NCBI GenBank assembly: GCA_965218695.1
Contig: OZ244651.1
Span: forward strand, 960,001 to 1,024,000
DNA length: 64,000 nucleotides
Source of the DNA: Nitrosopumilus sp.
GTDB lineage: Archaea > Thermoproteota > Nitrososphaeria > Nitrososphaerales > Nitrosopumilaceae
Reading direction: 5' to 3'
The position numbers and the translations under genes are program-made. Positions 1 through 64,000 of the stretch are shown here, piece by piece. The notes below the pieces were generated by a model. The model saw only the letters and a list, made by a program, of their open reading frames with translations. It was not told the origin of the DNA and searched no databases. Positions within the stretch are counted from its first letter, which is position 1. Each line of letters opens with the position of its first letter.

Positions 1-554
1 GGGTTGGGACGGCACGTTAGTGTGCGACGGCTGGACGGCGTACGGAAAATACCGCGTCCAGCGCTGCTGGTCGCACATAATACGCGAGGCCAGGGACATC
101 TGCAACCGCAATCCGGACTGCCCAGGCGCGCGCAACGTCCTGAAGCACCTGCGCATAATCTATGATTATGCCAGAAGGGCAAGCAGGAAACGCTCGCGCT
201 CTCTCCGGGACAACGCGTCTGCCATGCTGACGTCATGCATCGAAAAGATCGTTGCAAGGTACGCCGACGATCCAATATTGGAAAAATTCATGGTCAAGAT
301 CAGCAATGCTGGCAGCGACCTGTTCCGGTTCGTGCTGAACCCAAAGATCCCGCCTACAAACAATGCTGCAGAACGCGGGTTGCGCGAGATAGTCGTGCAC
401 AGAAAAATACGGGGCAGCATAAGGGCAGAGGAGACGATGACGTGGATGGCGAATTTCTTTTCATGTGTAATGACATGGAAAAACAAGAAATTGGATTACT
501 TGGCGGAGATTGCAAAATACGCCTAAAAATGAGTTAAACCACGTGAACACTTAC
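1..554 (+). mobile_element. IS66-family (single-ORF type) element, copy 1, 3' part only
   Basis: Same sequence as the 3' part of 2626-4151; C-terminal transposase (PTNNAAERGLR) ends at 526; right TIR ACGTGAACACTTAC ends at 554. Confidence 0.93.
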
Positions 555-682
555 CTTTTTTGTATGCTGCTTCGAGTTCTTCCCGTGTTACTTTGCTCAT
601 GCCGCGTTAGGCGACAATCTGATCTACATAGTTTCCGGTCCGAGGTGCTGAACTTGGAACGAATTTTCGCTTTTCACTATAG
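555..682 (-). mobile_element. IS630-family left-end remnant interrupted by IS66 copy 1
   Basis: Similar to 48281-48401 (end CACTATAG; MSKVTREELEAAYKK vs MDETKQEELEKAYKK). Confidence 0.7.
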
Positions 683-744
683 TTGCTGACCTCATACTTT
701 AATTGTTCTTAATTATTTATATAGTTTAATAAAAAATCTACCTC

Positions 745-1743
745 ATGAATAGTAAAGGACAAAAAACCCAAAGCGGATCTAAGAAAAAAGTAGTAGTAGC
801 AATTGGCGGAAATTCCATTTTGCAACAAGATCAAGTTGGCACATATGAAGAACAGCAAGAAAATATTAAAAAAATGGCAAAAAGTATTGCTTCTATTATT
901 CTAGGAAAACATCGATACGAAATTTCAGTTCTTATTCATGGTAATGGGCCTCAGGTGGGAAACCTCCTTCTTCAACAGGAATCGGCAACGAATGTTCCTA
1001 ATCAGCCGATGCACACAGTTATTGCAATGACACAAGGCCAAATCGGATACATGATACAACAAGCACTTCAAAACGAGTTTATAAAATTAAAAAAAAATAA
1101 AAGGGTTGTAAGTTTGATTACTCAAACAGTAGTCACCGAAAAAGATTCAAACCTTTCTAACGTCCCTCCAACTAAACCCATAGGTCCTTTTTTTACAGAG
1201 TCTGAAGCAAAAAAATTAGGAAATAGTACAAACCATGTCTATAAGAAGGTAAAACCTACTGGGAAAAAAACGTGGAGAAGGGTAGTTCCATCTCCAAAGC
1301 CACTTGAAATTGTAGAATTAGATATAGTGAAAAAATTGATTGATGATTCCTGCTTATTGATTGCTGGCGGCGGCGGCGGCATTCCTGTAAGTAAGAATTG
1401 TTCTGGTTTTGAGGCAGTAAACTGCCTGGTTGATAAGGATCATGCTGCATCTTTGCTTGCAAAATCTATTGGAGCTTCAGTACTTTTTTTTCTAACAGAC
1501 ATAGATAAAGTGAAATTGAATTATGGTAAACCAAATGAAAGCGATTTGGATACTATTACTGTAAAAACTGCAAAAAAGCTCCTAAAAGAGGGAGCATTTT
1601 TGGAGGGAAGTATGAAACCAAAGATACTAGCATCCTTAGATTTCTTAGAATCTGGGGGAGATATTGCTATTATCACATCTTTTGATCATGCCGTAGCAGC
1701 ATTAAATGGTAAAGCTGGTACAAAAATTACTTCAAAAGATTAA
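745..1743 (+). CDS. arcC: Carbamate kinase
   Basis: VVAIGGN, HGNGPQVG, TQGQIGY, PTKPIGPF, WRRVVPSPKP, GGGGIPV, DKD, GSMKPK motifs; AT-rich codon usage. Confidence 0.95.
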   Translation: MNSKGQKTQSGSKKKVVVAIGGNSILQQDQVGTYEEQQENIKKMAKSIASIILGKHRYEISVLIHGNGPQVGNLLLQQESATNVPNQPMHTVIAMTQGQIGYMIQQALQNEFIKLKKNKRVVSLITQTVVTEKDSNLSNVPPTKPIGPFFTESEAKKLGNSTNHVYKKVKPTGKKTWRRVVPSPKPLEIVELDIVKKLIDDSCLLIAGGGGGIPVSKNCSGFEAVNCLVDKDHAASLLAKSIGASVLFFLTDIDKVKLNYGKPNESDLDTITVKTAKKLLKEGAFLEGSMKPKILASLDFLESGGDIAIITSFDHAVAALNGKAGTKITSKD

Positions 1744-2602
1744 GTTTTGCTAATATTAAATTACCAAAGTCGCTATCAAAAACAAACACGGTTGCCATAA
1801 TCGCACCTATGCCTGCATCGATACCACTGGAATTGCCCACTTGAATAAGATCCATCAAAGGAAGTTTTGTTTCGTTCTCTCCTGACAATAGAAAACTAAC
1901 AAATACTTCGAGGGGCTCAATTACGATGCCATTCTGAGAGTAATCAATGAATTTTTTGCTAGCCCAGTTAGTGTTTCCCATGATAACAAATTTGGTGAGC
2001 TTGTGATTTGAGAATAAAAGAATTCTATTCAAGCAAAATAAGAAACCAACTATAAAATCGTCCCCTGAAGGAGTGAACCCGTTTCCCAAACCAACAATAC
2101 TTGAAAGCTGGTTTGACAGTTTTGCCAAATCATGTTTTTGTGTAGATTCTGATATTGACTTGATTGAATTTGCCAATTTATTGAAAAATGGTGAGCGACT
2201 ATCCAGAATGCTTCCTAAAGTGTCAAAAAGACGGAGTTCATCAACAGAAAGCAAAACTCTACTCTGCAAACCAGCTTTTATTTCATGATCTTTTGTTGTC
2301 AGATAAATTTTCGAGTTTTTGGTATTAAATCCGATAGTTCCCAACTTTAACCCGTTTGGTGTTCTGATGGCTTTTTTGTTGATACAATCTAATTTCAAAA
2401 AATTAACGGGTGAATTAAGATTCAGATTAATTGGAGCTTTTACATCCTTGGAAGTTAAACAGATTAAATCGTCATCTATCGTTTTCAAATAAACTGTATT
2501 TTCAAATACTTTTACAGTTTCGCCAATTGTTTCACCCTTAGAATACGATTCTATAAAATTTAATGCTGATTTTCCAACAGTGTTAATTTCAAAATCCAAC
2601 AC
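1727..2602 (-). CDS. DUF2877 / AllH (YlbF)-like protein
   Basis: Characteristic GLGNGFTPSGDDFIVG and GNSSGID motifs. Confidence 0.8.
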   Translation of the reverse strand: MLDFEINTVGKSALNFIESYSKGETIGETVKVFENTVYLKTIDDDLICLTSKDVKAPINLNLNSPVNFLKLDCINKKAIRTPNGLKLGTIGFNTKNSKIYLTTKDHEIKAGLQSRVLLSVDELRLFDTLGSILDSRSPFFNKLANSIKSISESTQKHDLAKLSNQLSSIVGLGNGFTPSGDDFIVGFLFCLNRILLFSNHKLTKFVIMGNTNWASKKFIDYSQNGIVIEPLEVFVSFLLSGENETKLPLMDLIQVGNSSGIDAGIGAIMATVFVFDSDFGNLILAKLNLLK

Positions 2603-2625
2603 AGTGGTTCACCAGTAAACTATTT

Positions 2626-4151
2626 GTAAGTGTTCACGTCGTGCCTAATTCAGTTCACTCTTGGGTAAATTTTGTGCAAACCACAGATCCAAATAGGATG
2701 GTAATCCAAACCCGATGTGAAAAGCCAGGCTGAACTCAAAAAGATGTACACGGATCTCAAGACTGAGAACATCAAGCTCAAGCAGACGATTGAGATGCAA
2801 GGGCAGATAATTGAGGAATTGAATCTGGCAGTTGCTGATCTTAAGCGCAGGCTGGTGCGGCATGACAATTACAACACCCCGTCATCACAAAAAAGGGGGC
2901 CCGGATGGCCTGACACAAAGGGAAAAGGCGACGAAAAGAATGCCTACAATAAATCCACAAAAGCCTCCCGGGATCAAAAGGACCGCGTGGATGCGGCCGG
3001 CAGCGGGAAGTCGCGCGGGGGGCAAAAAGGCCACATGGGCCGCACCCGCAAGCCAAAACCCACCGAGTTTGAGGAACACACCCCGGAGGCCTGCCCCGAA
3101 TGCGGCTCGGGTAGCCTTTCCATAGTGCAGTCAGAAAAACGCGACATTACCAGGGTGGAGCGCACGATAAAGGTCATCACCACGCGCCACACCATAAACA
3201 CGTGTCGCTGCTCCTGCGGTCTGGTGGACATCAAGCCCGAGACCGGCCTTCCAGACAAGGGCAGCTACGATCCGAGCATAACGACTGATGTTGCAGACGA
3301 TTACGTGTGTCGCATGCCGTTTAGGATGATCGCAGACCGCATGTCGCGGTACGGAATTACACTCTCCTCGGGCACGGCGCACAACATAATGCGCAGGCTG
3401 GGAACGTCGCTGGGCGCCCCTGCGGCAGCCATTGCCGCCATGATACGCAAGGCCAAGATACTGCACGCCGACGAGACATCGATTCACCTAAACGGCCGCA
3501 ACGTCTGGGTGTGGATACTGCACGATCCGCTGACCGGGCACGCGCTGTACGTGATACGGGACAGCCGGGGGGCAAAGGTTCTGAAAGAAGCGCTTGGGGG
3601 TTGGGACGGCACGTTAGTGTGCGACGGCTGGACGGCGTACGGAAAATACCGCGTCCAGCGCTGCTGGTCGCACATAATACGCGAGGCCAGGGACATCTGC
3701 AACCGCAATCCGGACTGCCCAGGCGCGCGCAACGTCCTGAAGCACCTGCGCATAATCTATGATTATGCCAGAAGGGCAAGCAGGAAACGCTCGCGCTCTC
3801 TCCGGGACAACGCGTCTGCCATGCTGACGTCATGCATCGAAAAGATCGTTGCAAGGTACGCCGACGATCCAATATTGGAAAAATTCATGGTCAAGATCAG
3901 CAATGCTGGCAGCGACCTGTTCCGGTTCGTGCTGAACCCAAAGATCCCGCCTACAAACAATGCTGCAGAACGCGGGTTGCGCGAGATAGTCGTGCACAGA
4001 AAAATACGGGGCAGCATAAGGGCAGAGGAGACGATGACGTGGATGGCGAATTTCTTTTCATGTGTAATGACATGGAAAAACAAGAAATTGGATTACTTGG
4101 CGGAGATTGCAAAATACGCCTAAAAATGAGTTAAACCACGTGAACACTTAC
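2626..4151 (+). mobile_element. IS66-family element, copy 2 (1526 bp), with 8-bp target duplication
   Basis: 14-bp TIR GTAAGTGTTCACGT/ACGTGAACACTTAC; TSD AACTATTT at 2618-2625 and 4152-4159. Confidence 0.95.
2717..4123 (+). CDS. IS66-family transposase (468 aa)
   Basis: N-terminal coiled coil, GGQKGH, CPECG zinc ribbon, HADET, CDG, QRCWSH, TNNAAER. Confidence 0.95.
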   Translation: MKSQAELKKMYTDLKTENIKLKQTIEMQGQIIEELNLAVADLKRRLVRHDNYNTPSSQKRGPGWPDTKGKGDEKNAYNKSTKASRDQKDRVDAAGSGKSRGGQKGHMGRTRKPKPTEFEEHTPEACPECGSGSLSIVQSEKRDITRVERTIKVITTRHTINTCRCSCGLVDIKPETGLPDKGSYDPSITTDVADDYVCRMPFRMIADRMSRYGITLSSGTAHNIMRRLGTSLGAPAAAIAAMIRKAKILHADETSIHLNGRNVWVWILHDPLTGHALYVIRDSRGAKVLKEALGGWDGTLVCDGWTAYGKYRVQRCWSHIIREARDICNRNPDCPGARNVLKHLRIIYDYARRASRKRSRSLRDNASAMLTSCIEKIVARYADDPILEKFMVKISNAGSDLFRFVLNPKIPPTNNAAERGLREIVVHRKIRGSIRAEETMTWMANFFSCVMTWKNKKLDYLAEIAKYA

Positions 4152-4153
4152 AA

Positions 4154-4552
4154 CTATTTTTTTATGCTCGCCATGTAGGCACGCCAACTACCATACTCGG
4201 AAATATCTTTGTGGCTTGATTCGGCTATATCTCTCGGGAATAGTACGCCCTTGACTACGCGGCCATTGTTCAATCTAACATCTCCAAAATATAGATCAGG
4301 CGGTTCTGTATTTTTTATTCGCTGAAAGATTTCATTGCTCATGTGGTACATTTCGCCGGCAACTGAAACGCCACCTTTCTCGACTTCAAACATGCCAGGA
4401 TGAACGTCGTCAATAGAATAAAGACGATAAATTGGAATGGTGTGAAATTCGCCAAGAAATTCTGCACCTTGCAAATTTTTGTGCAGCGACAATCCGCGCA
4501 TCAGTGTTCCATTGACAAATAATTCGTTTCTAGACTTTATTACCATCACCAC
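4154..4552 (-). CDS. Stand-alone allophanate hydrolase C-terminal-like domain (GGCT-like fold)
   Basis: LFVNGTLMRG, YRLYSI..HPGM, VAGEMY, GDVRL..G..VKG, DISEYGSWRAY resemble the C-domain of allophanate hydrolase (DIT.FGGWRAY). Confidence 0.75.
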   Translation of the reverse strand: MVMVIKSRNELFVNGTLMRGLSLHKNLQGAEFLGEFHTIPIYRLYSIDDVHPGMFEVEKGGVSVAGEMYHMSNEIFQRIKNTEPPDLYFGDVRLNNGRVVKGVLFPRDIAESSHKDISEYGSWRAYMASIKK

Positions 4553-5414
4553 AAGCAGTTTTTATCGCATTAATGAACCTTGAGGAGTCTGACACCCAAC
4601 CAAACACACCGCCTTGCATCTTAATCTGCTTTATTGCAGCTTCATAATTGCCAATATTAGTAGCAGCCGTACAATCTTTGAGGAGTATACACCAATATCC
4701 TATATCATTTGCCTCTCTCATTATTGCATGAACACAAACATCTGTGGTAACCCCTGTCATAATTAAGTGAGTTATGCCCAAGTTTTTTAAAGTTATAGAC
4801 AAATTACTATGACCAAATGCCCCCTTTGCAGATTTGTCTATTACAAATTCATTTTCAGCTGGGGCCAATTCATTTACAATGTCCCAGTTCTTTTGCCCCC
4901 TTACAAGAAGTTGTCCTTCTCCTCCTTCAGGCCTGTCCCCGATTCCAACACCCTGTCCTATTATCTTACTTCGTAGCAGTTTGTTGTATGGAAGATCAGC
5001 AAGATTTGGCATATGGCCCTCCCGTGTATGTACTACTTTGATATCAGTTCCTTTTCGTATCGTATTAAGTACATGCTTAATTGGTTTGATGGGAGTGGCA
5101 GTTAAAGAAAGATCATAGCCCATTATGTCTACATATCCTCCCTTAGCGCAAAAATCTACCTGCATATCTACAATCACAAATGCAGTTCTTGCAGAGTCAA
5201 GCTCTACATATGCTGTGTCACCAAAATTTGGGCAATCTTCAACTTCCATCTTTAGGAGTTTGCCTTTTATAGGTCCGTAAAGCCAGCTAGGAAACTTGAA
5301 GGTGCGAGTTTGTTGAAATGTTTCATAATCTTCCTGAACTCTAGCAAGTTTATCTTCTTTAGACAACTCAGAATCTTCTTTTACTTTGGTAGACTCCGAT
5401 AATAGATCCCTCAC
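4530..5414 (-). CDS. biuH: Biuret hydrolase (isochorismatase-like cysteine hydrolase) with N-terminal extension
   Basis: DMQVDFCAKGGYVDIMGYDLSL, HTREGH, DKSAKGAF, GVTTDVCV, MREAND, IKMQGGVFG; Asp-Lys-Cys triad and BiuH-type motifs. Confidence 0.85.
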   Translation of the reverse strand: MRDLLSESTKVKEDSELSKEDKLARVQEDYETFQQTRTFKFPSWLYGPIKGKLLKMEVEDCPNFGDTAYVELDSARTAFVIVDMQVDFCAKGGYVDIMGYDLSLTATPIKPIKHVLNTIRKGTDIKVVHTREGHMPNLADLPYNKLLRSKIIGQGVGIGDRPEGGEGQLLVRGQKNWDIVNELAPAENEFVIDKSAKGAFGHSNLSITLKNLGITHLIMTGVTTDVCVHAIMREANDIGYWCILLKDCTAATNIGNYEAAIKQIKMQGGVFGWVSDSSRFINAIKTACGDGNKV

Positions 5415-5537
5415 TTAACCTTCACCTGCAATTTAGTATAATATCTACTCTTCCAAACTATTTTTATTTTCATATTCATCCCGATTTGCTTGATATTAGT
5501 TTCAAAAACATGTTCTAAGGGGGATGGTCTTAATGAA

Positions 5538-5660
5538 CTATTTATTAACTGATGCACTAGTACCGCCTTTTGCAATTCCAACAGCTAGATATACTCCACA
5601 CCCACCTATCAAGCCACCGAAAATAGGAAACAGATTTGGTATATAAGTATTCTTGGAACG
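5538..5660 (-). pseudogene. Possible C-terminal TM remnant of a membrane protein truncated by an IS
   Basis: Frame reads RSKNTYIPNLFPIFGGLIGGCGVYLAVGIAKGGTSASVNK* and runs into the IS remnant at about 5661. Confidence 0.35.
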
Positions 5661-6380
5661 TGGGGGTTGTCACATAAATCATGTTGAGCGTATGATCGTG
5701 GCGTCATTGACTCATACCGGCTAAGGATCACAAAGTGTGCCCCCCCCCCTTCAATGAATCACAAGAGAAGGGCTAACTACTGGAATAGTTATCACAGGGC
5801 ACACACTACTGAGCGCAACTTTCGGATAAAAACTATCGTGTCTCTGGTCGGGAGGAACCCGCCGCCGGCAAAACAGGGCAGTGGTAAACGCGGGAGACCC
5901 CGAATACACTCGGCAGAGAAGATGGCCTGCGTATGTGTCATCATGATCTTCGAGGGCCTCACGTCCAGGAACGCGCAAAACTGCGTGTACCGGATGGTAC
6001 CTTCCGTGGCACGAGCCGGTTCCGGACCATTCAACGATAGCGCGATTCCTTGAGACGATTCCAATCTGGTGACTGGAACGAATCCTGAGGGAGGCTGCGC
6101 GTCAATGCATGGAGGCGGCAGGCACGACAGATTAGGACTTGACTGATTTACACGACATACGAGGTAAGCGGGAGCGGCCTGCGCGGCCGGGGGCTGAATG
6201 ACGAAAAAACGTCAAGATCGAGGCGCTCATGCACGAAGAGAGGCTGCACGCCGTCATAGAGGAGATTGCCCGGACGCTGTTTGCCAATTTTGCGCTGATC
6301 CTGCACGTGAGCGACGTCGGCGTGCTTCGCGCAGAAAAGTTTGCCTGACCTGGAATTTCAAAACCCTTAACATGCCTGCG
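5661..6380 (+). pseudogene. Degenerate IS5-like transposase remnant
   Basis: 5754-6053 YWNSY...GKRGRPRIHS...MACVC...GLTSRN type N-terminus, frameshifted; abrupt GC increase; right boundary approximate. Confidence 0.5.
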
Positions 6381-6521
6381 TGCTGCTGCTGATTGATGCA
6401 ACGCCTTTTGGAAGTGAGTGTGAGGCCGCGGTCTTCAAATTTTTGCATCCGTCTTGCATGCCGGGTGCAACCCGGAACTGTCATCCGGACAGATACGATC
6501 TGGCCAAATTGCGTGTCTTGG

Positions 6522-6743
6522 CTATAACCTTGCAGGAATCACTATCTCTTGAAGGGCGTTAACTGATGGTGCACCGCCCTCTAGCGCTTCTGGCAGGACG
6601 GCAATGCCGTGCTCCTCGACTACCTCAGTCCCCTGCGAGGCATGATACCCGATATAGCCTGCAGTGGCCACGATGGCTACTATGACAAGACCCATTAGAA
6701 TGTCCAACTTGCCTTGAACTCGAATGATACTCACTATAAGCAT
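6522..6743 (-). pseudogene. Fragment of a membrane protein (DUF2231-like C-terminus)
   Basis: Hydrophobic helix followed by GYHASQGTEVVEEHGIAV; N-terminus apparently missing. Confidence 0.35.
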
Positions 6744-6895
6744 TATGGGGGAAAGTCTGTCTCATGGTGAAGAATTCAGTCGATGCTGGTCAGTGGACAT
6801 ACAGCGAGATCACGATGGCTAACAGCCGTAGGCAGATCTCGATAAGTCAAGAGCCTAAAAATTAATTACACCGTTAGATGGTGGGTATGTAAATT

Positions 6896-8203
6896 ATGAT
6901 CGATACCGAACTAGGGGAGTTACGCAGGACACATTATTCTGACGACCTGTCAGGCACCGACGACGGCCGCACGGTTACCGTCATGGGATGGATCCTGACG
7001 GTGCGGGGACATGGAAACATCAGTTTTGCCACCATACGCGACAAGAACGGCGATCTCTCGATAGTGGCAAAGAAGGGGGAATGCCCTGACGAGATCCGTG
7101 AGAAGATGTCGTCCCTCAGGGCGCACTCCTCTGTGGCAGTCACCGGCAGGATAAAGGCATCAGAGAAGGCCCCGAGCGGATTTGAGATAGTTCCGTCCGG
7201 TCTGAGGGTATTCTCAGAGGTGCAAAAGACCCCTCCGTTTGATCCGCTGGCGCGAACCGTAAAGAACATCGAGACCCGGCTGGAAGTCAGACCAATTGAT
7301 CTCAGGCGCATGCCACTCCAGCACATATTCCGTGTCCGAAGCAGCATACTTGCGTCCATCCGGGAATATCTGACCGGGGAGTCATTCACCGAGATCAACA
7401 CGCCAAAGATGATTGCCAGTGCCACGGAGGGCGGATCCGCGCTGTTTCCGATATTCTACTATGACAAGGAGGCGTTTCTGGCCCAGAGTCCGCAGCTGTA
7501 CAAGGAACAGCTTACCATGAGCTTTGAGAAGGTCTTTGAGATTGGTCCAATATTCAGGGCCGAGTCCTCAAGGACCAACAGACATCTTGCAGAGGCCATA
7601 TCCGTGGATCTGGAGGAGGCGTTTGTAGACTACAACGACGTCATGGACAGGATTGAAAGGATAATCAAGGCCTCCGTCGACACGGCTGCCTCCCACGCAG
7701 CAGAGAACCCGGACACGGGGTTTGCAGTCCCGGAGGTTCCGGAGGGCATTCCAAGATACACCTATGCCAAACTGCTGGAGATGATGCAGCAGGCAGGGGT
7801 GAAGACCCAGTGGGGCGATGACCTGTATCCGTCAGGCCTGGCCAAGATAGGCCTGGATGGATTCTACTTTATCACTGACTGGCCGCTTGGGCCCAAGCCG
7901 TTTTATGTCAAGGCAGGCAGAACCCCCGATACCTCCGAGTCCTTTGATCTGATGTTTGGCAGCCTGGAACTGTCGTCTGGCAGCACAAGGATCGAGAAGC
8001 GCGACGAGCTTGTGGAGAGGATGAAGAACAAGGGCATGGATCCGGACTCCTTTGAGTACCATCTTGCGGCATTTGACTATGGCGTCCCCCCGCATGCCGG
8101 ATGCGGAATCGGCCTTGAGAGGTTGATGATGGCAGTTACGGGCACGGAGAACATACGGGACACGACATTCTATCCGCGTGATGTGGACCGGCTGATGCCG
8201 TAG
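6896..8203 (+). CDS. aspS: Aspartate--tRNA(Asp/Asn) ligase, archaeal type
   Basis: OB-fold N-terminus, LAQSPQLYKE, FRAE..TNRHLAE, ELSSGS, GIGLERL; adjacent to gatCAB. Confidence 0.96.
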   Translation: MIDTELGELRRTHYSDDLSGTDDGRTVTVMGWILTVRGHGNISFATIRDKNGDLSIVAKKGECPDEIREKMSSLRAHSSVAVTGRIKASEKAPSGFEIVPSGLRVFSEVQKTPPFDPLARTVKNIETRLEVRPIDLRRMPLQHIFRVRSSILASIREYLTGESFTEINTPKMIASATEGGSALFPIFYYDKEAFLAQSPQLYKEQLTMSFEKVFEIGPIFRAESSRTNRHLAEAISVDLEEAFVDYNDVMDRIERIIKASVDTAASHAAENPDTGFAVPEVPEGIPRYTYAKLLEMMQQAGVKTQWGDDLYPSGLAKIGLDGFYFITDWPLGPKPFYVKAGRTPDTSESFDLMFGSLELSSGSTRIEKRDELVERMKNKGMDPDSFEYHLAAFDYGVPPHAGCGIGLERLMMAVTGTENIRDTTFYPRDVDRLMP

Positions 8204-8217
8204 GCGATGGGCGGGAC

Positions 8218-8484
8218 ATGGTTACACACGAGGAGATAAGGCTTGTTGCAGGGATGATGAAGATTGACATACAAGAGTATGACAAGTATGTGGACAAGGT
8301 CGAGTCGATGATAGGCTATTTTGACATACTGGACTCTGCAGGAGTAGGGGATGAGGAGATTACGGTGCGCGAGATTCCCGCCTTCGGCCTGCGCCAAGAC
8401 ACCCATGTCGCATCCGATCAGAGGCTGATTGACAGACTCAACAACTACAAGGGGGCCTACGTCAGGGCGCCAAAGATGTCCTGA
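8218..8484 (+). CDS. gatC: Asp/Glu-tRNA amidotransferase subunit C
   Basis: 88 aa between aspS and gatA; ends GAYVRAPKM. Confidence 0.85.
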   Translation: MVTHEEIRLVAGMMKIDIQEYDKYVDKVESMIGYFDILDSAGVGDEEITVREIPAFGLRQDTHVASDQRLIDRLNNYKGAYVRAPKMS

Positions 8485-9935
8485 TGAACCTGAGGATATC
8501 GGCCCTTGACTACGCCAGGGGCGTGCAAAACGGGGACATATCTGCAGAGGACTTTGCAGCAGCTACCCTTGAGAGGATATCTGACATTGACGGTACCCTG
8601 CACGCGTTCCTCTCGATTAATGACGATGCAGTCAAGAGGGCAAGGGACGTAGACCGCAGGGTGGCCGCAGGAGAGAAGGTAGGGGCATGCTGCGGGATGC
8701 CCGTATCTGTCAAGGACAACATATGCGTCCGGGACGGCAAAACCACATGTGCGTCGAGGATGCTTGAGGACTTTGTGGCCCCGTATGATGCCACGGTGGT
8801 CTCACGCCTGAGGGCGGCAGATGCGGTGTTTGTAGGCAAGACAAACCTAGACGAGTTTGCCATGGGACTGACAACGGAGTTTAGCGCGTTTGGGGCAAGC
8901 AGGAATCCGTGGAATGCAGAATTTGTCCCCGGAGGCTCCTCCGGGGGAAGCGCAGCATCCGTTGGCGCCTTCGAGTGTGTCGCATCGCTGGGTTCTGACA
9001 CGGGCGGCTCGGTAAGAAACCCGGCAAGCTTCTGCTCGGTGGTGGGATACAAGCCCACATACGGACTGGTCAGCAGGTTCGGCCTGATATCCTACGCCAA
9101 CAGCGTAGAGCAGATAGGCCCGCTGGCAAGGACTGTAAGCGACGCGGCATTCATGCTGGATATAATATCGGGCTCCGATCCCAACGACGACACTACGGTA
9201 GATGATGGCGGCAAAAATGCAGGGTACCTGGAAGGAATAGAGGCAGGCATAGAGGGCAAAAGGATAGGGATAGTCCGGGAGATGACATCAGACGACACGG
9301 ATCCCGCAGTGCTGTCTGCAACAAGGGACGCCGTTGCAAAACTTGAGGGACTCGGAGCCGTATGCGAGGAGGTCTCGCTGGACATGGTCAAGTATTCGGT
9401 TGCAGCCTACTACACCATAACCTCAGCCGAGGCCGGAAGCAACCTTGCCAGGTATGACAACCTGCGGTACGGCTATCCGTTTCCGACAGACGGCTACGAG
9501 TTCAACGCATATATCTCAAAGGCAAGGCAGAGGTTCGGCCCCGAGGTAATCCGCAGGCTGATCATCGGAGGGTTCGTCCCGTCTGCAGGGCACGCAGGAA
9601 GGTACTTTCTCAAGGCCCTCAAGGTCAAGAGCAGGCTGACCAAGGAGATCAACGAGGCGTTTCGGAGGCACGACCTGCTGATGGCGCCAACCGTCCCGAT
9701 ACTGCCGTTTAGGATCGGCGAGAAGATCGACGATCCTGTCTCCATGTTCTTGGTTGACATTAACACCGTGACTGCAAACCTCACAGGCAGGCCCGCCGTA
9801 TCCGTGCCGTTTGCAGTCTCGAACGGACTTCCCATAGGGATGCAGCTGATGGCAGATTCCATGCAGGACAGGATGCTGCTGCAGGCAGCACGTGCCCTGG
9901 AGCAGACAGTCAGCCTGCCGGAGGTGCCGATATGA
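8484..9935 (+). CDS. gatA: Asp/Glu-tRNA amidotransferase subunit A
   Basis: Amidase signature KDN, GKTNLDEFAMG, GGSSGGSAA, GSDTGGSVR. Confidence 0.96.
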   Translation: MNLRISALDYARGVQNGDISAEDFAAATLERISDIDGTLHAFLSINDDAVKRARDVDRRVAAGEKVGACCGMPVSVKDNICVRDGKTTCASRMLEDFVAPYDATVVSRLRAADAVFVGKTNLDEFAMGLTTEFSAFGASRNPWNAEFVPGGSSGGSAASVGAFECVASLGSDTGGSVRNPASFCSVVGYKPTYGLVSRFGLISYANSVEQIGPLARTVSDAAFMLDIISGSDPNDDTTVDDGGKNAGYLEGIEAGIEGKRIGIVREMTSDDTDPAVLSATRDAVAKLEGLGAVCEEVSLDMVKYSVAAYYTITSAEAGSNLARYDNLRYGYPFPTDGYEFNAYISKARQRFGPEVIRRLIIGGFVPSAGHAGRYFLKALKVKSRLTKEINEAFRRHDLLMAPTVPILPFRIGEKIDDPVSMFLVDINTVTANLTGRPAVSVPFAVSNGLPIGMQLMADSMQDRMLLQAARALEQTVSLPEVPI

Positions 9936-11347
9936 CCACCATGATAGGGCTGGAGATCCACTGCCAGCTGACAAGCCTGCAAAGCAAGCTGTTCTGTGCG
10001 TGCAGGGCAGACTATCGTGGACTGGGGATAAACGAGAACATATGCCTGGTCTGTGCCGGGATCCCCGGAAGCCTTCCCAGGCTCAACGGCCAGGCGGTCC
10101 GGCAGGCAACCATGATTGCAATGGCGCTGAACTGCCGGATGCCTGAGAGGATTGCATTTTTTAGAAAGAACTACTTTTACCCGGACCTGCCAAAGAACTT
10201 CCAGATAACACAGCTCAACATCTACGGGGATACCAGCATCGGGGGTGCGGGCCATGTCATGGTGGGGGACAAAAAAATCAGGATCACCCGGGTTCAGCTG
10301 GAGGAGGATCCCGGACGGCTAATCCACGAGGGGACATCCAAGAACAGAACCACCCTGGTAGACTACAACCGCGCAGGCACCCCGCTAGTCGAGATTGTCA
10401 CCGAGCCGGACTTTGAGAACCCCAGGCAGGTCAGGGGGTTCCTCAACATCCTGTCTGTGCTGCTTGAGAACCTCAAGGTCTCTGATCCCGGCCTCGAGGG
10501 GGCCATGAGGGCAGATGCCAACGTATCAGTCCAGGGGGGAAACAAGGTGGAGATAAAAAATATCGGCTCGTTTCACGATCTGGAGAAGGCAGTCCATTTT
10601 GAGATCACGCGGCAGGAGAGCCTGCACTCGCGGGGCATAAGAATCGTCCAGGAGACACGCCACTGGGACAGCCAGAGAAAGATTACAATCCCGTCCCGCT
10701 CCAAGGAGACCGAGTCGGACTACCGGTACATCTTGGAGGGGGACATTCCATGGGTAAGGATGGATAAGGGTATGCTGGAGGATCTGAGATCCAAGATGCC
10801 CGAAAGCGTCAGTTCCAGGCGGGAGCGGTACGTATCAAGGCATGGCATTGCAGGGCAGGTTGCAGACATCCTGTCGTCTGACCGGTATTACTCTGATCTC
10901 TTCGAGGAGGCGCATACGGACTCTAATGCAAAAGAGGTCGCAAACATGATTACCAGTGATCTGATGGGGCTGGCAGATACCCGGGAGAAGAGGGACGCCT
11001 CGCGGGTTACTGCATCACACCTGCAGGACCTGGCAGACTCTGTCCTGTCAGGGAGAATCTCGAGAAGCTCTGCAAAGAACGCGCTGTATGAGATTGTCCG
11101 GACCGGAAAGAGCCTGTCCGAGGTGATCCGGGATCTTGATCTGGAGGGAGTCTCTGACGAGTCGGCGCTAATCAAGGTTATATCCGAGGTGATATCCGAG
11201 GAGGCGGCAGCAGTAGAGCAGGCAGCCTCAAACCCCAAGACCATCCACTACCTGGTGGGAATGGTCATGAAAAAGACAAGGGGCAAGGCGGATCCGGACA
11301 AGACCTTGGAACTGCTCAGAAGAGAGATCAGGACCTCAGCCGGGTGA
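9932..11347 (+). CDS. gatB: Asp/Glu-tRNA amidotransferase subunit B
   Basis: IGLEIHCQL, RKNYFYPDLPK, LEEDPG, DYNRAGTPLVEIVTEPD. Confidence 0.96.
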   Translation: MTTMIGLEIHCQLTSLQSKLFCACRADYRGLGINENICLVCAGIPGSLPRLNGQAVRQATMIAMALNCRMPERIAFFRKNYFYPDLPKNFQITQLNIYGDTSIGGAGHVMVGDKKIRITRVQLEEDPGRLIHEGTSKNRTTLVDYNRAGTPLVEIVTEPDFENPRQVRGFLNILSVLLENLKVSDPGLEGAMRADANVSVQGGNKVEIKNIGSFHDLEKAVHFEITRQESLHSRGIRIVQETRHWDSQRKITIPSRSKETESDYRYILEGDIPWVRMDKGMLEDLRSKMPESVSSRRERYVSRHGIAGQVADILSSDRYYSDLFEEAHTDSNAKEVANMITSDLMGLADTREKRDASRVTASHLQDLADSVLSGRISRSSAKNALYEIVRTGKSLSEVIRDLDLEGVSDESALIKVISEVISEEAAAVEQAASNPKTIHYLVGMVMKKTRGKADPDKTLELLRREIRTSAG

Positions 11348-11481
11348 TTCCCGGCATGCTGCCGCCCTTGGGCAGTGCCCCAGCCAACACGCTTCAGGAG
11401 GAGTCATGCTCAGCCGGAATGAACTGTGCCTCCAGAGAGAGAGGGCCCGAAAGGTCTTTTTAGATTGCACCCCCGGTTGGA

Positions 11482-13401
11482 TTGTTGGCAGGCTTTGAGT
11501 TCACCCCGACCCCAGAGCAGACTGCCGAATCCAACATGTTCGGATTCATGCAGAGGCACGGAATATCAAATCTGGAGGATCTGTCTGTCATGGCTGCAGG
11601 CAACCCCGAGTGGTTCTGGGAGGCAGTAGGCCAAGACATCGGGATAGTCTGGGATTCCCCATACTCTGAGATACTTGACTCCTCCAATGGAGCCATGTGG
11701 TCCCGTTGGTTTGTCGGGGGCAGGACCAACATATACGGATCCTCTGTCGGGAGGTTTGCGCAGTCGAATCCGCAAAGCACCGCATACACGTTCGTCTCAG
11801 AAAGCGGTATGTCGTCTGAACTGACATATGCCGAACTGGACAGAAAGGTGTCTGCCCTTGCAAACGGCCTGCGCAGCATCGGGGTGGGGCCTGGGGACGT
11901 GGTTGCCATATACATGCCGATGATCCCCGAGGCGATACTTGCAATCCTTGCATCGGCTAGAATCGGCGCAGTCCAGACTGTCATATTCTCAGGGTACGGT
12001 GCCGAATCCCTTCACGTGCGGCTCTGTGACTGCAATGCCAAGGTGCTCTTTGTGTGCGACGGCTTCCAGAGGAGGGGAAGGCAGGTATCTGCAAAGGATA
12101 CCGTCATGCAGTCAGTCCGAAATACCGCAGTGGAGAGGATCATCGTGGTGCCGTACATGGGAATTGACAGGTACGCACCCTCCGACGGAACGACGCCCTA
12201 TGATGATCTGATCTCATCGCGGGGGGGCGGGTGCCCCACTCAGAGCATGGACTCTGAGGATCCGCTATTCATCCTGTACACCTCGGGCACCACCGGAAGG
12301 CCCAAGGGCGTGGTTCACGCGCACGGGGGGTTTTCAGTCTTTGCAGGCTACCAGTCCGCATACCTGACTGACATGCACAGAACCGACACCCTCTTCTGGC
12401 CTGCCGACATTGGCTGGATTACGGGCCTCGTGTGGAACGTCTACGGACTTTTGCTGACCGGCGCGTCTGCCGTAATTTATGACGGCGCCCTGGACTTTCC
12501 CGACGCCGGAAGGACATGGCAGATACTCTCTGAAACGCAGGCAACCATATTTGGAACATCGCCCACGGCAGCCAAGATGCTCAGACGCAGTAACATGCCG
12601 CCTCCAAGACTGGACCATCTAAGAGTCATTGCCACCACCGGGGAGCCACTTGACGAGGAGTCGTGGTGGTGGCTCTTTGAGAGGGTGGGGAGAAGGCAGA
12701 TTCCAATAGCGAACCTGTCCGGGGGAACCGAGATTGGCGGCGCGATGCTGTCTGTCCTTCCGGGAATGAGCATCAAGCCATCCACGGTGGGCGTCCCGAT
12801 ACCCGGCATGAGCCTTGACTCGGTGGACGAGCAGGGACGACCGGTCAGGGGCAAAAACGGATACCTTGTAGTCAGATCCCCGTGGCCTGCAATGACCAGG
12901 GGCCTGCTCAATGACGACTCGCGGTACATCGAGACCTACTGGTCCAAGTTTAAAGATGTCTGGTTTCATGGCGACTACGTCCTTGTGGATGCAGACGGCC
13001 TGTGGTACATGCGAGGAAGGACAGACGATGTCATAAACGTCTCGGGGCACCGGATGAGCACTGCAGAGATAGAGGATTCTGTACTGTCTCATCCGGGGGT
13101 CTCTGATGTGGCATCCGTTGCCGTTCCCGACGAACTGACCGGCCAGGCAGTGGTGGTGTTTGTCGTGGCAGAAGAAGACGGGCTGGAGACAGAGATTGGA
13201 GACATGGTGGCACGCCGAATCGGCAAGATTGCAAGACCGCGGATGGTCATACGTGTGTCTGATCTGCCGCGAACCCGAACCGGAAAGATACTAAGGCGCG
13301 TGCTGTGCTCAAAGCTGCTTGCACAAGACCCCGGCGACCTGTCATCCCTTGAGAATCCACATGTCCTAGACGAGATTCCGCACTTGACGGATCTTGCATG
13401 A
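11482..13401 (+). CDS. AMP-forming acyl-CoA synthetase (acetyl-CoA synthetase-like)
   Basis: LYTSGTTGRPKG, GGTE, GD, GRTDDVINVSGHR, LPRTRTGKILRR. Confidence 0.92.
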   Translation: MLAGFEFTPTPEQTAESNMFGFMQRHGISNLEDLSVMAAGNPEWFWEAVGQDIGIVWDSPYSEILDSSNGAMWSRWFVGGRTNIYGSSVGRFAQSNPQSTAYTFVSESGMSSELTYAELDRKVSALANGLRSIGVGPGDVVAIYMPMIPEAILAILASARIGAVQTVIFSGYGAESLHVRLCDCNAKVLFVCDGFQRRGRQVSAKDTVMQSVRNTAVERIIVVPYMGIDRYAPSDGTTPYDDLISSRGGGCPTQSMDSEDPLFILYTSGTTGRPKGVVHAHGGFSVFAGYQSAYLTDMHRTDTLFWPADIGWITGLVWNVYGLLLTGASAVIYDGALDFPDAGRTWQILSETQATIFGTSPTAAKMLRRSNMPPPRLDHLRVIATTGEPLDEESWWWLFERVGRRQIPIANLSGGTEIGGAMLSVLPGMSIKPSTVGVPIPGMSLDSVDEQGRPVRGKNGYLVVRSPWPAMTRGLLNDDSRYIETYWSKFKDVWFHGDYVLVDADGLWYMRGRTDDVINVSGHRMSTAEIEDSVLSHPGVSDVASVAVPDELTGQAVVVFVVAEEDGLETEIGDMVARRIGKIARPRMVIRVSDLPRTRTGKILRRVLCSKLLAQDPGDLSSLENPHVLDEIPHLTDLA

Positions 13402-13542
13402 GGCAGCCCTGCATGGAATGATCCAGATTGCTGCAGATCGTATTGCCTCAGAGGGGATCCCCTGGGAGCCGTCTCAGGAATGCCGTCGTCATGAAGTGCT
13501 TGGTGTGCTGCAGATACGTGCGGATTCGGGATTCATCATGGA

Positions 13543-14793
13543 TCAGTCTGCGTGCTGTCGTCCATCGTCATCCATCCTTCTCCGGATGTTCGCTGCCATC
13601 ATGGGTAGAAACGCGCCCACGTCAGTTACGATCCCCAGTGCCTGCCACGTTCCCCGATCCATCAGCTTTGTGACTGTCGGCTGGCTGATATCAACTACAA
13701 TCACCTTGACGTTGGCAGGCAGCATGTTTCCGGTTGCGATGGAGTGGAGCATTGTGGATATCATTATCACCACGTCTGCGCCCTTGAGGATCTTCTTGTA
13801 TTTTCGCTGCGCCTCGACTATGTCGACTGTCACGTCGGGGAGTGGCCCGTCATCCCGGATTGAGGCTGCCAGGGCAAACGGGACATTGTTCTGTATGCAC
13901 TCGTACATTATTCCCCTTGTCAGCACTCCTGACCTCACCATCTCTGCAATCGAGCCTGCCTTGAACACGGCATTGACTGCATCCATGTGGTTTCTGTGCC
14001 CGTGGTGTGCCAGGGAGGCATCATGAACATTCATCCCAAGCGACGTCCCGAGCGTGGCATACTCTATGTCGTGTACTGCAAGTGCGTTTCCTGCAAGGAT
14101 TCCGTCTATGAATCCCAGCCGTATCATCTCGGCTACGGTATCTGCAGCTCCCGTGTGGACTATTGCGGGTCCTCCCACTACTACCACCCTGCCGCCTGCC
14201 TTTTTGGTATCGTATATGTCGTCTGCCACCTTTCTTGCAATGTGCTGGGTCGGCCTCTCACTCGAGCTTGAACTTCCCATGAACTCAAAGATGTTGCCCC
14301 CCTCCCTTGGACGCTCAGGCGGCGTGATCTTTATCCCGTCCTCGCCTACCACTATCAGGTCTCCCTTTCTTACATCCCTGACCGGGATGCAGGATGCCGC
14401 ACCGTTTTGCATCCGGATGCACTTGTCCATCATCATGTTGTCCACTGCAACCCACCTCCCGTCATGAAAGACTTCGGTGTCGTTGTTTGTCGTGCTGTAA
14501 AAGTTATCGGGCATGACGCAGTCCTTTGGCGATTCTGCCAGCCTTGTCTCCTTTCGAATCTTGGAGACTGCCCCCACCCTGTGAATCTCCTCTAGGAGCA
14601 TCTCAAGATGCTTCTTGTCCCTGCCGGTCACGCGCAACCTGACATAGGACTTGTCCGTCTTTCTCTTTCCGATGTTGATCTCCTGAATCTGAAAGTCTCC
14701 CTGAAGGTTGATTATACTCTCAAAGATGCTGCTCATTATCATGGAGTCAATCAGATGACCGCTTGCCTCGACTTCTTCAGAAAATCCGTCCAA
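13543..14793 (-). CDS. TIGR00300 / LOR-SDH-like protein (ornithine cyclodeaminase-like)
   Basis: GHLIDS, FYSTTN, FEFMGSSSSSE, GPAIVHTG, GNALAVHDIE, SIRDDGPLPD, MLHSIATGN, KLMDRG. Confidence 0.85.
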   Translation of the reverse strand: MDGFSEEVEASGHLIDSMIMSSIFESIINLQGDFQIQEINIGKRKTDKSYVRLRVTGRDKKHLEMLLEEIHRVGAVSKIRKETRLAESPKDCVMPDNFYSTTNNDTEVFHDGRWVAVDNMMMDKCIRMQNGAASCIPVRDVRKGDLIVVGEDGIKITPPERPREGGNIFEFMGSSSSSERPTQHIARKVADDIYDTKKAGGRVVVVGGPAIVHTGAADTVAEMIRLGFIDGILAGNALAVHDIEYATLGTSLGMNVHDASLAHHGHRNHMDAVNAVFKAGSIAEMVRSGVLTRGIMYECIQNNVPFALAASIRDDGPLPDVTVDIVEAQRKYKKILKGADVVIMISTMLHSIATGNMLPANVKVIVVDISQPTVTKLMDRGTWQALGIVTDVGAFLPMMAANIRRRMDDDGRQHAD

Positions 14794-14841
14794 TTTACTC
14801 TCCTTTAAACGAGTCTAACTAAAGGTTTACGTTGCTTTGAA

Positions 14842-15189
14842 TCATACCGGCAGGATTACCTTGCCTTCAAACCTTTCTATGCCGTCTGAGCGGAACGTCT
14901 TTTCCAGCGCCTCCTTTTGCTGTTCCGTGACGCCCTGCACTATCGTCTTTGAGGCTCCGCTTTTGTCCACCAGCGCAAGTATGTATCCGCTGTTGTCAGT
15001 CAGGACGAACCCTGAGGACTCGTCTACAAACGCGTACAGGTTCTCCTCGCCGACCGGCTCCCAGACGCCTGATTTTGTATCTGCCAGTGCCAGTGCAGGC
15101 ATCGCCTTGCCCCCCGTGAGTCCGTTGAGATACTCCCTTGCAGATGCGACGCGCTTTTGTCCGGTCTTCAGAGCCACAAAGTACTGCAT
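14842..15189 (-). CDS. Conserved-looking hypothetical protein (115 aa)
   Basis: Host-like codon usage, ATG start preceded by a TATA-like TTTTTATAA. Confidence 0.75.
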   Translation of the reverse strand: MQYFVALKTGQKRVASAREYLNGLTGGKAMPALALADTKSGVWEPVGEENLYAFVDESSGFVLTDNSGYILALVDKSGASKTIVQGVTEQQKEALEKTFRSDGIERFEGKVILPV

Positions 15190-15484
15190 GACTCCAAGGC
15201 GCCCTCATTATTATAAAAAGTCTTACAGCAGATGGGTTCTCCTGCATCATCGGTTGGTGGCACAAATTCAGGATCTTCTCCAGATTTACTTGCCTGTTTT
15301 ACGCACCGTTATGCCATTCCCCATTAAATCATAATTCCTCTAGGGAGAATCTGCCAGTTGTGATGGATAATCCCAGTCATTGCCATGACATGCATTGATG
15401 GGACATCCATCACGCCAAGGCCAGTCTGGGCTACGTGTGTCGCTGCCGTTGCTACAGCTGCCGTTGCTACTGCTGCTGCTGCGA

Positions 15485-16630
15485 CTACGCTGCTGCTGCA
15501 GCAGCTGCTGCATTACTGATGAGGGTGATCTGCTTGTCCGTTCCAGATATGACGATCCCTGCGGCCTCTGCGGGTGTAATTTTGCCAATGCCGCCATGGG
15601 GGCGGAAAAAGTTGTGGTGGACGATCATCAGCCGCACAAGCGCGGGACTTTCTGTCCCGAACTCGCGGGCGGTCTTGATGCGATCCTTGAATTTGCCGTT
15701 AAGCCTCTCGTGCTTGTTGTTATGACTGAAGCGGTTCTTCAGGTGAATCTCCCGGACGTGGATCAGCCTGAAGCCGTTGCGTCTCCAAAACGCCCTGCGG
15801 GCGGCAGGACAAAACGCCTGCAGGCCGTCTGTTACCAGCACCCACGGGGTGGTTCCGGCCAGATTCCTTGCGGCTGCAAACAGGGGGGCGGGTCTGTAGT
15901 TGAGTTTTGTCTCAGACACGTCATGGGACAGTATGAACCTGCTGGCGCCGTCCATGACGGCAAAAAGCCACCGCGCCTGCGCGCGAACCTTGAAATGTAT
16001 CTCGTCGCAGTGCCACTTGTAGCTCGTGCGCGGCTGCAGCCGCCTTGAATATTCATCCATCAGCGTCGAATAATGTGCAGTCCACCTGTATATCGTGCTT
16101 GAATGCACGGTTGTTCCGTCCTGTGCCATCACTGCCTGCACCGCAGCGCAGGACAGCCCGTACGCTGCCTCCCTGAGTGCCCGGGATATCGCCTCTGGGC
16201 CGGCATGGCGCTTCTTGAAGCCCGGCCGTCCGGAGAATGTCCGGCCGCACGGCTTACACCGGTACCGCCGGATCGGCCCGTACGCGTTGTGTCGGTGCCC
16301 GTTGCGTGCAAACACAGTCGACTTGCAATGGTGGCATGCAGTCTGAGGCATGCTAATGACAATTGTATTTTGGTTCCTGCACCGGTCCCACATCCGGCCA
16401 AGCAACACGTCCACTGCCCGCACGTGCTTGCACAGGCCGTCACAATTGACGTAATGCTGGCACGCGCATACAAACCCGGCAGAGCCAAGAATCACCAGAT
16501 ACCACAGTCCTGGAATAGACTGCGATGCCACATTCCATCGTCTGAGACTTGTCATCCTCACCTGCTTTGGGTCGTTGCTGATCACCTGTCCCTGCCTTGC
16601 CGCCGTTTTGGCGCGTTTTGCCCTGTTCAT
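15485..16630 (-). CDS. IS6-family DDE transposase with SWIM and zinc-ribbon domains
   Basis: CACQH..CKH (SWIM), CHHC..YRCKPC, WHCDE, VTDG, NNKHERLNG, HHNFFRPH. Confidence 0.88.
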   Translation of the reverse strand: MNRAKRAKTAARQGQVISNDPKQVRMTSLRRWNVASQSIPGLWYLVILGSAGFVCACQHYVNCDGLCKHVRAVDVLLGRMWDRCRNQNTIVISMPQTACHHCKSTVFARNGHRHNAYGPIRRYRCKPCGRTFSGRPGFKKRHAGPEAISRALREAAYGLSCAAVQAVMAQDGTTVHSSTIYRWTAHYSTLMDEYSRRLQPRTSYKWHCDEIHFKVRAQARWLFAVMDGASRFILSHDVSETKLNYRPAPLFAAARNLAGTTPWVLVTDGLQAFCPAARRAFWRRNGFRLIHVREIHLKNRFSHNNKHERLNGKFKDRIKTAREFGTESPALVRLMIVHHNFFRPHGGIGKITPAEAAGIVISGTDKQITLISNAAAAAAAA

Positions 16631-16701
16631 AAATAAACCAATTGGTATTATTACATAGATCTTTCTACCAGTCTTAAATAACAGGCAGCTAAAAAAAATT
16701 C

Positions 16702-16839
16702 ATGACCCAGTGGGCCAAAGACGCCAAGGAATTTACCGTTTCTGTGATCAAAAACGAGAAGCGTCTGACAAACTACAGCTACATACCAAAACCGATACTT
16801 GAAATGCTTGGCAATCCCGACAAACTAAAGTTTGTGTAA
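16702..16839 (+). CDS. Small AbrB-like protein carried inside the IS6 element (truncated by an insertion of about 50 bp)
   Basis: MTQWAKDAKEFTVSVIKNEKRLTNYSYIPKPILEMLGNPDKLKFV*; homologous IPKPILERLGTPDRLKFVISGDDIMVRR in the copy near 23700. Confidence 0.6.
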   Translation: MTQWAKDAKEFTVSVIKNEKRLTNYSYIPKPILEMLGNPDKLKFV

Positions 16840-17194
16840 CTGCATAGTTTTTTGATCAAATGTTGAACTCCATGCCTACGCCATTTCCGGTGATGACATA
16901 ATGGTGCGCAGGCCAGACGAGTGAATCTGGAGAAGATCCTGATTTTGTGTCACCAACCGATGATGCAGGAGAACCCAGCAGATGCCAGGGAATCATGCCC
17001 AAAAATTCCCAGTCACACTCACCCGTACGAGTCTGCAATAACTGCCATGCAGTCTTTATTCCGTGGATGCCTTGGTGCGCGCCACCGTTTTGAATACCGG
17101 ACAGGCCGGGAAGAGGGTGCACGGTTGAGCTGCAACCGTTTGCGCACACTCCTGCCAGAGGCAACGCCGGAGGATTCGCCAAAATTATACTTAT

Positions 17195-17545
17195 GTGAAT
17201 GCGTTCACAAAAAGTATGATGCGGATAATTGATGTTCCCGATGCCCAAAGGGTGGATCGCAGTCCTGACGACGTTGAGGTCATGCTCTCTTCAGGCGGCT
17301 TTGTACAGGACGGGTTTGAAGTGCGCCGGGTTGAACTGCGTCTATACCAGACAGGCCAGGCACATGGCACCTACTCCATCATAACGTCCTTTGTGGATAC
17401 TGACAGGGGTTCAATCGAGATGGTCTATGACGAGGGATACCGGGGAGAAGAGCCCCTTGCAGGAGCAGTAGCGTTTCTTACATCGCAGATGGGACTGTCC
17501 GCTCTGATTCTCCGCTCGATCATTGCAATCGGCTCAAGGCTGTGA
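17195..17545 (+). CDS. Hypothetical protein (116 aa)
   Basis: Open frame with host-like codon usage. Confidence 0.7.
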   Translation: MNAFTKSMMRIIDVPDAQRVDRSPDDVEVMLSSGGFVQDGFEVRRVELRLYQTGQAHGTYSIITSFVDTDRGSIEMVYDEGYRGEEPLAGAVAFLTSQMGLSALILRSIIAIGSRL

Positions 17546-18217
17546 GGGAACCTGGCAACACTCCGGATTGACTCTCTGGATGAATTCCACTGCATCTGCC
17601 AATGCCGTCCTTCCAGACAGGTCTGGTTAGCTATGGGTGCTGCACATGCCGTAGACCTGTGGCACTAAACTGCCTTCCATGTTCCAGACATATTTTGCTA
17701 GCCAGCCGGTCTTGGCATCGTCGGCCGTCAAGACGCGTTCGGGTTCCAACACGTAGTACAGCAGTCGTACTGCGGGGCCATGCTGCCCAAGCCAGTCTTG
17801 ACGGCGCACGGGTCTCCAATATCCGTGATTATCCCCAACACTGTATTCGGGATGGGGTCCGGGGTGTACTGCTGAACCAGATTGTACTGTCGTTGATCGC
17901 GTCTCTTTACAGTCATTAGGAGGTGCCTCGATCTGCCGATCCATATCTTTTGTGATTAGGAAGTATATGCCTCTAGGACATGCCGGCCGTTAGGGCGTTG
18001 TCCACATTTTGATAATCCAGTCTCCTTTTACGCTATTTTTGGCTCGTGTTGGTATCTTGAATCGTAACCCTGAAGGGGTTTTTGACACTGCCCAGCTTAC
18101 AATTTGTCATTTTGAACTGTTCTCATCATGTGGTGCATGGCATCCGCTGGAACCGGAAACCGGCATTCTGCCCCTGCCGGAGCCCTATGCTATCAGGTTA
18201 TAGCAGATGCTTCTCAG

Positions 18218-19389
18218 AGACATCATCCGTAATTGGGCATAATCACGAGATTGGACGCATTGCAGGACAAATCTGGCTGACTGCATGGAATTGCATGTCA
18301 ATTCGAACTTGCCCGATGATCAAAACTATACGTCAGCCGTGTTTTATTCTGATTGCCAATGTCAAAGCATGTCATTATACGACAAATTAGCAAAAAAGCC
18401 CAAACTGTTCATCCGGTGCACTGGACTGACAGTCTCCGAATTTAATTTGGTGGCAGGGCGGCTGGCAAAAAAATACCCCAAGGCAGAGCAAAAGCGACTC
18501 GCCAAAAGAAGCAGGGTGCGCGGCATTGGTGCCGGACGCAGGTGGAAACTGGATCTGAAAAACAGGTTTCTTCTGGTCCTGTTTTATTACAGGACATACG
18601 CTACGCAGGATCTTCTTGCCATGGTGTTTCAGATGGGCCAGGCTAGCGTGTCCCGCAGCATGGGGGCACTGGAGCCGTCGATCCGGCAGTGCGTTCCGCT
18701 TCCGTCAAAGATCTACGCCAACATCAAGGCCACCAAGACGCTTGACGATCTTGAGGAGATCATTCCGGGCCTGACTGCCCTGATTGATGCCTCAGAGCAG
18801 CAGATACAACGTCCCGGACGCAAGGACATGGAACGGTCCCACTACTCGGGCAAGGCACACAGGCACACGTCCAAGATCCAGTACACGTCGGCCACAGATG
18901 GCCTCATCATTCACAAGACCCGGCATTCCCCGGGCAGGATCCACGACTTTGCAGTATTCAAAAAGAAACACCCGACATTCCCTGACAACCTTCCACGCAA
19001 GGACGGGAGCAAGGACAAGGAAAGGATCAAAGTCAGAGAGATCCTGGACAACGGATACCAGGGGATCAACAAAGAATTTCCTGACCGGGATGCAGTAGTG
19101 CCGTACAAGAAGCAAAAAGGCGCAGAATTGTCCCCCGAGCAGAAGGAATTCAACAAAAAGCACTCAAAGGCACGGGTGTATGTGGAGCACGCCATCCGCA
19201 GGGTCAAACGGTTTCGCATAATGAGCGGTGTCTACCGAAACCGCCTGAAAAAATACGACACCGTCAATGACATCGTCTGCGGATTTGCCAACCTCAGGGT
19301 TCTCCTAGTCCGGGAAGCAACCTGATAGGAGTCAAAAAACCTACACAGTATAGGAAAATATGTACAATTTCTAATTACGGATTATGTCT
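18218..19389 (+). mobile_element. IS5-family (ISL2-like, DDE_Tnp_4) element, copy A (1172 bp); transposase 18285-19325
   Basis: TIR AGACATCATCCGTAATT/AATTACGGATTATGTCT; 3-bp TSD CAG; IDASEQ, YSGK, HD, DNGYQG, RVYVEHAI..KRF. Confidence 0.92.
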
Positions 19390-20030
19390 CAGGATGACCT
19401 GGAGCCTCTGCATGGGAAACGTCTTTGCGGCCACGACAGAACCAAACCTCTCCTTCATGGACGAGAACACGGACTCGACGAGGCTGCGCTGGTGGTACAC
19501 CTTCTCGAATCCTTCCTGATCTTGTCTGAACCAGCGGAGCATCTCTGCCCTAGGATTGAAGCCCTTTGCGGTGTGGTTCTTGCGAGGCCAGATCACCGGT
19601 TTTCTGCCGCTGTCGTAGATCATCTTGCAGTTGGCGTGCGCGTCATACGCCGAATCCAGCATGACGTGCCCGTCGCCGTCTGGCGTGCGGGCAAACATCT
19701 TTCTGAATATCGGCGAATCGTGGGCAAGTCCGGGTGTCACCATGCATGCGGCGATCCTTCCGTGCGGGGCTACCAGTATGTGCAGCTTGACGAACTGACG
19801 CCTGGGGATGATGCCCTTCTTGGCATCCTCCCAGTCGGCGTAGATGTTGATGGAGGATCCGGTCGCATCCCCAAGGAGCGAGGCGTGCGCGTCGCTCCCT
19901 GCCTGTCTTGGGATCACCCCCATCAGCATCTCCTGTTGCTCTGCCAGATGTTTGGCTGCCGCATGCAGGCACGATTTGGACGGAACGGTTTTAAGCCGCA
20001 GACGTGCAGTGAACCTGGGTTGGCCTCAAG

Positions 20031-21202
20031 AGACATAATCCGTAATTAGAAATTGTACATATTTTCCTATACTGTGTAGGTTTTTTGACTCCTATCAGGT
20101 TGCTTCCCGGACTAGGAGAATCCTGAGGTTGGCAAATCCGCAGACGATGTCATTGACGGTGTCGTATTTTTTCAGGCGGTTTCGGTAGACACCGCTCATT
20201 ATGCGAAACCGTTTGACCCTGCGGATGGCGTGCTCCACATACACCCGTGCCTTTGAGTGCTTTTTGTTGAATTCCTTCTGCTCGGGGGACAATTCTGCGC
20301 CTTTTTGCTTCTTGTACGGCACTACTGCATCCCGGTCAGGAAATTCTTTGTTGATCCCCTGGTATCCGTTGTCCAGGATCTCTCTGACTTTGATCCTTTC
20401 CTTGTCCTTGCTCCCGTCCTTGCGTGGAAGGTTGTCAGGGAATGTCGGGTGTTTCTTTTTGAATACTGCAAAGTCGTGGATCCTGCCCGGGGAATGCCGG
20501 GTCTTGTGAATGATGAGGCCATCTGTGGCCGACGTGTACTGGATCTTGGACGTGTGCCTGTGTGCCTTGCCCGAGTAGTGGGACCGTTCCATGTCCTTGC
20601 GTCCGGGACGTTGTATCTGCTGCTCTGAGGCATCAATCAGGGCAGTCAGGCCCGGAATGATCTCCTCAAGATCGTCAAGCGTCTTGGTGGCCTTGATGTT
20701 GGCGTAGATCTTTGACGGAAGCGGAACGCACTGCCGGATCGACGGCTCCAGTGCCCCCATGCTGCGGGACACGCTAGCCTGGCCCATCTGAAACACCATG
20801 GCAAGAAGATCCTGCGTAGCGTATGTCCTGTAATAAAACAGGACCAGAAGAAACCTGTTTTTCAGATCCAGTTTCCACCTGCGTCCGGCACCAATGCCGC
20901 GCACCCTGCTTCTTTTGGCGAGTCGCTTTTGCTCTGCCTTGGGGTATTTTTTTGCCAGCCGCCCTGCCACCAAATTAAATTCGGAGACTGTCAGTCCAGT
21001 GCACCGGATGAACAGTTTGGGCTTTTTTGCTAATTTGTCGTATAATGACATGCTTTGACATTGGCAATCAGAATAAAACACGGCTGACGTATAGTTTTGA
21101 TCATCGGGCAAGTTCGAATTGACATGCAATTCCATGCAGTCAGCCAGATTTGTCCTGCAATGCGTCCAATCTCGTGATTATGCCCAATTACGGATGATGT
21201 CT
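20031..21202 (-). mobile_element. IS5-family element, copy B (1172 bp, inverted); transposase 20095-21135
   Basis: Near-identical to copy A (one V/I change); 3-bp TSD AAG at 20028-20030 and 21203-21205. Confidence 0.92.
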
Positions 21203-21636
21203 AAGGTACGAGACGTGTTCCCGGTACGAGTTGCCGCGAAACTCCTTGTCCATGAGGCAGATCAAGTAGGAGATCATGCGCCGGTCCTTGTCGGACTCGG
21301 GTTTGCAGATCTCGTACAGGGTGGTGATAAGGGAGAGGATGCCGATTGATACTCGTTTCCCCTCTCCACTCCTTCGTATCTCGTATTCCTTGCTGTAGCC
21401 TTTCGGCCGTACCCATTTCTTCTTGTTTTTCTTGTCTCTGTTTTTCTTGTCTCTGTTCTTTGCCTTCCTCTTTTTCCTGTTGGAATTCATTAATTGTGGA
21501 CGGGATCGGTGATCCAAAACTTTTCTGATGCCTGACGCTGATGATCTTTAAGCTTATCGACGGTTTTTTGACGAAGGTGTGGACAACGCCCGGCCGTTAG
21601 CATATTATTAAATAGAACATACTATTCACACAACCT

Positions 21637-22983
21637 ATGAAAGCAGTAATGTCTATGATGATTATAACCGTGCTCCTGTTTTCTGTTGTTATGCCATACC
21701 ATGCCAATGCCCAAGAAGATCCTGTGAGAATCGACGGGGCCGGCGCGTCATTTGCGTTTCCGTTGATGGATCTGTGGCGGGTACAGTATGCCGAGATACA
21801 TCCTGAAGTACAACTGAACTACCAGTCTATCGGCAGCGGCGGCGGTGTCACACAACACATCAAAAAGACGATAAACTTTGCAGCGTCCGACGTGCCCCTG
21901 CGGGAATCCGAATACGGACACGCGCCCGGCACAATCACCATTCCCTCGATGATCGGTGCAGTCTCTCTAGCTTATAACGTTCCAGGCGTGGATTCTGGAA
22001 TCAAGATCACGTCTGAGGCGCTGTGCCAAATGCACTTGGGAAATATCCAATCTTGGAACGATCCGATGATTGCCGATGTAAACCCTGACTTGGAAATTCC
22101 TGACCAAGACATTGTCACAGTACACCGGGCTGATGGCTCTGGCACGACGTTTGCGTTTACCAGCTATCTTACCAAGGTGTGTCCTGAATGGGATGAAAAG
22201 ATAGGCGCAGGCAAGAGCGTTCCATGGCCGGTGGGACTTGGGGCCCCGGGCAACGAGGGCGTCGCAGGATTAGTATCCACCACATCCGGGGCAATAGGAT
22301 ATGTCACGCTTGCTTATGCCTTCCAGAACGATCTCGCCATTGCAGCCATCGAGAACGGCGACGGCACAAACTTTGTGCTGCCGACATTGGAGAGTGCGTC
22401 TGACGCATCCAGGGGAGTGGCATGCAGTCATACTTCAGGAGACCTGCAGGTGCAGTGTCTGGAGGATTCATCTGATCCATGGGATATAGTTCACGATCAC
22501 TTTTCCCACGCGGGCTTGCCTCATGCATCTGACAGCTGGACAGAAGTCGATCTGCTGACAGCACCTGAAGAAAATTCATACCCCATTACCAGCTTCTCAT
22601 ACATCCTGTTGCATCCTGATCTGAGTGGTTCGGTGGACGACTATGACCATGCCGTAGAGGTTATCGATCTCATCGCTTGGATGATAACTGACGGGCAAGA
22701 GTACAACGCCGAGCTGCTTTACGTGCCAATTCCTGCACCCGTGGCTAATCTTGGGCTAGAGGGACTGGCATCCATTACATATGATGGTCAGTCGGTCTTT
22801 ATGATACCTGACGATCATCTTAATGACCACGATACAATGGAATCCGAAGGGGATCACAAAATTCCGGAATGGATACAGATCGTATTCAAGCTCTATGGGG
22901 ATGGACTGGTATCTGATGACGAACTGATCAACGCAATCACGTTTCTAATAGAGCAGGACGTTATCAAGCTGGGCTCTCACTAG
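21637..22983 (+). CDS. pstS: Phosphate ABC transporter substrate-binding protein with thaumarchaeal C-terminal domain
   Basis: Signal peptide, GAGASF, YQSIGSGGG, FAASD, HRADGSGTT, GNEGVA, YPITSFSY; C-terminal KIPEWI..LINAITFLI module. Confidence 0.92.
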   Translation: MKAVMSMMIITVLLFSVVMPYHANAQEDPVRIDGAGASFAFPLMDLWRVQYAEIHPEVQLNYQSIGSGGGVTQHIKKTINFAASDVPLRESEYGHAPGTITIPSMIGAVSLAYNVPGVDSGIKITSEALCQMHLGNIQSWNDPMIADVNPDLEIPDQDIVTVHRADGSGTTFAFTSYLTKVCPEWDEKIGAGKSVPWPVGLGAPGNEGVAGLVSTTSGAIGYVTLAYAFQNDLAIAAIENGDGTNFVLPTLESASDASRGVACSHTSGDLQVQCLEDSSDPWDIVHDHFSHAGLPHASDSWTEVDLLTAPEENSYPITSFSYILLHPDLSGSVDDYDHAVEVIDLIAWMITDGQEYNAELLYVPIPAPVANLGLEGLASITYDGQSVFMIPDDHLNDHDTMESEGDHKIPEWIQIVFKLYGDGLVSDDELINAITFLIEQDVIKLGSH

Positions 22984-23099
22984 GCCCCGCATCTTGCAGT
23001 TATGTGCCCTCACTGATGTATCCAAAGACACGGCTATGCTGAATATTTGAGTCCTCTTGGCGCGGCTGCCACCTCGGATAAATGATCCTCGATCAAGGG

Positions 23100-23843
23100 G
23101 GGATTCTGCATCATCAGATGATGGCACAAAATCAGGATCTTCTCCAGATTCACTTGCCTGTTTTGCACGCCATTATGTCGTCTCCATCAAATCATGATCT
23201 TCTATGAGATGTTGGCCTGATGCGACAGGCAACTCTGTCTATTACCATGATATGCACTGACGGCGCGTCCGTCACGCCATGGTCAATCTACTAGGCTGCA
23301 TGCACTGCTGCATTGCTGATGAGCGTGATCTGCTTATCCCTTCCGGATATGTTGATCCCCGCAGCCTCTGCAGGTGTTATTCTGCCAATGCCGCCGTGGG
23401 GACGGAAAAAGTGTGGCGAATAATCATCAGTTGCACCAGCGCGGGATTTTCTGCCCTGAACCCGCGGACTGTCTTGGTATTGTCCTTGAATTCACCGTTG
23501 AGCCTCTCGTGCGTGTTGTTGTTGTTGTTGTTGTGGCTGAAGCGGTTCTTCAGGTGAATGTCCCTGATGTGGACCAGCCTGAATCCGTCGCGCATCCAAA
23601 ACGCCCTGCGGGCGGCATGACAAAACGCCTGCAGGCCGTCTGTGGCCAGCACCCACGGGACGGTTCCGGCCAGGTTCCTTGCAGCTGCAAACAGCATACC
23701 AAAGCCCATACTCGAAAGGCTTGGCACTCCTGACAGGCTAAAGTTTGTTATATCTGGTGACGACATAATGGTGCGCAGGCCAGACCCGCGAATCTGGAGA
23801 AGATCCTGATTTTGTGCCACCAACAGATGACGCAGGAGAACCC
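23100..23843 (-). mobile_element. Internally deleted non-autonomous derivative of the IS6 element
   Basis: Both long ends homologous to 15235-16975; keeps only the transposase 3' part joined to the AbrB-like gene 3' part. Confidence 0.8.
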
Positions 23844-23893
23844 AAAAACTACAGGGTAAAGATTTATTTCAATTGCCACTTCTGTTTGAAGTT

Positions 23894-25759
23894 ATGCGGA
23901 TACTGCAGCTTCACTGCGACAGCATAGAGTACACCCCCACAAAAAGGGAGATCAAGGCGGCAGAGGAGATCGGCGATGCCGGCACCACGAGGATTGAGGA
24001 GGTGGTGGTGGCCTTCGTCGCAGTGGAGTCAGGCGACGATCTGGACGTTGCCAGAAACGCCATGTCCCAGATAAGGGACTCCATGACAAAGATTGGCTGC
24101 AGGCGGCTCCTGCTGTACCCGTACGCGCACCTGAGCTCTAACCTGGCAAGGCCGTCTGATGCGCTTGCGGTACTGCGCGCAATGGAGGATGCAGCATCTG
24201 GCCTTGAGGTGTCGCGTTCCCCGTTTGGCTGGACAAAATCCTACCAGGTCAAGGTAAAGGGCCACCCGCTAGCAGAAAGCTCCAAGACGATAACTTCCGA
24301 CTCTGCCACGCCGCAGGCCCCTGAGGACACCTCCGAGGCACTGAAGGGCGAGTCAGGCATGCGATCCTACTGGAAGATAATGTCCCCCGACGGCACGATG
24401 ACCGACGTGGGCGAGTTTGACTTTTCAGGGCACAAAAAGCTGGAGACGCTGGCAAAGTACGAGTCCAAAAAGGATCGCCGAGTGGACGCCCCGCCCCTGC
24501 ATGTATCCCTGATGAAGAAGCTGGCCATAGCCGACTACGAGTCCGCATCCGACTCGGGAAACATGAGGTTCTTTCCCAACGGCCGCCTGATAAAGTCCCT
24601 AATAGAGCGCTACGTGACCAAGATGGTAAAGCGCTACGGCGGGTACGAAGTCGAGACGCCGATAATGTACGACGCCGACCACCCCAGCATGGTGAGCTAC
24701 TTTAACAGGTTTCCGGCTAGGCAGTACAGCATCGACTCGGAGGGCAAGAAGCTCTTCTTGAGGTTCGCCGCCTGCTTCGGGCAGTTCCTGATGGCAAACC
24801 AGTTTCAGATGTCATACAAGAACCTGCCGTACCGGCTGTACGAGCTTACCCGGTACAGCTTTCGGCGGGAACAGTCCGGCGAACTGGTCGGGCTCAGGAG
24901 GCTCAGGGCGTTTACCATGCCGGACTGCCACGCGTTCTGCACAGGCATCGACCAGGCAATCGACGAGCTCAAGGTGAGGTTCGATCTCTCCAGGCGGGTG
25001 CTGTGCGGTCTCGGCATCGTCGACGCCGACTACGAGATGGCGGTAAGGTTTACAGAATCGTTCTACAACGAGAACCGGCAGGCAGTCGAGGAGATGGTGG
25101 CGCGGCACGGCAGGCCGGTGCTAGTCGAGATGTGGAAGGAGAGGTTCTTTTACTTCGTCTTGAAATGGGAGTTCAACTTTATCGACGACATGGGCAAGGC
25201 GTCTGCGCTCTCCACTGACCAGATAGACATTGAAAACGGGCGCCGGTACGGCATAGAGTTCATCGACGAGCACAACAAGGCCATACACCCGATAATCCTC
25301 CACAACTCTCCCAGCGGGGCGATCGAGCGCATAATCTACACCCTGCTGGAAAAGGCCGGCACCGACTCCAAGCGGGGCATCAAGCCCCAACTGCCGTTCT
25401 GGCTCTCGCCGACGCAGGTGAGAATCATCCCGCTACAGGAAGAGTTCAACGACTTCTGCGTCTCCCTTGCAGACAGGCTGGCCGCGCACAATCTCAGGGT
25501 GGACATCGATGATCGAAACGAGAGCATCCGAAAGAGGATACGCGATGCCGAGAAGGAGTGGATACGGTACATCATGGTGGTGGGCTCAAAGGAGTTAGGC
25601 TCCGAGACCCTCAGCGTGCGTGACAGGGCGACAGGAGGCGTAAGGGAGCTGACGTTTGAGGAGTTTATAAAAGAGACCGGCACGCAGACGCGCGACATGC
25701 CGTTTGCAGGCCTTAACATGCCGCGGCACATGTCCCGACGCCCGCATCTGATGGTGTAG
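23894..25759 (+). CDS. thrS: Threonine--tRNA ligase, archaeal type
   Basis: MRILQLHCD editing domain, YPYAHLSS, PFGW.K, LRFAACFG, FRREQSGE, HNSPSGAIER. Confidence 0.96.
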   Translation: MRILQLHCDSIEYTPTKREIKAAEEIGDAGTTRIEEVVVAFVAVESGDDLDVARNAMSQIRDSMTKIGCRRLLLYPYAHLSSNLARPSDALAVLRAMEDAASGLEVSRSPFGWTKSYQVKVKGHPLAESSKTITSDSATPQAPEDTSEALKGESGMRSYWKIMSPDGTMTDVGEFDFSGHKKLETLAKYESKKDRRVDAPPLHVSLMKKLAIADYESASDSGNMRFFPNGRLIKSLIERYVTKMVKRYGGYEVETPIMYDADHPSMVSYFNRFPARQYSIDSEGKKLFLRFAACFGQFLMANQFQMSYKNLPYRLYELTRYSFRREQSGELVGLRRLRAFTMPDCHAFCTGIDQAIDELKVRFDLSRRVLCGLGIVDADYEMAVRFTESFYNENRQAVEEMVARHGRPVLVEMWKERFFYFVLKWEFNFIDDMGKASALSTDQIDIENGRRYGIEFIDEHNKAIHPIILHNSPSGAIERIIYTLLEKAGTDSKRGIKPQLPFWLSPTQVRIIPLQEEFNDFCVSLADRLAAHNLRVDIDDRNESIRKRIRDAEKEWIRYIMVVGSKELGSETLSVRDRATGGVRELTFEEFIKETGTQTRDMPFAGLNMPRHMSRRPHLMV

Positions 25760-25761
25760 AC

Positions 25762-26637
25762 ATGAGCTACGCTGATCTGTACCTCAATGCAAACTCGTCG
25801 ATCACATCGTCTGATGACACCTCGAGACCCGTTGCGACCCTGTTTGGCGTTCCGTTTGATGCGACCCAGTCCTACAAGCCCGGATGCCGGTTCGGGCCGG
25901 ACGCGATACGCAACTCGTTTGACAACATCGAGATATTTCATCCCGAGCTTGGCGTGGACTTGGAATCTGCATACATTGAGGATGTGGGAAACATCCGCCA
26001 CACTGCAGTCTCCTCTGAGATGATCAAGATGGTGGGGAGGGTCGCCGCCGAGCTGGCAGGAAGGGGCCGTCCGGTGATAATGCTTGGGGGGGAGCACTCC
26101 ATCACGTATGGCGCATACATGAGCTTTCCCAAGGACACGGGATACGTGGTGTTTGATGCCCACTACGACCTGCGCGACGAGTTTGACGGGACACGGCTGA
26201 GCCACGCATCCTATCTCCGGCGGATAGCAGAGGAGAGGGGATCTGACGGCATCTTGCATGTCGGGGCCAGGGCGTTTGTAGGCGAGGAGCTTGAGTTTCT
26301 CCGGGAGAACCACATCTGCACCGTCTCAGACGGCCAGATACGGGCAGGCAAGGGACCGCAGATGCTCCGAGACTTTACGTCCTCCTTTGATGCAGTATAC
26401 TCCAGTTTTGACCTGGACGTGCTGGATCCCGCGTTTGCCCCCGGGGTGGGAAACCCCGAGGCTGTAGGCATCACATCGCGGGAGCTCTTTGACATGATTC
26501 ATTCCCTGCGCGATGCAAGGGTGTCAGGTGCCGACATTGTGGAGCTTAACCCATACCATGACAACGGCGCCACTGCATCGCTTGCAGCAAAGATAATCTC
26601 CGTGCTGGTTGCGCAGGGCATTGCCCGGGACCGGTAG
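25762..26637 (+). CDS. speB: Agmatinase (ureohydrolase)
   Basis: GGEHS, DAHYD, SFDLDVLDP, APGVG, DIVELNP. Confidence 0.92.
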   Translation: MSYADLYLNANSSITSSDDTSRPVATLFGVPFDATQSYKPGCRFGPDAIRNSFDNIEIFHPELGVDLESAYIEDVGNIRHTAVSSEMIKMVGRVAAELAGRGRPVIMLGGEHSITYGAYMSFPKDTGYVVFDAHYDLRDEFDGTRLSHASYLRRIAEERGSDGILHVGARAFVGEELEFLRENHICTVSDGQIRAGKGPQMLRDFTSSFDAVYSSFDLDVLDPAFAPGVGNPEAVGITSRELFDMIHSLRDARVSGADIVELNPYHDNGATASLAAKIISVLVAQGIARDR

Positions 26638-26741
26638 GCGCAGAACCCGGCGTGTCAGGGGGGCACAGACAGGATCATCTGGCATGCATCTCCGGTCCGA
26701 TACTATTCACTTTATTATACCATAATACATGAGTCCATCAT

Positions 26742-27314
26742 ATGCTCAACAACCTGAGGGATACCCTGAGGCCTGCACTTGAGAGGATTGGACGCGGGTT
26801 TGCATCCACCGGACTGTCTCCCAACTTTTGGACTGCCGTAGGGCTCGGATTTGCGCTGGCGTCTGCCGTATCGTACGGCCTGGGAATCCAGTACGGGCTG
26901 ATAATCGGGGGCGTGCTGCTGCTTGTATCCGGATTCTTTGACATGGTGGACGGCCAGGTGGCCCGGGTCACCGGCAAGACCTCCAACAAGGGCTCCTACC
27001 TTGATTCGATGTTTGACAAGATTGCCGAGGTTGCAATATTCCTGGGAATCCTTGTAGGCGGGTACGCAGATCCGATGCTCGTGCTGCTTGCAGTGACGCT
27101 GTCCCTGCTGGTCAGCTATGCCAGGGCAAAGTCGGATCAGCTTGGCATAAGGCTTCAGGGGGTTGGAATCGGCGAGAGGGCCGAGCGATTACTGGTGGTT
27201 GCCATAATAGGGATGATAGGATTCATGGAGTATGCAGTGATAATCGTGATCATAATTGCAGGAATCACGCTGGTTCAGAGGATGGTCGTCACTGCAAGAC
27301 AGATTAGGGACTAG
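26742..27314 (+). CDS. CDP-alcohol phosphatidyltransferase (archaetidylinositol-phosphate synthase-like)
   Basis: DMVDGQVAR..G.YLDSMFD motif, SYARAK, GERAER. Confidence 0.9.
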   Translation: MLNNLRDTLRPALERIGRGFASTGLSPNFWTAVGLGFALASAVSYGLGIQYGLIIGGVLLLVSGFFDMVDGQVARVTGKTSNKGSYLDSMFDKIAEVAIFLGILVGGYADPMLVLLAVTLSLLVSYARAKSDQLGIRLQGVGIGERAERLLVVAIIGMIGFMEYAVIIVIIIAGITLVQRMVVTARQIRD

Positions 27315-27595
27315 AGCCTGCCGCGCTTTCGCCTGTTGTCTGCGGATCTTATCTTCAGAATCTTAAAGTGGATTGCGCAGGAGATGCAGTACCATTTGAG
27401 AACCGTCGGCGATGCAATGTATGCGCCCTGAGCACGCAGCTCCTTTGCCAGCGTGTGCTCCACCAGATTCAGTCTTGATGTGACCTTCTTTGCCTTGTCC
27501 TTTGGGACAGTCTGTCCGCAGTTTGTACACTGGACGACCCCCGAGGATCCCTTTCCGCCCTTGGTGCGCCCCCTGCTGGCACGTTTTAATGGCAT
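27311..27595 (-). CDS. rps26e: 30S ribosomal protein S26e
   Basis: CTNCG..VPKDKAKK..YCISCAIH. Confidence 0.95.
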   Translation of the reverse strand: MPLKRASRGRTKGGKGSSGVVQCTNCGQTVPKDKAKKVTSRLNLVEHTLAKELRAQGAYIASPTVLKWYCISCAIHFKILKIRSADNRRKRGRL

Positions 27596-27639
27596 ACCGT
27601 TGAATCAACCTGCCTACTTATATTTGTGGATATCTAAGC

Positions 27640-28886
27640 CAGCTAAGCGAAAAGTGCCTCATCTGAGATCAGGTAGGCGGTTTGGACTGGCGTATGAGGA
27701 GTGATTCCAACTGCACCTTGAACGTGAGCATGGTCATGACACTCTGCCTTTCGGTACCGTCAGAAAGCATTGCCCTGACGATTATCCATTCATTGTACAA
27801 TGTTAGGGAATAGTAAAAACACAACATCCGCGATTCCATGTCCGAAATCCGCGTCTTGGCCCTGCACTCCTCGATTTTACCGTACCCGGTCTCTATTCCC
27901 CATCTTTTGGCATAAGCCTCCGTCTTGATTGTGGGGTGGTTTGTTGCAAACCCGATGTATTTCTCTTCCGGGACATCAGGGTCTTTGGCGTTTTTTCTTT
28001 CAGTTATTATCATGGAATATTCGACGGAGCCCTGGTTGTTCTCAATCACGTTTGTTGAGATCCTTTCCCTCTTTCCTTGTGCAAAATCCTGCAGGGCTTC
28101 CACCACGTTGGGCGTGTTCCTGCACGGCATCAGGTACCTTACGCCGTTTGCCCGCAGCCTGCTTATCGTGTCGACTGAGAAGAATTCCCGGTCAAGCAGC
28201 GCCAGGCGGATCCTGATGCCCATCCCTGCCATGGTCTTGAGGACTGCATCCACGTAATCAGGCACGAATTCGAGCCTTTTGAGGTATGATGCTGCAAGGA
28301 CCATGCGCATCTTGTCGTTTACGCACTGGGCTGTCATGTAACGCTCAAAATACGTGGTTCCGTTTTTGTATTTGGAACGGGTCAGCTCCCCTCCGGGTGC
28401 CCGGTCATAACGCGGTATGAGGTGCATGTCGATTGCGATGTCCAGTCCTTCTTTTGGGAATTTGCCCAGTTTTTTGAATGTGTCAAGTTGCACTGCCACC
28501 ATTTCTTCGAATGCGCGCTGAACCGTGCCCTGCTCCATCCCCTTGATTGCCGATGCATGCCACCTGTCGGAGGGAGCGTCGCAGTGCGTGCGCTTTACCG
28601 CGTTTGCGCACCCGCCTACGGACGAATCCATGGTGGCTCCCCTCAGCATGCCGTGATTTAGATCGTCTGTTCCAAATACCGCATTGTACCTGTTTGACGT
28701 GTTGGCGCAGGCAAGCATGTTTTTCATGCCGCTTGCGACATCTTGATATATTCTTGGATTGTTCAGTAGATCGCGGCCCTGCTTGGTTTTTTGTCTAGAC
28801 AACAAAAACCATAGGGCCGTACCCTTATTGATCTGCTTGCATTCTTGTCAGATTTTGCCTAGATCAAAGCACATTTCGCTTAGCTG
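27640..28886 (-). mobile_element. ISH3-family element, tandem copy 1 (1247 bp); transposase 27669-28805
   Basis: TIR CAGCTAAGCGAAA/TTTCGCTTAGCTG; AIDMH, LLDREF, Y..RWGIETGY. Confidence 0.9.
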
Positions 28887-28891
28887 CTAAG

Positions 28892-30138
28892 CAGCTAAGC
28901 GAAAAGTGCCTCATCTGAGATCAGGTAGGCGGTTTGGACTGGCGTATGAGGAGTGATTCCAACTGCACCTTGAACGTGAGCATGGTCATGACACTCTGCC
29001 TTTCGGTACCGTCAGAAAGCATTGCCCTGACGATTATCCATTCATTGTACAATGTTAGGGAATAGTAAAAACACAACATCCGCGATTCCATGTCCGAAAT
29101 CCGCGTCTTGGCCCTGCACTCCTCGATTTTACCGTACCCGGTCTCTATTCCCCATCTTTTGGCATAAGCCTCCGTCTTGATTGTGGGGTGGTTTGTTGCA
29201 AACCCGATGTATTTCTCTTCCGGGACATCAGGGTCTTTGGCGTTTTTTCTTTCAGTTATTATCATGGAATATTCGACGGAGCCCTGGTTGTTCTCAATCA
29301 CGTTTGTTGAGATCCTTTCCCTCTTTCCTTGTGCAAAATCCTGCAGGGCTTCCACCACGTTGGGCGTGTTCCTGCACGGCATCAGGTACCTTACGCCGTT
29401 TGCCCGCAGCCTGCTTATCGTGTCGACTGAGAAGAATTCCCGGTCAAGCAGCGCCAGGCGGATCCTGATGCCCATCCCTGCCATGGTCTTGAGGACTGCA
29501 TCCACGTAATCAGGCACGAATTCGAGCCTTTTGAGGTATGATGCTGCAAGGACCATGCGCATCTTGTCGTTTACGCACTGGACTGTCATGTAACGCTCAA
29601 AATACGTGGTTCCGTTTTTGTATTTGGAACGGGTCAGCTCCCCTCCGGGTGCCCGGTCATAACGCGGTATGAGGTGCATGTCGATTGCGATGTCCAGTCC
29701 TTCTTTTGGGAATTTGCCCAGTTTTTTGAATGTGTCAAGTTGCACTGCCACCATTTCTTCGAATGCGCGCTGAACCGTGCCCTGCTCCATCCCCTTGATT
29801 GCCGATGCATGCCACCTGTCGGAGGGAGCGTCGCAGTGCGTGCGCTTTACCGCGTTTGCGCACCCGCCTACGGACGAATCCATGGTGGCTCCCCTCAGCA
29901 TGCCGTGATTTAGATCGTCTGTTCCAAATACCGCATTGTACCTGTTTGACGTGTTGGCGCAGGCAAGCATGTTTTTCATGCCGCTTGCGACATCTTGATA
30001 TATTCTTGGATTGTTCAGTAGATCGCGGCCCTGCTTGGTTTTTTGTCTAGACAACAAAAACCATAGGGCCGTACCCTTATTGATCTGCTTGCATTCTTGT
30101 CAGATTTTGCCTAGATCAAAGCACATTTCGCTTAGCTG
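28892..30138 (-). mobile_element. ISH3-family element, tandem copy 2 (1247 bp); transposase 28921-30057
   Basis: Direct repeat of copy 1 separated by CTAAG; one A/V difference. Confidence 0.9.
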
Positions 30139-30339
30139 CTAAGCCTCCCTCCCCAAATCACCCGATCCCCAAGACATACTCTTGTTTTAGAAGTCTTGCA
30201 GATGACATGGAACCGGCTGACGGCGTATTGACTGATGTTGGATGGGGGGAAAGAAAGGAACCGGGCGGCATCCTCCAGATGATTCTTCATACAGCGACAA
30301 TCCTTCAACCCTTAATACAGACCACCATGTTGGTTCCTC

Positions 30340-31164
30340 ATGAGACCGGTTCTGTGCATTCTGCCCCTGATCACCCTTGTCGTGGTTTTGGGCACCCCTG
30401 CATATGCGCAGACCACGCATGAGATTCATATCCTGTCCGGCTCATCGGATCCCAACAGTTCACGCTTCTGGTACAATTCGGCGGCAGGCACCATCTCCGA
30501 TGAGATCACCGTATTTACCGGGGATTCCATACTGTGGATCAACTCTGACACCCAGCCCCACACCGTAACCTCAGTTACGCAGTCCGGCCAGGAAGACGGC
30601 CTGTTTGACAGCGGCACCATGGGCATTGCCGGGCAATATTCCAGGCAGTTTACCGAGGTTGGCGACTTTTACTACTACTCTGCACCCCACCCGTGGATGG
30701 CCGGGGTGATTCACGTACTACAGAACCCAGGCAGCGTTCAATCACTTGATCATGTCGCATTCGGGGACGGCCCGGACGGGCAGGGGTATACAGTCAGGTA
30801 CATCCTGGATGCCAGTCTGGATGGCGCAGTCACCGTTGATCCAGATACGGACACACTGACATTTACCATTCAAGAGGATGCGCATGCCGAACAGATGACC
30901 CTGGTTCTTCCGCTTGAACTGATAGATGAGCCCAATGCAGTCTGGGTCGACGATGTAATGACTGACTTTACTGCAGATGCAAACGAACTGGAGACGGCAC
31001 TGACAATTCCTCTCGAGGCAGGCGCCCAGGAGATAAGGGTCATGGGCTCGCACGTCATTCCGGAGTTTGGATTCATGGCACCCCTGGTGCTTGTCATGGG
31101 AATCGTATCGGTGTTATTCCTGACGCGCTCCCGGCTTCCTGCGCTGCTGCAGACGCGTGCCTGA
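30340..31164 (+). CDS. Cupredoxin (plastocyanin-like) domain protein with PEFG-CTERM anchor
   Basis: Signal peptide, HTVTS..GLFDSG, YYYSAPHPWM, C-terminal VIPEFG plus TM helix. Confidence 0.88.
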   Translation: MRPVLCILPLITLVVVLGTPAYAQTTHEIHILSGSSDPNSSRFWYNSAAGTISDEITVFTGDSILWINSDTQPHTVTSVTQSGQEDGLFDSGTMGIAGQYSRQFTEVGDFYYYSAPHPWMAGVIHVLQNPGSVQSLDHVAFGDGPDGQGYTVRYILDASLDGAVTVDPDTDTLTFTIQEDAHAEQMTLVLPLELIDEPNAVWVDDVMTDFTADANELETALTIPLEAGAQEIRVMGSHVIPEFGFMAPLVLVMGIVSVLFLTRSRLPALLQTRA

Positions 31165-31252
31165 TTCTGGGCCCGGCACCCCACGATGATGGTGTTTGAA
31201 GGATTCACGCTGTCCAAGCATCATCTGTCGACCTGCTGCGACAGCAGCAGGA

Positions 31253-32080
31253 TCATTTGGGATTAGTGCCGAGTCGGCCCGAAATTGTCTGTTCCTTGAG
31301 ATCTCTCGTAAAGGATGCCACTGCAGACTCGATCTCGTCTTTTGGCGTACTCTGGATAAGCTTCAGGTATGCGCTCCCGACAATCACTGCGTCTGCGCCT
31401 GCATCCACATACGTCCTGACATCCTGTGCAGTGGACACCCCGAACCCGACCCCGACAGGAATGCTGCCTCCCGTATAACTTCTGGCGTCCCTGATTGCCT
31501 TGAGCGTATACCTTTTGATCGTCCTGCCGACTCCCGTAGTGCCATACACTGCAACAAGATATAGGAACCCTGACGACTCTTTTGCAATCCTCTGAACCCT
31601 TTCCCTGTCGGTGTTGGGGGATATCAAAAATATGGTATCCATACTCCTGCCCCTTGCAGCCTTTAGATACTCTTCGGACTCCTCGACTGACATGTCAGGT
31701 ATGATGAGCCCGTCTATTCCGGCTTTTGCAGCCTCTGATACGAACCTTGCATACCCCCTGCGATACAGGATGTTGGCGTATGTCATCAGCACCAGCGGGA
31801 TGTCAGTCTCCTTTCTGATCCTCCTGACCATCCTGAAGAATCCTGCAACGCTTGTGCCGTTCTCCAGGGATGCGGTCCCTGCGTTTTGAATCACCGGACC
31901 GTCTGCAAGCGGGTCGGAAAACGGAAATCCAAGCTCGATTATGTCGGCCCCGCCCCTCACCAGGCCCCTTACTGCAGACATGGTGGAGCCCTCGTCCGGA
32001 AATCCTGCCATTATGTACGATATCAGGGCCTTGTGGCCTTTTGCCTGCAACTGTGCAAACCTCTCGCTAATTCTTGACAT
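31253..32080 (-). CDS. trpA: Tryptophan synthase alpha chain
   Basis: [27 protein letters not shown]. Confidence 0.96.
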
Positions 32081-33254
32081 TTCTATTCAGATAGTTCTGC
32101 ACCTCCTCTACGTCCTTGTCGCCCCTTCCGGACAGGGTCACCACCACCGACTCTGTCTTCTTGCCTTTTCTTGCAACCTTGATGGCCTCTGCCAGCGCGT
32201 GGGCCGATTCAAGAGCCGGAATTATTCCCTCAGTCCTGGTCAGCATCAGAAACGCATCAACCACCTCCGAGTCCTTTGCCGCACGGTACACGACCCTTCT
32301 GGAGTCCTTGTAGTATGCATGCTCCGGCCCCACCCCCGGATAGTCAAGCCCTGCCGAGATGCTGTGCGTCTCCCTTATCTGCCCCTCGCTGTCCTGGAGA
32401 AGGTACGTCATCATGCCGTGAAGCACCCCCTTGCTTCCTGCCAGAAGCGATGCCGAGTGCATGCCTGACCTCAGGCCAAGCCCTGCAGCCTCCACCCCGA
32501 TGATCTCCGCATCCGAGGATGCCATGGGATAAAACGTGCCTATTGCGTTGGAGCCTCCACCTACGCAGGCAACCAAGGTGTCTGGCCTCCTGCCAATCCC
32601 CCTCATCTGGGAGGCTATCTCCCTTCCTATCACGCTTTGAAAGTCCCTTACCATTACCGGATACGGGTGCGGGCCTACTGCCGAGCCCAGAAGGTAGTAT
32701 GTGGTGTTGACGTTTGTAATCCAGTCCCGAATCGCCTCGTTAATGGCATCCTTGAGCGTCTTGGAGCCGGACTCCACGGGATGGACCCTAGATCCAAGCA
32801 GGTTCATTCTGAACACGTTGAGCTTCTGCCTTATGGTATCCTTGTATCCCATGTACACCTCGGCCTTCATCCCTAGAACAGCGCATGCCATTGCAGTGGC
32901 AACCCCGTGCTGGCCGGCCCCGGTCTCTGCTATTATTCTCTTCTTTCCCATTCTCTTGGCAAGCAGTGCCTGGCCCAGCGTGTTGTTGATCTTGTGGGCC
33001 CCGCCGTGCAGCAGGTCCTCCCTCTTGAGGTATATCCTTGCGCCTCCCAGCCTCTTTGAGAGGTTCTCTGCATAGTACAGTGGAGTGGGGCGTCCTGCGT
33101 ATGACTTCAGGTAGTACCTCAGCTCGCTCTTAAAGTCCGGATCGTCTCTGAACCTCAGGTAGCTCTTCTCCAGCTCCTCGATTGCAGGCACAAGAGTCTC
33201 CGGTATGTATCTCCCGCCAAACTCCCCAAACCTGCCGTCCTTGGGATACCTCAA
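32067..33254 (-). CDS. trpB: Tryptophan synthase beta chain
   Basis: [32 protein letters not shown]; probable TTG start at 33254. Confidence 0.96.
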
Positions 33255-34033
33255 TATGCACCCGCCAGTTCCCGCACGCTTCCTGTTATGTCCATGCTTC
33301 CCATTATGCTTGATCCTATAAGAAATGCAGAGGCCCCGCATTTTTTTAGATATCGGATCTCCTCTGGCGTGCTGATTCCGCTCTCGGAAAGAACGTGCCT
33401 GGAGACGTCTGCCGATGAGAGAATCCTCTCAGTCGTACCGAGATCAATCTCCAGCGTGTCAAGGTTCCTGTTGTTGATTCCTATCAGGTCAGCGTCTGTA
33501 TCCAGGGCTGCCTCAAACTCCGCACTCGTGTGCACCTCAAGCAGAACCTTCAGTCCCCTTTTGTGGCCATACCCTACAAACTCGTCGATCTCCTGCAGAT
33601 GGCCCTGATCAAAGAGCGATTGGATTAGCAGGATGTAGTCTGCCCCGATCCTGGATGCTGCGTCAATCTGGATTCTGTCCACCATGATGTCTTTCATGAG
33701 CAGCGGCACGTCCACCGCCTGCCTTACCTTCATAAAGTATTCCGGGCTGCCGTTAAACAGGTGCGGCTGGGTCAGAACCGACAGCGCCCTTGCGCCGCCT
33801 GCAATCATCTGCCTTGCAATGGATGCCGGATCCGCCTGCGTCCTTATCTTGCCCTGTGACGGCGATGCAAACTTTATCTCAGTTATCAGCGTCGGGTGCG
33901 GGTTGAGCCTGATGATGTCCCCCAGATCCTCCCCCGATCCCTGCAGGTCTGCTGCTGCCACGTCATACGTTCCGTCATCGATTGCCATTCTGGAATTGTT
34001 TACCAGCCTCTTTAGGACGTCCCGGGCCATCAC
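33251..34033 (-). CDS. trpC: Indole-3-glycerol phosphate synthase
   Basis: [31 protein letters not shown]. Confidence 0.95.
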
Positions 34034-35088
34034 TGCAGCCCCCTTATCCGTGACACGGTGCCAGTATCTGCAACAAACCTCTCCAGAAGCGAAAAGGCGC
34101 CGCCCCCGTCCATGACGCCCAGCGCAGTCTCCACTGCCTCTCCGATGCCCTCTGAGATGCCTGCCACGACAAGCCCGCCTGCGGCATTGAGGGCCACCGT
34201 CTCAATCATTGCCCTGTTTGCGGTTCCGTCAAGCACCCCCACAAACGCCCTCATCGCCTCAGTACCCGTACTCACCTGTATGTCGCGCAGGCTCGATCTG
34301 CAAAGCCCGACATCTTCGGGCTTTACCACGCTCCGGGTTATGCTGCCTTCCTTGAGCATGCACACCGAGTTGGAGGAGATGGTGGAAAACTCGTCCATCC
34401 CGTTTGCAGCCCGCACAGTCATGATGCATTCTGCCCCGTTCCTTCTGAGGATGAGCGGGACTCTCTCAAGCATGTCCTTTGAGGACACCCCGATTAGCTG
34501 GTTTTTTGTGCCTGCAGGGTTCGCAAGCGGCCCCAGCAGGTTGAATGCGGTTCTTCTCCCAAGGGTCTTGCGGGCAGCTGCCACATGCCTCATTGCCGGG
34601 TGAAATTTTTGTGCAAACATGAAGCATATGCCGTGCCTGTGCAGGATTCCCGAGACCTCTGCAGGCCCCATGCCAAGATCATACCCAAAGTACTCAAACA
34701 CGTCGGCGCTGCCCGAGGCTCCGGAGTTTGAGCGGTTCCCGTGCTTTGCCACTGCCCCACCTGCTGCTGCCACCACAAACGAGGCTGCAGTGGATATGTT
34801 GAATGTTCCAAGCCCGTCCCCCCCGGTTCCGCACATGTCTATTGTGGTTTTGGCACCACCACCACCACCACCATCATCGGGTCTCATCACAAGGACAAAC
34901 CTCTGCATCGCATCGAGCATTCCCAGCAGCTCCTCGTCTGTCTCCCCCTTGTCGGCAAGGCCGGATATGAGTTCTGCACTCTGCCTGTCGTCTGTCCGTC
35001 CCGAGAGCATCTCCGTCATGGCGGCCCCCGCCTCCTCATATGTGATGTCCAGTCCCTGCTGCAGTCTGGAGACGAGGCGTGAAATCAT
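34030..35088 (-). CDS. trpD: Anthranilate phosphoribosyltransferase
   Basis: CGTGGDG..TFNIST, KHGNRS, FNLLGPLANP. Confidence 0.95.
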   Translation of the reverse strand: MISRLVSRLQQGLDITYEEAGAAMTEMLSGRTDDRQSAELISGLADKGETDEELLGMLDAMQRFVLVMRPDDGGGGGGAKTTIDMCGTGGDGLGTFNISTAASFVVAAAGGAVAKHGNRSNSGASGSADVFEYFGYDLGMGPAEVSGILHRHGICFMFAQKFHPAMRHVAAARKTLGRRTAFNLLGPLANPAGTKNQLIGVSSKDMLERVPLILRRNGAECIMTVRAANGMDEFSTISSNSVCMLKEGSITRSVVKPEDVGLCRSSLRDIQVSTGTEAMRAFVGVLDGTANRAMIETVALNAAGGLVVAGISEGIGEAVETALGVMDGGGAFSLLERFVADTGTVSRIRGLQ

Positions 35089-35684
35089 CGTCGTACCGTC
35101 TCTCCTACCTGTCTTATAAAATTCCCAATAATCTTCTTTCCGTCCTGGGTCATTATCGACTCTGGATGAAACTGCACCCCCTGGACGGGATACGTCTTGT
35201 GTCTTACTGCCATGATCTCCCCGTCGTCGGCTGCCGTGGCAGTAACCTCCAGGACGTCTGGAATTATCGTCTTGTCGCCCACCAGGCTATGGTACCTGGT
35301 TGCCTGAAACGGTGACCTTACATCCCGGAACAGATCCGAGCCCGTATGGATTACGGGGCTTGTCTTTCCGTGTCTTACGCGTCCTGCATTGGTGACCCTG
35401 CCGCCAAAGGCATGAATGATTCCCTGGTGCCCAAGACAGATGCCAAGGATTGGGACAGTCGGTCCGATGTCGGATATGACATCAGAGCATATGCCAAAGT
35501 ATCTTCTCTCCTCCGGGGTTCCGGGGCCCGGCGAGATTATTATTGCATCGTACCCATTCTGCCTTATCTGCTCTGGAGAGATCCTGTCATTCCTGATGAC
35601 ATCGCACTCGGCACCAAGCTCCCCTGCATACTGCGCAATATTGTACACAAACGAGTCATAGTTGTCTATTATCAGTATCTTCAA
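35085..35684 (-). CDS. trpG: Anthranilate synthase component II (glutamine amidotransferase)
   Basis: IIDNYDSF, SPGPG, GICLGHQ, QFHPES; probable TTG start at 35684. Confidence 0.94.
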   Translation of the reverse strand: MKILIIDNYDSFVYNIAQYAGELGAECDVIRNDRISPEQIRQNGYDAIIISPGPGTPEERRYFGICSDVISDIGPTVPILGICLGHQGIIHAFGGRVTNAGRVRHGKTSPVIHTGSDLFRDVRSPFQATRYHSLVGDKTIIPDVLEVTATAADDGEIMAVRHKTYPVQGVQFHPESIMTQDGKKIIGNFIRQVGETVRR

Positions 35685-37036
35685 TCCGATGCCTCCCTTA
35701 GCGCCTGAAGCATTGCGTCTGCCTTGTACTCTGTCTCCATAAACTCGTTTCTGGGAACCGAGTCCGAGACGATTCCCGCGCCGGACTGCACGAACCCCTT
35801 GTTCCCTTTGATGAATATGCTCCTGATTCCGATTGCAAAGTCGCAGCATCCGTTGTGTGAAAAGTATCCGACTGCCCCCGCATACGGCCCCCTTGCCTCC
35901 GTCTCCAGCTCGTCAATGATCTCCATGGCCCGGACCTTCGGTGCCCCCGAGACTGTCCCCGCGGGAAACACGGACTGGAACGCATCAAACATGTCCCTTT
36001 CAGGGGCCAGCCTGCCTGTCAGGTGTGTGACTATGTGTTGCACATGGCTGAACCTTCTCACCTTCATCAGGGATTCGGGATGGACGGTTCCGTACCTGCA
36101 GACCCTCCCTATGTCGTTCCTGCCAAGATCCACCAGCATCGTGTGTTCTGCCAGCTCCTTCTCGTCGCAGAGCAGCTCGTCTGCAAGCTCTTGGTTCTGC
36201 CTTTCATCCTTTGTGATCTTTCTTGTTCCTGCAATCGGAAACGTCTCCACCGTGTCTCCGGTGACGCGGACCAGCATCTCCGGGGATGCGCCAATGGCTG
36301 TGCTGCTGCCCTGTTTCAGGTGGTACATGTATGGCGACGGATTCAGCCTGCGCAGCGCACTGTACAATGCCAGATCGTCCCCGCTGACGTCAAATGTAAA
36401 CCTGCGCGAGAGGACCGCCTGAAAGATATCCCCGTCGTAGATGTATCTTTTTGCCCTCTCCACAATCTCTGAGAACTCAGACTCGCTCATGTTTGACCTG
36501 ACCTGGCTGGCATGGAATCTGCCAAACGCCCCGTCGCCGATTTGAAGTTCCTCAAACCTGTTCCTGTCGTGGTAAAAGTAGAACAGCTTTTTGTGCAGGT
36601 TGTCGTAGAGTATTCCGTCGTCATACACACCAAACTCCATTAGCGGCGCAGGCGCACCATGCGAATCCGGAATGTCTTCTATTGTCCTGACCGTGTCATA
36701 GTTTACAATTCCGACTGCCCCTCCACGATACCTGTATCTCTGATCTGTCGTCTCCCCAAGGAGGAGGAGGCGTTTTATCTCTTCAAACGGATTCGTATTC
36801 CGGATGACTCTGGTCTGTCCTTCTGCGACTATCTCCACCCTGTCAGAGTATCCCCTGAGGATCACGGCCGGATCAAAGCCCATTACTGATGTCTCAGAGA
36901 GTTTGCCTGGCCCTGTAAGTGATTCTAAGAGGAATGAGTGCGAATAGTTTCGTGAAATTCTGTTGTAAATCTGAAACTGGTTCTCAGATAGATCCAGTGG
37001 TATCAGTTTTGCCTGAGCCTTTCCAAATATGTCCAC
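35681..37036 (-). CDS. trpE: Anthranilate synthase component I
   Basis: NPSPYM, PIAGT, EHTMLVDLGRND, FPAGTVSGAPK. Confidence 0.95.
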   Translation of the reverse strand: MDIFGKAQAKLIPLDLSENQFQIYNRISRNYSHSFLLESLTGPGKLSETSVMGFDPAVILRGYSDRVEIVAEGQTRVIRNTNPFEEIKRLLLLGETTDQRYRYRGGAVGIVNYDTVRTIEDIPDSHGAPAPLMEFGVYDDGILYDNLHKKLFYFYHDRNRFEELQIGDGAFGRFHASQVRSNMSESEFSEIVERAKRYIYDGDIFQAVLSRRFTFDVSGDDLALYSALRRLNPSPYMYHLKQGSSTAIGASPEMLVRVTGDTVETFPIAGTRKITKDERQNQELADELLCDEKELAEHTMLVDLGRNDIGRVCRYGTVHPESLMKVRRFSHVQHIVTHLTGRLAPERDMFDAFQSVFPAGTVSGAPKVRAMEIIDELETEARGPYAGAVGYFSHNGCCDFAIGIRSIFIKGNKGFVQSGAGIVSDSVPRNEFMETEYKADAMLQALREASD

Positions 37037-37340
37037 CCATGCGGTAAATCATCATGCCTTGTTATTTAAATTGATGAGATTGTCGTTCATGCTCCCGGGC
37101 AAACCCCGGCAGAGCACGGATGGCACGCCGGTTGCAGTCACCGTGCAGCAGTGGCATGGCTGGATTCTGACTGCAGACAGGCCGCACAACCGTTCTGTCC
37201 GCACCTGCCGGCAACCCTGTCTGCTATAAAATGAACCTTCTGGAGATGATCCGTTCTGCTGCTGCCGCTGGACGGCCGTGTACCTAATAGTACGGTTATG
37301 GTACGGTACTTTTAAATACCTACTGGTTCCATACCACTGC

Positions 37341-37532
37341 ATGTCTAAAACAAACCAGACGATCATACAGGACATGCAGGTCCTCAAGAAACCAGAATAT
37401 GCTTGGAGTTCTGCCAAAAATGTGGAATGTTATGTCTGTGGAAGGGGACTTGATTCCGGTTTCAGCATAACTGCCAGGACGCTGCCAAACGGAAACGCGC
37501 TGTTTTGTGATCTACACTACACGCCGCAGTAA
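37341..37532 (+). CDS. Small putative zinc-binding protein (63 aa)
   Basis: CYVC...CDLH; TTTAAATA box about 30 bp upstream. Confidence 0.65.
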   Translation: MSKTNQTIIQDMQVLKKPEYAWSSAKNVECYVCGRGLDSGFSITARTLPNGNALFCDLHYTPQ

Positions 37533-37603
37533 ACACCCGAGCTTTTTTATCACCACACTACAAAAAGCCTGAGTCCTGCGCAGGCTAGTCCCTCACGCCG
37601 ACA

Positions 37604-37954
37604 TTATTCGTTCCATGCCGTCTGGGACCTGAGCCACGCAACCAGCTGCCTGTATATGGGACTGTTCTGCACGTTGAGTATGCCTATCTCTAGGTTGTTT
37701 GCAGACTTGGCCGTCTTGGAATAGTTGTCGTACTTTGTAAACATTATCCTGTCAAGGTACATCTCGTCCTGCATCTCCTTTTTGGCCAGCTCCTCGGACT
37801 CTGTCATGGCAAAACTTGCAAACATGACTCCGTCTGCCCAGTATGCGTTCATGGATTCCATCGAGGTCATCATTCCGATAAAGTCATCAAGGTTCAGCCT
37901 GATCACATCCCTTACATAAACCCGCTTGTACGGCCTGTAGACAAATTCTGTCAC
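37604..37954 (-). CDS. Hypothetical protein (116 aa)
   Basis: Host-like coding frame with GTG start. Confidence 0.72.
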   Translation of the reverse strand: MTEFVYRPYKRVYVRDVIRLNLDDFIGMMTSMESMNAYWADGVMFASFAMTESEELAKKEMQDEMYLDRIMFTKYDNYSKTAKSANNLEIGILNVQNSPIYRQLVAWLRSQTAWNE

Positions 37955-37976
37955 GTGCTGTTGTCCGTTGAAGAGT

Positions 37977-38175
37977 TTAATGAATATATTGATAATTGGT
38001 TTTGGATGATTTTTTTATAAAATCGGTCAGAAGAACAAGCGTCGTTGGGGTCATTGCATTACGTGAAACGTGGTCGTTCTTAAATGGTATGGCTTCAGAA
38101 TCATGATTCGGGATGCTGGCGCGAATTAGAAATAGCGTGAACGAGGGCTGAATTTTCAAAACGTGGACAACTCCC
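37977..38175. mobile_element. Isolated end of an IS5-like element
   Basis: GTGGACAACTCCC at 38163-38175 and the adjacent sequence resemble the end at 17993-18080. Confidence 0.5.
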
Positions 38176-38315
38176 CTCGCAGGTTCTGTAAAGTAATTAA
38201 GAACGATTTTAATGTTGTTCTAATTTTTGGGTGCTTGTCCCGCCCACCCCGTACGCGACCGGCAGGCACCGCCAGACCACATAGACGCACGCCACAAGGC
38301 TCCCGGTTTGGTGCC

Positions 38316-38755
38316 TTATTTTCCATCCTGCTTCTGGGCACCTTCAGGCTCTGCGCCCGCGGGATCGTATGGCACGCCCGCGCCGGGGTGCATCATCCTG
38401 GCCATGTCGGCCATGACCGAAGTCATCCTTTGGATCGTCGTCTGCGCGTCTTGCAGCTGCTTCTCGGTCGTGCGGAGGCCGTCGTTTCCTCCCCCTCCTG
38501 AGAACGGCGGTTGTGGCGGCGGAGCGGCCTCCCCACCGGGACGACCATCCTGCGGCGGCTGTGGCAGATCCGGCGCCCCGGCCATCTCCAGGTATCTCTC
38601 GAATCCGGCAAACAGGTTGAGGCGCTCGGAGGCCTTGGCGTATTCGGCCCGCAGTTTCTCCGGGTACAGCACGGCCTGCTTCTCGTAGGAGTCCTTGGTG
38701 GCGTGCCCCAGCACGTGGTCGGCGGTCCACGGCGCGCACCCCGCCCTAGCCTGAC
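38316..38755 (-). pseudogene. Tyrosine recombinase/integrase C-terminal fragment
   Basis: ADHVLGHATKDSYEK..LRAEYAKA (box II LGH and catalytic Tyr region); very high GC. Confidence 0.65.
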
Positions 38756-38769
38756 GATATAGCCACGAT

Positions 38770-39052
38770 CGAACCCACTGTGGATGCCGGCACTGTTGTT
38801 GTTGTTGCCGTTGCCAACGGTGCATCCGGCGGCGACTTTGACGGGTCCGAACTCCAGACCCTCTGGACGTGGGGTGGCTATTCCCCCCAAGTTCATTAAT
38901 GATGTCGAATTCTTGGGCGCGTTTGGATTCTAGGGGACGACTGTCCCAGACTACTTCAAGGGATGGCAAAGTGGTTCATAGACGGCACGCTGGACAGGCA
39001 GAACCTAATCCGCGCCCTGGAATACTTGGAGGTGCAAGGACTGCTGAACTAA
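38770..39052 (+). pseudogene. Degenerate C-terminus of a thaumarchaeal surface protein
   Basis: LWTWGGYSP..DVEFL..F*GTTVPDYFKG / MAKWFIDGTLDRQNLIRALEYLEVQGLLN*; contains a stop and frameshifts. Confidence 0.5.
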
Positions 39053-39097
39053 GACTTGGTTCTTGCCCAAATGATGTGATACGATCAGGATCAAGCA

Positions 39098-39295
39098 TTA
39101 TAGAGAATCTTCATCTGATTCTGCTAATTTTTTGATTGCCAATCCTGCAACTAATCCAACAAACGCTCCCAAAGCCAGGCTACCCACCCAGGAATACTCT
39201 GGCTTATGCTGCATTTCTTCTCTTGCTTTTCTCAGTTTGTCATATTCTGTTTTTGGGATTCTCATGCTGACGTATTTTGGCTCAGATTCTTTCAT
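39098..39295 (-). CDS. Small RHH-like protein with C-terminal hydrophobic segment
   Basis: KYVSMRIPKTEYDKLRKAR (strand-helix) followed by LALGAFVGLVAGLAI. Confidence 0.6.
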   Translation of the reverse strand: MKESEPKYVSMRIPKTEYDKLRKAREEMQHKPEYSWVGSLALGAFVGLVAGLAIKKLAESDEDSL

Positions 39296-39387
39296 GATGT
39301 TTTATGACCGTTCGTGTTAAATATATACTCTTGCTGCATGCAAATTAACATACAACATTTAAATGCTGGAGTCTGACACCAAGACGT

Positions 39388-39624
39388 ATGATATTTTTAA
39401 TTCTTGCCGGTGTTGCAGGAGGCTATTTGCTTGCAGAAGCATACAAAAAATATGCAACGCCACAGCAGAAGCAAAAATGGGAAAATTATGTCAAAACCCA
39501 TCATGGTGAAGCTGGCATGCTGATGACTGCGGCTGGTGTTGTAACCAAATCTCCCACCCTTATAGGATCAGGCGTTGGTTTAATGGTACATGACAGAGAC
39601 GATGCAAGAAAATGGTTTAGGTGA
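39388..39624 (+). CDS. Small membrane-associated protein (78 aa)
   Basis: N-terminal hydrophobic helix, THHGEAG...G.GLMVHD..D; TTTAAAT box upstream. Confidence 0.65.
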   Translation: MIFLILAGVAGGYLLAEAYKKYATPQQKQKWENYVKTHHGEAGMLMTAAGVVTKSPTLIGSGVGLMVHDRDDARKWFR

Positions 39625-39887
39625 TTGAACCCATGACCTTACCCACGCTTAGCGTGACGGTCGATCCCTGACACTGCATGATCGAAAGGATCTAGTTAAC
39701 GGGTCATCTAGGCACATCTGGAAGGGTGGTGGCTACTGGGATAATATGACCAACGTGCCACAATCATGATTGACGACGAGGTGGACCGCAAAATAAGGGA
39801 GCACCGGGCCAGGTGACGCTGGAGGGCAACAAGGCATGCAGCTACTCTGCTGCCGTCAACGACCTGCTGACAGGGGGAGTCTAGGAA

Positions 39888-40028
39888 TTGGCCAAGCGCG
39901 CCACAATCATGATTGATGACGAGGTGGACCGCAAAATAAGGGAGCACCAGGCCAGAAAGATTCTGGAGCGCAACAAGGCATGCAGCTACTCTGCTGCTAT
40001 AAATGACCTGCTGGCAAGGGGCGCCTAG
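39888..40028 (+). CDS. RHH array unit 2
   Basis: MAKRATIMIDDEVDRKIREHQARKILERNKACSYSAAINDLLARGA*. Confidence 0.7.
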   Translation: MAKRATIMIDDEVDRKIREHQARKILERNKACSYSAAINDLLARGA

Positions 40029-40031
40029 GAA

Positions 40032-40172
40032 TTGGCCAAACGTGTCACAATCATGATTGACGACGAGGTGGACCGCAAAATAAGGGAGCACCAGGCCAGA
40101 AAGATTCTGGAGCGCAACAAGGCATGCAGCTACTCTGCTGCCGTCATCGATTTGCTGACAAGGGGCACCTAG
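40032..40172 (+). CDS. RHH array unit 3
   Basis: MAKRVTIMIDDEVDRKIREHQARKILERNKACSYSAAVIDLLTRGT*. Confidence 0.72.
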   Translation: MAKRVTIMIDDEVDRKIREHQARKILERNKACSYSAAVIDLLTRGT

Positions 40173-40175
40173 GAA

Positions 40176-40316
40176 TTGGCCAGACGCGTCACTTTCCTGA
40201 TTGATGACGGGCTGGAGCGCAGGGTGCGGGGGTACCAGGCCAGGAAGATGCTGGAGCGCAACAAGGCGTGCAGCTACTCTGATGCCGTAAACGACCTGCT
40301 GGCGGGGGGCGCCTAG
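40176..40316 (+). CDS. RHH array unit 4
   Basis: MARRVTFLIDDGLERRVRGYQARKMLERNKACSYSDAVNDLLAGGA*. Confidence 0.72.
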   Translation: MARRVTFLIDDGLERRVRGYQARKMLERNKACSYSDAVNDLLAGGA

Positions 40317-40319
40317 GAA

Positions 40320-40460
40320 TTGGCCAGACGCGTCACTTTCCTGATTGATGACGGGCTGGAGCGCAGGGTGCGGGGGTACCAGGCCAGGAAGATGCTGGAG
40401 CGCAACAAGGCGTGCAGCTACTCTGATGCCGTAAACGACCTGCTGGCGGGGGGCGCCTAG
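40320..40460 (+). CDS. RHH array unit 5 (identical to unit 4)
   Basis: Exact 144-bp duplication of unit 4. Confidence 0.7.
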   Translation: MARRVTFLIDDGLERRVRGYQARKMLERNKACSYSDAVNDLLAGGA

Positions 40461-40465
40461 GAATC

Positions 40466-40606
40466 TTGGCCAAACATGTCACAATCTGGATTGATGGCGA
40501 GCTGGATCGCAGGGTAAGGGAGCACCAGGCCAAGATGATGCTGGCAAGCAACAAGGCATACAGCTACTCTGCTGCTATAAATGACCTGCTGGCAAGGGGC
40601 GCCTGA
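40466..40606 (+). CDS. RHH array unit 6
   Basis: MAKHVTIWIDGELDRRVREHQAKMMLASNKAYSYSAAINDLLARGA*. Confidence 0.72.
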   Translation: MAKHVTIWIDGELDRRVREHQAKMMLASNKAYSYSAAINDLLARGA

Positions 40607-40840
40607 CGGGCGTTGTCCATGCATCCAATGTCTGGCGGTGACGCGTCCGGGACCGCCGGCGGCCAAGGGACAGGCTGCGGTGGACGAGTTTGTGGCGGTG
40701 CTGGCGTACGTGCTTGAAAACCAATAATTGCCCAGTTGTTCTGCTGGCCTTTCGAACAAATACGCCAATTCTTATAGTGGCAGTCAAATCCGTTGTCATT
40801 GCGACCATTTAGTTACTCAAATCACTGGTGCCGGTAACAC

Positions 40841-41746
40841 ATGTCGCTTACCAGCCTGCTTAAACAAAAGAAATACAGGGATGCCTTCGCAGAACACTTC
40901 CCCGTACCTATCTGTTCTCTTGATGGAGACCTTCTGGCACAACCGAAAACGAAGCGGTACTCCATGATCGGAACCGCGTTCGATTACCTTCTCAGATTCC
41001 ACCTCAAGCGAACGAATCCGGATGCGGAATCGCGCCAGTGGGTGGCCGAATCGGGTTTGGATGAGCTGCGTCTGATGAGCGGTGGATACGGGCGAAGGTT
41101 GTCTGATGGCAAGGCCGTAAAAGTAGACCTGAACGGATCCGTAAAGGACATTTTCGTGCCTGTCGATGAGGACGGCAAAATGGTATACAGGGAGCTCGGC
41201 TTGGCGCAGGCGGAGGAGCGTTACGCCAAGACGGTAGCCGATTACGAGCGGTTCCTCAGCGACGGCAACATGAACCGTGGCATGATGCGCGGCGCGCTGT
41301 TTCTGGCACAACTCGATCCTATTCTTCGCGCCGGCCGCGTGGTATTCTCGGACATCGACGAGAATGACGTGGACGATTTGTCAAATCTGCTGGGAGTCGC
41401 AAAGAATATCGACTCCTTCACGCGCAGGCAAAGGTGCACGCTGAATCCCGTATTCGGGAAAGCGTCCGTAATAGTGGGAGGTGCTGATGCAGACCTCATA
41501 CTGGGCGATACGCTGATAGACATCAAGACGACCAAGTTCCTGAAGCTGAAACAGGATATGTGGAGCCAGGTGGTGGGGTATTACCTGCTGGACATGATCA
41601 ACGGAAACGGATATGACATCAAGAACCTCGGCATTTACTTCAGCAGACACGGGGTGTTGCAGACGTTTTCAGTGGACGATCTGGGCGATGTGGGGGATTT
41701 TATGGATTGGTTCAAGGAAGAAGTGAAAAAAGACAAGCGCCGTTGA
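40841..41746 (+). CDS. PD-(D/E)XK nuclease-like protein (301 aa)
   Basis: IGTAFDYLLRF, LNPVFG, GADADLILGDTLIDIKTTK, QVVGY. Confidence 0.75.
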   Translation: MSLTSLLKQKKYRDAFAEHFPVPICSLDGDLLAQPKTKRYSMIGTAFDYLLRFHLKRTNPDAESRQWVAESGLDELRLMSGGYGRRLSDGKAVKVDLNGSVKDIFVPVDEDGKMVYRELGLAQAEERYAKTVADYERFLSDGNMNRGMMRGALFLAQLDPILRAGRVVFSDIDENDVDDLSNLLGVAKNIDSFTRRQRCTLNPVFGKASVIVGGADADLILGDTLIDIKTTKFLKLKQDMWSQVVGYYLLDMINGNGYDIKNLGIYFSRHGVLQTFSVDDLGDVGDFMDWFKEEVKKDKRR

Positions 41747-41857
41747 ATACGAAATGTGCCTAACGGTGCCGACGATCGTGTGCCATAACGAGCATTCATG
41801 CAGTGGACTATGAACTGTATTCAAAGCATGCACGCGCTTGGCATCTGACGACATCTA

Positions 41858-42346
41858 TCAACCAAAGTCTGCAAGAAAGGTATCCTTGGTCGCCCCGTTT
41901 CGTTTCACGCCGTCCACCAAGTGGTCATAGTCCTCTTGGAAGCATATCATGTTCATGCTTCCCGGCCCGTCTATACCGGTCGCCTCCGGCTCGCCGATGT
42001 TCTCAGGTTTAGGACGCATGTCGAAGTAGACTCTGCGTATCTCATGCGACTGCCGGCCTAGTTTTTCCTTCAACTCCTCGACTAGCGGACCACCTGCCCA
42101 TTTGCCAAAGAAGTTACGCTTCTTGTGGCTGATCCTATGTCTACCTGTGCTTACTTCCACCAGAAGAAGGACATTACCTGACCCAAATACGAGATCGACT
42201 TCTCCCTTTATCGGATCTGGGTGATCCTGAAGTATTATGTTGGAACCTACCAAATCAAAACCCATGTCAGACAGCAAGTACGCAACTTTTCTCTCATGTC
42301 CATCATGGATCTGCTCTACACGTTCACGCGTTTCCTCGTCCAACAC
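41858..42346 (-). CDS. Restriction-endonuclease-fold (PD-(D/E)XK-like) protein (162 aa)
   Basis: HERKVA..L...GF, GEVDLVF...LLLVEVS. Confidence 0.6.
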   Translation of the reverse strand: MLDEETRERVEQIHDGHERKVAYLLSDMGFDLVGSNIILQDHPDPIKGEVDLVFGSGNVLLLVEVSTGRHRISHKKRNFFGKWAGGPLVEELKEKLGRQSHEIRRVYFDMRPKPENIGEPEATGIDGPGSMNMICFQEDYDHLVDGVKRNGATKDTFLADFG

Positions 42347-42772
42347 CGATTCGTGTGCGACGTGGATTCATAAAGATTAGTATGATTGGGTCTGTTACCA
42401 AAATCTGCAAATAACAATCTTAAATTTTCATAATCAAATTTTGACCTGCAAAATCGATTCTTCACAATAACGATGTCTTCCCCAATGCCCTCATAGATTT
42501 GGTTACGGATGAATATGAAATGCTGCCTCTTGATATTTTCGATCTCCGGATCCCCGAACATCTTGCGCGAGATTAGTATTACCGCGGGAATATTACCCAT
42601 GTCGTAGACCTCCTCGATTATGTAATCGACGAATCTTTCCACATCATCCACGCCATGAAAAAGGAAGTCTCCAACAACGACCAGTATTCCAGTCTTGTCT
42701 GCCGGAATTTGATGTGTTTTTGCAAATCCCCTGATTCTGGCTTTTACCCTGTATTCCTGCCTTACATCGTTC
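42316..42772 (-). pseudogene. Hypothetical protein, N-terminally truncated by IS66 copy 3
   Basis: Frame stays open upstream of 42651 (..THQIPADKTGILVVVGDFLFHGVDDVER..) up to the IS end. Confidence 0.55.
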
Positions 42773-44298
42773 GTAAGTGTTCACGTCGTGCCTAATTCAG
42801 TTCACTCTTGGGTAAATTTTGTGCAAACCACAGATCCAAATAGGATGGTAATCCAAACCCAATGTGAAAAGCCAGGCTGAACTCAAAAAGATGTACACGG
42901 ATCTCAAGACTGAGAACATCAAGCTCAAGCAGACGATTGAGATGCAAGGGCAGATAATTGAGGAATTGAATCTGGCAGTTGCTGATCTTAAGCGCAGGCT
43001 GGTGCGGCATGACAATTACAACACCCCGTCATCACAAAAAAGGGGGCCCGGATGGCCTGACACAAAGGGAAAAGGCGACGAAAAGAATGCCTACAATAAA
43101 TCCACAAAAGCCTCCCGGGATCAAAAGGACCGCGTGGATGCGGCCGGCAGCGGGAAGTCGCGCGGGGGGCAAAAAGGCCACATGGGCCGCACCCGCAAGC
43201 CAAAACCCACCGAGTTTGAGGAACACACCCCGGAGGCCTGCCCCGAATGCGGCTCGGGTAGCCTTTCCATAGTGCAGTCAGAAAAACGCGACATTACCAG
43301 AGTGGAGCGCACGATAAAGGTCATCACCACGCGCCACACCATAAACACGTGTCGCTGCTCCTGCGGTCTGGTGGACATCAAGCCCGAGACCGGCCTTCCA
43401 GACAAGGGCAGCTACGATCCGAGCATAACGACTGATGTTGCAGACGATTACGTGTGTCGCATGCCGTTTAGGATGATCGCAGACCGCATGTCGCGGTACG
43501 GAATTACACTCTCCTCGGGCACGGCGCACAACATAATGCGCAGGCTGGGAACGTCGCTGGGCGCCCCTGCGGCAGCCATTGCCGCCATGATACGCAAGGC
43601 CAAGATACTGCACGCCGACGAGACATCGATTCACCTAAACGGCCGCAACGTCTGGGTGTGGATACTGCACGATCCGCTGACCGGGCACGCGCTGTACGTG
43701 ATACGGGACAGCCGGGGGGCAAAGGTTCTGAAAGAAGCGCTTGGGGGTTGGGACGGCACGTTAGTGTGCGACGGCTGGACGGCGTACGGAAAATACCGCG
43801 TCCAGCGCTGCTGGTCGCACATAATACGCGAGGCCAGGGACATCTGCAACCGCAATCCGGACTGCCCAGGCGCGCGCAACGTCCTGAAGCACCTGCGCAT
43901 AATCTATGATTATGCCAGAAGGGCAAGCAGGAAACGCTCGCGCTCTCTCCGGGACAACGCGTCTGCCATGCTGACGTCATGCATCGAAAAGATCGTTGCA
44001 AGGTACGCCGACGATCCAATATTGGAAAAATTCATGGTCAAGATCAGCAATGCTGGCAGCGACCTGTTCCGGTTCGTGCTGAACCCAAAGATCCCGCCTA
44101 CAAACAATGCTGCAGAACGCGGGTTGCGCGAGATAGTCGTGCACAGAAAAATACGGGGCAGCATAAGGGCAGAGGAGACGATGACGTGGATGGCGAATTT
44201 CTTTTCATGTGTAATGACATGGAAAAACAAGAAATTGGATTACTTGGCGGAGATTGCAAAATACGCCTAAAAATGAGTTAAACCACGTGAACACTTAC
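42773..44298 (+). mobile_element. IS66-family element, copy 3; transposase 42864-44270
   Basis: 1526 bp, same TIRs; flanks CATCGTTC / GAAAATTA do not form a TSD. Confidence 0.95.
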
Positions 44299-44303
44299 GA
44301 AAA

Positions 44304-44647
44304 TTATTTAAGAACGCTATCATGCATGGTTTTCGATTTGCGTGTGTAAGACCTCCGACGTGTTGTTGTAGATGACTTGTTAGTTGCTGTATTGCTGTTC
44401 TGATAATTCTTGAATTCATATTCTGCTTCGTACACTAATCTCAAAATCTTGTCAGTAAACTTCAGTGTGAGTTCTACACGTGCCTTATCCGGCGGTTCAA
44501 CTTTATGAGTAGTTCTGTCTCCGTTTGTCCGTATGATGTTTGCCATGTCTTCCAAGGCAGGAGTAATATATCCAAGATTTTTTAGATGGTCTATATGCCC
44601 CACAAAATCCAAACTTTCTTCCGCTCCTTTGTCAACCGCCACATGCA
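44304..44647 (-). pseudogene. DUF4145-like domain C-terminal fragment
   Basis: MHVAVDKGA....FVGHIDHL...GYIT.....MANIIRTNGD...H; cut by the IS630 element. Confidence 0.6.
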
Positions 44648-45945
44648 TAGTAGACGACAGAATGTTTCGCTCATTTTGCCATGAGTGGCAAGTACCTGAT
44701 ATTCAAATTAAAACCCCGCCAGGACGACACGGCGTAAGCATGGTCCAAATGGTTTTGGTGCAAAAATTCCCGTGAAGATCCTTACGGCGTAAGGTACTTC
44801 ATGAGTTTGACGGGTTTCATCTCGCCTGTTCTGATTATTCTCTTGACGGCGCCTGCAACCTCACCTGTAGTCTTGAACTGCCTTCCGGCAAGTATTCTCT
44901 TGAGCACCCTCCACTGGACCTCGATGGGGTTGAGCTGCGGGGTGTACGGCGGGAGGAATATCAGCCGCACGTCTCCTCCGGTGCCCTTCACAAAATTCTT
45001 CACCGTATCCGTCTTGTGATATGACGCGTTGTCCAAAACCATGACGAATCTTCCGTACGTCCGGCGCATGTCTTTTAGGAAATCTACGAACGTTTCGGAG
45101 TTTGTGGACTCGACTTCTTTTGCGTGGATCCGGCCCAGGGCCAGCGCGCCAAACATCCGGACTGATCTCGTGCTGAACTTGACGCTTACCGTGCCTCTGC
45201 CTCCTATGGGCCTCCACCCGTATCCGGCGCCTGCCCCCAGCTGGACTGCAGCCTCGTCTCCTGCAAGCACGGCGTATCCGCGTGAAATTACGCCCAGGAT
45301 CGTTCTTTTTGTCTTCTCCTTGAATTGCTCCTGCTCCTCGGTCGTGGCAGACTTGCGGGGCGCGGGCCGGGGTTTTGTGTATGAGAACCTGATCCGGTGC
45401 AGTGCCCGCTGTAGCGTGCGGATGCAGCCGAATGCGCAGATCCTGCTCCTGATTGCGTCGCGCACCATGCCCAAGCTCCACGACGCGGATGCGAATCCGA
45501 ATTTGGACGGATCCTCGTACAGTCAGTTTCTTATCATCCTGACTGTGTGCTCGCCCAGTATCCTCTTTCTCCCGGTTGACTTTTTGTCAAACCTGCCGTT
45601 CAATCCATCTTGGACGAGCCGCACGAGCCACCCGCGGATGGTGGAGTACGGCCTCATCATGGAGCCGGATATGGCGCGCAGGCTCATTCCGTCTTTTCTC
45701 TTGCAGCACGCAACCAGTATGTCGCGCGCCTTGCCTGACGGCGTTTGGGAAATCATCCGGCGGATCTTGTCTTGGCTCACGTCTTGCAGGAATTGGTCGC
45801 CTTTGGGCAGCCTGTCATTCTTGTATGGCGTGTTTGAGAATATCACCCAGATTTTCAGCACGTTCTGGGATCAAAATCTTTCGGTGGGAAATAACACCCA
45901 CTCAATTTACGCGCTTAAATGATCGAAACATTTTGTCGTCCACTA
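44648..45945 (-). mobile_element. IS630-family element whose transposase carries a nonsense codon
   Basis: TIR TAGTAGACGACAGAATGTTTCG / CGAAACATTTTGTCGTCCACTA; ORFs 45523-45861 and 44782-45474 are in frame, separated by TGA; GDE, LDNASYH, LPPYTPQLNPIE. Confidence 0.85.
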
Positions 45946-45949
45946 TGCA

Positions 45950-46037
45950 TAGTAGACGACAGAATGTTTCGCTCATTTTCCTTTGAATTCATGCCTGATT
46001 TTGCTGGATAATGAGCGGATCATTATGTCCGGTACTA
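45950..46037. mobile_element. 88-bp MITE built from IS630-type ends
   Basis: TAGTAGACGACAGAATGTTTCGCTCATT ... AATGAGCGGATCATTATGTCCGGTACTA; TGCA on both sides. Confidence 0.7.
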
Positions 46038-46041
46038 TGCA

Positions 46042-46861
46042 TAGTAGGGCCTGGTTTGAGCTTTTTGTCTGCTATCGCCATAAAATTAGTGGCATATCCA
46101 GCATTGCCATTTGCACATGTATCTTTGAAAATCTTTTTACTAATAGAGGCCATTTGCTTTTGCATATTTTTGGTCGTGTCAAGCGGTTTAAACATGGCAT
46201 ATCCTTCTTTGCCGCCTTCACGCGTATTGCCTGTAAACGGTGGATTCATCACGATTACGTCAAAGAAATCGTTCGGTATGTCTGGATTGTAATAAGCATC
46301 CGTTCCCTTGCCGCGTATCGTTTCACCCTTCTTGTCAAACGTGATCTTGTCCAATATCAGATTGAGTGAACCCAAATGGCATACTTTAGCCTTCATTCCA
46401 AACCATGCCACTTTCACATTAGTTTGCTCAAACAGTTTTTTTGGGAAAAAATTTGCCAATGATGAAGCTGTCAGGTGGGTAGCACTTGGCAGTACATCCG
46501 CACCATACATGCATTTTTCCATCATCTTGTCATGGATCATCTCCATGTTGCCGCCGTTTATCTCATAATTTTGGATCAAATTCCTGTACAGTGAAGTCAG
46601 GAGAGTGCCTGTCCCGCATGCAAAGTCGGCGCACCTTACAGACAGCATGGATTTTTCGTTTTTGTAAACGTCCGCACTGATCGGTGGAGTCACGATGGAT
46701 GCCAAAAGTGCGGCTGATTCGGACATTGTATAAAATGATGCGAGTGCTTTACGATCGCTTATCATGCGTTGTATGAGCGAGCCATACATGTCGGTGGATT
46801 GCAGCAAACCCATCCTGCCTATGCGGCTGGTCGTCTGTACCAGTTTGTCAATTATTATCAT
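46042..46861 (-). pseudogene. Internal fragment of an amino-DNA methyltransferase (type IIG-like RM protein)
   Basis: FYT, ADFACGTGTLL (motif I), GADV, MNPPF (motif IV), KLKPG, then truncated. Confidence 0.78.
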
Positions 46862-46916
46862 GTATATCAGGACAAAATAATTTTATTTGGTTCCGTGCCT
46901 GCGACGCTCCAGCCTC

Positions 46917-47153
46917 TCATCTCGCGCAGACGCCGCCAGAATAGTCGCCCAGCACCAGCATGCGGGAACAATGGGCCAGCATCGCGTCGTCGTGGTCGTC
47001 CATCTTGCAGTCGCACCCCGGGCACATCCACGTGAAATCGTCGGTGTAGCTGTGGCCGTAATCTCTCTGCATCAGGGTGAGGCCGCATTCTGCCATCTGC
47101 GAGTCGGCGTGCTTTTCAATGGCTCGTCCGCAGATCGGGCATGTGCGTTCCAT
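46917..47153 (-). CDS. Small protein with two CxxC-x6-H-x7-C repeats
   Basis: CPICGRAIEKHADSQMAEC and CPGCDCKMDDHDDAMLAHC. Confidence 0.6.
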   Translation of the reverse strand: MERTCPICGRAIEKHADSQMAECGLTLMQRDYGHSYTDDFTWMCPGCDCKMDDHDDAMLAHCSRMLVLGDYSGGVCAR

Positions 47154-47303
47154 GTCAGCGGAGCGAGCGTTGCTTAAAAAGGAAAAAACCAGTCCGTTCC
47201 CTAATGCGTGCCCGGCCAACGTGGGTTTTGGGCGTGGCAGAGACCAAAAATTGTGCATCCTGCCAGACACGCACGTCAAACGTCGCAACGCATGCAAGTA
47301 CTA

Positions 47304-48398
47304 TAGTGGCGATCAAAAGTTCCTGCAAAATAATTCGGCTTTTCTGTTAAGGAATTTGAACAAATCCAGATTGAATCTTGCAGTTCGATAATACTGGGAG
47401 ACGGCACTGTGCATGTCCAAGAAGGTTTTGTAGTATTCTGAGACAAGCAGGTTCCGTTTTCCTTGGTGCCAGCATTCTTCCACGGCGTTGAGATACGGCG
47501 AGCCTTTTGGCAGGTATATGATCTTGATGTTCTTGTTCTCGCGCAGCAGCGTCCGGACGGCTTTTGCGCGGTGCGGGGACGCCCTGTCCACCATGACGGC
47601 CACCTTCCCAAAATGCCTCTGCAGGGCCTTGAGGTACGCAACAAATGTGGGCGCGTTAAACCCGCTGGCAGTCCTGAAGAACTGCCTGCCATCGGTCGTG
47701 ACTGAACCGTACACGGCGATTCTTTTGTGGCTTCCAGTGTATGGCACGGTTATTGGCACCCCCACGGGGGACCAATACTTGCGGCCAGATTTTACGTCGT
47801 GTATGAAGAACGCCTCGTCTTCCACGACTGGGACAAAATCGTCCTTTTCTAGGCGTGAAATTCTCTTTTTGAGGCGATATTGCCAGCTTTTTACGGCCGT
47901 TTTGGTGGCCCTGTTGATGTGGATCCTTTGCGACCCCTTGGGAGACAGGCCGTATTTTTGCATGATTTTCCTGATGTTCGTTCTGTGCATCTTTGTTCCC
48001 GTTTCCCTGTGTATGACCTGCTGCAGTTCGGCAGGAGTGGTCTTGAACCGGTCCACTACCTTGTCCAGTATGCCGTCCATCGCTTCCGGCGAAATCTTGG
48101 GCGGCCTGCCGGATCTGGGAAGATCCCGGAGGCCTTCGAGGCCTCCTTCCTCGTATCTGCGCATCCAGCGGTATACCCACCGGTCAGCCTGCAAGAGAAT
48201 GTCTGCGGCATCGCTTATGCTCATCTTGCGCACGTGTACCATGTGCACTGCAAGCATTCTGACACGCACCCTGCCGTCTTTTTCCTTTTTGTACGCCTTT
48301 TCGAGTTCTTCCTGTTTTGTTTCGTCCATGCTGCGTTCAAGGACCACGGATCTACATAGTTTTCGGGCAGAATTTGTCAAAACTTTTGCGCGTCACTA
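47304..48398 (-). mobile_element. IS630-family element, intact transposase 47313-48380
   Basis: Ends TAGTG../..CACTA with TA duplication in CTAG context; EDE, VDRASPH, LPKGSPYLNAVE. Confidence 0.9.
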
Positions 48399-48401
48399 TA
48401 G

Positions 48402-48790
48402 AATAGGGTTGGTTAGCAGGTTCCCATCCCAGTCGTACTTGTATATCCTGTTTCCCAGTTGGTGTCCACCCTCGCCAGCTGCTGTGAAATAGAGATAGAC
48501 TGTGGAATCGGCGCTGGTTATTCCCAGCAGTCCGCTCTCCCAGGTAGGATCGATGGTAACTTCCAATACGGGTTTGTTCTGCATGATTCCGTCCCGAATC
48601 AGGTGGACGGTGCCGGCCTTGTGTAATATCAGTATGTCATCATCCACAAAAGTATGGTGGTGTGTCCCCATCCTATTCCCTGCGCAAACTCCTCAAGGAC
48701 CAGGCTGTCATCGTGCAGTACGGGTTCGCCAAACGCTGCAGGCAGGACACCGACGAAAACAAATCCCAGAATAGCAAGAGACGGTGCGTC
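48402..48790 (-). pseudogene. PQQ-dependent sugar dehydrogenase N-terminal fragment
   Basis: Signal-like LAILGFVFVGVLPAAFGEPVLHDDSLVLEEFAQG, frameshift, then GTVHLIRDG..ESGLLGIT..VYLYFT..NRIYKYDWDG; cut by IS630. Confidence 0.7.
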
Positions 48791-48890
48791 CAATTTCTCA
48801 TCATGTGGTGTTTGGCGTTAAATAGATTTGTTATGTTTGGTGGCAGAATCCCTGCCCACAGTAGAATATAATTTGGTGCCTGGCAGACGA

Positions 48891-49100
48891 CTATTTCTTC
48901 AGGACTGGGGTCCCGGCGGTGTCGTTTGCACGCTCAGAATCAAATGTCTCCATGTGGTCCAGATCCCTGTGCATGTAGCTGTGGGTCTCTCCCTTTTTCT
49001 TTCTGCAGAACTTTGAGTGGATCTTTACCTGTATGTCCAGCGTGGTCTGGTTTTCGTGGAAGATGCGTATTTCGCAATCAGGACATATCATCTCCGGCAT
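48891..49100 (-). CDS. Small putative zinc-binding protein (69 aa)
   Basis: CPDC...HSKFC; TAAATATA box upstream. Confidence 0.65.
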   Translation of the reverse strand: MPEMICPDCEIRIFHENQTTLDIQVKIHSKFCRKKKGETHSYMHRDLDHMETFDSERANDTAGTPVLKK

Positions 49101-49221
49101 GAGTCGGGTCTGTGTTGAATATATTTAGATGTTTACAGGCGGTGTTCAGGAGAAGGCCCGGCAGGTACTCCATCAGTGCCTGGCGTGTGTCTGCAGTATG
49201 CCAAACCTTGTGTGGCGCCTG

Positions 49222-49686
49222 CTACTCTGCTAGCCATTTTACCAAGGCTCCGTTTGGATCTGCAAGCTCGTCTATGCTCGTGTAGTACCAGTCTTGCCAA
49301 CCCTTCTTTGGTAGACCCGCAAACAGCATCAAGTTGAGCGGGTACGCATCGCTGTCAGTGCACCGGCGAAAATCATCACGGAACAAAAAGATCTCCTTGC
49401 CCCACGCGATTGCCATGCCAAGCTCAACCATCACGCCCTCGTCTGGCGGTGTTCCGTTAACCACCGCAAAGATTCCGTCTGCGTCTTTGACGTCTTGCAT
49501 GTCAGAGCGGCCTATCTCGTACGGGCTGTCGTCTCCGGGTCTGCCTTTTTGGTTGTTTCGCTCAAAAGGTTCCCACACCTCGGCTCCGAGTCCGTCTAGC
49601 ACCCTTACAAGATCTTGCAACGGTCCCGCTTTTTGTTGTGCGGAGAACCCGTACGGGTTTGCAAGATAGAGCGTCTTTTTTGTCAT
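49222..49686 (-). CDS. Nucleoside 2-deoxyribosyltransferase-family protein
   Basis: LYLANPYGFS, WEPF, D..DV..AD, PDEGVMVELGMA, NLM. Confidence 0.82.
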   Translation of the reverse strand: MTKKTLYLANPYGFSAQQKAGPLQDLVRVLDGLGAEVWEPFERNNQKGRPGDDSPYEIGRSDMQDVKDADGIFAVVNGTPPDEGVMVELGMAIAWGKEIFLFRDDFRRCTDSDAYPLNLMLFAGLPKKGWQDWYYTSIDELADPNGALVKWLAE

Positions 49687-50097
49687 CTCCTGATGTCTTC
49701 TTTTTGCATTTTGTTTGTATTTGTTTCGAGGCGTGTGGGAATCTTGGGGGCGTGGTTTGACCACAATCACGATGAGGGAGACGACGGCAAGCGCTTGTGT
49801 GCAAGATGCCGCTCAAGAAGGAAACAACAATGGGGGAACGGACAGGGGAGAAACGTCGGCTCCAATTGGATGTTTCAGATGTGCCCGGATACGCCGTCAA
49901 GGCAGGAGTCATCCAAATGACCGTGCCTGGTTTGGGGACAGTCGGCACGTACAAACAAAATCTTTAGATGCACACCGGCCCATCATGAATCATGGATGAA
50001 TTTGAAATATCGTCTTTTTCCATGTGGTCGCTGATTACAGGGATTCTAATGCTTGTCACCGGACTCAGTTATCGCATGTACATGAGGAAGAGGAGCG

Positions 50098-50673
50098 ATG
50101 AAGTCGTTTCATCCTGAGAAGAAGGGACTGCGCGGACTGACAGTTGCAGAGAGCTTTGGACAAAATAATGACAGGGCCGTTCTTGCCGGAGTCGTCATGA
50201 GAAGCGACCTTGTAATTGATGGTTTTGTGTTTGGGGATGCGATGCTGGCAGGGGACGATGCAACCCGTGCAATCCTTGACATGCATGCAAGACTTGGACG
50301 GTCCGATGTAAACTATGTGCTGGTATCGGGCATGATACTGTCCAGGTACAACATCGTGGATCTAAAGGAGCTGCATGAGACCCTCGGGATGCCTGTCGTC
50401 GGGCTCTCCTATCATGACTCTGACGGCCTAGAGTCCACCATCCGGCAGAACTTTCCGAATTCGTTTGAACCAAAGGTCGCAGCATACCGGAGACTGGGCA
50501 GCAGGCAGAGGATACGATTAAGGACGTCGCATGACGTCTTTGTAAGGGTGTCAGGGTGTACTGCAGGCGATGCCGCATGTATCCTCAACAAGCTGACACT
50601 GCACGGATCGGTTCCGGAGCCTGTGAGGGTATCGCGTCTGGCCGCAAGGGCACTTGATGCGTTTCAGGCATGA
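50098..50673 (+). CDS. DUF99 family protein (endonuclease V-like)
   Basis: AESF...LAGVVMRSDLVIDG, GDDAT, YNIVD, PEPVRV. Confidence 0.85.
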   Translation: MKSFHPEKKGLRGLTVAESFGQNNDRAVLAGVVMRSDLVIDGFVFGDAMLAGDDATRAILDMHARLGRSDVNYVLVSGMILSRYNIVDLKELHETLGMPVVGLSYHDSDGLESTIRQNFPNSFEPKVAAYRRLGSRQRIRLRTSHDVFVRVSGCTAGDAACILNKLTLHGSVPEPVRVSRLAARALDAFQA

Positions 50674-50728
50674 CTTGTACACGTCACGGTACCCAGATAT
50701 TCTATCCTGGCATGTCTGGGGATGGTGA

Positions 50729-51490
50729 TCATCCTTCAGAGGCCGTCTTGCCCCCATCCACGTTCAGGATGGTTCCGGTGACCCAGCGAGCCTCGTCTGA
50801 TGCCAGGTAAAGCACAGCATTTGCAACATCTGATGGTTCCCCTATTCTGGCAAGCGGCAGCCTGTCCTCAAGCACCTTTCTTGCATGCGGGTCATCCAGG
50901 TACGGCTTGATCATTCCGGAGTTGACTATTCCCGGATTTATACAGTTGCACCTGATCGTTCTCCTTGCATACTCTACTGCAATTGATTTTGTAAACATGG
51001 ATATTGCAGCCTTTGTTGCAGAGTACACTGCCAGATGCACCCGGGGTATCGCCCTCTCTCCCGAGATGGATCCGACGTTTACGATCGAGCCGCTTCTCAC
51101 CTCATACATCCTTGCAAGCACCGCCTTTGTAATGTGAAACATTCCCAACAGATTCACGTCAAGAACCCTCTTGACCTCCGGGGTCGGCATCGTGTGAAAA
51201 TGTACTGGGTCGTTTATGGTTCCTGCGTTGTTTACAAGTATGTCGATCTTGCCGTACGTGTCCATAACCTGATTGACGACCTGCGTCGTGTATGACTCGT
51301 CAAGCAGATCGCAGGATATTGATACTGTCGACTTTTCATTTCCAATCTCCCTTCTGGCACTTTCCAGCACGTCCAGATTCCTTGCAATTAGAACCACCTT
51401 TGCCCCCTCTTGGACAAACCTGCTGACAATTCCCTTGCCTATGTCGCTTGAGGCGCCCGTAACAATTGCAACCTTGCCTTCAAGTCTCAT
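50729..51490 (-). CDS. Short-chain dehydrogenase/reductase
   Basis: [25 protein letters not shown]. Confidence 0.92.
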
Positions 51491-51681
51491 GTTGTTATGC
51501 GACACCACTACCCTTATAGGATTTTTGCTCATTTGTATATAACTGCCGGATTCACGCTCACCGCCCACATGCATCAGGCAGAGGCGGCACCACCATTCCT
51601 ACACCCTGCCGGTTCTGCCTGCGGGAGGGATGGTTTCTCTGGAGCATGACTGCAGATGCACCACGACAGATGTGCCTGCAG

Positions 51682-52569
51682 TCAGGTCTTTGAGTCGGCA
51701 TGTCCGGATTTTTCTATGTACCTGATGATTCCGGTATAGTCCATCTCGCCAAGTCCATGCCTGAGGGCATCCTGATACACGTCCTCTGCCCTTTCAATCA
51801 TTGGAAGGTCAATCCCCATGTTTCTTGCAGCGTGCGTTATGGTGCTGATGTCCTTCTTTAGGTTGGCAAGGGTAAATGTCGCATCCTTCATGTTCTCTAT
51901 CATCCCGTATGCCTTCCCCTGGCTCATGCCGGTCTTAAAGTACGTTGAGTTTAGGACCTCAAGGAATTTTTTGGGATCCACGCCTGACTTTCTGACAAAT
52001 GCTATTCCCTCTGAGAGTGCCAGTGCAAGCATCGTGATTTGAAGATTCATGGCAAGCTTGACAGAGTGTGCAGTTCCGCTTTCCCCCAGGAAGAACGTCC
52101 TGCTTGCAATCCCGTCAAATACGTCCCTGCAACGACTGAATGCCTCTCTGCTGCCTGATGCCATCATGACCAGATCCCCGGTGATTGCCGCGTTCGGACC
52201 TCCCATTACGGGAATGTCAAGCTTTTCGATGCCATGCTCCCGAAACACGACTGACATGTCTGCAGATTCTGAGGGATCAATTGTGCTCATGTCTGCAACA
52301 ACCAGGCCCTTGTGCGCCCCCATTACAATTCCGTTGCTCCCAAACGAGACGTCCCTTACTGCATCTGCATCCCGTACTATCGTGATCACAACGTCAGAGT
52401 CACGGGCCACCTCCATTGGCGATGGTGCAATGCGCGCGCCAGCTGCTGCCACCCTTGCAGCCTTGGTTTCGGTCCGGTTATATACCAGCACGTCAAACCC
52501 CGAATCCAGAAGATGCATGGCAACTGCGCTCCCAAGCATGCCAAGTCCGATTATTCCCACCCTCATCAT
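51682..52569 (-). CDS. NAD(P)-dependent beta-hydroxyacid dehydrogenase family protein
   Basis: IGLGMLG, YNRT, DMST, PVMGG, KLAMN. Confidence 0.9.
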   Translation of the reverse strand: MMRVGIIGLGMLGSAVAMHLLDSGFDVLVYNRTETKAARVAAAGARIAPSPMEVARDSDVVITIVRDADAVRDVSFGSNGIVMGAHKGLVVADMSTIDPSESADMSVVFREHGIEKLDIPVMGGPNAAITGDLVMMASGSREAFSRCRDVFDGIASRTFFLGESGTAHSVKLAMNLQITMLALALSEGIAFVRKSGVDPKKFLEVLNSTYFKTGMSQGKAYGMIENMKDATFTLANLKKDISTITHAARNMGIDLPMIERAEDVYQDALRHGLGEMDYTGIIRYIEKSGHADSKT

Positions 52570-52590
52570 GAGACACGCCCCCGAGTCATC

Positions 52591-52977
52591 CTAGTGCCGC
52601 TCCTCGTTTTTGATCTCCCACTGCCCGACTCCAAACCTTGATGCCACAAACTCCAGCTGCCCAATGGTCCTGTCGCCCCTCCTGACCTTGGCAAAGTCAA
52701 ACCTCTTCATCCTAAACACCCTTTCCTTGGGCTTGTACCCTCCCTCGATAACCTTGACCTTGAATCTCTTGCTTGCCCGGATTATCATCCTCCTTGCGGC
52801 CTGCACATCCCCAATCCACGAGAACATCTCAAAGTCCCCAAAATTGGCAGTCGAGATGCTGTACCCGTACAGTCTTGCCTCCAGTTTTATTCCCTGGGAC
52901 GCAGTCTTCTCGTTAAGCCATGCTACGACCTTTTCTGCATGTCCCTTCTCAACCCCGAACGTTTCTGAGTCACTCAT
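52591..52977 (-). CDS. Hypothetical protein (128 aa)
   Basis: Host-like ORF with TTATT box upstream. Confidence 0.75.
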   Translation of the reverse strand: MSDSETFGVEKGHAEKVVAWLNEKTASQGIKLEARLYGYSISTANFGDFEMFSWIGDVQAARRMIIRASKRFKVKVIEGGYKPKERVFRMKRFDFAKVRRGDRTIGQLEFVASRFGVGQWEIKNEERH

Positions 52978-53553
52978 CTGATAAAATCTTCTACATCAAG
53001 CAATAATAACCATTTTGCCACACCGCTCCGTCAGGGCCTGGCAACGCCACTAATGCGGTTTTTTCCATGGTGCAGAAGTTCAGGCACATACATGGATTCA
53101 GACGACCAATGAGATTCGGTTATTTGAATAATCGTGATGTTGGGTGGACAGATCTCGCCTGCTGCTGCAGACATAACTTGAGGATTGGATCGGGTGTAAA
53201 AAAACAATAATTAAAACGGGCTGTAGGCATGTCTGTTTTTTTTATAAATGTGGAACCAATCATGTTGCAATTTCCGGTTATTTTAGGTAGTTTTAATTTT
53301 ATTTGTATTTATGCTCCAGTAATTGCCTTTATAATAAATTCAAGATACCCGAAGGCATGAAGATCACGCTACAAGACGTCAAATCCGTGGGGAACGCTGA
53401 TGCTGTTCCACCAGAGGGGCTTGTAGCCCACGAGAGCTGGAACCATTCATCCAAGTGTGTCGTGCTATTTACCCGGAAGCGAAGAGCTTTCAAAAGTGAT
53501 CCGCAGGTATGAGTAAACACGGTGATGCCACCAGAGGAGGCTGTTCTGGAATG

Positions 53554-54670
53554 TCAGTACGGCAACAAACACCGGCTACCCGATACTGAACAGTCTCCAA
53601 CCCAACTATAATTCCCCTCGATCAGTTTTTTGACAGTTGCCGGAGTTACGCAAACAGAGTTCCTGAGATCATCAGTCATTACAGTAACATGGGTGTTATC
53701 TGGGCAGGAGTGTTCCGTTATTCTATCAAGTAATGCGCCCTCAAGCATGCAGTGCAGGGCAGAGGTGCCATTCGGACAGGAGTGTTCCACTGCTGCATCA
53801 TGTGAATACCCAAACCTAAAGGTATTCACCAATGAGGCTTCCAGTACTATGGGCTGCGTGCAAATAACACTGCTGTTTGACAACAATACTGGTATTGATC
53901 CTCCTCCCCCTCCCCTCACATGAGTCCCAATACACAAATCCGGGAGTCATGAGAGCGCATGCAGCTGGGTCTACAGCATAGTAATCATTGTCCTCAACGC
54001 AGTGATCCGCCCACTGCAAGCCTTTGTAAAACTCCAAAGCGGTTCCTACAATTTGGTATGACTGAACAGAAACAGTCAGAAATGTAACACGAATATTGAC
54101 TCGATCGGCATGTGGAGAAGGAACCATGTTGGTTGTTTGGCGCCCGGACGTTTGATTGCTTACGCTTGCCTTCCCATCATGACCATAAATTGTAAATCCA
54201 AAAATATTATGAGATGTTATTGGTGGGATGATAGCGTAAGGGACAGTTAGTCGAAAATTGCTGGTTGTGTCTATGTCCTCAAAATAAGCCGTAATTCCGA
54301 AGTAATCACATTCCATGTTGACAACCCTGCTGCTTGTCAGTTCATAGTCAATACTAAATTGCGGTCCGGTTGCAGATCTGCCAAGATGCGACTCGCAACG
54401 TACGGGCACGATATTGACAAATCCCCTCTGTTCAAGCACATCCGCCGAACTCTCGTATACGCAAGATGGGCTGCCACCGGGAGAGGGCATCAGTATTTTT
54501 GCATCCGCGCATTGTATCTGTTCGGCAAGAACCCCCGCTGAAACTGCTTGTAGGGCTACATGGTTTCTGTCTCTGCAAATAATGTGTTAGTATTTTTGGG
54601 GCCAAGATGAATTATAAGCATAATTATTAGTGAGGCAAACGCAGCTGTCTTTATGTTTTGTAATGCCATA
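53554..54670 (-). pseudogene. Frameshifted secreted/surface protein
   Basis: Signal-like MALQNIKTAAFASLII, thaumarchaeal-type modules QIQC..SPSCVYESSADVLEQRGF and VCVTPATVKKLIE spread over different frames. Confidence 0.5.
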
Positions 54671-54762
54671 TAGTTAATCATACACACATATTGATATTTA
54701 GTTGTGTTTGTGTAACCAGAAGGCTTCCCAAAGGCAACAGGTCCCAAGGTTCCATTTGGTAA

Positions 54763-55407
54763 TTACCTTGACAGGATTACGGTCCCATCTCCAATAAACA
54801 AGGCGTTGACTGCCATGTATGCGATTATGGAGACGATGGCAATTCCGAATGCCTTTGCGGTTCCGAATGCGTTTATCGCCTTTATTGCCTTTATAGTCAC
54901 AAACAGAAACCACGCTCCAAACGAGATTGGGACTACATTGTACAGAATAGGGATATAGGAAAAGAAATCGGGCACGGTTAGCGGCGCAGATGAATCAGGG
55001 GGAACTGAGTAATACGACCAGAATGTACCAACCAGCCCAAGTAAAACCGCAAGCAAGATGTACAAAACATGTATGTGAAAAATTGCATCAAACGTCAGTT
55101 TCCAGCACCGGTTACCGCCAAGTCTCGTTCCTGCAATGTGAATTATCACCGGTACAGTCATGCTGCTTGCCAGAGTTGATATCAACCACCACAGACTATC
55201 CCGGCTCGATAAATCCAATTGTCCATAGAGGATACCTGACGATGTGATGGCGACGCCAAGGGTTACTCCGATCAAAAATATCACAACGGCCTGCCCAAAA
55301 TACACGCCATTGCCGTCTTTAATGCGCGCAAATGCGGCATTTGGCGATATTATTATCAGGTATGGTATTCTGAGATCAAAATGCACTGACAGTGCCACCC
55401 TAGACAA
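54763..55407 (-). CDS. Yip1-like multi-pass membrane protein
   Basis: IIISPNAAFARI N-terminus and about five TM helices. Confidence 0.7.
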   Translation of the reverse strand: MSRVALSVHFDLRIPYLIIISPNAAFARIKDGNGVYFGQAVVIFLIGVTLGVAITSSGILYGQLDLSSRDSLWWLISTLASSMTVPVIIHIAGTRLGGNRCWKLTFDAIFHIHVLYILLAVLLGLVGTFWSYYSVPPDSSAPLTVPDFFSYIPILYNVVPISFGAWFLFVTIKAIKAINAFGTAKAFGIAIVSIIAYMAVNALFIGDGTVILSR

Positions 55408-55759
55408 TAATTTAGGGGTTTGTTTTGGTCAAATACTGCAGAATACTTCCAAATTGTGCGTTAATTCCCAAAATATGTTCAGGTATCGTCCCTGCCCGCA
55501 ATCCACCTCAGAAGATCATCCGGGAGGGAACCGAAACGCCACGGTATTTTTTGATTTTTTTGCTCTCTCAAGGATATTCTCCTCACGATTGTGAGACAGT
55601 CGCGTATGCCAGTGACTTCAGCATTTAGCCTGGAGTGCTCCTTTTCATGTGCCATAAGCGACGCCATAGGCAATACCGTAAACGGCTCGACATCACTTGA
55701 CGGTTCTGGAATAGGGGAATCAGATGCCAAGTTGGAACCCTCAATCGTGTAATAGTGTT

Positions 55760-57521
55760 CAGCTAACCCAAAAGTAATTTTGTCCACGTAACGCACATGC
55801 GCCAAAACATGGCTGCAGAAGCATTCGACCTAGATGATCAGTGTCAACGCACGTCACATCGGACCGCATTCCGGGCTCGGGATGGTTGTTGTGCAGATAA
55901 GTGGATTCGGGGATGCACGGCATGCACCACCACACAGGACAACCCAGAATCCATAATATCCTTGCCGGGTTTTTATTTAAGCGCACCCGTGCGGCGGCAA
56001 GGCGTGCCGTGCAGGCACAAACGCAGCACGCCCCGGGGAGGCAGCCGGGATGAGCAGACACGGCGTGCCCTCCAATCAGGGGGCAAACAAGATCATGCGC
56101 GACTTCCGAAACAACTCCCGGATCCGCTGCCAAATGATGCCGGGACTCTGCGACGTCGTCGGGTCGATCGTCCCTCTTCCGGCCGGACGCAACAGGAAAT
56201 ACGGCGTATCGGACCTGAGCGACGGCATGGTGAGGGGAGCCATCCTTGACACGTCAGTCGGCGGCGCGGCCAACGGCATGCGGCCAACATCGGAGGCCGG
56301 AGACGCAAGGGCAGGCCATGCGGTTCCAAGTGACGAGTGGTTCCGGCTGAGGCTGCTTGGCATCGACGAGGACAACATGGCGTGCCGGTTCAGGCAGGCA
56401 GTCTCTGGGCAGCTGGACCGGCTGGGACAGGCAGGCATGCTGCCTGTCGAGGGGCTCACAGTCGCCATAGACATGCACCTGATATCCCGGTATGACCGAA
56501 CGCGCGGTCCCGAGCTTGCGCGCTCTAGGTACAAAAACGGGACAAAATATTTTGAAAGATACATCACCGCCCAAGCAGTCAACCCCGGCGCGCGCCTGAA
56601 CCTTGCCGCGCTGGGCGTGCCGGCGCTCACGTCAGGCCCGGACATGGCAGGAGCCGTGCTTGACGGCTGCCTTGCCGCAGGAGCCAAGATCGGCCTTGTC
56701 CTGATGGACAGGGAATTTTTTGCAATGCAGACGATCGACGCGCTAAACAGCAGGGGAATCGACTACCTCATGCCTGCCAGGAACACCCCCGGGGTGGCAG
56801 AGGCGCTGCGGGAGTTTGCAGAAGGCACCAGAAACGCAGTCTCAGAGTACGTCATGCACGGCCGGGGCAAGTCGGCATCGTGCTTTCTGTCCATAGTGAG
56901 GCGAAAGGGCTGCCAAGATCCCAACGCCAAACCAGAAGAGAAGTACATCGGGTTTGCCACCAGCGTGCCGGGCATAAACCCCGACGCGTATGCCGCCCGA
57001 TGGGGGATAGAGACCGGATACGCCAAGATAGAGAGCATGAGGGCCAAGACGCGCAGCCGCAACCGCGTCGCGCGCCTCTTCTGCTTCCTGTACTCCCTGC
57101 TGTTATTCAACCTGTGGGTTGCAGCCAACGCGCTTTTGGCGTTCCGGTCAGGAGACCATGCCGGCCCCAAGACCACGCAGACTGCGCTAAAGTTCGTGCT
57201 GCTGTTGTGGATCCTTGGGCAGCGGCCCGGTCCCGAACCCCCGCCGGGCTTGCCTGACTTGCCCGGCGTCCGGCCAGTGCCCGCCTGATCTCATCTGTTG
57301 CCTGCCTGCCTGCATGCCGCATGACAGGGCATATTGCGCACATTTTTTCACGCCGCGTCGATATCTGCACATCACATGGACAGGATGCCAGCACTCCGGG
57401 TTTGGGATGCGCGTGTCGGTCGACTAATTCCGTTTTCATGGAACCTGCGGGCAGTTTTACATCAGAATGCATGGCATCACGTGTTGGACTTGCGTGTAGT
57501 GAATTAGATTTGGGTTAGCTG
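55760..57521 (+). mobile_element. ISH3-family element (1762 bp); transposase 56050-57288
   Basis: TIR CAGCTAACCCAAA/TTTGGGTTAGCTG; 5-bp TSD GTGTT at 55755-55759 and 57522-57526; transposase homologous to 27669-28805. Confidence 0.9.
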
Positions 57522-57566
57522 GTGTTACCAATACCTACTTTAAGGCATAGTTGGAATGCCCATCAG

Positions 57567-58793
57567 TTGCCAGCAGAGTATCATTATGACGTAATAGTCG
57601 TGGGGGGAGGTCCGGCAGGATCCTCTGCAGCATGTACGGCTGCAAAAAACGGGGCAAGCGTGGTCCTGCTGGAGAAGGAAGGTGCCATTGCAGAGAGTGT
57701 CAGGACCAGTGGCGTCACATGGATTCAGGATGTCAGGGAGTTTGGAATTCCCGACGAGTGTTTTAATCCTGTAAAAAACTTCTCGTTCTGTTCTTCAAAC
57801 AACGAGGTCACCATAACAGATACGGTTCCAAGAGCAGCGGTGCTTGATGTGAGAGGGACATACAGATGGCTGGCAGAGGAGGCACGAAAGGCTGGTGCAG
57901 AGATCATGCTCAAGACCAACGTCACAGGCATCATCAGAAATAAGAGCGGCGACATTGCAGGAGTAAGCGGGACCGGGGCAGACGGGGAGGAGGCCACATT
58001 CCACGGAAAGGTGGTAATTGACGCAAGCGGGTTTTCGTCTGTAGTGTGCAGGGCAATGGATCTTGCGCCCCAGTGGAAGAGATTCGGTGCCGGGGCAGAG
58101 TACGAGGCCAGGGTGGAGAACGCGGATCCGGACACATGGTGGCTGATGGTGGGGCAAAAGTACTCCCCCGCAGGATACGCGTGGATCTTTCCTGTCGGAG
58201 GGGACGTTGTAAGGATTGGTGTGGGTGTGGGAAAGCCCGAATCGGACATAGACCCCACGCAGAGGCTCAATGACTTGATAAGGGACGGAACCGGACCCAT
58301 AAAAAAACTGGGCAAGATAACGCCAATAGAGTTTCACTACGGCATGATTCCAAACGACGGACTCGTGCGAAGGACAGTCTTTAACAACCTGATCATGGTG
58401 GGGGATTCTGCAGGACAGGCAAACCCGCTGGTGCTAGAGGGCATCAGGTATGCCATAAGGTACGGCAGAACCGCAGGAAGGGTCGCATCGGATGCTGCAA
58501 AAACCGGAAGAACCGACAGGGACAGCATGTACAGGTATGAGGAGGAGTGGAGAAGCGGGATAGAGTCAAAGATAAACTCCGCAGGAGGCATCCAGAACAG
58601 GTGGATTGGGTTCTCAGACAGGGAGTGGGACGAGGAGCTCAACGTCATCAGCGAGCTAAAGCCGGACGAGTTTCTGGATTTCATAAGGGCCGAGTTTGGC
58701 CTGTCATACATAATCAGGCTCACCAAAAATCATCCAAGGCTTGCCGTGAGGCAGCTGTTTGGCATGGTAAGAAGGCGCGCCGCACAGCGATAA
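57567..58793 (+). CDS. Geranylgeranyl reductase-family FAD oxidoreductase
   Basis: VVGGGPAG, IDASG, GYAWIFP, VGDSAG..NPL..EGI; probable TTG start at 57567. Confidence 0.9.
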   Translation: MPAEYHYDVIVVGGGPAGSSAACTAAKNGASVVLLEKEGAIAESVRTSGVTWIQDVREFGIPDECFNPVKNFSFCSSNNEVTITDTVPRAAVLDVRGTYRWLAEEARKAGAEIMLKTNVTGIIRNKSGDIAGVSGTGADGEEATFHGKVVIDASGFSSVVCRAMDLAPQWKRFGAGAEYEARVENADPDTWWLMVGQKYSPAGYAWIFPVGGDVVRIGVGVGKPESDIDPTQRLNDLIRDGTGPIKKLGKITPIEFHYGMIPNDGLVRRTVFNNLIMVGDSAGQANPLVLEGIRYAIRYGRTAGRVASDAAKTGRTDRDSMYRYEEEWRSGIESKINSAGGIQNRWIGFSDREWDEELNVISELKPDEFLDFIRAEFGLSYIIRLTKNHPRLAVRQLFGMVRRRAAQR

Positions 58794-58951
58794 AGCCGGA
58801 TGCGGCCGCACGCCAACAAAACGACTGGGGCATGCAGCATTACCAGACTGCCCGTATTCCGATATGTGGCCAAACCGGCACACTCCCACGAGTCGTCCCT
58901 GCAAGACCCTGCCGGCAAAGGAAGATTAAGAGGGGCACAGACTGCATGCAT

Positions 58952-59581
58952 GTGGATGCAGTCGAGAAGACATTTGACAGCTGGGCCCTGAACGGGAAAG
59001 CCGAGATACTGGAAAAGGGACATGGCAGGAACGTGGCAAGGTTTCTCCAGGATGTCTCATTTGATCACCCGTTTACGTTTCTGGATGTCGGCTGCGGGAA
59101 TGGATGGGTGGTCAGAATGATTGCAGGGAATAAAAACTGTACAAAGGCAGTCGGGATAGACAAGAGCGGCAGCATGGTCGCGCAGGCTGCAAAGAAGGCC
59201 AAAAGCAAAAAGGAGGTATTTGTCCACACGGACATCGAGTCCTGGGGGCATGGGGAGACATTTGACTATGTCTTCTCGATGGAGTCGCTGTACTATGCAG
59301 ACTCGGTCGAGACTGCACTTGAAAGGATATACAGGCTGGTAAAGCCGGACGGGACGTTCTTTTGCGGAACCGATTTTTACACCGAGAACCGTGCCACAGC
59401 AGGGTGGGCAGATAACATGAAGGTCCGGATGCACCTGCATTCAAGGGACCGGTGGGTGGCCCTTTTTCAGGAGGCAGGATTTACCGTACAAACAAGGCAG
59501 GTGACGGATCCGTCGGATGCAGAAAAGTGGAAGAGGGATCTTGGGACTCTCTTCATCACAGGCACCAGGCCCAAAGGGTAA
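58952..59581 (+). CDS. Class I SAM-dependent methyltransferase
   Basis: LDVGCGNG, GID, FSMESLYY, KPDG. Confidence 0.88.
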   Translation: MDAVEKTFDSWALNGKAEILEKGHGRNVARFLQDVSFDHPFTFLDVGCGNGWVVRMIAGNKNCTKAVGIDKSGSMVAQAAKKAKSKKEVFVHTDIESWGHGETFDYVFSMESLYYADSVETALERIYRLVKPDGTFFCGTDFYTENRATAGWADNMKVRMHLHSRDRWVALFQEAGFTVQTRQVTDPSDAEKWKRDLGTLFITGTRPKG

Positions 59582-60093
59582 CACTCAATAGCCAACTGTT
59601 TTTCCACTCCTATCTTTTCGAGTGATTTCAGCAGATACGAAACATTGCTCCAACAAAATTATATGGTTTACTGCATGTCTGCTGACGGTCTAATTATCAC
59701 AATTTTGGAAGTGTCATGGAACCCGACCGACGACCTGAACGCTGGCAAATTATCACATTTTGGAACAATGGCGGCAGTGCCGAGTGATTACTTTTCGGGG
59801 TCAGGAAGAGGATCCGATCAAGACGAAGCGGTTTCTGCTACTGGCTCTGTTCAAAATCGTGGATCTTGTCCAAAACCCATCCAATCGACGCGTGGCAGAT
59901 CACCATGTTTGAACAGAGTCTGTACTACAATATCCCTGGAATCTAGCATTATCCGATTCATATCTAACTTCTATTAGATCATATGAGTAATCGACCACTT
60001 TCAACATAACAAAAATACGCCGCAATAGATCCTATGATTAACCCCCCATCACATCGATAAATTTAGATCAGGCACGATCGCGTTTCACATCAA

Positions 60094-61341
60094 ATGCCAG
60101 ACTCACCTGATCAGATCATACGCAAGTTAGAACAGGAAAACAAAAAGCTAAAAAAGATTCTAAATCAGAAAGACAAAAAGCTGGAGCAGAAAGACGAGGA
60201 GCTGGAGCAGAAAGACGAGGAGCTGAGCCTTGAGCGCAGCCTGTGGAAGCGCAGGGACGGCGCGTTGAGCAAGGATGCCGGCAAGAGTGAAATGCTGCAC
60301 CGGATCGAGGTTTTTGACGAAATAATCGGCAGCAAGACCAAGATTTACCGGGCCACGCTAAAAGACAAGGAAAAGTTCCAGTTCATGCTGGTGTATGCCA
60401 AGGAATACATGAAGCATTCTGGCCAGATGCCGTTGTTTCGCGACGACGATTCCAGAAAGTCCGATCCCGGAAACCGGTGCAAGCTGCACCTGAGGCACGC
60501 CCTGCTCATGGCGTTGATGCACAAAAAGGACAACATCACCCAGGGCGTACTTGGCGCAGTCTTCGGGATAGACCAGGCCGCCGTGTCGCGGTACCTCAAG
60601 GTAATCGACGAGATGCTGGAAGGAACGCTTCCCACGGCAAACAGTGTGTCAGGGGAGATATCTGCAGCACCCACCAAAGAAGAGTTCAAGAAGATCGTGC
60701 CCGGCCCTGACGGGGGCAAGATATTTGCAGACGGCACGCACTGCCCCGTGCAGCGCCCGTCCGAAAGGACGGTCAGGCGCATGAAATACTCTGGCAAGAA
60801 AAAGAAATTCACCAATAACACCAATGTGTACGCCAACGAAAACGGGGTGATAATCGGCATATCAAAGAGCACCGTCGGGTCAGTCGGCGACATCACGCTT
60901 CTCAAGGAACGCCCCATGCCGTTTGGAAGATGGGAGGAGGTGATGCACGACCCGGATCTGCCCGAGGCACAACGGTGCCACGTCTTTGTCGACCGCGGCT
61001 ACCAGGGGATCGAAAAACACCTGCCCGGCACAATCCCGGAGATCCCGTACAAGAAGAGCAAGAAGGCGCCCCTGACGCCGGAGCAAAGGGAGCACAACCA
61101 CAGGATCCACTCCGAGCGCGTGCTAGTCGAGCACACCATAGGCAGGCTCAAGCGCTACGCGCGTCTTTCCGACCCGTACGACGGCAACGCGGCGCAGTTC
61201 AACCGGGAGTTCAACGTGCTCACCGGGCTGGTGAACCTGGACCTCTTGTGGGATTATGTGCAAAAGGGCCCGCCGCCACCGGGCCGGTGGAAGATGCAGG
61301 TAGACTGGGACAAAGCCTGCTCCCGGGAACCTGTCAAGTAG
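60094..61341 (+). CDS. IS5-family (DDE_Tnp_4) transposase with N-terminal coiled coil
   Basis: ADGTH, YSGKKK, DRGYQG, RVLVEHTIGRLK; element ends not identified. Confidence 0.88.
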   Translation: MPDSPDQIIRKLEQENKKLKKILNQKDKKLEQKDEELEQKDEELSLERSLWKRRDGALSKDAGKSEMLHRIEVFDEIIGSKTKIYRATLKDKEKFQFMLVYAKEYMKHSGQMPLFRDDDSRKSDPGNRCKLHLRHALLMALMHKKDNITQGVLGAVFGIDQAAVSRYLKVIDEMLEGTLPTANSVSGEISAAPTKEEFKKIVPGPDGGKIFADGTHCPVQRPSERTVRRMKYSGKKKKFTNNTNVYANENGVIIGISKSTVGSVGDITLLKERPMPFGRWEEVMHDPDLPEAQRCHVFVDRGYQGIEKHLPGTIPEIPYKKSKKAPLTPEQREHNHRIHSERVLVEHTIGRLKRYARLSDPYDGNAAQFNREFNVLTGLVNLDLLWDYVQKGPPPPGRWKMQVDWDKACSREPVK

Positions 61342-61401
61342 AATTCAGGGCACATCGAGGTGCTACAGGACTGCGCACGCCATCTTGGATTTTGTAATAA
61401 A

Positions 61402-61726
61402 TTAATTCGCCACGCACTCGGCATAGTTGGCATTTAGTCGTATTTTTCTGATTTTATGGCCCAAACCGGCAAGATGGGAGGGATTACTCATGAGTTCTAT
61501 TGGAATATCTTCCCCAATGAGTCCTCGGATACCAGATTCAAGTTCTGTCGATTCATCCTTGTCAACGGTTATGGTTAAAAGTCCAGTAGATGAGCCGATA
61601 TAAACTTCCAATAGTGGGAGTTCACTTTCCACCAAGGCGGATGCTGCGTTAATCATCTGTTCTTTTAACTGTGAGTCAATTTCTACGGTTGGGCCAGGAG
61701 GAACTATTGTATCTAATTGTGCAAAC
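61402..61726 (-). pseudogene. Internal fragment of a secreted protein between two IS
   Basis: ELPLLEVYI....LTITVD....IRGLIGEDIPIEL; AT-rich, truncated on both sides. Confidence 0.4.
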
Positions 61727-63252
61727 GTAAGTGTTCACGTGGTTTAACTCATTTTTAGGCGTATTTTGCAATCTCCGCCAAGTAATCCAATTTCTTGTTT
61801 TTCCATGTCATTACACATGAAAAGAAATTCGCCATCCACGTCATCGTCTCCTCTGCCCTTATGCTGCCCCGTATTTTTCTGTGCACGACTATCTCGCGCA
61901 ACCCGCGTTCTGCAGCATTGTTTGTAGGCGGGATCTTTGGGTTCAGCACGAACCGGAACAGGTCGCTGCCAGCATTGCTGATCTTGACCATGAATTTTTC
62001 CAATATTGGATCGTCGGCGTACCTTGCAACGATCTTTTCGATGCATGACGTCAGCATGGCAGACGCGTTGTCCCGGAGAGAGCGCGAGCGTTTCCTGCTT
62101 GCCCTTCTGGCATAATCATAGATTATGCGCAGGTGCTTCAGGACGTTGCGCGCGCCTGGGCAGTCCGGATTGCGGTTGCAGATGTCCCTGGCCTCGCGTA
62201 TTATGTGCGACCAGCAGCGCTGGACGCGGTATTTTCCGTACGCCGTCCAGCCGTCGCACACTAACGTGCCGTCCCAACCCCCAAGCGCTTCTTTCAGAAC
62301 CTTTGCCCCCCGGCTGTCCCGTATCACGTACAGCGCGTGCCCGGTCAGCGGATCGTGCAGTATCCACACCCAGACGTTGCGGCCGTTTAGGTGAATCGAT
62401 GTCTCGTCGGCGTGCAGTATCTTGGCCTTGCGTATCATGGCGGCAATGGCTGCCGCAGGGGCGCCCAGCGACGTTCCCAGCCTGCGCATTATGTTGTGCG
62501 CCGTGCCCGAGGAGAGTGTAATTCCGTACCGCGACATGCGGTCTGCGATCATCCTAAACGGCATGCGACACACGTAATCGTCTGCAACATCAGTCGTTAT
62601 GCTCGGATCGTAGCTGCCCTTGTCTGGAAGGCCGGTCTCGGGCTTGATGTCCACCAGACCGCAGGAGCAGCGACACGTGTTTATGGTGTGGCGCGTGGTG
62701 ATGACCTTTATCGTGCGCTCCACCCTGGTAATGTCGCGTTTTTCTGACTGCACTATGGAAAGGCTACCCGAGCCGCATTCGGGGCAGGCCTCCGGGGTGT
62801 GTTCCTCAAACTCGGTGGGTTTTGGCTTGCGGGTGCGGCCCATGTGGCCTTTTTGCCCCCCGCGCGACTTCCCGCTGCCGGCCGCATCCACGCGGTCCTT
62901 TTGATCCCGGGAGGCTTTTGTGGATTTATTGTAGGCATTCTTTTCGTCGCCTTTTCCCTTTGTGTCAGGCCATCCGGGCCCCCTTTTTTGTGATGACGGG
63001 GTGTTGTAATTGTCATGCCGCACCAGCCTGCGCTTAAGATCAGCAACTGCCAGATTCAATTCCTCAATTATCTGCCCTTGCATCTCAATCGTCTGCTTGA
63101 GCTTGATGTTCTCAGTCTTGAGATCCGTGTACATCTTTTTGAGTTCAGCCTGGCTTTTCACATCGGGTTTGGATTACCATCCTATTTGGATCTGTGGTTT
63201 GCACAAAATTTACCCAAGAGTGAACTGAATTAGGCACGACGTGAACACTTAC
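61727..63252 (-). mobile_element. IS66-family element, copy 4; transposase 61755-63161
   Basis: 1526 bp, same TIRs; flanks GTGCAAAC / AAAATAAC do not form a TSD. Confidence 0.95.
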
Positions 63253-63425
63253 AAAATAACAAAAAATTCCAATCCTCTAAACTGCAGCAAAACGTATTTT
63301 TACAATAAAAAACATTCTCATTTTTTTGCACTCAAATTTTACGGCATTTAACAACAATTGCTGCCTTGCTCAGACCCGAATGTCTAAGCCTGGATTGACG
63401 GTGCGCAGCTGCGGGACGGTCAGTA

Positions 63426-64000
63426 TCATACGTGCTTGGAGAGCATTCCTGCCACCTTTCTTCTTCCGATGTCTGAGATGAACGGGCCTATCCTTGGGCC
63501 TCCGGTCGTTCCGAGGATCACCTGATAGAGTATCCTGAAAAAGTCCCTTGGCTTGATTCCGTTTGACTTTGCAATCTGATAAATCGCACCCTGGATGTCC
63601 TCTGGCCCCTCGTCTGCGCCCAGAACACCTACAAGGTCGCTCAATGCTTTCCTTGCATGCTCGTCCAGTTCAATGCGGACCGGCTCCTGCGCGTCAAACT
63701 CGTCTGAAAAGTTTCCTGCAAGCTCGGCAAGTGCCTCTACCTCCGGCCCTGCATCCTTTATGATTCCGTATTCCTGCAGCTTTTTTGTCACCATGTCATT
63801 TCTGTCCTCCTTGAAGATCCTTGCCAGCTCGACTGCGAGTCTGTAGTTTACGTGCACGCCGGGCTGTCCTGGCGGCTCCAGCAGATTCACGTACTCGTAG
63901 AGTCCCCTTGTCTTTGCAAGCTTTGCCTGGTTGTCCATCTTGACCCTTCCAAAGTAGACGTCCTCTAGCTCGTTGTATTCGTTCATCAGGGACGGAATGT
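63426..64000 (-). CDS. lysS: Lysine--tRNA ligase class I, C-terminal part
   Basis: IQGAIYQIAK..FFRILYQVILG..GPRIGPF anticodon-binding domain; runs off the window end. Confidence 0.88.
   Translation of the reverse strand, partial: IPSLMNEYNELEDVYFGRVKMDNQAKLAKTRGLYEYVNLLEPPGQPGVHVNYRLAVELARIFKEDRNDMVTKKLQEYGIIKDAGPEVEALAELAGNFSDEFDAQEPVRIELDEHARKALSDLVGVLGADEGPEDIQGAIYQIAKSNGIKPRDFFRILYQVILGTTGGPRIGPFISDIGRRKVAGMLSKHV

Follow-up and report, generated by a model that had tools for sequence, protein, structure and literature searches.

A horizontally acquired, AT-rich island of 32.8 kb (C1:933319-966148, C1 being contig OZ244651.1) lies in the genome of a high-GC ammonia oxidiser of the Nitrosopumilaceae, and its genes suggest that it probably came from low-GC marine Nitrosopumilaceae and would turn biuret-like ureides into extra ammonia and a little ATP. 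The window analysed is a stretch of 64,000 nucleotides whose position 1 is C1:960001, and positions without prefix refer to it. The present genome is called G000, and its two closest relatives G426 and G427. A first, sequence-only reading of the window had described a four-gene block, which at 745-5414 proves to be the 3' end of the island; the island ends at 6148 and begins 26.7 kb upstream of the window. The same reading had taken the host for a Nitrosopumilaceae-like ammonia-oxidising archaeon (AOA). This is borne out, as the AspRS is 95% and 88% identical to those of 'Nitrosopumilus sp.' chromosomes and amoA is found in the genome, and the urease for which it advised a search is represented by its alpha subunit. 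The features of the island's 3' part, followed by two genes further upstream, are:

1-554, plus strand: 3' portion of a complete IS66 copy, C1:959030-960554, whose 8-bp target duplication is CTTTTTTG
555-682, minus strand: IS630 5' fragment, split off by the IS66; its other part is C1:958042-959028
745-1743, plus strand: carbamate kinase (AllK/ArcC type), 332 aa, GC 0.358, PF00696
1727-2602, minus strand: AllH (DUF2877), homologue of an oxamate carbamoyltransferase subunit, 291 aa, GC 0.339, PF11392
2618-2625: left 8-bp target-site duplication AACTATTT
2626-4151, plus strand: full IS66-family element, GC 0.546, with transposase ORF 2717-4123 (468 aa)
4152-4159: right target-site duplication AACTATTT, containing the AH_C stop codon at 4154-4156
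4154-4552, minus strand: stand-alone allophanate-hydrolase C-terminal domain protein (AH_C, GGACT fold), 132 aa, PF21986 at 113 bits
4530-5414, minus strand: BiuH-type cysteine hydrolase of the isochorismatase family, 294 aa, PF00857 at 115 bits
5415-5661: non-coding AT-rich DNA upstream of BiuH, at the end of the cargo
5662-6156: GC-rich 495-bp repeat of unassigned type at the island's right edge; homology with relatives breaks at 6148/6149
C1:956108-957805: AllF (FdrA-type), CoA_binding and Ligase_CoA domains
C1:933458-934708: AllG, PF06545 at 261 bits

The borders of the island are set by comparison with the closest relatives. Homology of the flanks breaks at C1:933318 and restarts at C1:966149, and the same flanks are separated by 810 bp in G426 and by 12 bp in G427, so that the site is empty in both. 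The block is thus a horizontal acquisition, as had been proposed, and no part of the vertically inherited AOA core. The gene at the left flank, a Sbt_1 transporter, is truncated to profile positions 3-113 of 308 but complete (406 aa) in G426. The island holds 11 intact AT-rich cargo genes, interspersed with at least 11 copies or fragments of the host elements IS66 and IS630; the cargo encodes a BMP-family binding protein, an ABC ATPase, two permeases, a TRZ/ATZ-like amidohydrolase, AllF, AllG, AllH, carbamate kinase, the stand-alone AH_C and the BiuH-type hydrolase. Cargo GC is about 0.34-0.43, against a genome mean of 0.528 +/- 0.043 (1-kb windows); GC is under 0.40 in just 27 of the 2624 1-kb genome windows, and the island accounts for four of these. 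Deviant GC, a syntenic site empty in G426 and G427 and a patchy distribution thus all mark a horizontally acquired island. No tRNA was seen at the island in the stretches scanned (C1:935861-940000 left out), and the scanned island ORFs include IS transposases only and no integrase. The AT-richness first noted for the block is real, but it is not continuous, with the GC-rich full IS66 in its middle. Likewise, of the IS remnants described on both sides, the left one stands (IS66 nested in IS630, 1-682), while the right one is the 495-bp repeat, in which no transposase is recognisable.

The BiuH-type protein scores 274.1 bits on the NCBIfam model NF050097, under the equivalog cut-off of 370; RutB scores 114, so NF050097 is the best family by far. 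Against proteins of known structure, the E-values are 2.3e-70 and 2e-66 for BiuH (6AZO and 6XJM), 9e-42 for TrtA (6XIX) and 1.8e-22 for RutB. The catalytic triad Asp36-Lys142-Cys175 of BiuH, defined in PMC5806882, corresponds to D83, K194 and C227 in alignment to 6AZO/6AZS/5BK6, and these three residues are invariant in 24 relatives. With residue roles taken from PMC5806882 and PMC7948467, the positions conserved in the alignment are D36, Q38, F41, Y47, Y53, K142, K145, T171, D173, V174, C175, Q215 and V218. Three family-conserved positions are altered (T151 to S, I170 to V, T179 to I). The protein also has about 70 extra N-terminal residues, as is usual for the 'long form' of Archaea and Chloroflexi. 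The conserved positions point to biuret, or a near analogue, as the probable substrate. In the BiuH tree, G000 forms one clade with marine group I and marine contigs (support 1.0).

AH_C, whose relatives have 126 aa, shares 23 nt of coding sequence with the end of BiuH. It aligns only to positions 440-563 of TIGR02713, the C-terminal 124 positions, and its structure matches are the stand-alone homologue PDB 5C5Z (2.4e-21) and the C-domain of the allophanate hydrolase 4GYR. Fan et al. and Lin & St Maurice are said to have found in 2013 that this domain turns N-carboxycarbamate into carbamate. The N-terminal amidase-signature domain that would make it an AtzF/DUR1,2-type enzyme is not fused to it. 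A genome-wide search for allophanate hydrolase, which the sequence-only reading had called for, gave no AtzF-type amidase; the sole PF01425 match, and thus the only amidase-family gene, is GatA (8484-9935). A search of the genome for cyanuric acid hydrolase returned nothing, as did its controls. Eight of the 12 bacterial loci have the AH_C gene beside a BiuH-like gene, and among 13 marine contigs that extend past AllH, 12 have it beside AllH.

The profile matches agree with the identities first given to the four genes (biuH, AH_C, DUF2877 and a convergent carbamate kinase). The kinase scores 305.5 bits on NF009007, above the cut-off of 266, and 344 bits on TIGR00746, below the cut-off of 358.25, and AllH scores 61.8 bits on PF11392 against a cut-off of 25; the two genes are convergent and overlap by 17 nt. 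A TATA-like TTTATATA at 716-723, about 26 nt upstream of the kinase ATG, may act as its promoter. DUF2877 and the kinase are no isolated additions to the block; they belong, as AllH and AllK, to a carbamoyltransferase set of the AllFGH/AllK type. The AllF and AllG whose search had been recommended both lie upstream in the same island, as do the ABC transporter and the amidohydrolase, AllF with 365.5 bits on FdrA NF004760 (below the cut-off of 433). The AllF, AllG, AllH and kinase genes are not contiguous, AllG being 22 kb from AllF.

The IS elements record a later history. The IS66 at 1-554 sits inside an IS630 copy and is 99.9% identical to the one at about 2626-4151. C1:960555-960682 matches positions 137-264 of the IS630 query (blastn), and the 8-nt overlap between the two IS630 pieces is the target duplication of the inserted IS66. 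The IS66 transposase matches PF03050 and scores 233.8 bits on NF033517, above the cut-off of 180. More than 30 near-identical IS66 copies are on C1 (42 blastn matches, mostly full length, 99.9-100% identity), and IS66 contigs have a depth of 219-438 against about 8-9 for unique DNA. The copy at 2626-4151 lies 2 nt past the AH_C stop codon and 24 nt ahead of the AllH start, and splits an ancestral BiuH-AH_C-AllH transcription unit. The IS630/IS66 nest lies 63 nt ahead of the kinase, between AllF and the kinase. Host IS66 and IS630 elements would have inserted after arrival, and between genes only. The 495-bp repeat at the right edge has copies at C1:223198-223683 (94.7%) and C1:237163-237625 (89%), and a partial one at C1:881009. 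A poly-C tract occupies 5740-5749 within this repeat.

Where did the cargo come from? A BiuH orthologue occurs in 2/400 other genomes of the family and in 0/98 genomes of the same genus. Most cargo genes have their closest relatives in marine Nitrosopumilaceae-like contigs and in Nitrososphaeraceae, which are also AOA, and not in bacteria. On marine metagenome contigs with GC 0.35-0.42, BiuH, AllG, AllF, kinase, AllH and AH_C are found at about 74-86% identity (kinase 73-76%, AllH 77-85%), and the kinase always adjoins AllH there. The order in these compact clusters is BiuH / AllG / permease, permease, ATPase, binding protein / AllF, kinase / AllH, AH_C, relative to which the island is rearranged. 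The clusters are flanked by genes 53-91% identical to core genes of G000 (C1:1865422-1880503). Low-GC marine Nitrosopumilaceae are therefore the most likely source. Note that the donor lineage is placed from these flanking genes only, because AllF is found in 0/400 sampled genomes of the family though the marine contigs look family-like. Because the transporter genes are just 40-49% identical to their marine-contig counterparts, the island may also be composite, drawn from two or more sources. BiuH-like genes, AllF/G/H, kinase and ABC transporter also occur together in loci of Nitrososphaeraceae, Chloroflexia and Alphaproteobacteria.

A possible working of the island is as follows, with every substrate and reaction predicted from the protein families. 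A small ureide would be imported by the ABC system, and BiuH would convert biuret or a near analogue to allophanate and NH3. Because the genome has no AtzF-type amidase, we suppose that allophanate, and/or oxalurate from oxidised purines, would then undergo phosphorolysis to carbamoyl phosphate by the AllFGH carbamoyltransferase; action on allophanate is proposed by chemical analogy. Carbamate kinase would convert carbamoyl phosphate to ATP, NH3 and CO2. AH_C might take the carboxyl group off carboxylated N-intermediates of the N-carboxycarbamate or allophanate type, and any urea formed would pass to the host urease. The net gain would be additional ammonia for ammonia oxidation and a little substrate-level ATP. 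Biuret is not known to be an established marine metabolite.

There is a further question of concern, whether the island is real and whether it does what its genes suggest. AT-rich contigs of another low-GC archaeon might have been joined into the chromosome at IS repeats during assembly; the sequence-only reading had itself named a chimeric join at IS66 repeats as one finding that would overturn it. The AT-rich pieces are indeed flanked by identical IS66 copies, no one short-read contig spans the entire stretch, and the cargo resembles that of low-GC marine archaea. However, the AT-rich DNA on the two sides of each IS66 carries the same 8-bp target duplication, and the IS66 and IS630 within the cargo are exactly the host types. 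In run X5, from a different study, a contig joins 2617 to 4152 free of IS66 with 8 shared letters, and thus gives the empty site (the same run has a loose contig end at 6149). Depth is also equal, the cargo contigs of runs X1 and X2 having 8.2-8.6 against 9.4 and 8.4 for the core flank; contigs link the IS66 ends with AllH and with AH_C/BiuH, and completeness and contamination of the genome are 99.99% and 1.45%. Target duplications, empty-site contig and equal depth speak against a chimera, which we regard as extremely unlikely. An island that is real may yet be a decaying passenger, acquired once and left without ureide catabolism, despite open ORFs, after its operons were uncoupled by IS bombardment. 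Because the IS insertions broke ancestral transcription units, parting AllH from AH_C/BiuH and AllF from the kinase, the gene set may be poorly expressed or decaying, and the number of IS copies in 32.8 kb, the rearranged gene order and the IS-free variant of run X5 agree with this. Against it, every IS in the island is intergenic and 11/11 cargo ORFs are full length relative to their relatives, which fits selection or very recent IS activity, and the TATA-like box ahead of the kinase is kept. We consider such decay improbable.

The other main doubt concerns the substrate. The same genes might salvage products of oxidised purines and the allantoin branch (oxalurate, triuret, carboxybiuret or parabanate-type compounds), with a BiuH-like enzyme not acting on free biuret and AllFGH/AllK acting on oxalurate as in E. 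coli. AllFGH/AllK is characterised solely on oxalurate (PMC11326118), and the authors of PMC12625717 leave the BiuH substrate between triuret, carboxybiuret and biuret. The BMP-family binding protein and the TRZ/ATZ-like amidohydrolase, which also resembles deoxyadenosine deaminase, suggest purine-like substrates, and the BiuH score under the equivalog cut-off points the same way. Yet all listed biuret-contacting residues (K145, T171, Q215, F41, Y47, V174), those that hydrogen-bond or pack on biuret, are identical, and the four positions discriminating BiuH from TrtA (Y47, Y53, D173, V218) are all in the BiuH state. The bit scores are 227-240 for BiuH structures against 142-146 for TrtA and 83 for RutB, and the scanned island ORFs include no upstream allantoin-branch genes. 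Salvage of such products is unlikely in our judgement, and conversion of biuret-like ureides is preferred. A bolder and rather doubtful form of this preferred reading is that the BiuH-type hydrolase and AH_C together replace allophanate hydrolase as a non-homologous pair of proteins, and that AllFGH is an allophanate (or biuret) carbamoyltransferase and not oxalurate-specific, so that polyureides would yield carbamoyl phosphate and then ATP and three NH3 in marine AOA and several bacterial phyla. If true, mesopelagic nitrifiers would have an unrecognised source of nitrogen and energy, and the island would be that source seen moving between lineages.

How does the island compare with known systems? 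The sequence-only reading was not aware of such genes in AOA, and this no longer holds. PMC12625717 (mSystems, Oct 2025) reports biuH, allFGH, allK and bmpA-nupABC in AOA, including three Nitrosopumilaceae genomes and Nitrososphaera viennensis, with clusters in AOA and comammox, so the island is a further example of a known gene set. The gene families and their neighbourhood are the same, and the three biuH genomes agree with 3/401 here (G000 counted). The Nitrososphaeraceae loci examined here have the order BiuH / permeases, ATPase, binding protein / AllF, AllH, kinase, AllG. Unlike the clusters of PMC12625717, the island is an AT-rich insert in a high-GC genome, broken up by host IS, and it has the stand-alone AH_C and the TRZ/ATZ-like amidohydrolase where that paper reports a 'gatA-like' amidase beside biuH. 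Its main text uses none of the terms 'C-terminal', 'cyclotransferase' and 'horizontal'; the island's history of transfer and IS insertion may be new, as may its conserved AH_C partner.

In E. coli, AllFGH is the oxamic transcarbamylase; it depends on all three genes, and their operon also contains allK (PMC11326118). The island has homologues of each of the four proteins of this transcarbamylase and catabolic carbamate kinase system (PMC11326118, PMC9843812), but its genes are spread over 29 kb, have no allB/C/D/E nearby and are linked to BiuH and AH_C; its host is an aerobic archaeal nitrifier and not an anaerobically growing enterobacterium. Rhizobium leguminosarum BiuH (PMC5806882) is the best structural-sequence match, with triad and all listed biuret contacts kept, and differs from the window protein in the N-terminal extension and in the NCBIfam score. 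For the Herbaspirillum TrtA-TrtB-BiuH-AtzF triuret pathway (PMC7948467), no TrtA, TrtB or AtzF partner was found. Compared with the two-domain allophanate hydrolase of AtzF and DUR1,2 (4GYR), AH_C is the C-terminal domain only, with no amidase domain fused or elsewhere in the island, and it is here always paired with an isochorismatase-family hydrolase and/or AllH.

How far does the AT-rich block extend, and what does it carry? The genes of the block in the window, and the further cargo genes found upstream on the same contig (OZ244651.1, here C1, with the window at C1:960001-1024000), are as follows.

Window 745-1743, plus strand: carbamate kinase (AllK)
Window 1727-2602, minus strand: AllH/DUF2877, convergent with the kinase and overlapping it by 17 nt
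Window 4154-4552, minus strand: AH_C, 132 aa, its match restricted to the C-terminal domain of allophanate hydrolase
Window 4530-5414, minus strand: isochorismatase-family hydrolase, best family biuret amidohydrolase BiuH
C1:933458-934708: AllG (PF06545, 261 bits)
C1:956108-957805: AllF/FdrA
Island, upstream of window: BMP-family substrate-binding protein with a CFI-box C-terminus
Island, upstream of window: ABC ATPase and two permeases
Upstream of window: TRZ/ATZ / deoxyadenosine-deaminase-like amidohydrolase, 462 aa, below every equivalog cut-off

The sequence-only reading had called a four-gene AT-rich block. Its four genes (kinase, AllH/DUF2877, AH_C and BiuH-type hydrolase) were confirmed where it placed them, and so was the composition: GC is 0.34-0.42 in the cargo against a genome mean of 0.528 +/- 0.043 in 1-kb windows, and only 27 of 2624 such windows fall below 0.40. 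The extent of the block stood in part only, because it is discontinuous, with an IS66 inside, and forms merely the tail of a larger island, where GC-rich insertion sequences separate the upstream AT-rich cargo genes. A genome search for AllF and AllG found both upstream in this same island; the set is thus of the AllFGH/AllK type, with DUF2877 as its AllH and the kinase as its AllK. The reading frames of BiuH and AH_C share 23 nt, and the gap between AH_C and AllH was about 20 nt prior to the IS66 insertion, so a BiuH-AH_C-AllH transcription unit is implied. Directly right of the island stands the aspS-gatC-gatA core operon (window 6896-9935). Further AT-rich 1-kb windows (GC 0.29-0.37) occur at C1:573001-576000, C1:564001, C1:903001 and, on contig C9, C9:34001-37000; in a genome of 52.8% GC, these may be further acquired islands.

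The source genome (2.63 Mb, 99.99% complete) has amoA and, on a search for urease, the urease alpha gene. The AspRS beside the island shares 95% and 88% identity with those of the two closest relatives, the 'Nitrosopumilus sp.' chromosomes G426 and G427, where 810 bp and 12 bp, respectively, separate the island flanks. Homology to these relatives ends at C1:933318 and restarts at C1:966149, so the source genome has 32.8 kb extra. This empty site in the relatives, together with a patchy distribution, bears out the proposal of horizontal acquisition. The left border gene (C1:932839-933390) is a truncated Sbt_1-family (Na+-dependent bicarbonate) transporter that covers profile positions 3-113 of 308 and keeps about 172 homologous codons; the gene is complete in G426 (406 aa) and missing from G427. 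The right edge (window 5662-6156) is a 495-bp GC-rich repeat with no family match, whose other copies lie at C1:223198-223683 and C1:237163-237625, with a partial one at C1:881009-881119. Two inverted copies bracket C1:223.7-237.2 kb, and the genes in between are those flanking BiuH/AllG at locus L012 of a marine group I genome. Ten consecutive C bases stand at window 5740-5749; in contigs of sequencing run X7 this poly-C tract is 3 or 5 bases shorter. A tRNA-linked integrative element was considered and is not supported: no tRNA was found at the three loci searched (L001, L002, L003; C1:935861-940000 left out), and no integrase among the scanned island ORFs.

Is the island a genuine and intact part of the genome? 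An IS-rich genome is unusual among free-living Nitrosopumilus-type archaea, and here a blastn search of C1 gave 42 hits to IS66, over 30 of which span the full element at 99.9-100% identity, and 32 hits to the IS630 family at 89-100% identity. The 1525-bp IS66 element is in recent expansion. It occupies window 1-554, 2626-4151, 42774-44298 and 61727-63251, and an IS630 copy split by IS66 has its 5' piece at window 555-682. The complete copy at 2626-4151 (GC 0.55) separates AllH from AH_C and is flanked by an 8-bp target duplication, AACTATTT. Such repeats could in principle have joined foreign DNA to the chromosome in a chimeric assembly, and the Logan data are contigs rather than reads, with no single record spanning the whole stretch. 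Nevertheless, we regard a chimera as highly improbable. Clean 8-bp duplications flank three of the four island IS66 copies, either in AT-rich DNA or within an IS630 copy, while the fourth (C1:936180) has none and abuts an IS66 fragment. In two runs the contig depth of the cargo, 8.2-8.6, compares with 9.4 and 8.4 in the core flank and 219-438 for IS66. Moreover, in a run from another study a 352-bp contig joins window 2617 to 4152 with 8 letters shared and so shows the empty site free of the IS; a loose end in that run falls at 6149, exactly on the island edge.

A gene set in decay is a less remote alternative to a working one, though still an unlikely one. Insertions now separate AllH from its upstream genes, stand between AllF and the kinase, and have displaced AllG 22 kb from AllF. 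Set against their relatives, however, the 11 cargo ORFs are all full length, and a TATA-like box is retained about 26 nt ahead of the kinase ATG.

Where did the island come from? A BiuH orthologue was found in 2 of 400 other genomes of the family and in 0 of 98 of the same genus, and AllF in none of the 400. AllF and kinase were not found in the BiuH-bearing genomes G168, G280 and G038, nor AH_C in G041, the marine group I genome from which L012 comes; the cluster stands at a contig end there, so AH_C may still be present. As a single protein AllF had no relative among species-representative genomes, and a 10-sequence AllF alignment recovered there only four Caldarchaeales-type loci at 35-38%. 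Close relatives turned up only in protein and metagenome collections, with many in metagenomes at 80-93% identity, including one in a Tara mesopelagic sample. Marine contigs of GC 0.35-0.42 carry a compact cluster in the order BiuH(-) AllG(+) permease(-) permease(-) ATPase(-) binding protein(-) AllF(+) kinase(+) AllH(-) AH_C(-), at 74-86% identity to the island except for the transporter genes (40-49%). Since the cluster names gave only the Tara mesopelagic tag, donor taxonomy was judged from the flanking genes. These share synteny and 53-91% identity with core genes at C1:1865422-1880503, which indicates Nitrosopumilaceae-like contigs with the cluster at a different chromosomal site. In a FastTree phylogeny of 56 BiuH-like sequences, our BiuH, that of the marine group I genome and those of the marine contigs form one clade with support 1.0, and the link of this clade to Nitrososphaeraceae is weak (0.295). 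BiuH is frequent in Nitrososphaeraceae at 63-72% identity, and several loci there are syntenic with the ABC transporter and AllF/AllH/kinase/AllG. This family was rejected as donor, since its AllF, AllH and kinase reach 27-46% and its AllG 58-62%, against 74-86% in the marine contigs. As judged from these sequence comparisons, the transfer was likely one within the family, with low-GC marine lineages as the source. The transporter and amidohydrolase segment, whose nearest relatives are 90-95% identical and in metagenomes, may have a second source. The compact cluster is common in low-GC marine metagenome contigs of Nitrosopumilaceae-like type, a Tara mesopelagic one among them, yet nearly absent from sampled family genomes, which suggests a flexible-genome trait missed by binning.

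In alignment to BiuH structures, the hydrolase keeps the catalytic triad, all biuret-contacting residues and the BiuH state at all four positions separating BiuH from triuret hydrolase (residue roles as in PMC5806882 and PMC7948467). Structure matches rank BiuH (227-240 bits) over TrtA (142-146) and RutB (83), and the NCBIfam equivalog cut-off is missed (274 vs 370). An N-terminal extension of about 70 aa (residues 1-70) is present in archaeal, Chloroflexi and haloarchaeal BiuH, and absent from characterised bacterial BiuH and from the alphaproteobacterial BiuH-like genes adjoining AH_C.

Of 12 bacterial loci, 8 have AH_C next to a BiuH-like gene and 9 hold at least one of AllF, AllG and kinase. 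AH_C adjoins AllH in 12 of 13 marine contigs extending past AllH; the exception is L188, where the 1.6 kb that follow AllH gave no hit to AH_C, so even the marine lineage does not have it throughout. Neither AH_C nor the amidohydrolase was found close to BiuH in any of the 53 BiuH loci. Complex prediction for BiuH and AH_C scored 0.00 (mark 0.32; controls not folded) and speaks neither for nor against their pairing. PDB 5C5Z is a solved stand-alone homologue of 137 aa (E 2.4e-21 to window 4154-4552), and its deposit name, 'Glutamyl-tRNA amidotransferase', looks like a mis-annotation of the AH_C domain family. Literature on N-carboxycarbamate / AH C-domain or c4763 / 5C5Z gave nothing useful.

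What might the cargo do together? We infer five steps. A small ureide would be imported, and the BiuH-type enzyme would split biuret to allophanate; by analogy, AllFGH might then release carbamoyl phosphate by phosphorolysis, from which carbamate kinase would make ATP. Carboxylated intermediates would be cleared by AH_C, and urease would serve as a side route. GatA is the sole amidase-family gene in a genome search for allophanate hydrolase, which leaves allophanate without an AtzF-type route. Cyanuric acid hydrolase (PF09663) had no match in this genome, but the control genomes had none either.

Urea and cyanate are the established organic N sources for archaeal nitrification, and the locus touches the ecological question of which organic N compounds feed it. 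A high-quality genome here documents a biuH/allFGHK module moving between ammonia-oxidising lineages, with borders, empty site and likely donor group, and offers the exact genes for biochemical test of the predicted functions.

How does this compare with known systems? E. coli AllFGH/AllK is a three-gene oxamic transcarbamylase with a catabolic carbamate kinase (PMC11326118). PMC11525543 names fdrAB solely as formate dehydrogenase. The sequence-only reading was largely right in its interpretation, but it saw only part of the island, and its view that the idea was undescribed in ammonia-oxidising archaea does not hold. The core idea is in PMC12625717 (mSystems, October 2025), which reports biuH, allFGH, allK and bmpA-nupABC in these archaea. 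It finds biuH in 27 of 554 species genomes; three of these are Nitrosopumilaceae, and another is Nitrososphaera viennensis, which carries both biuH and allFGHK. Its pathways match those proposed here, and it leaves the BiuH substrate open. Its main text mentions neither a stand-alone AH C-domain nor horizontal transfer; the conserved AH_C partner may set the island apart from those published clusters. Useful additions here are the exact island borders, the evidence for within-family transfer, the IS history, the AH_C partner and the marine prevalence of the compact cluster.
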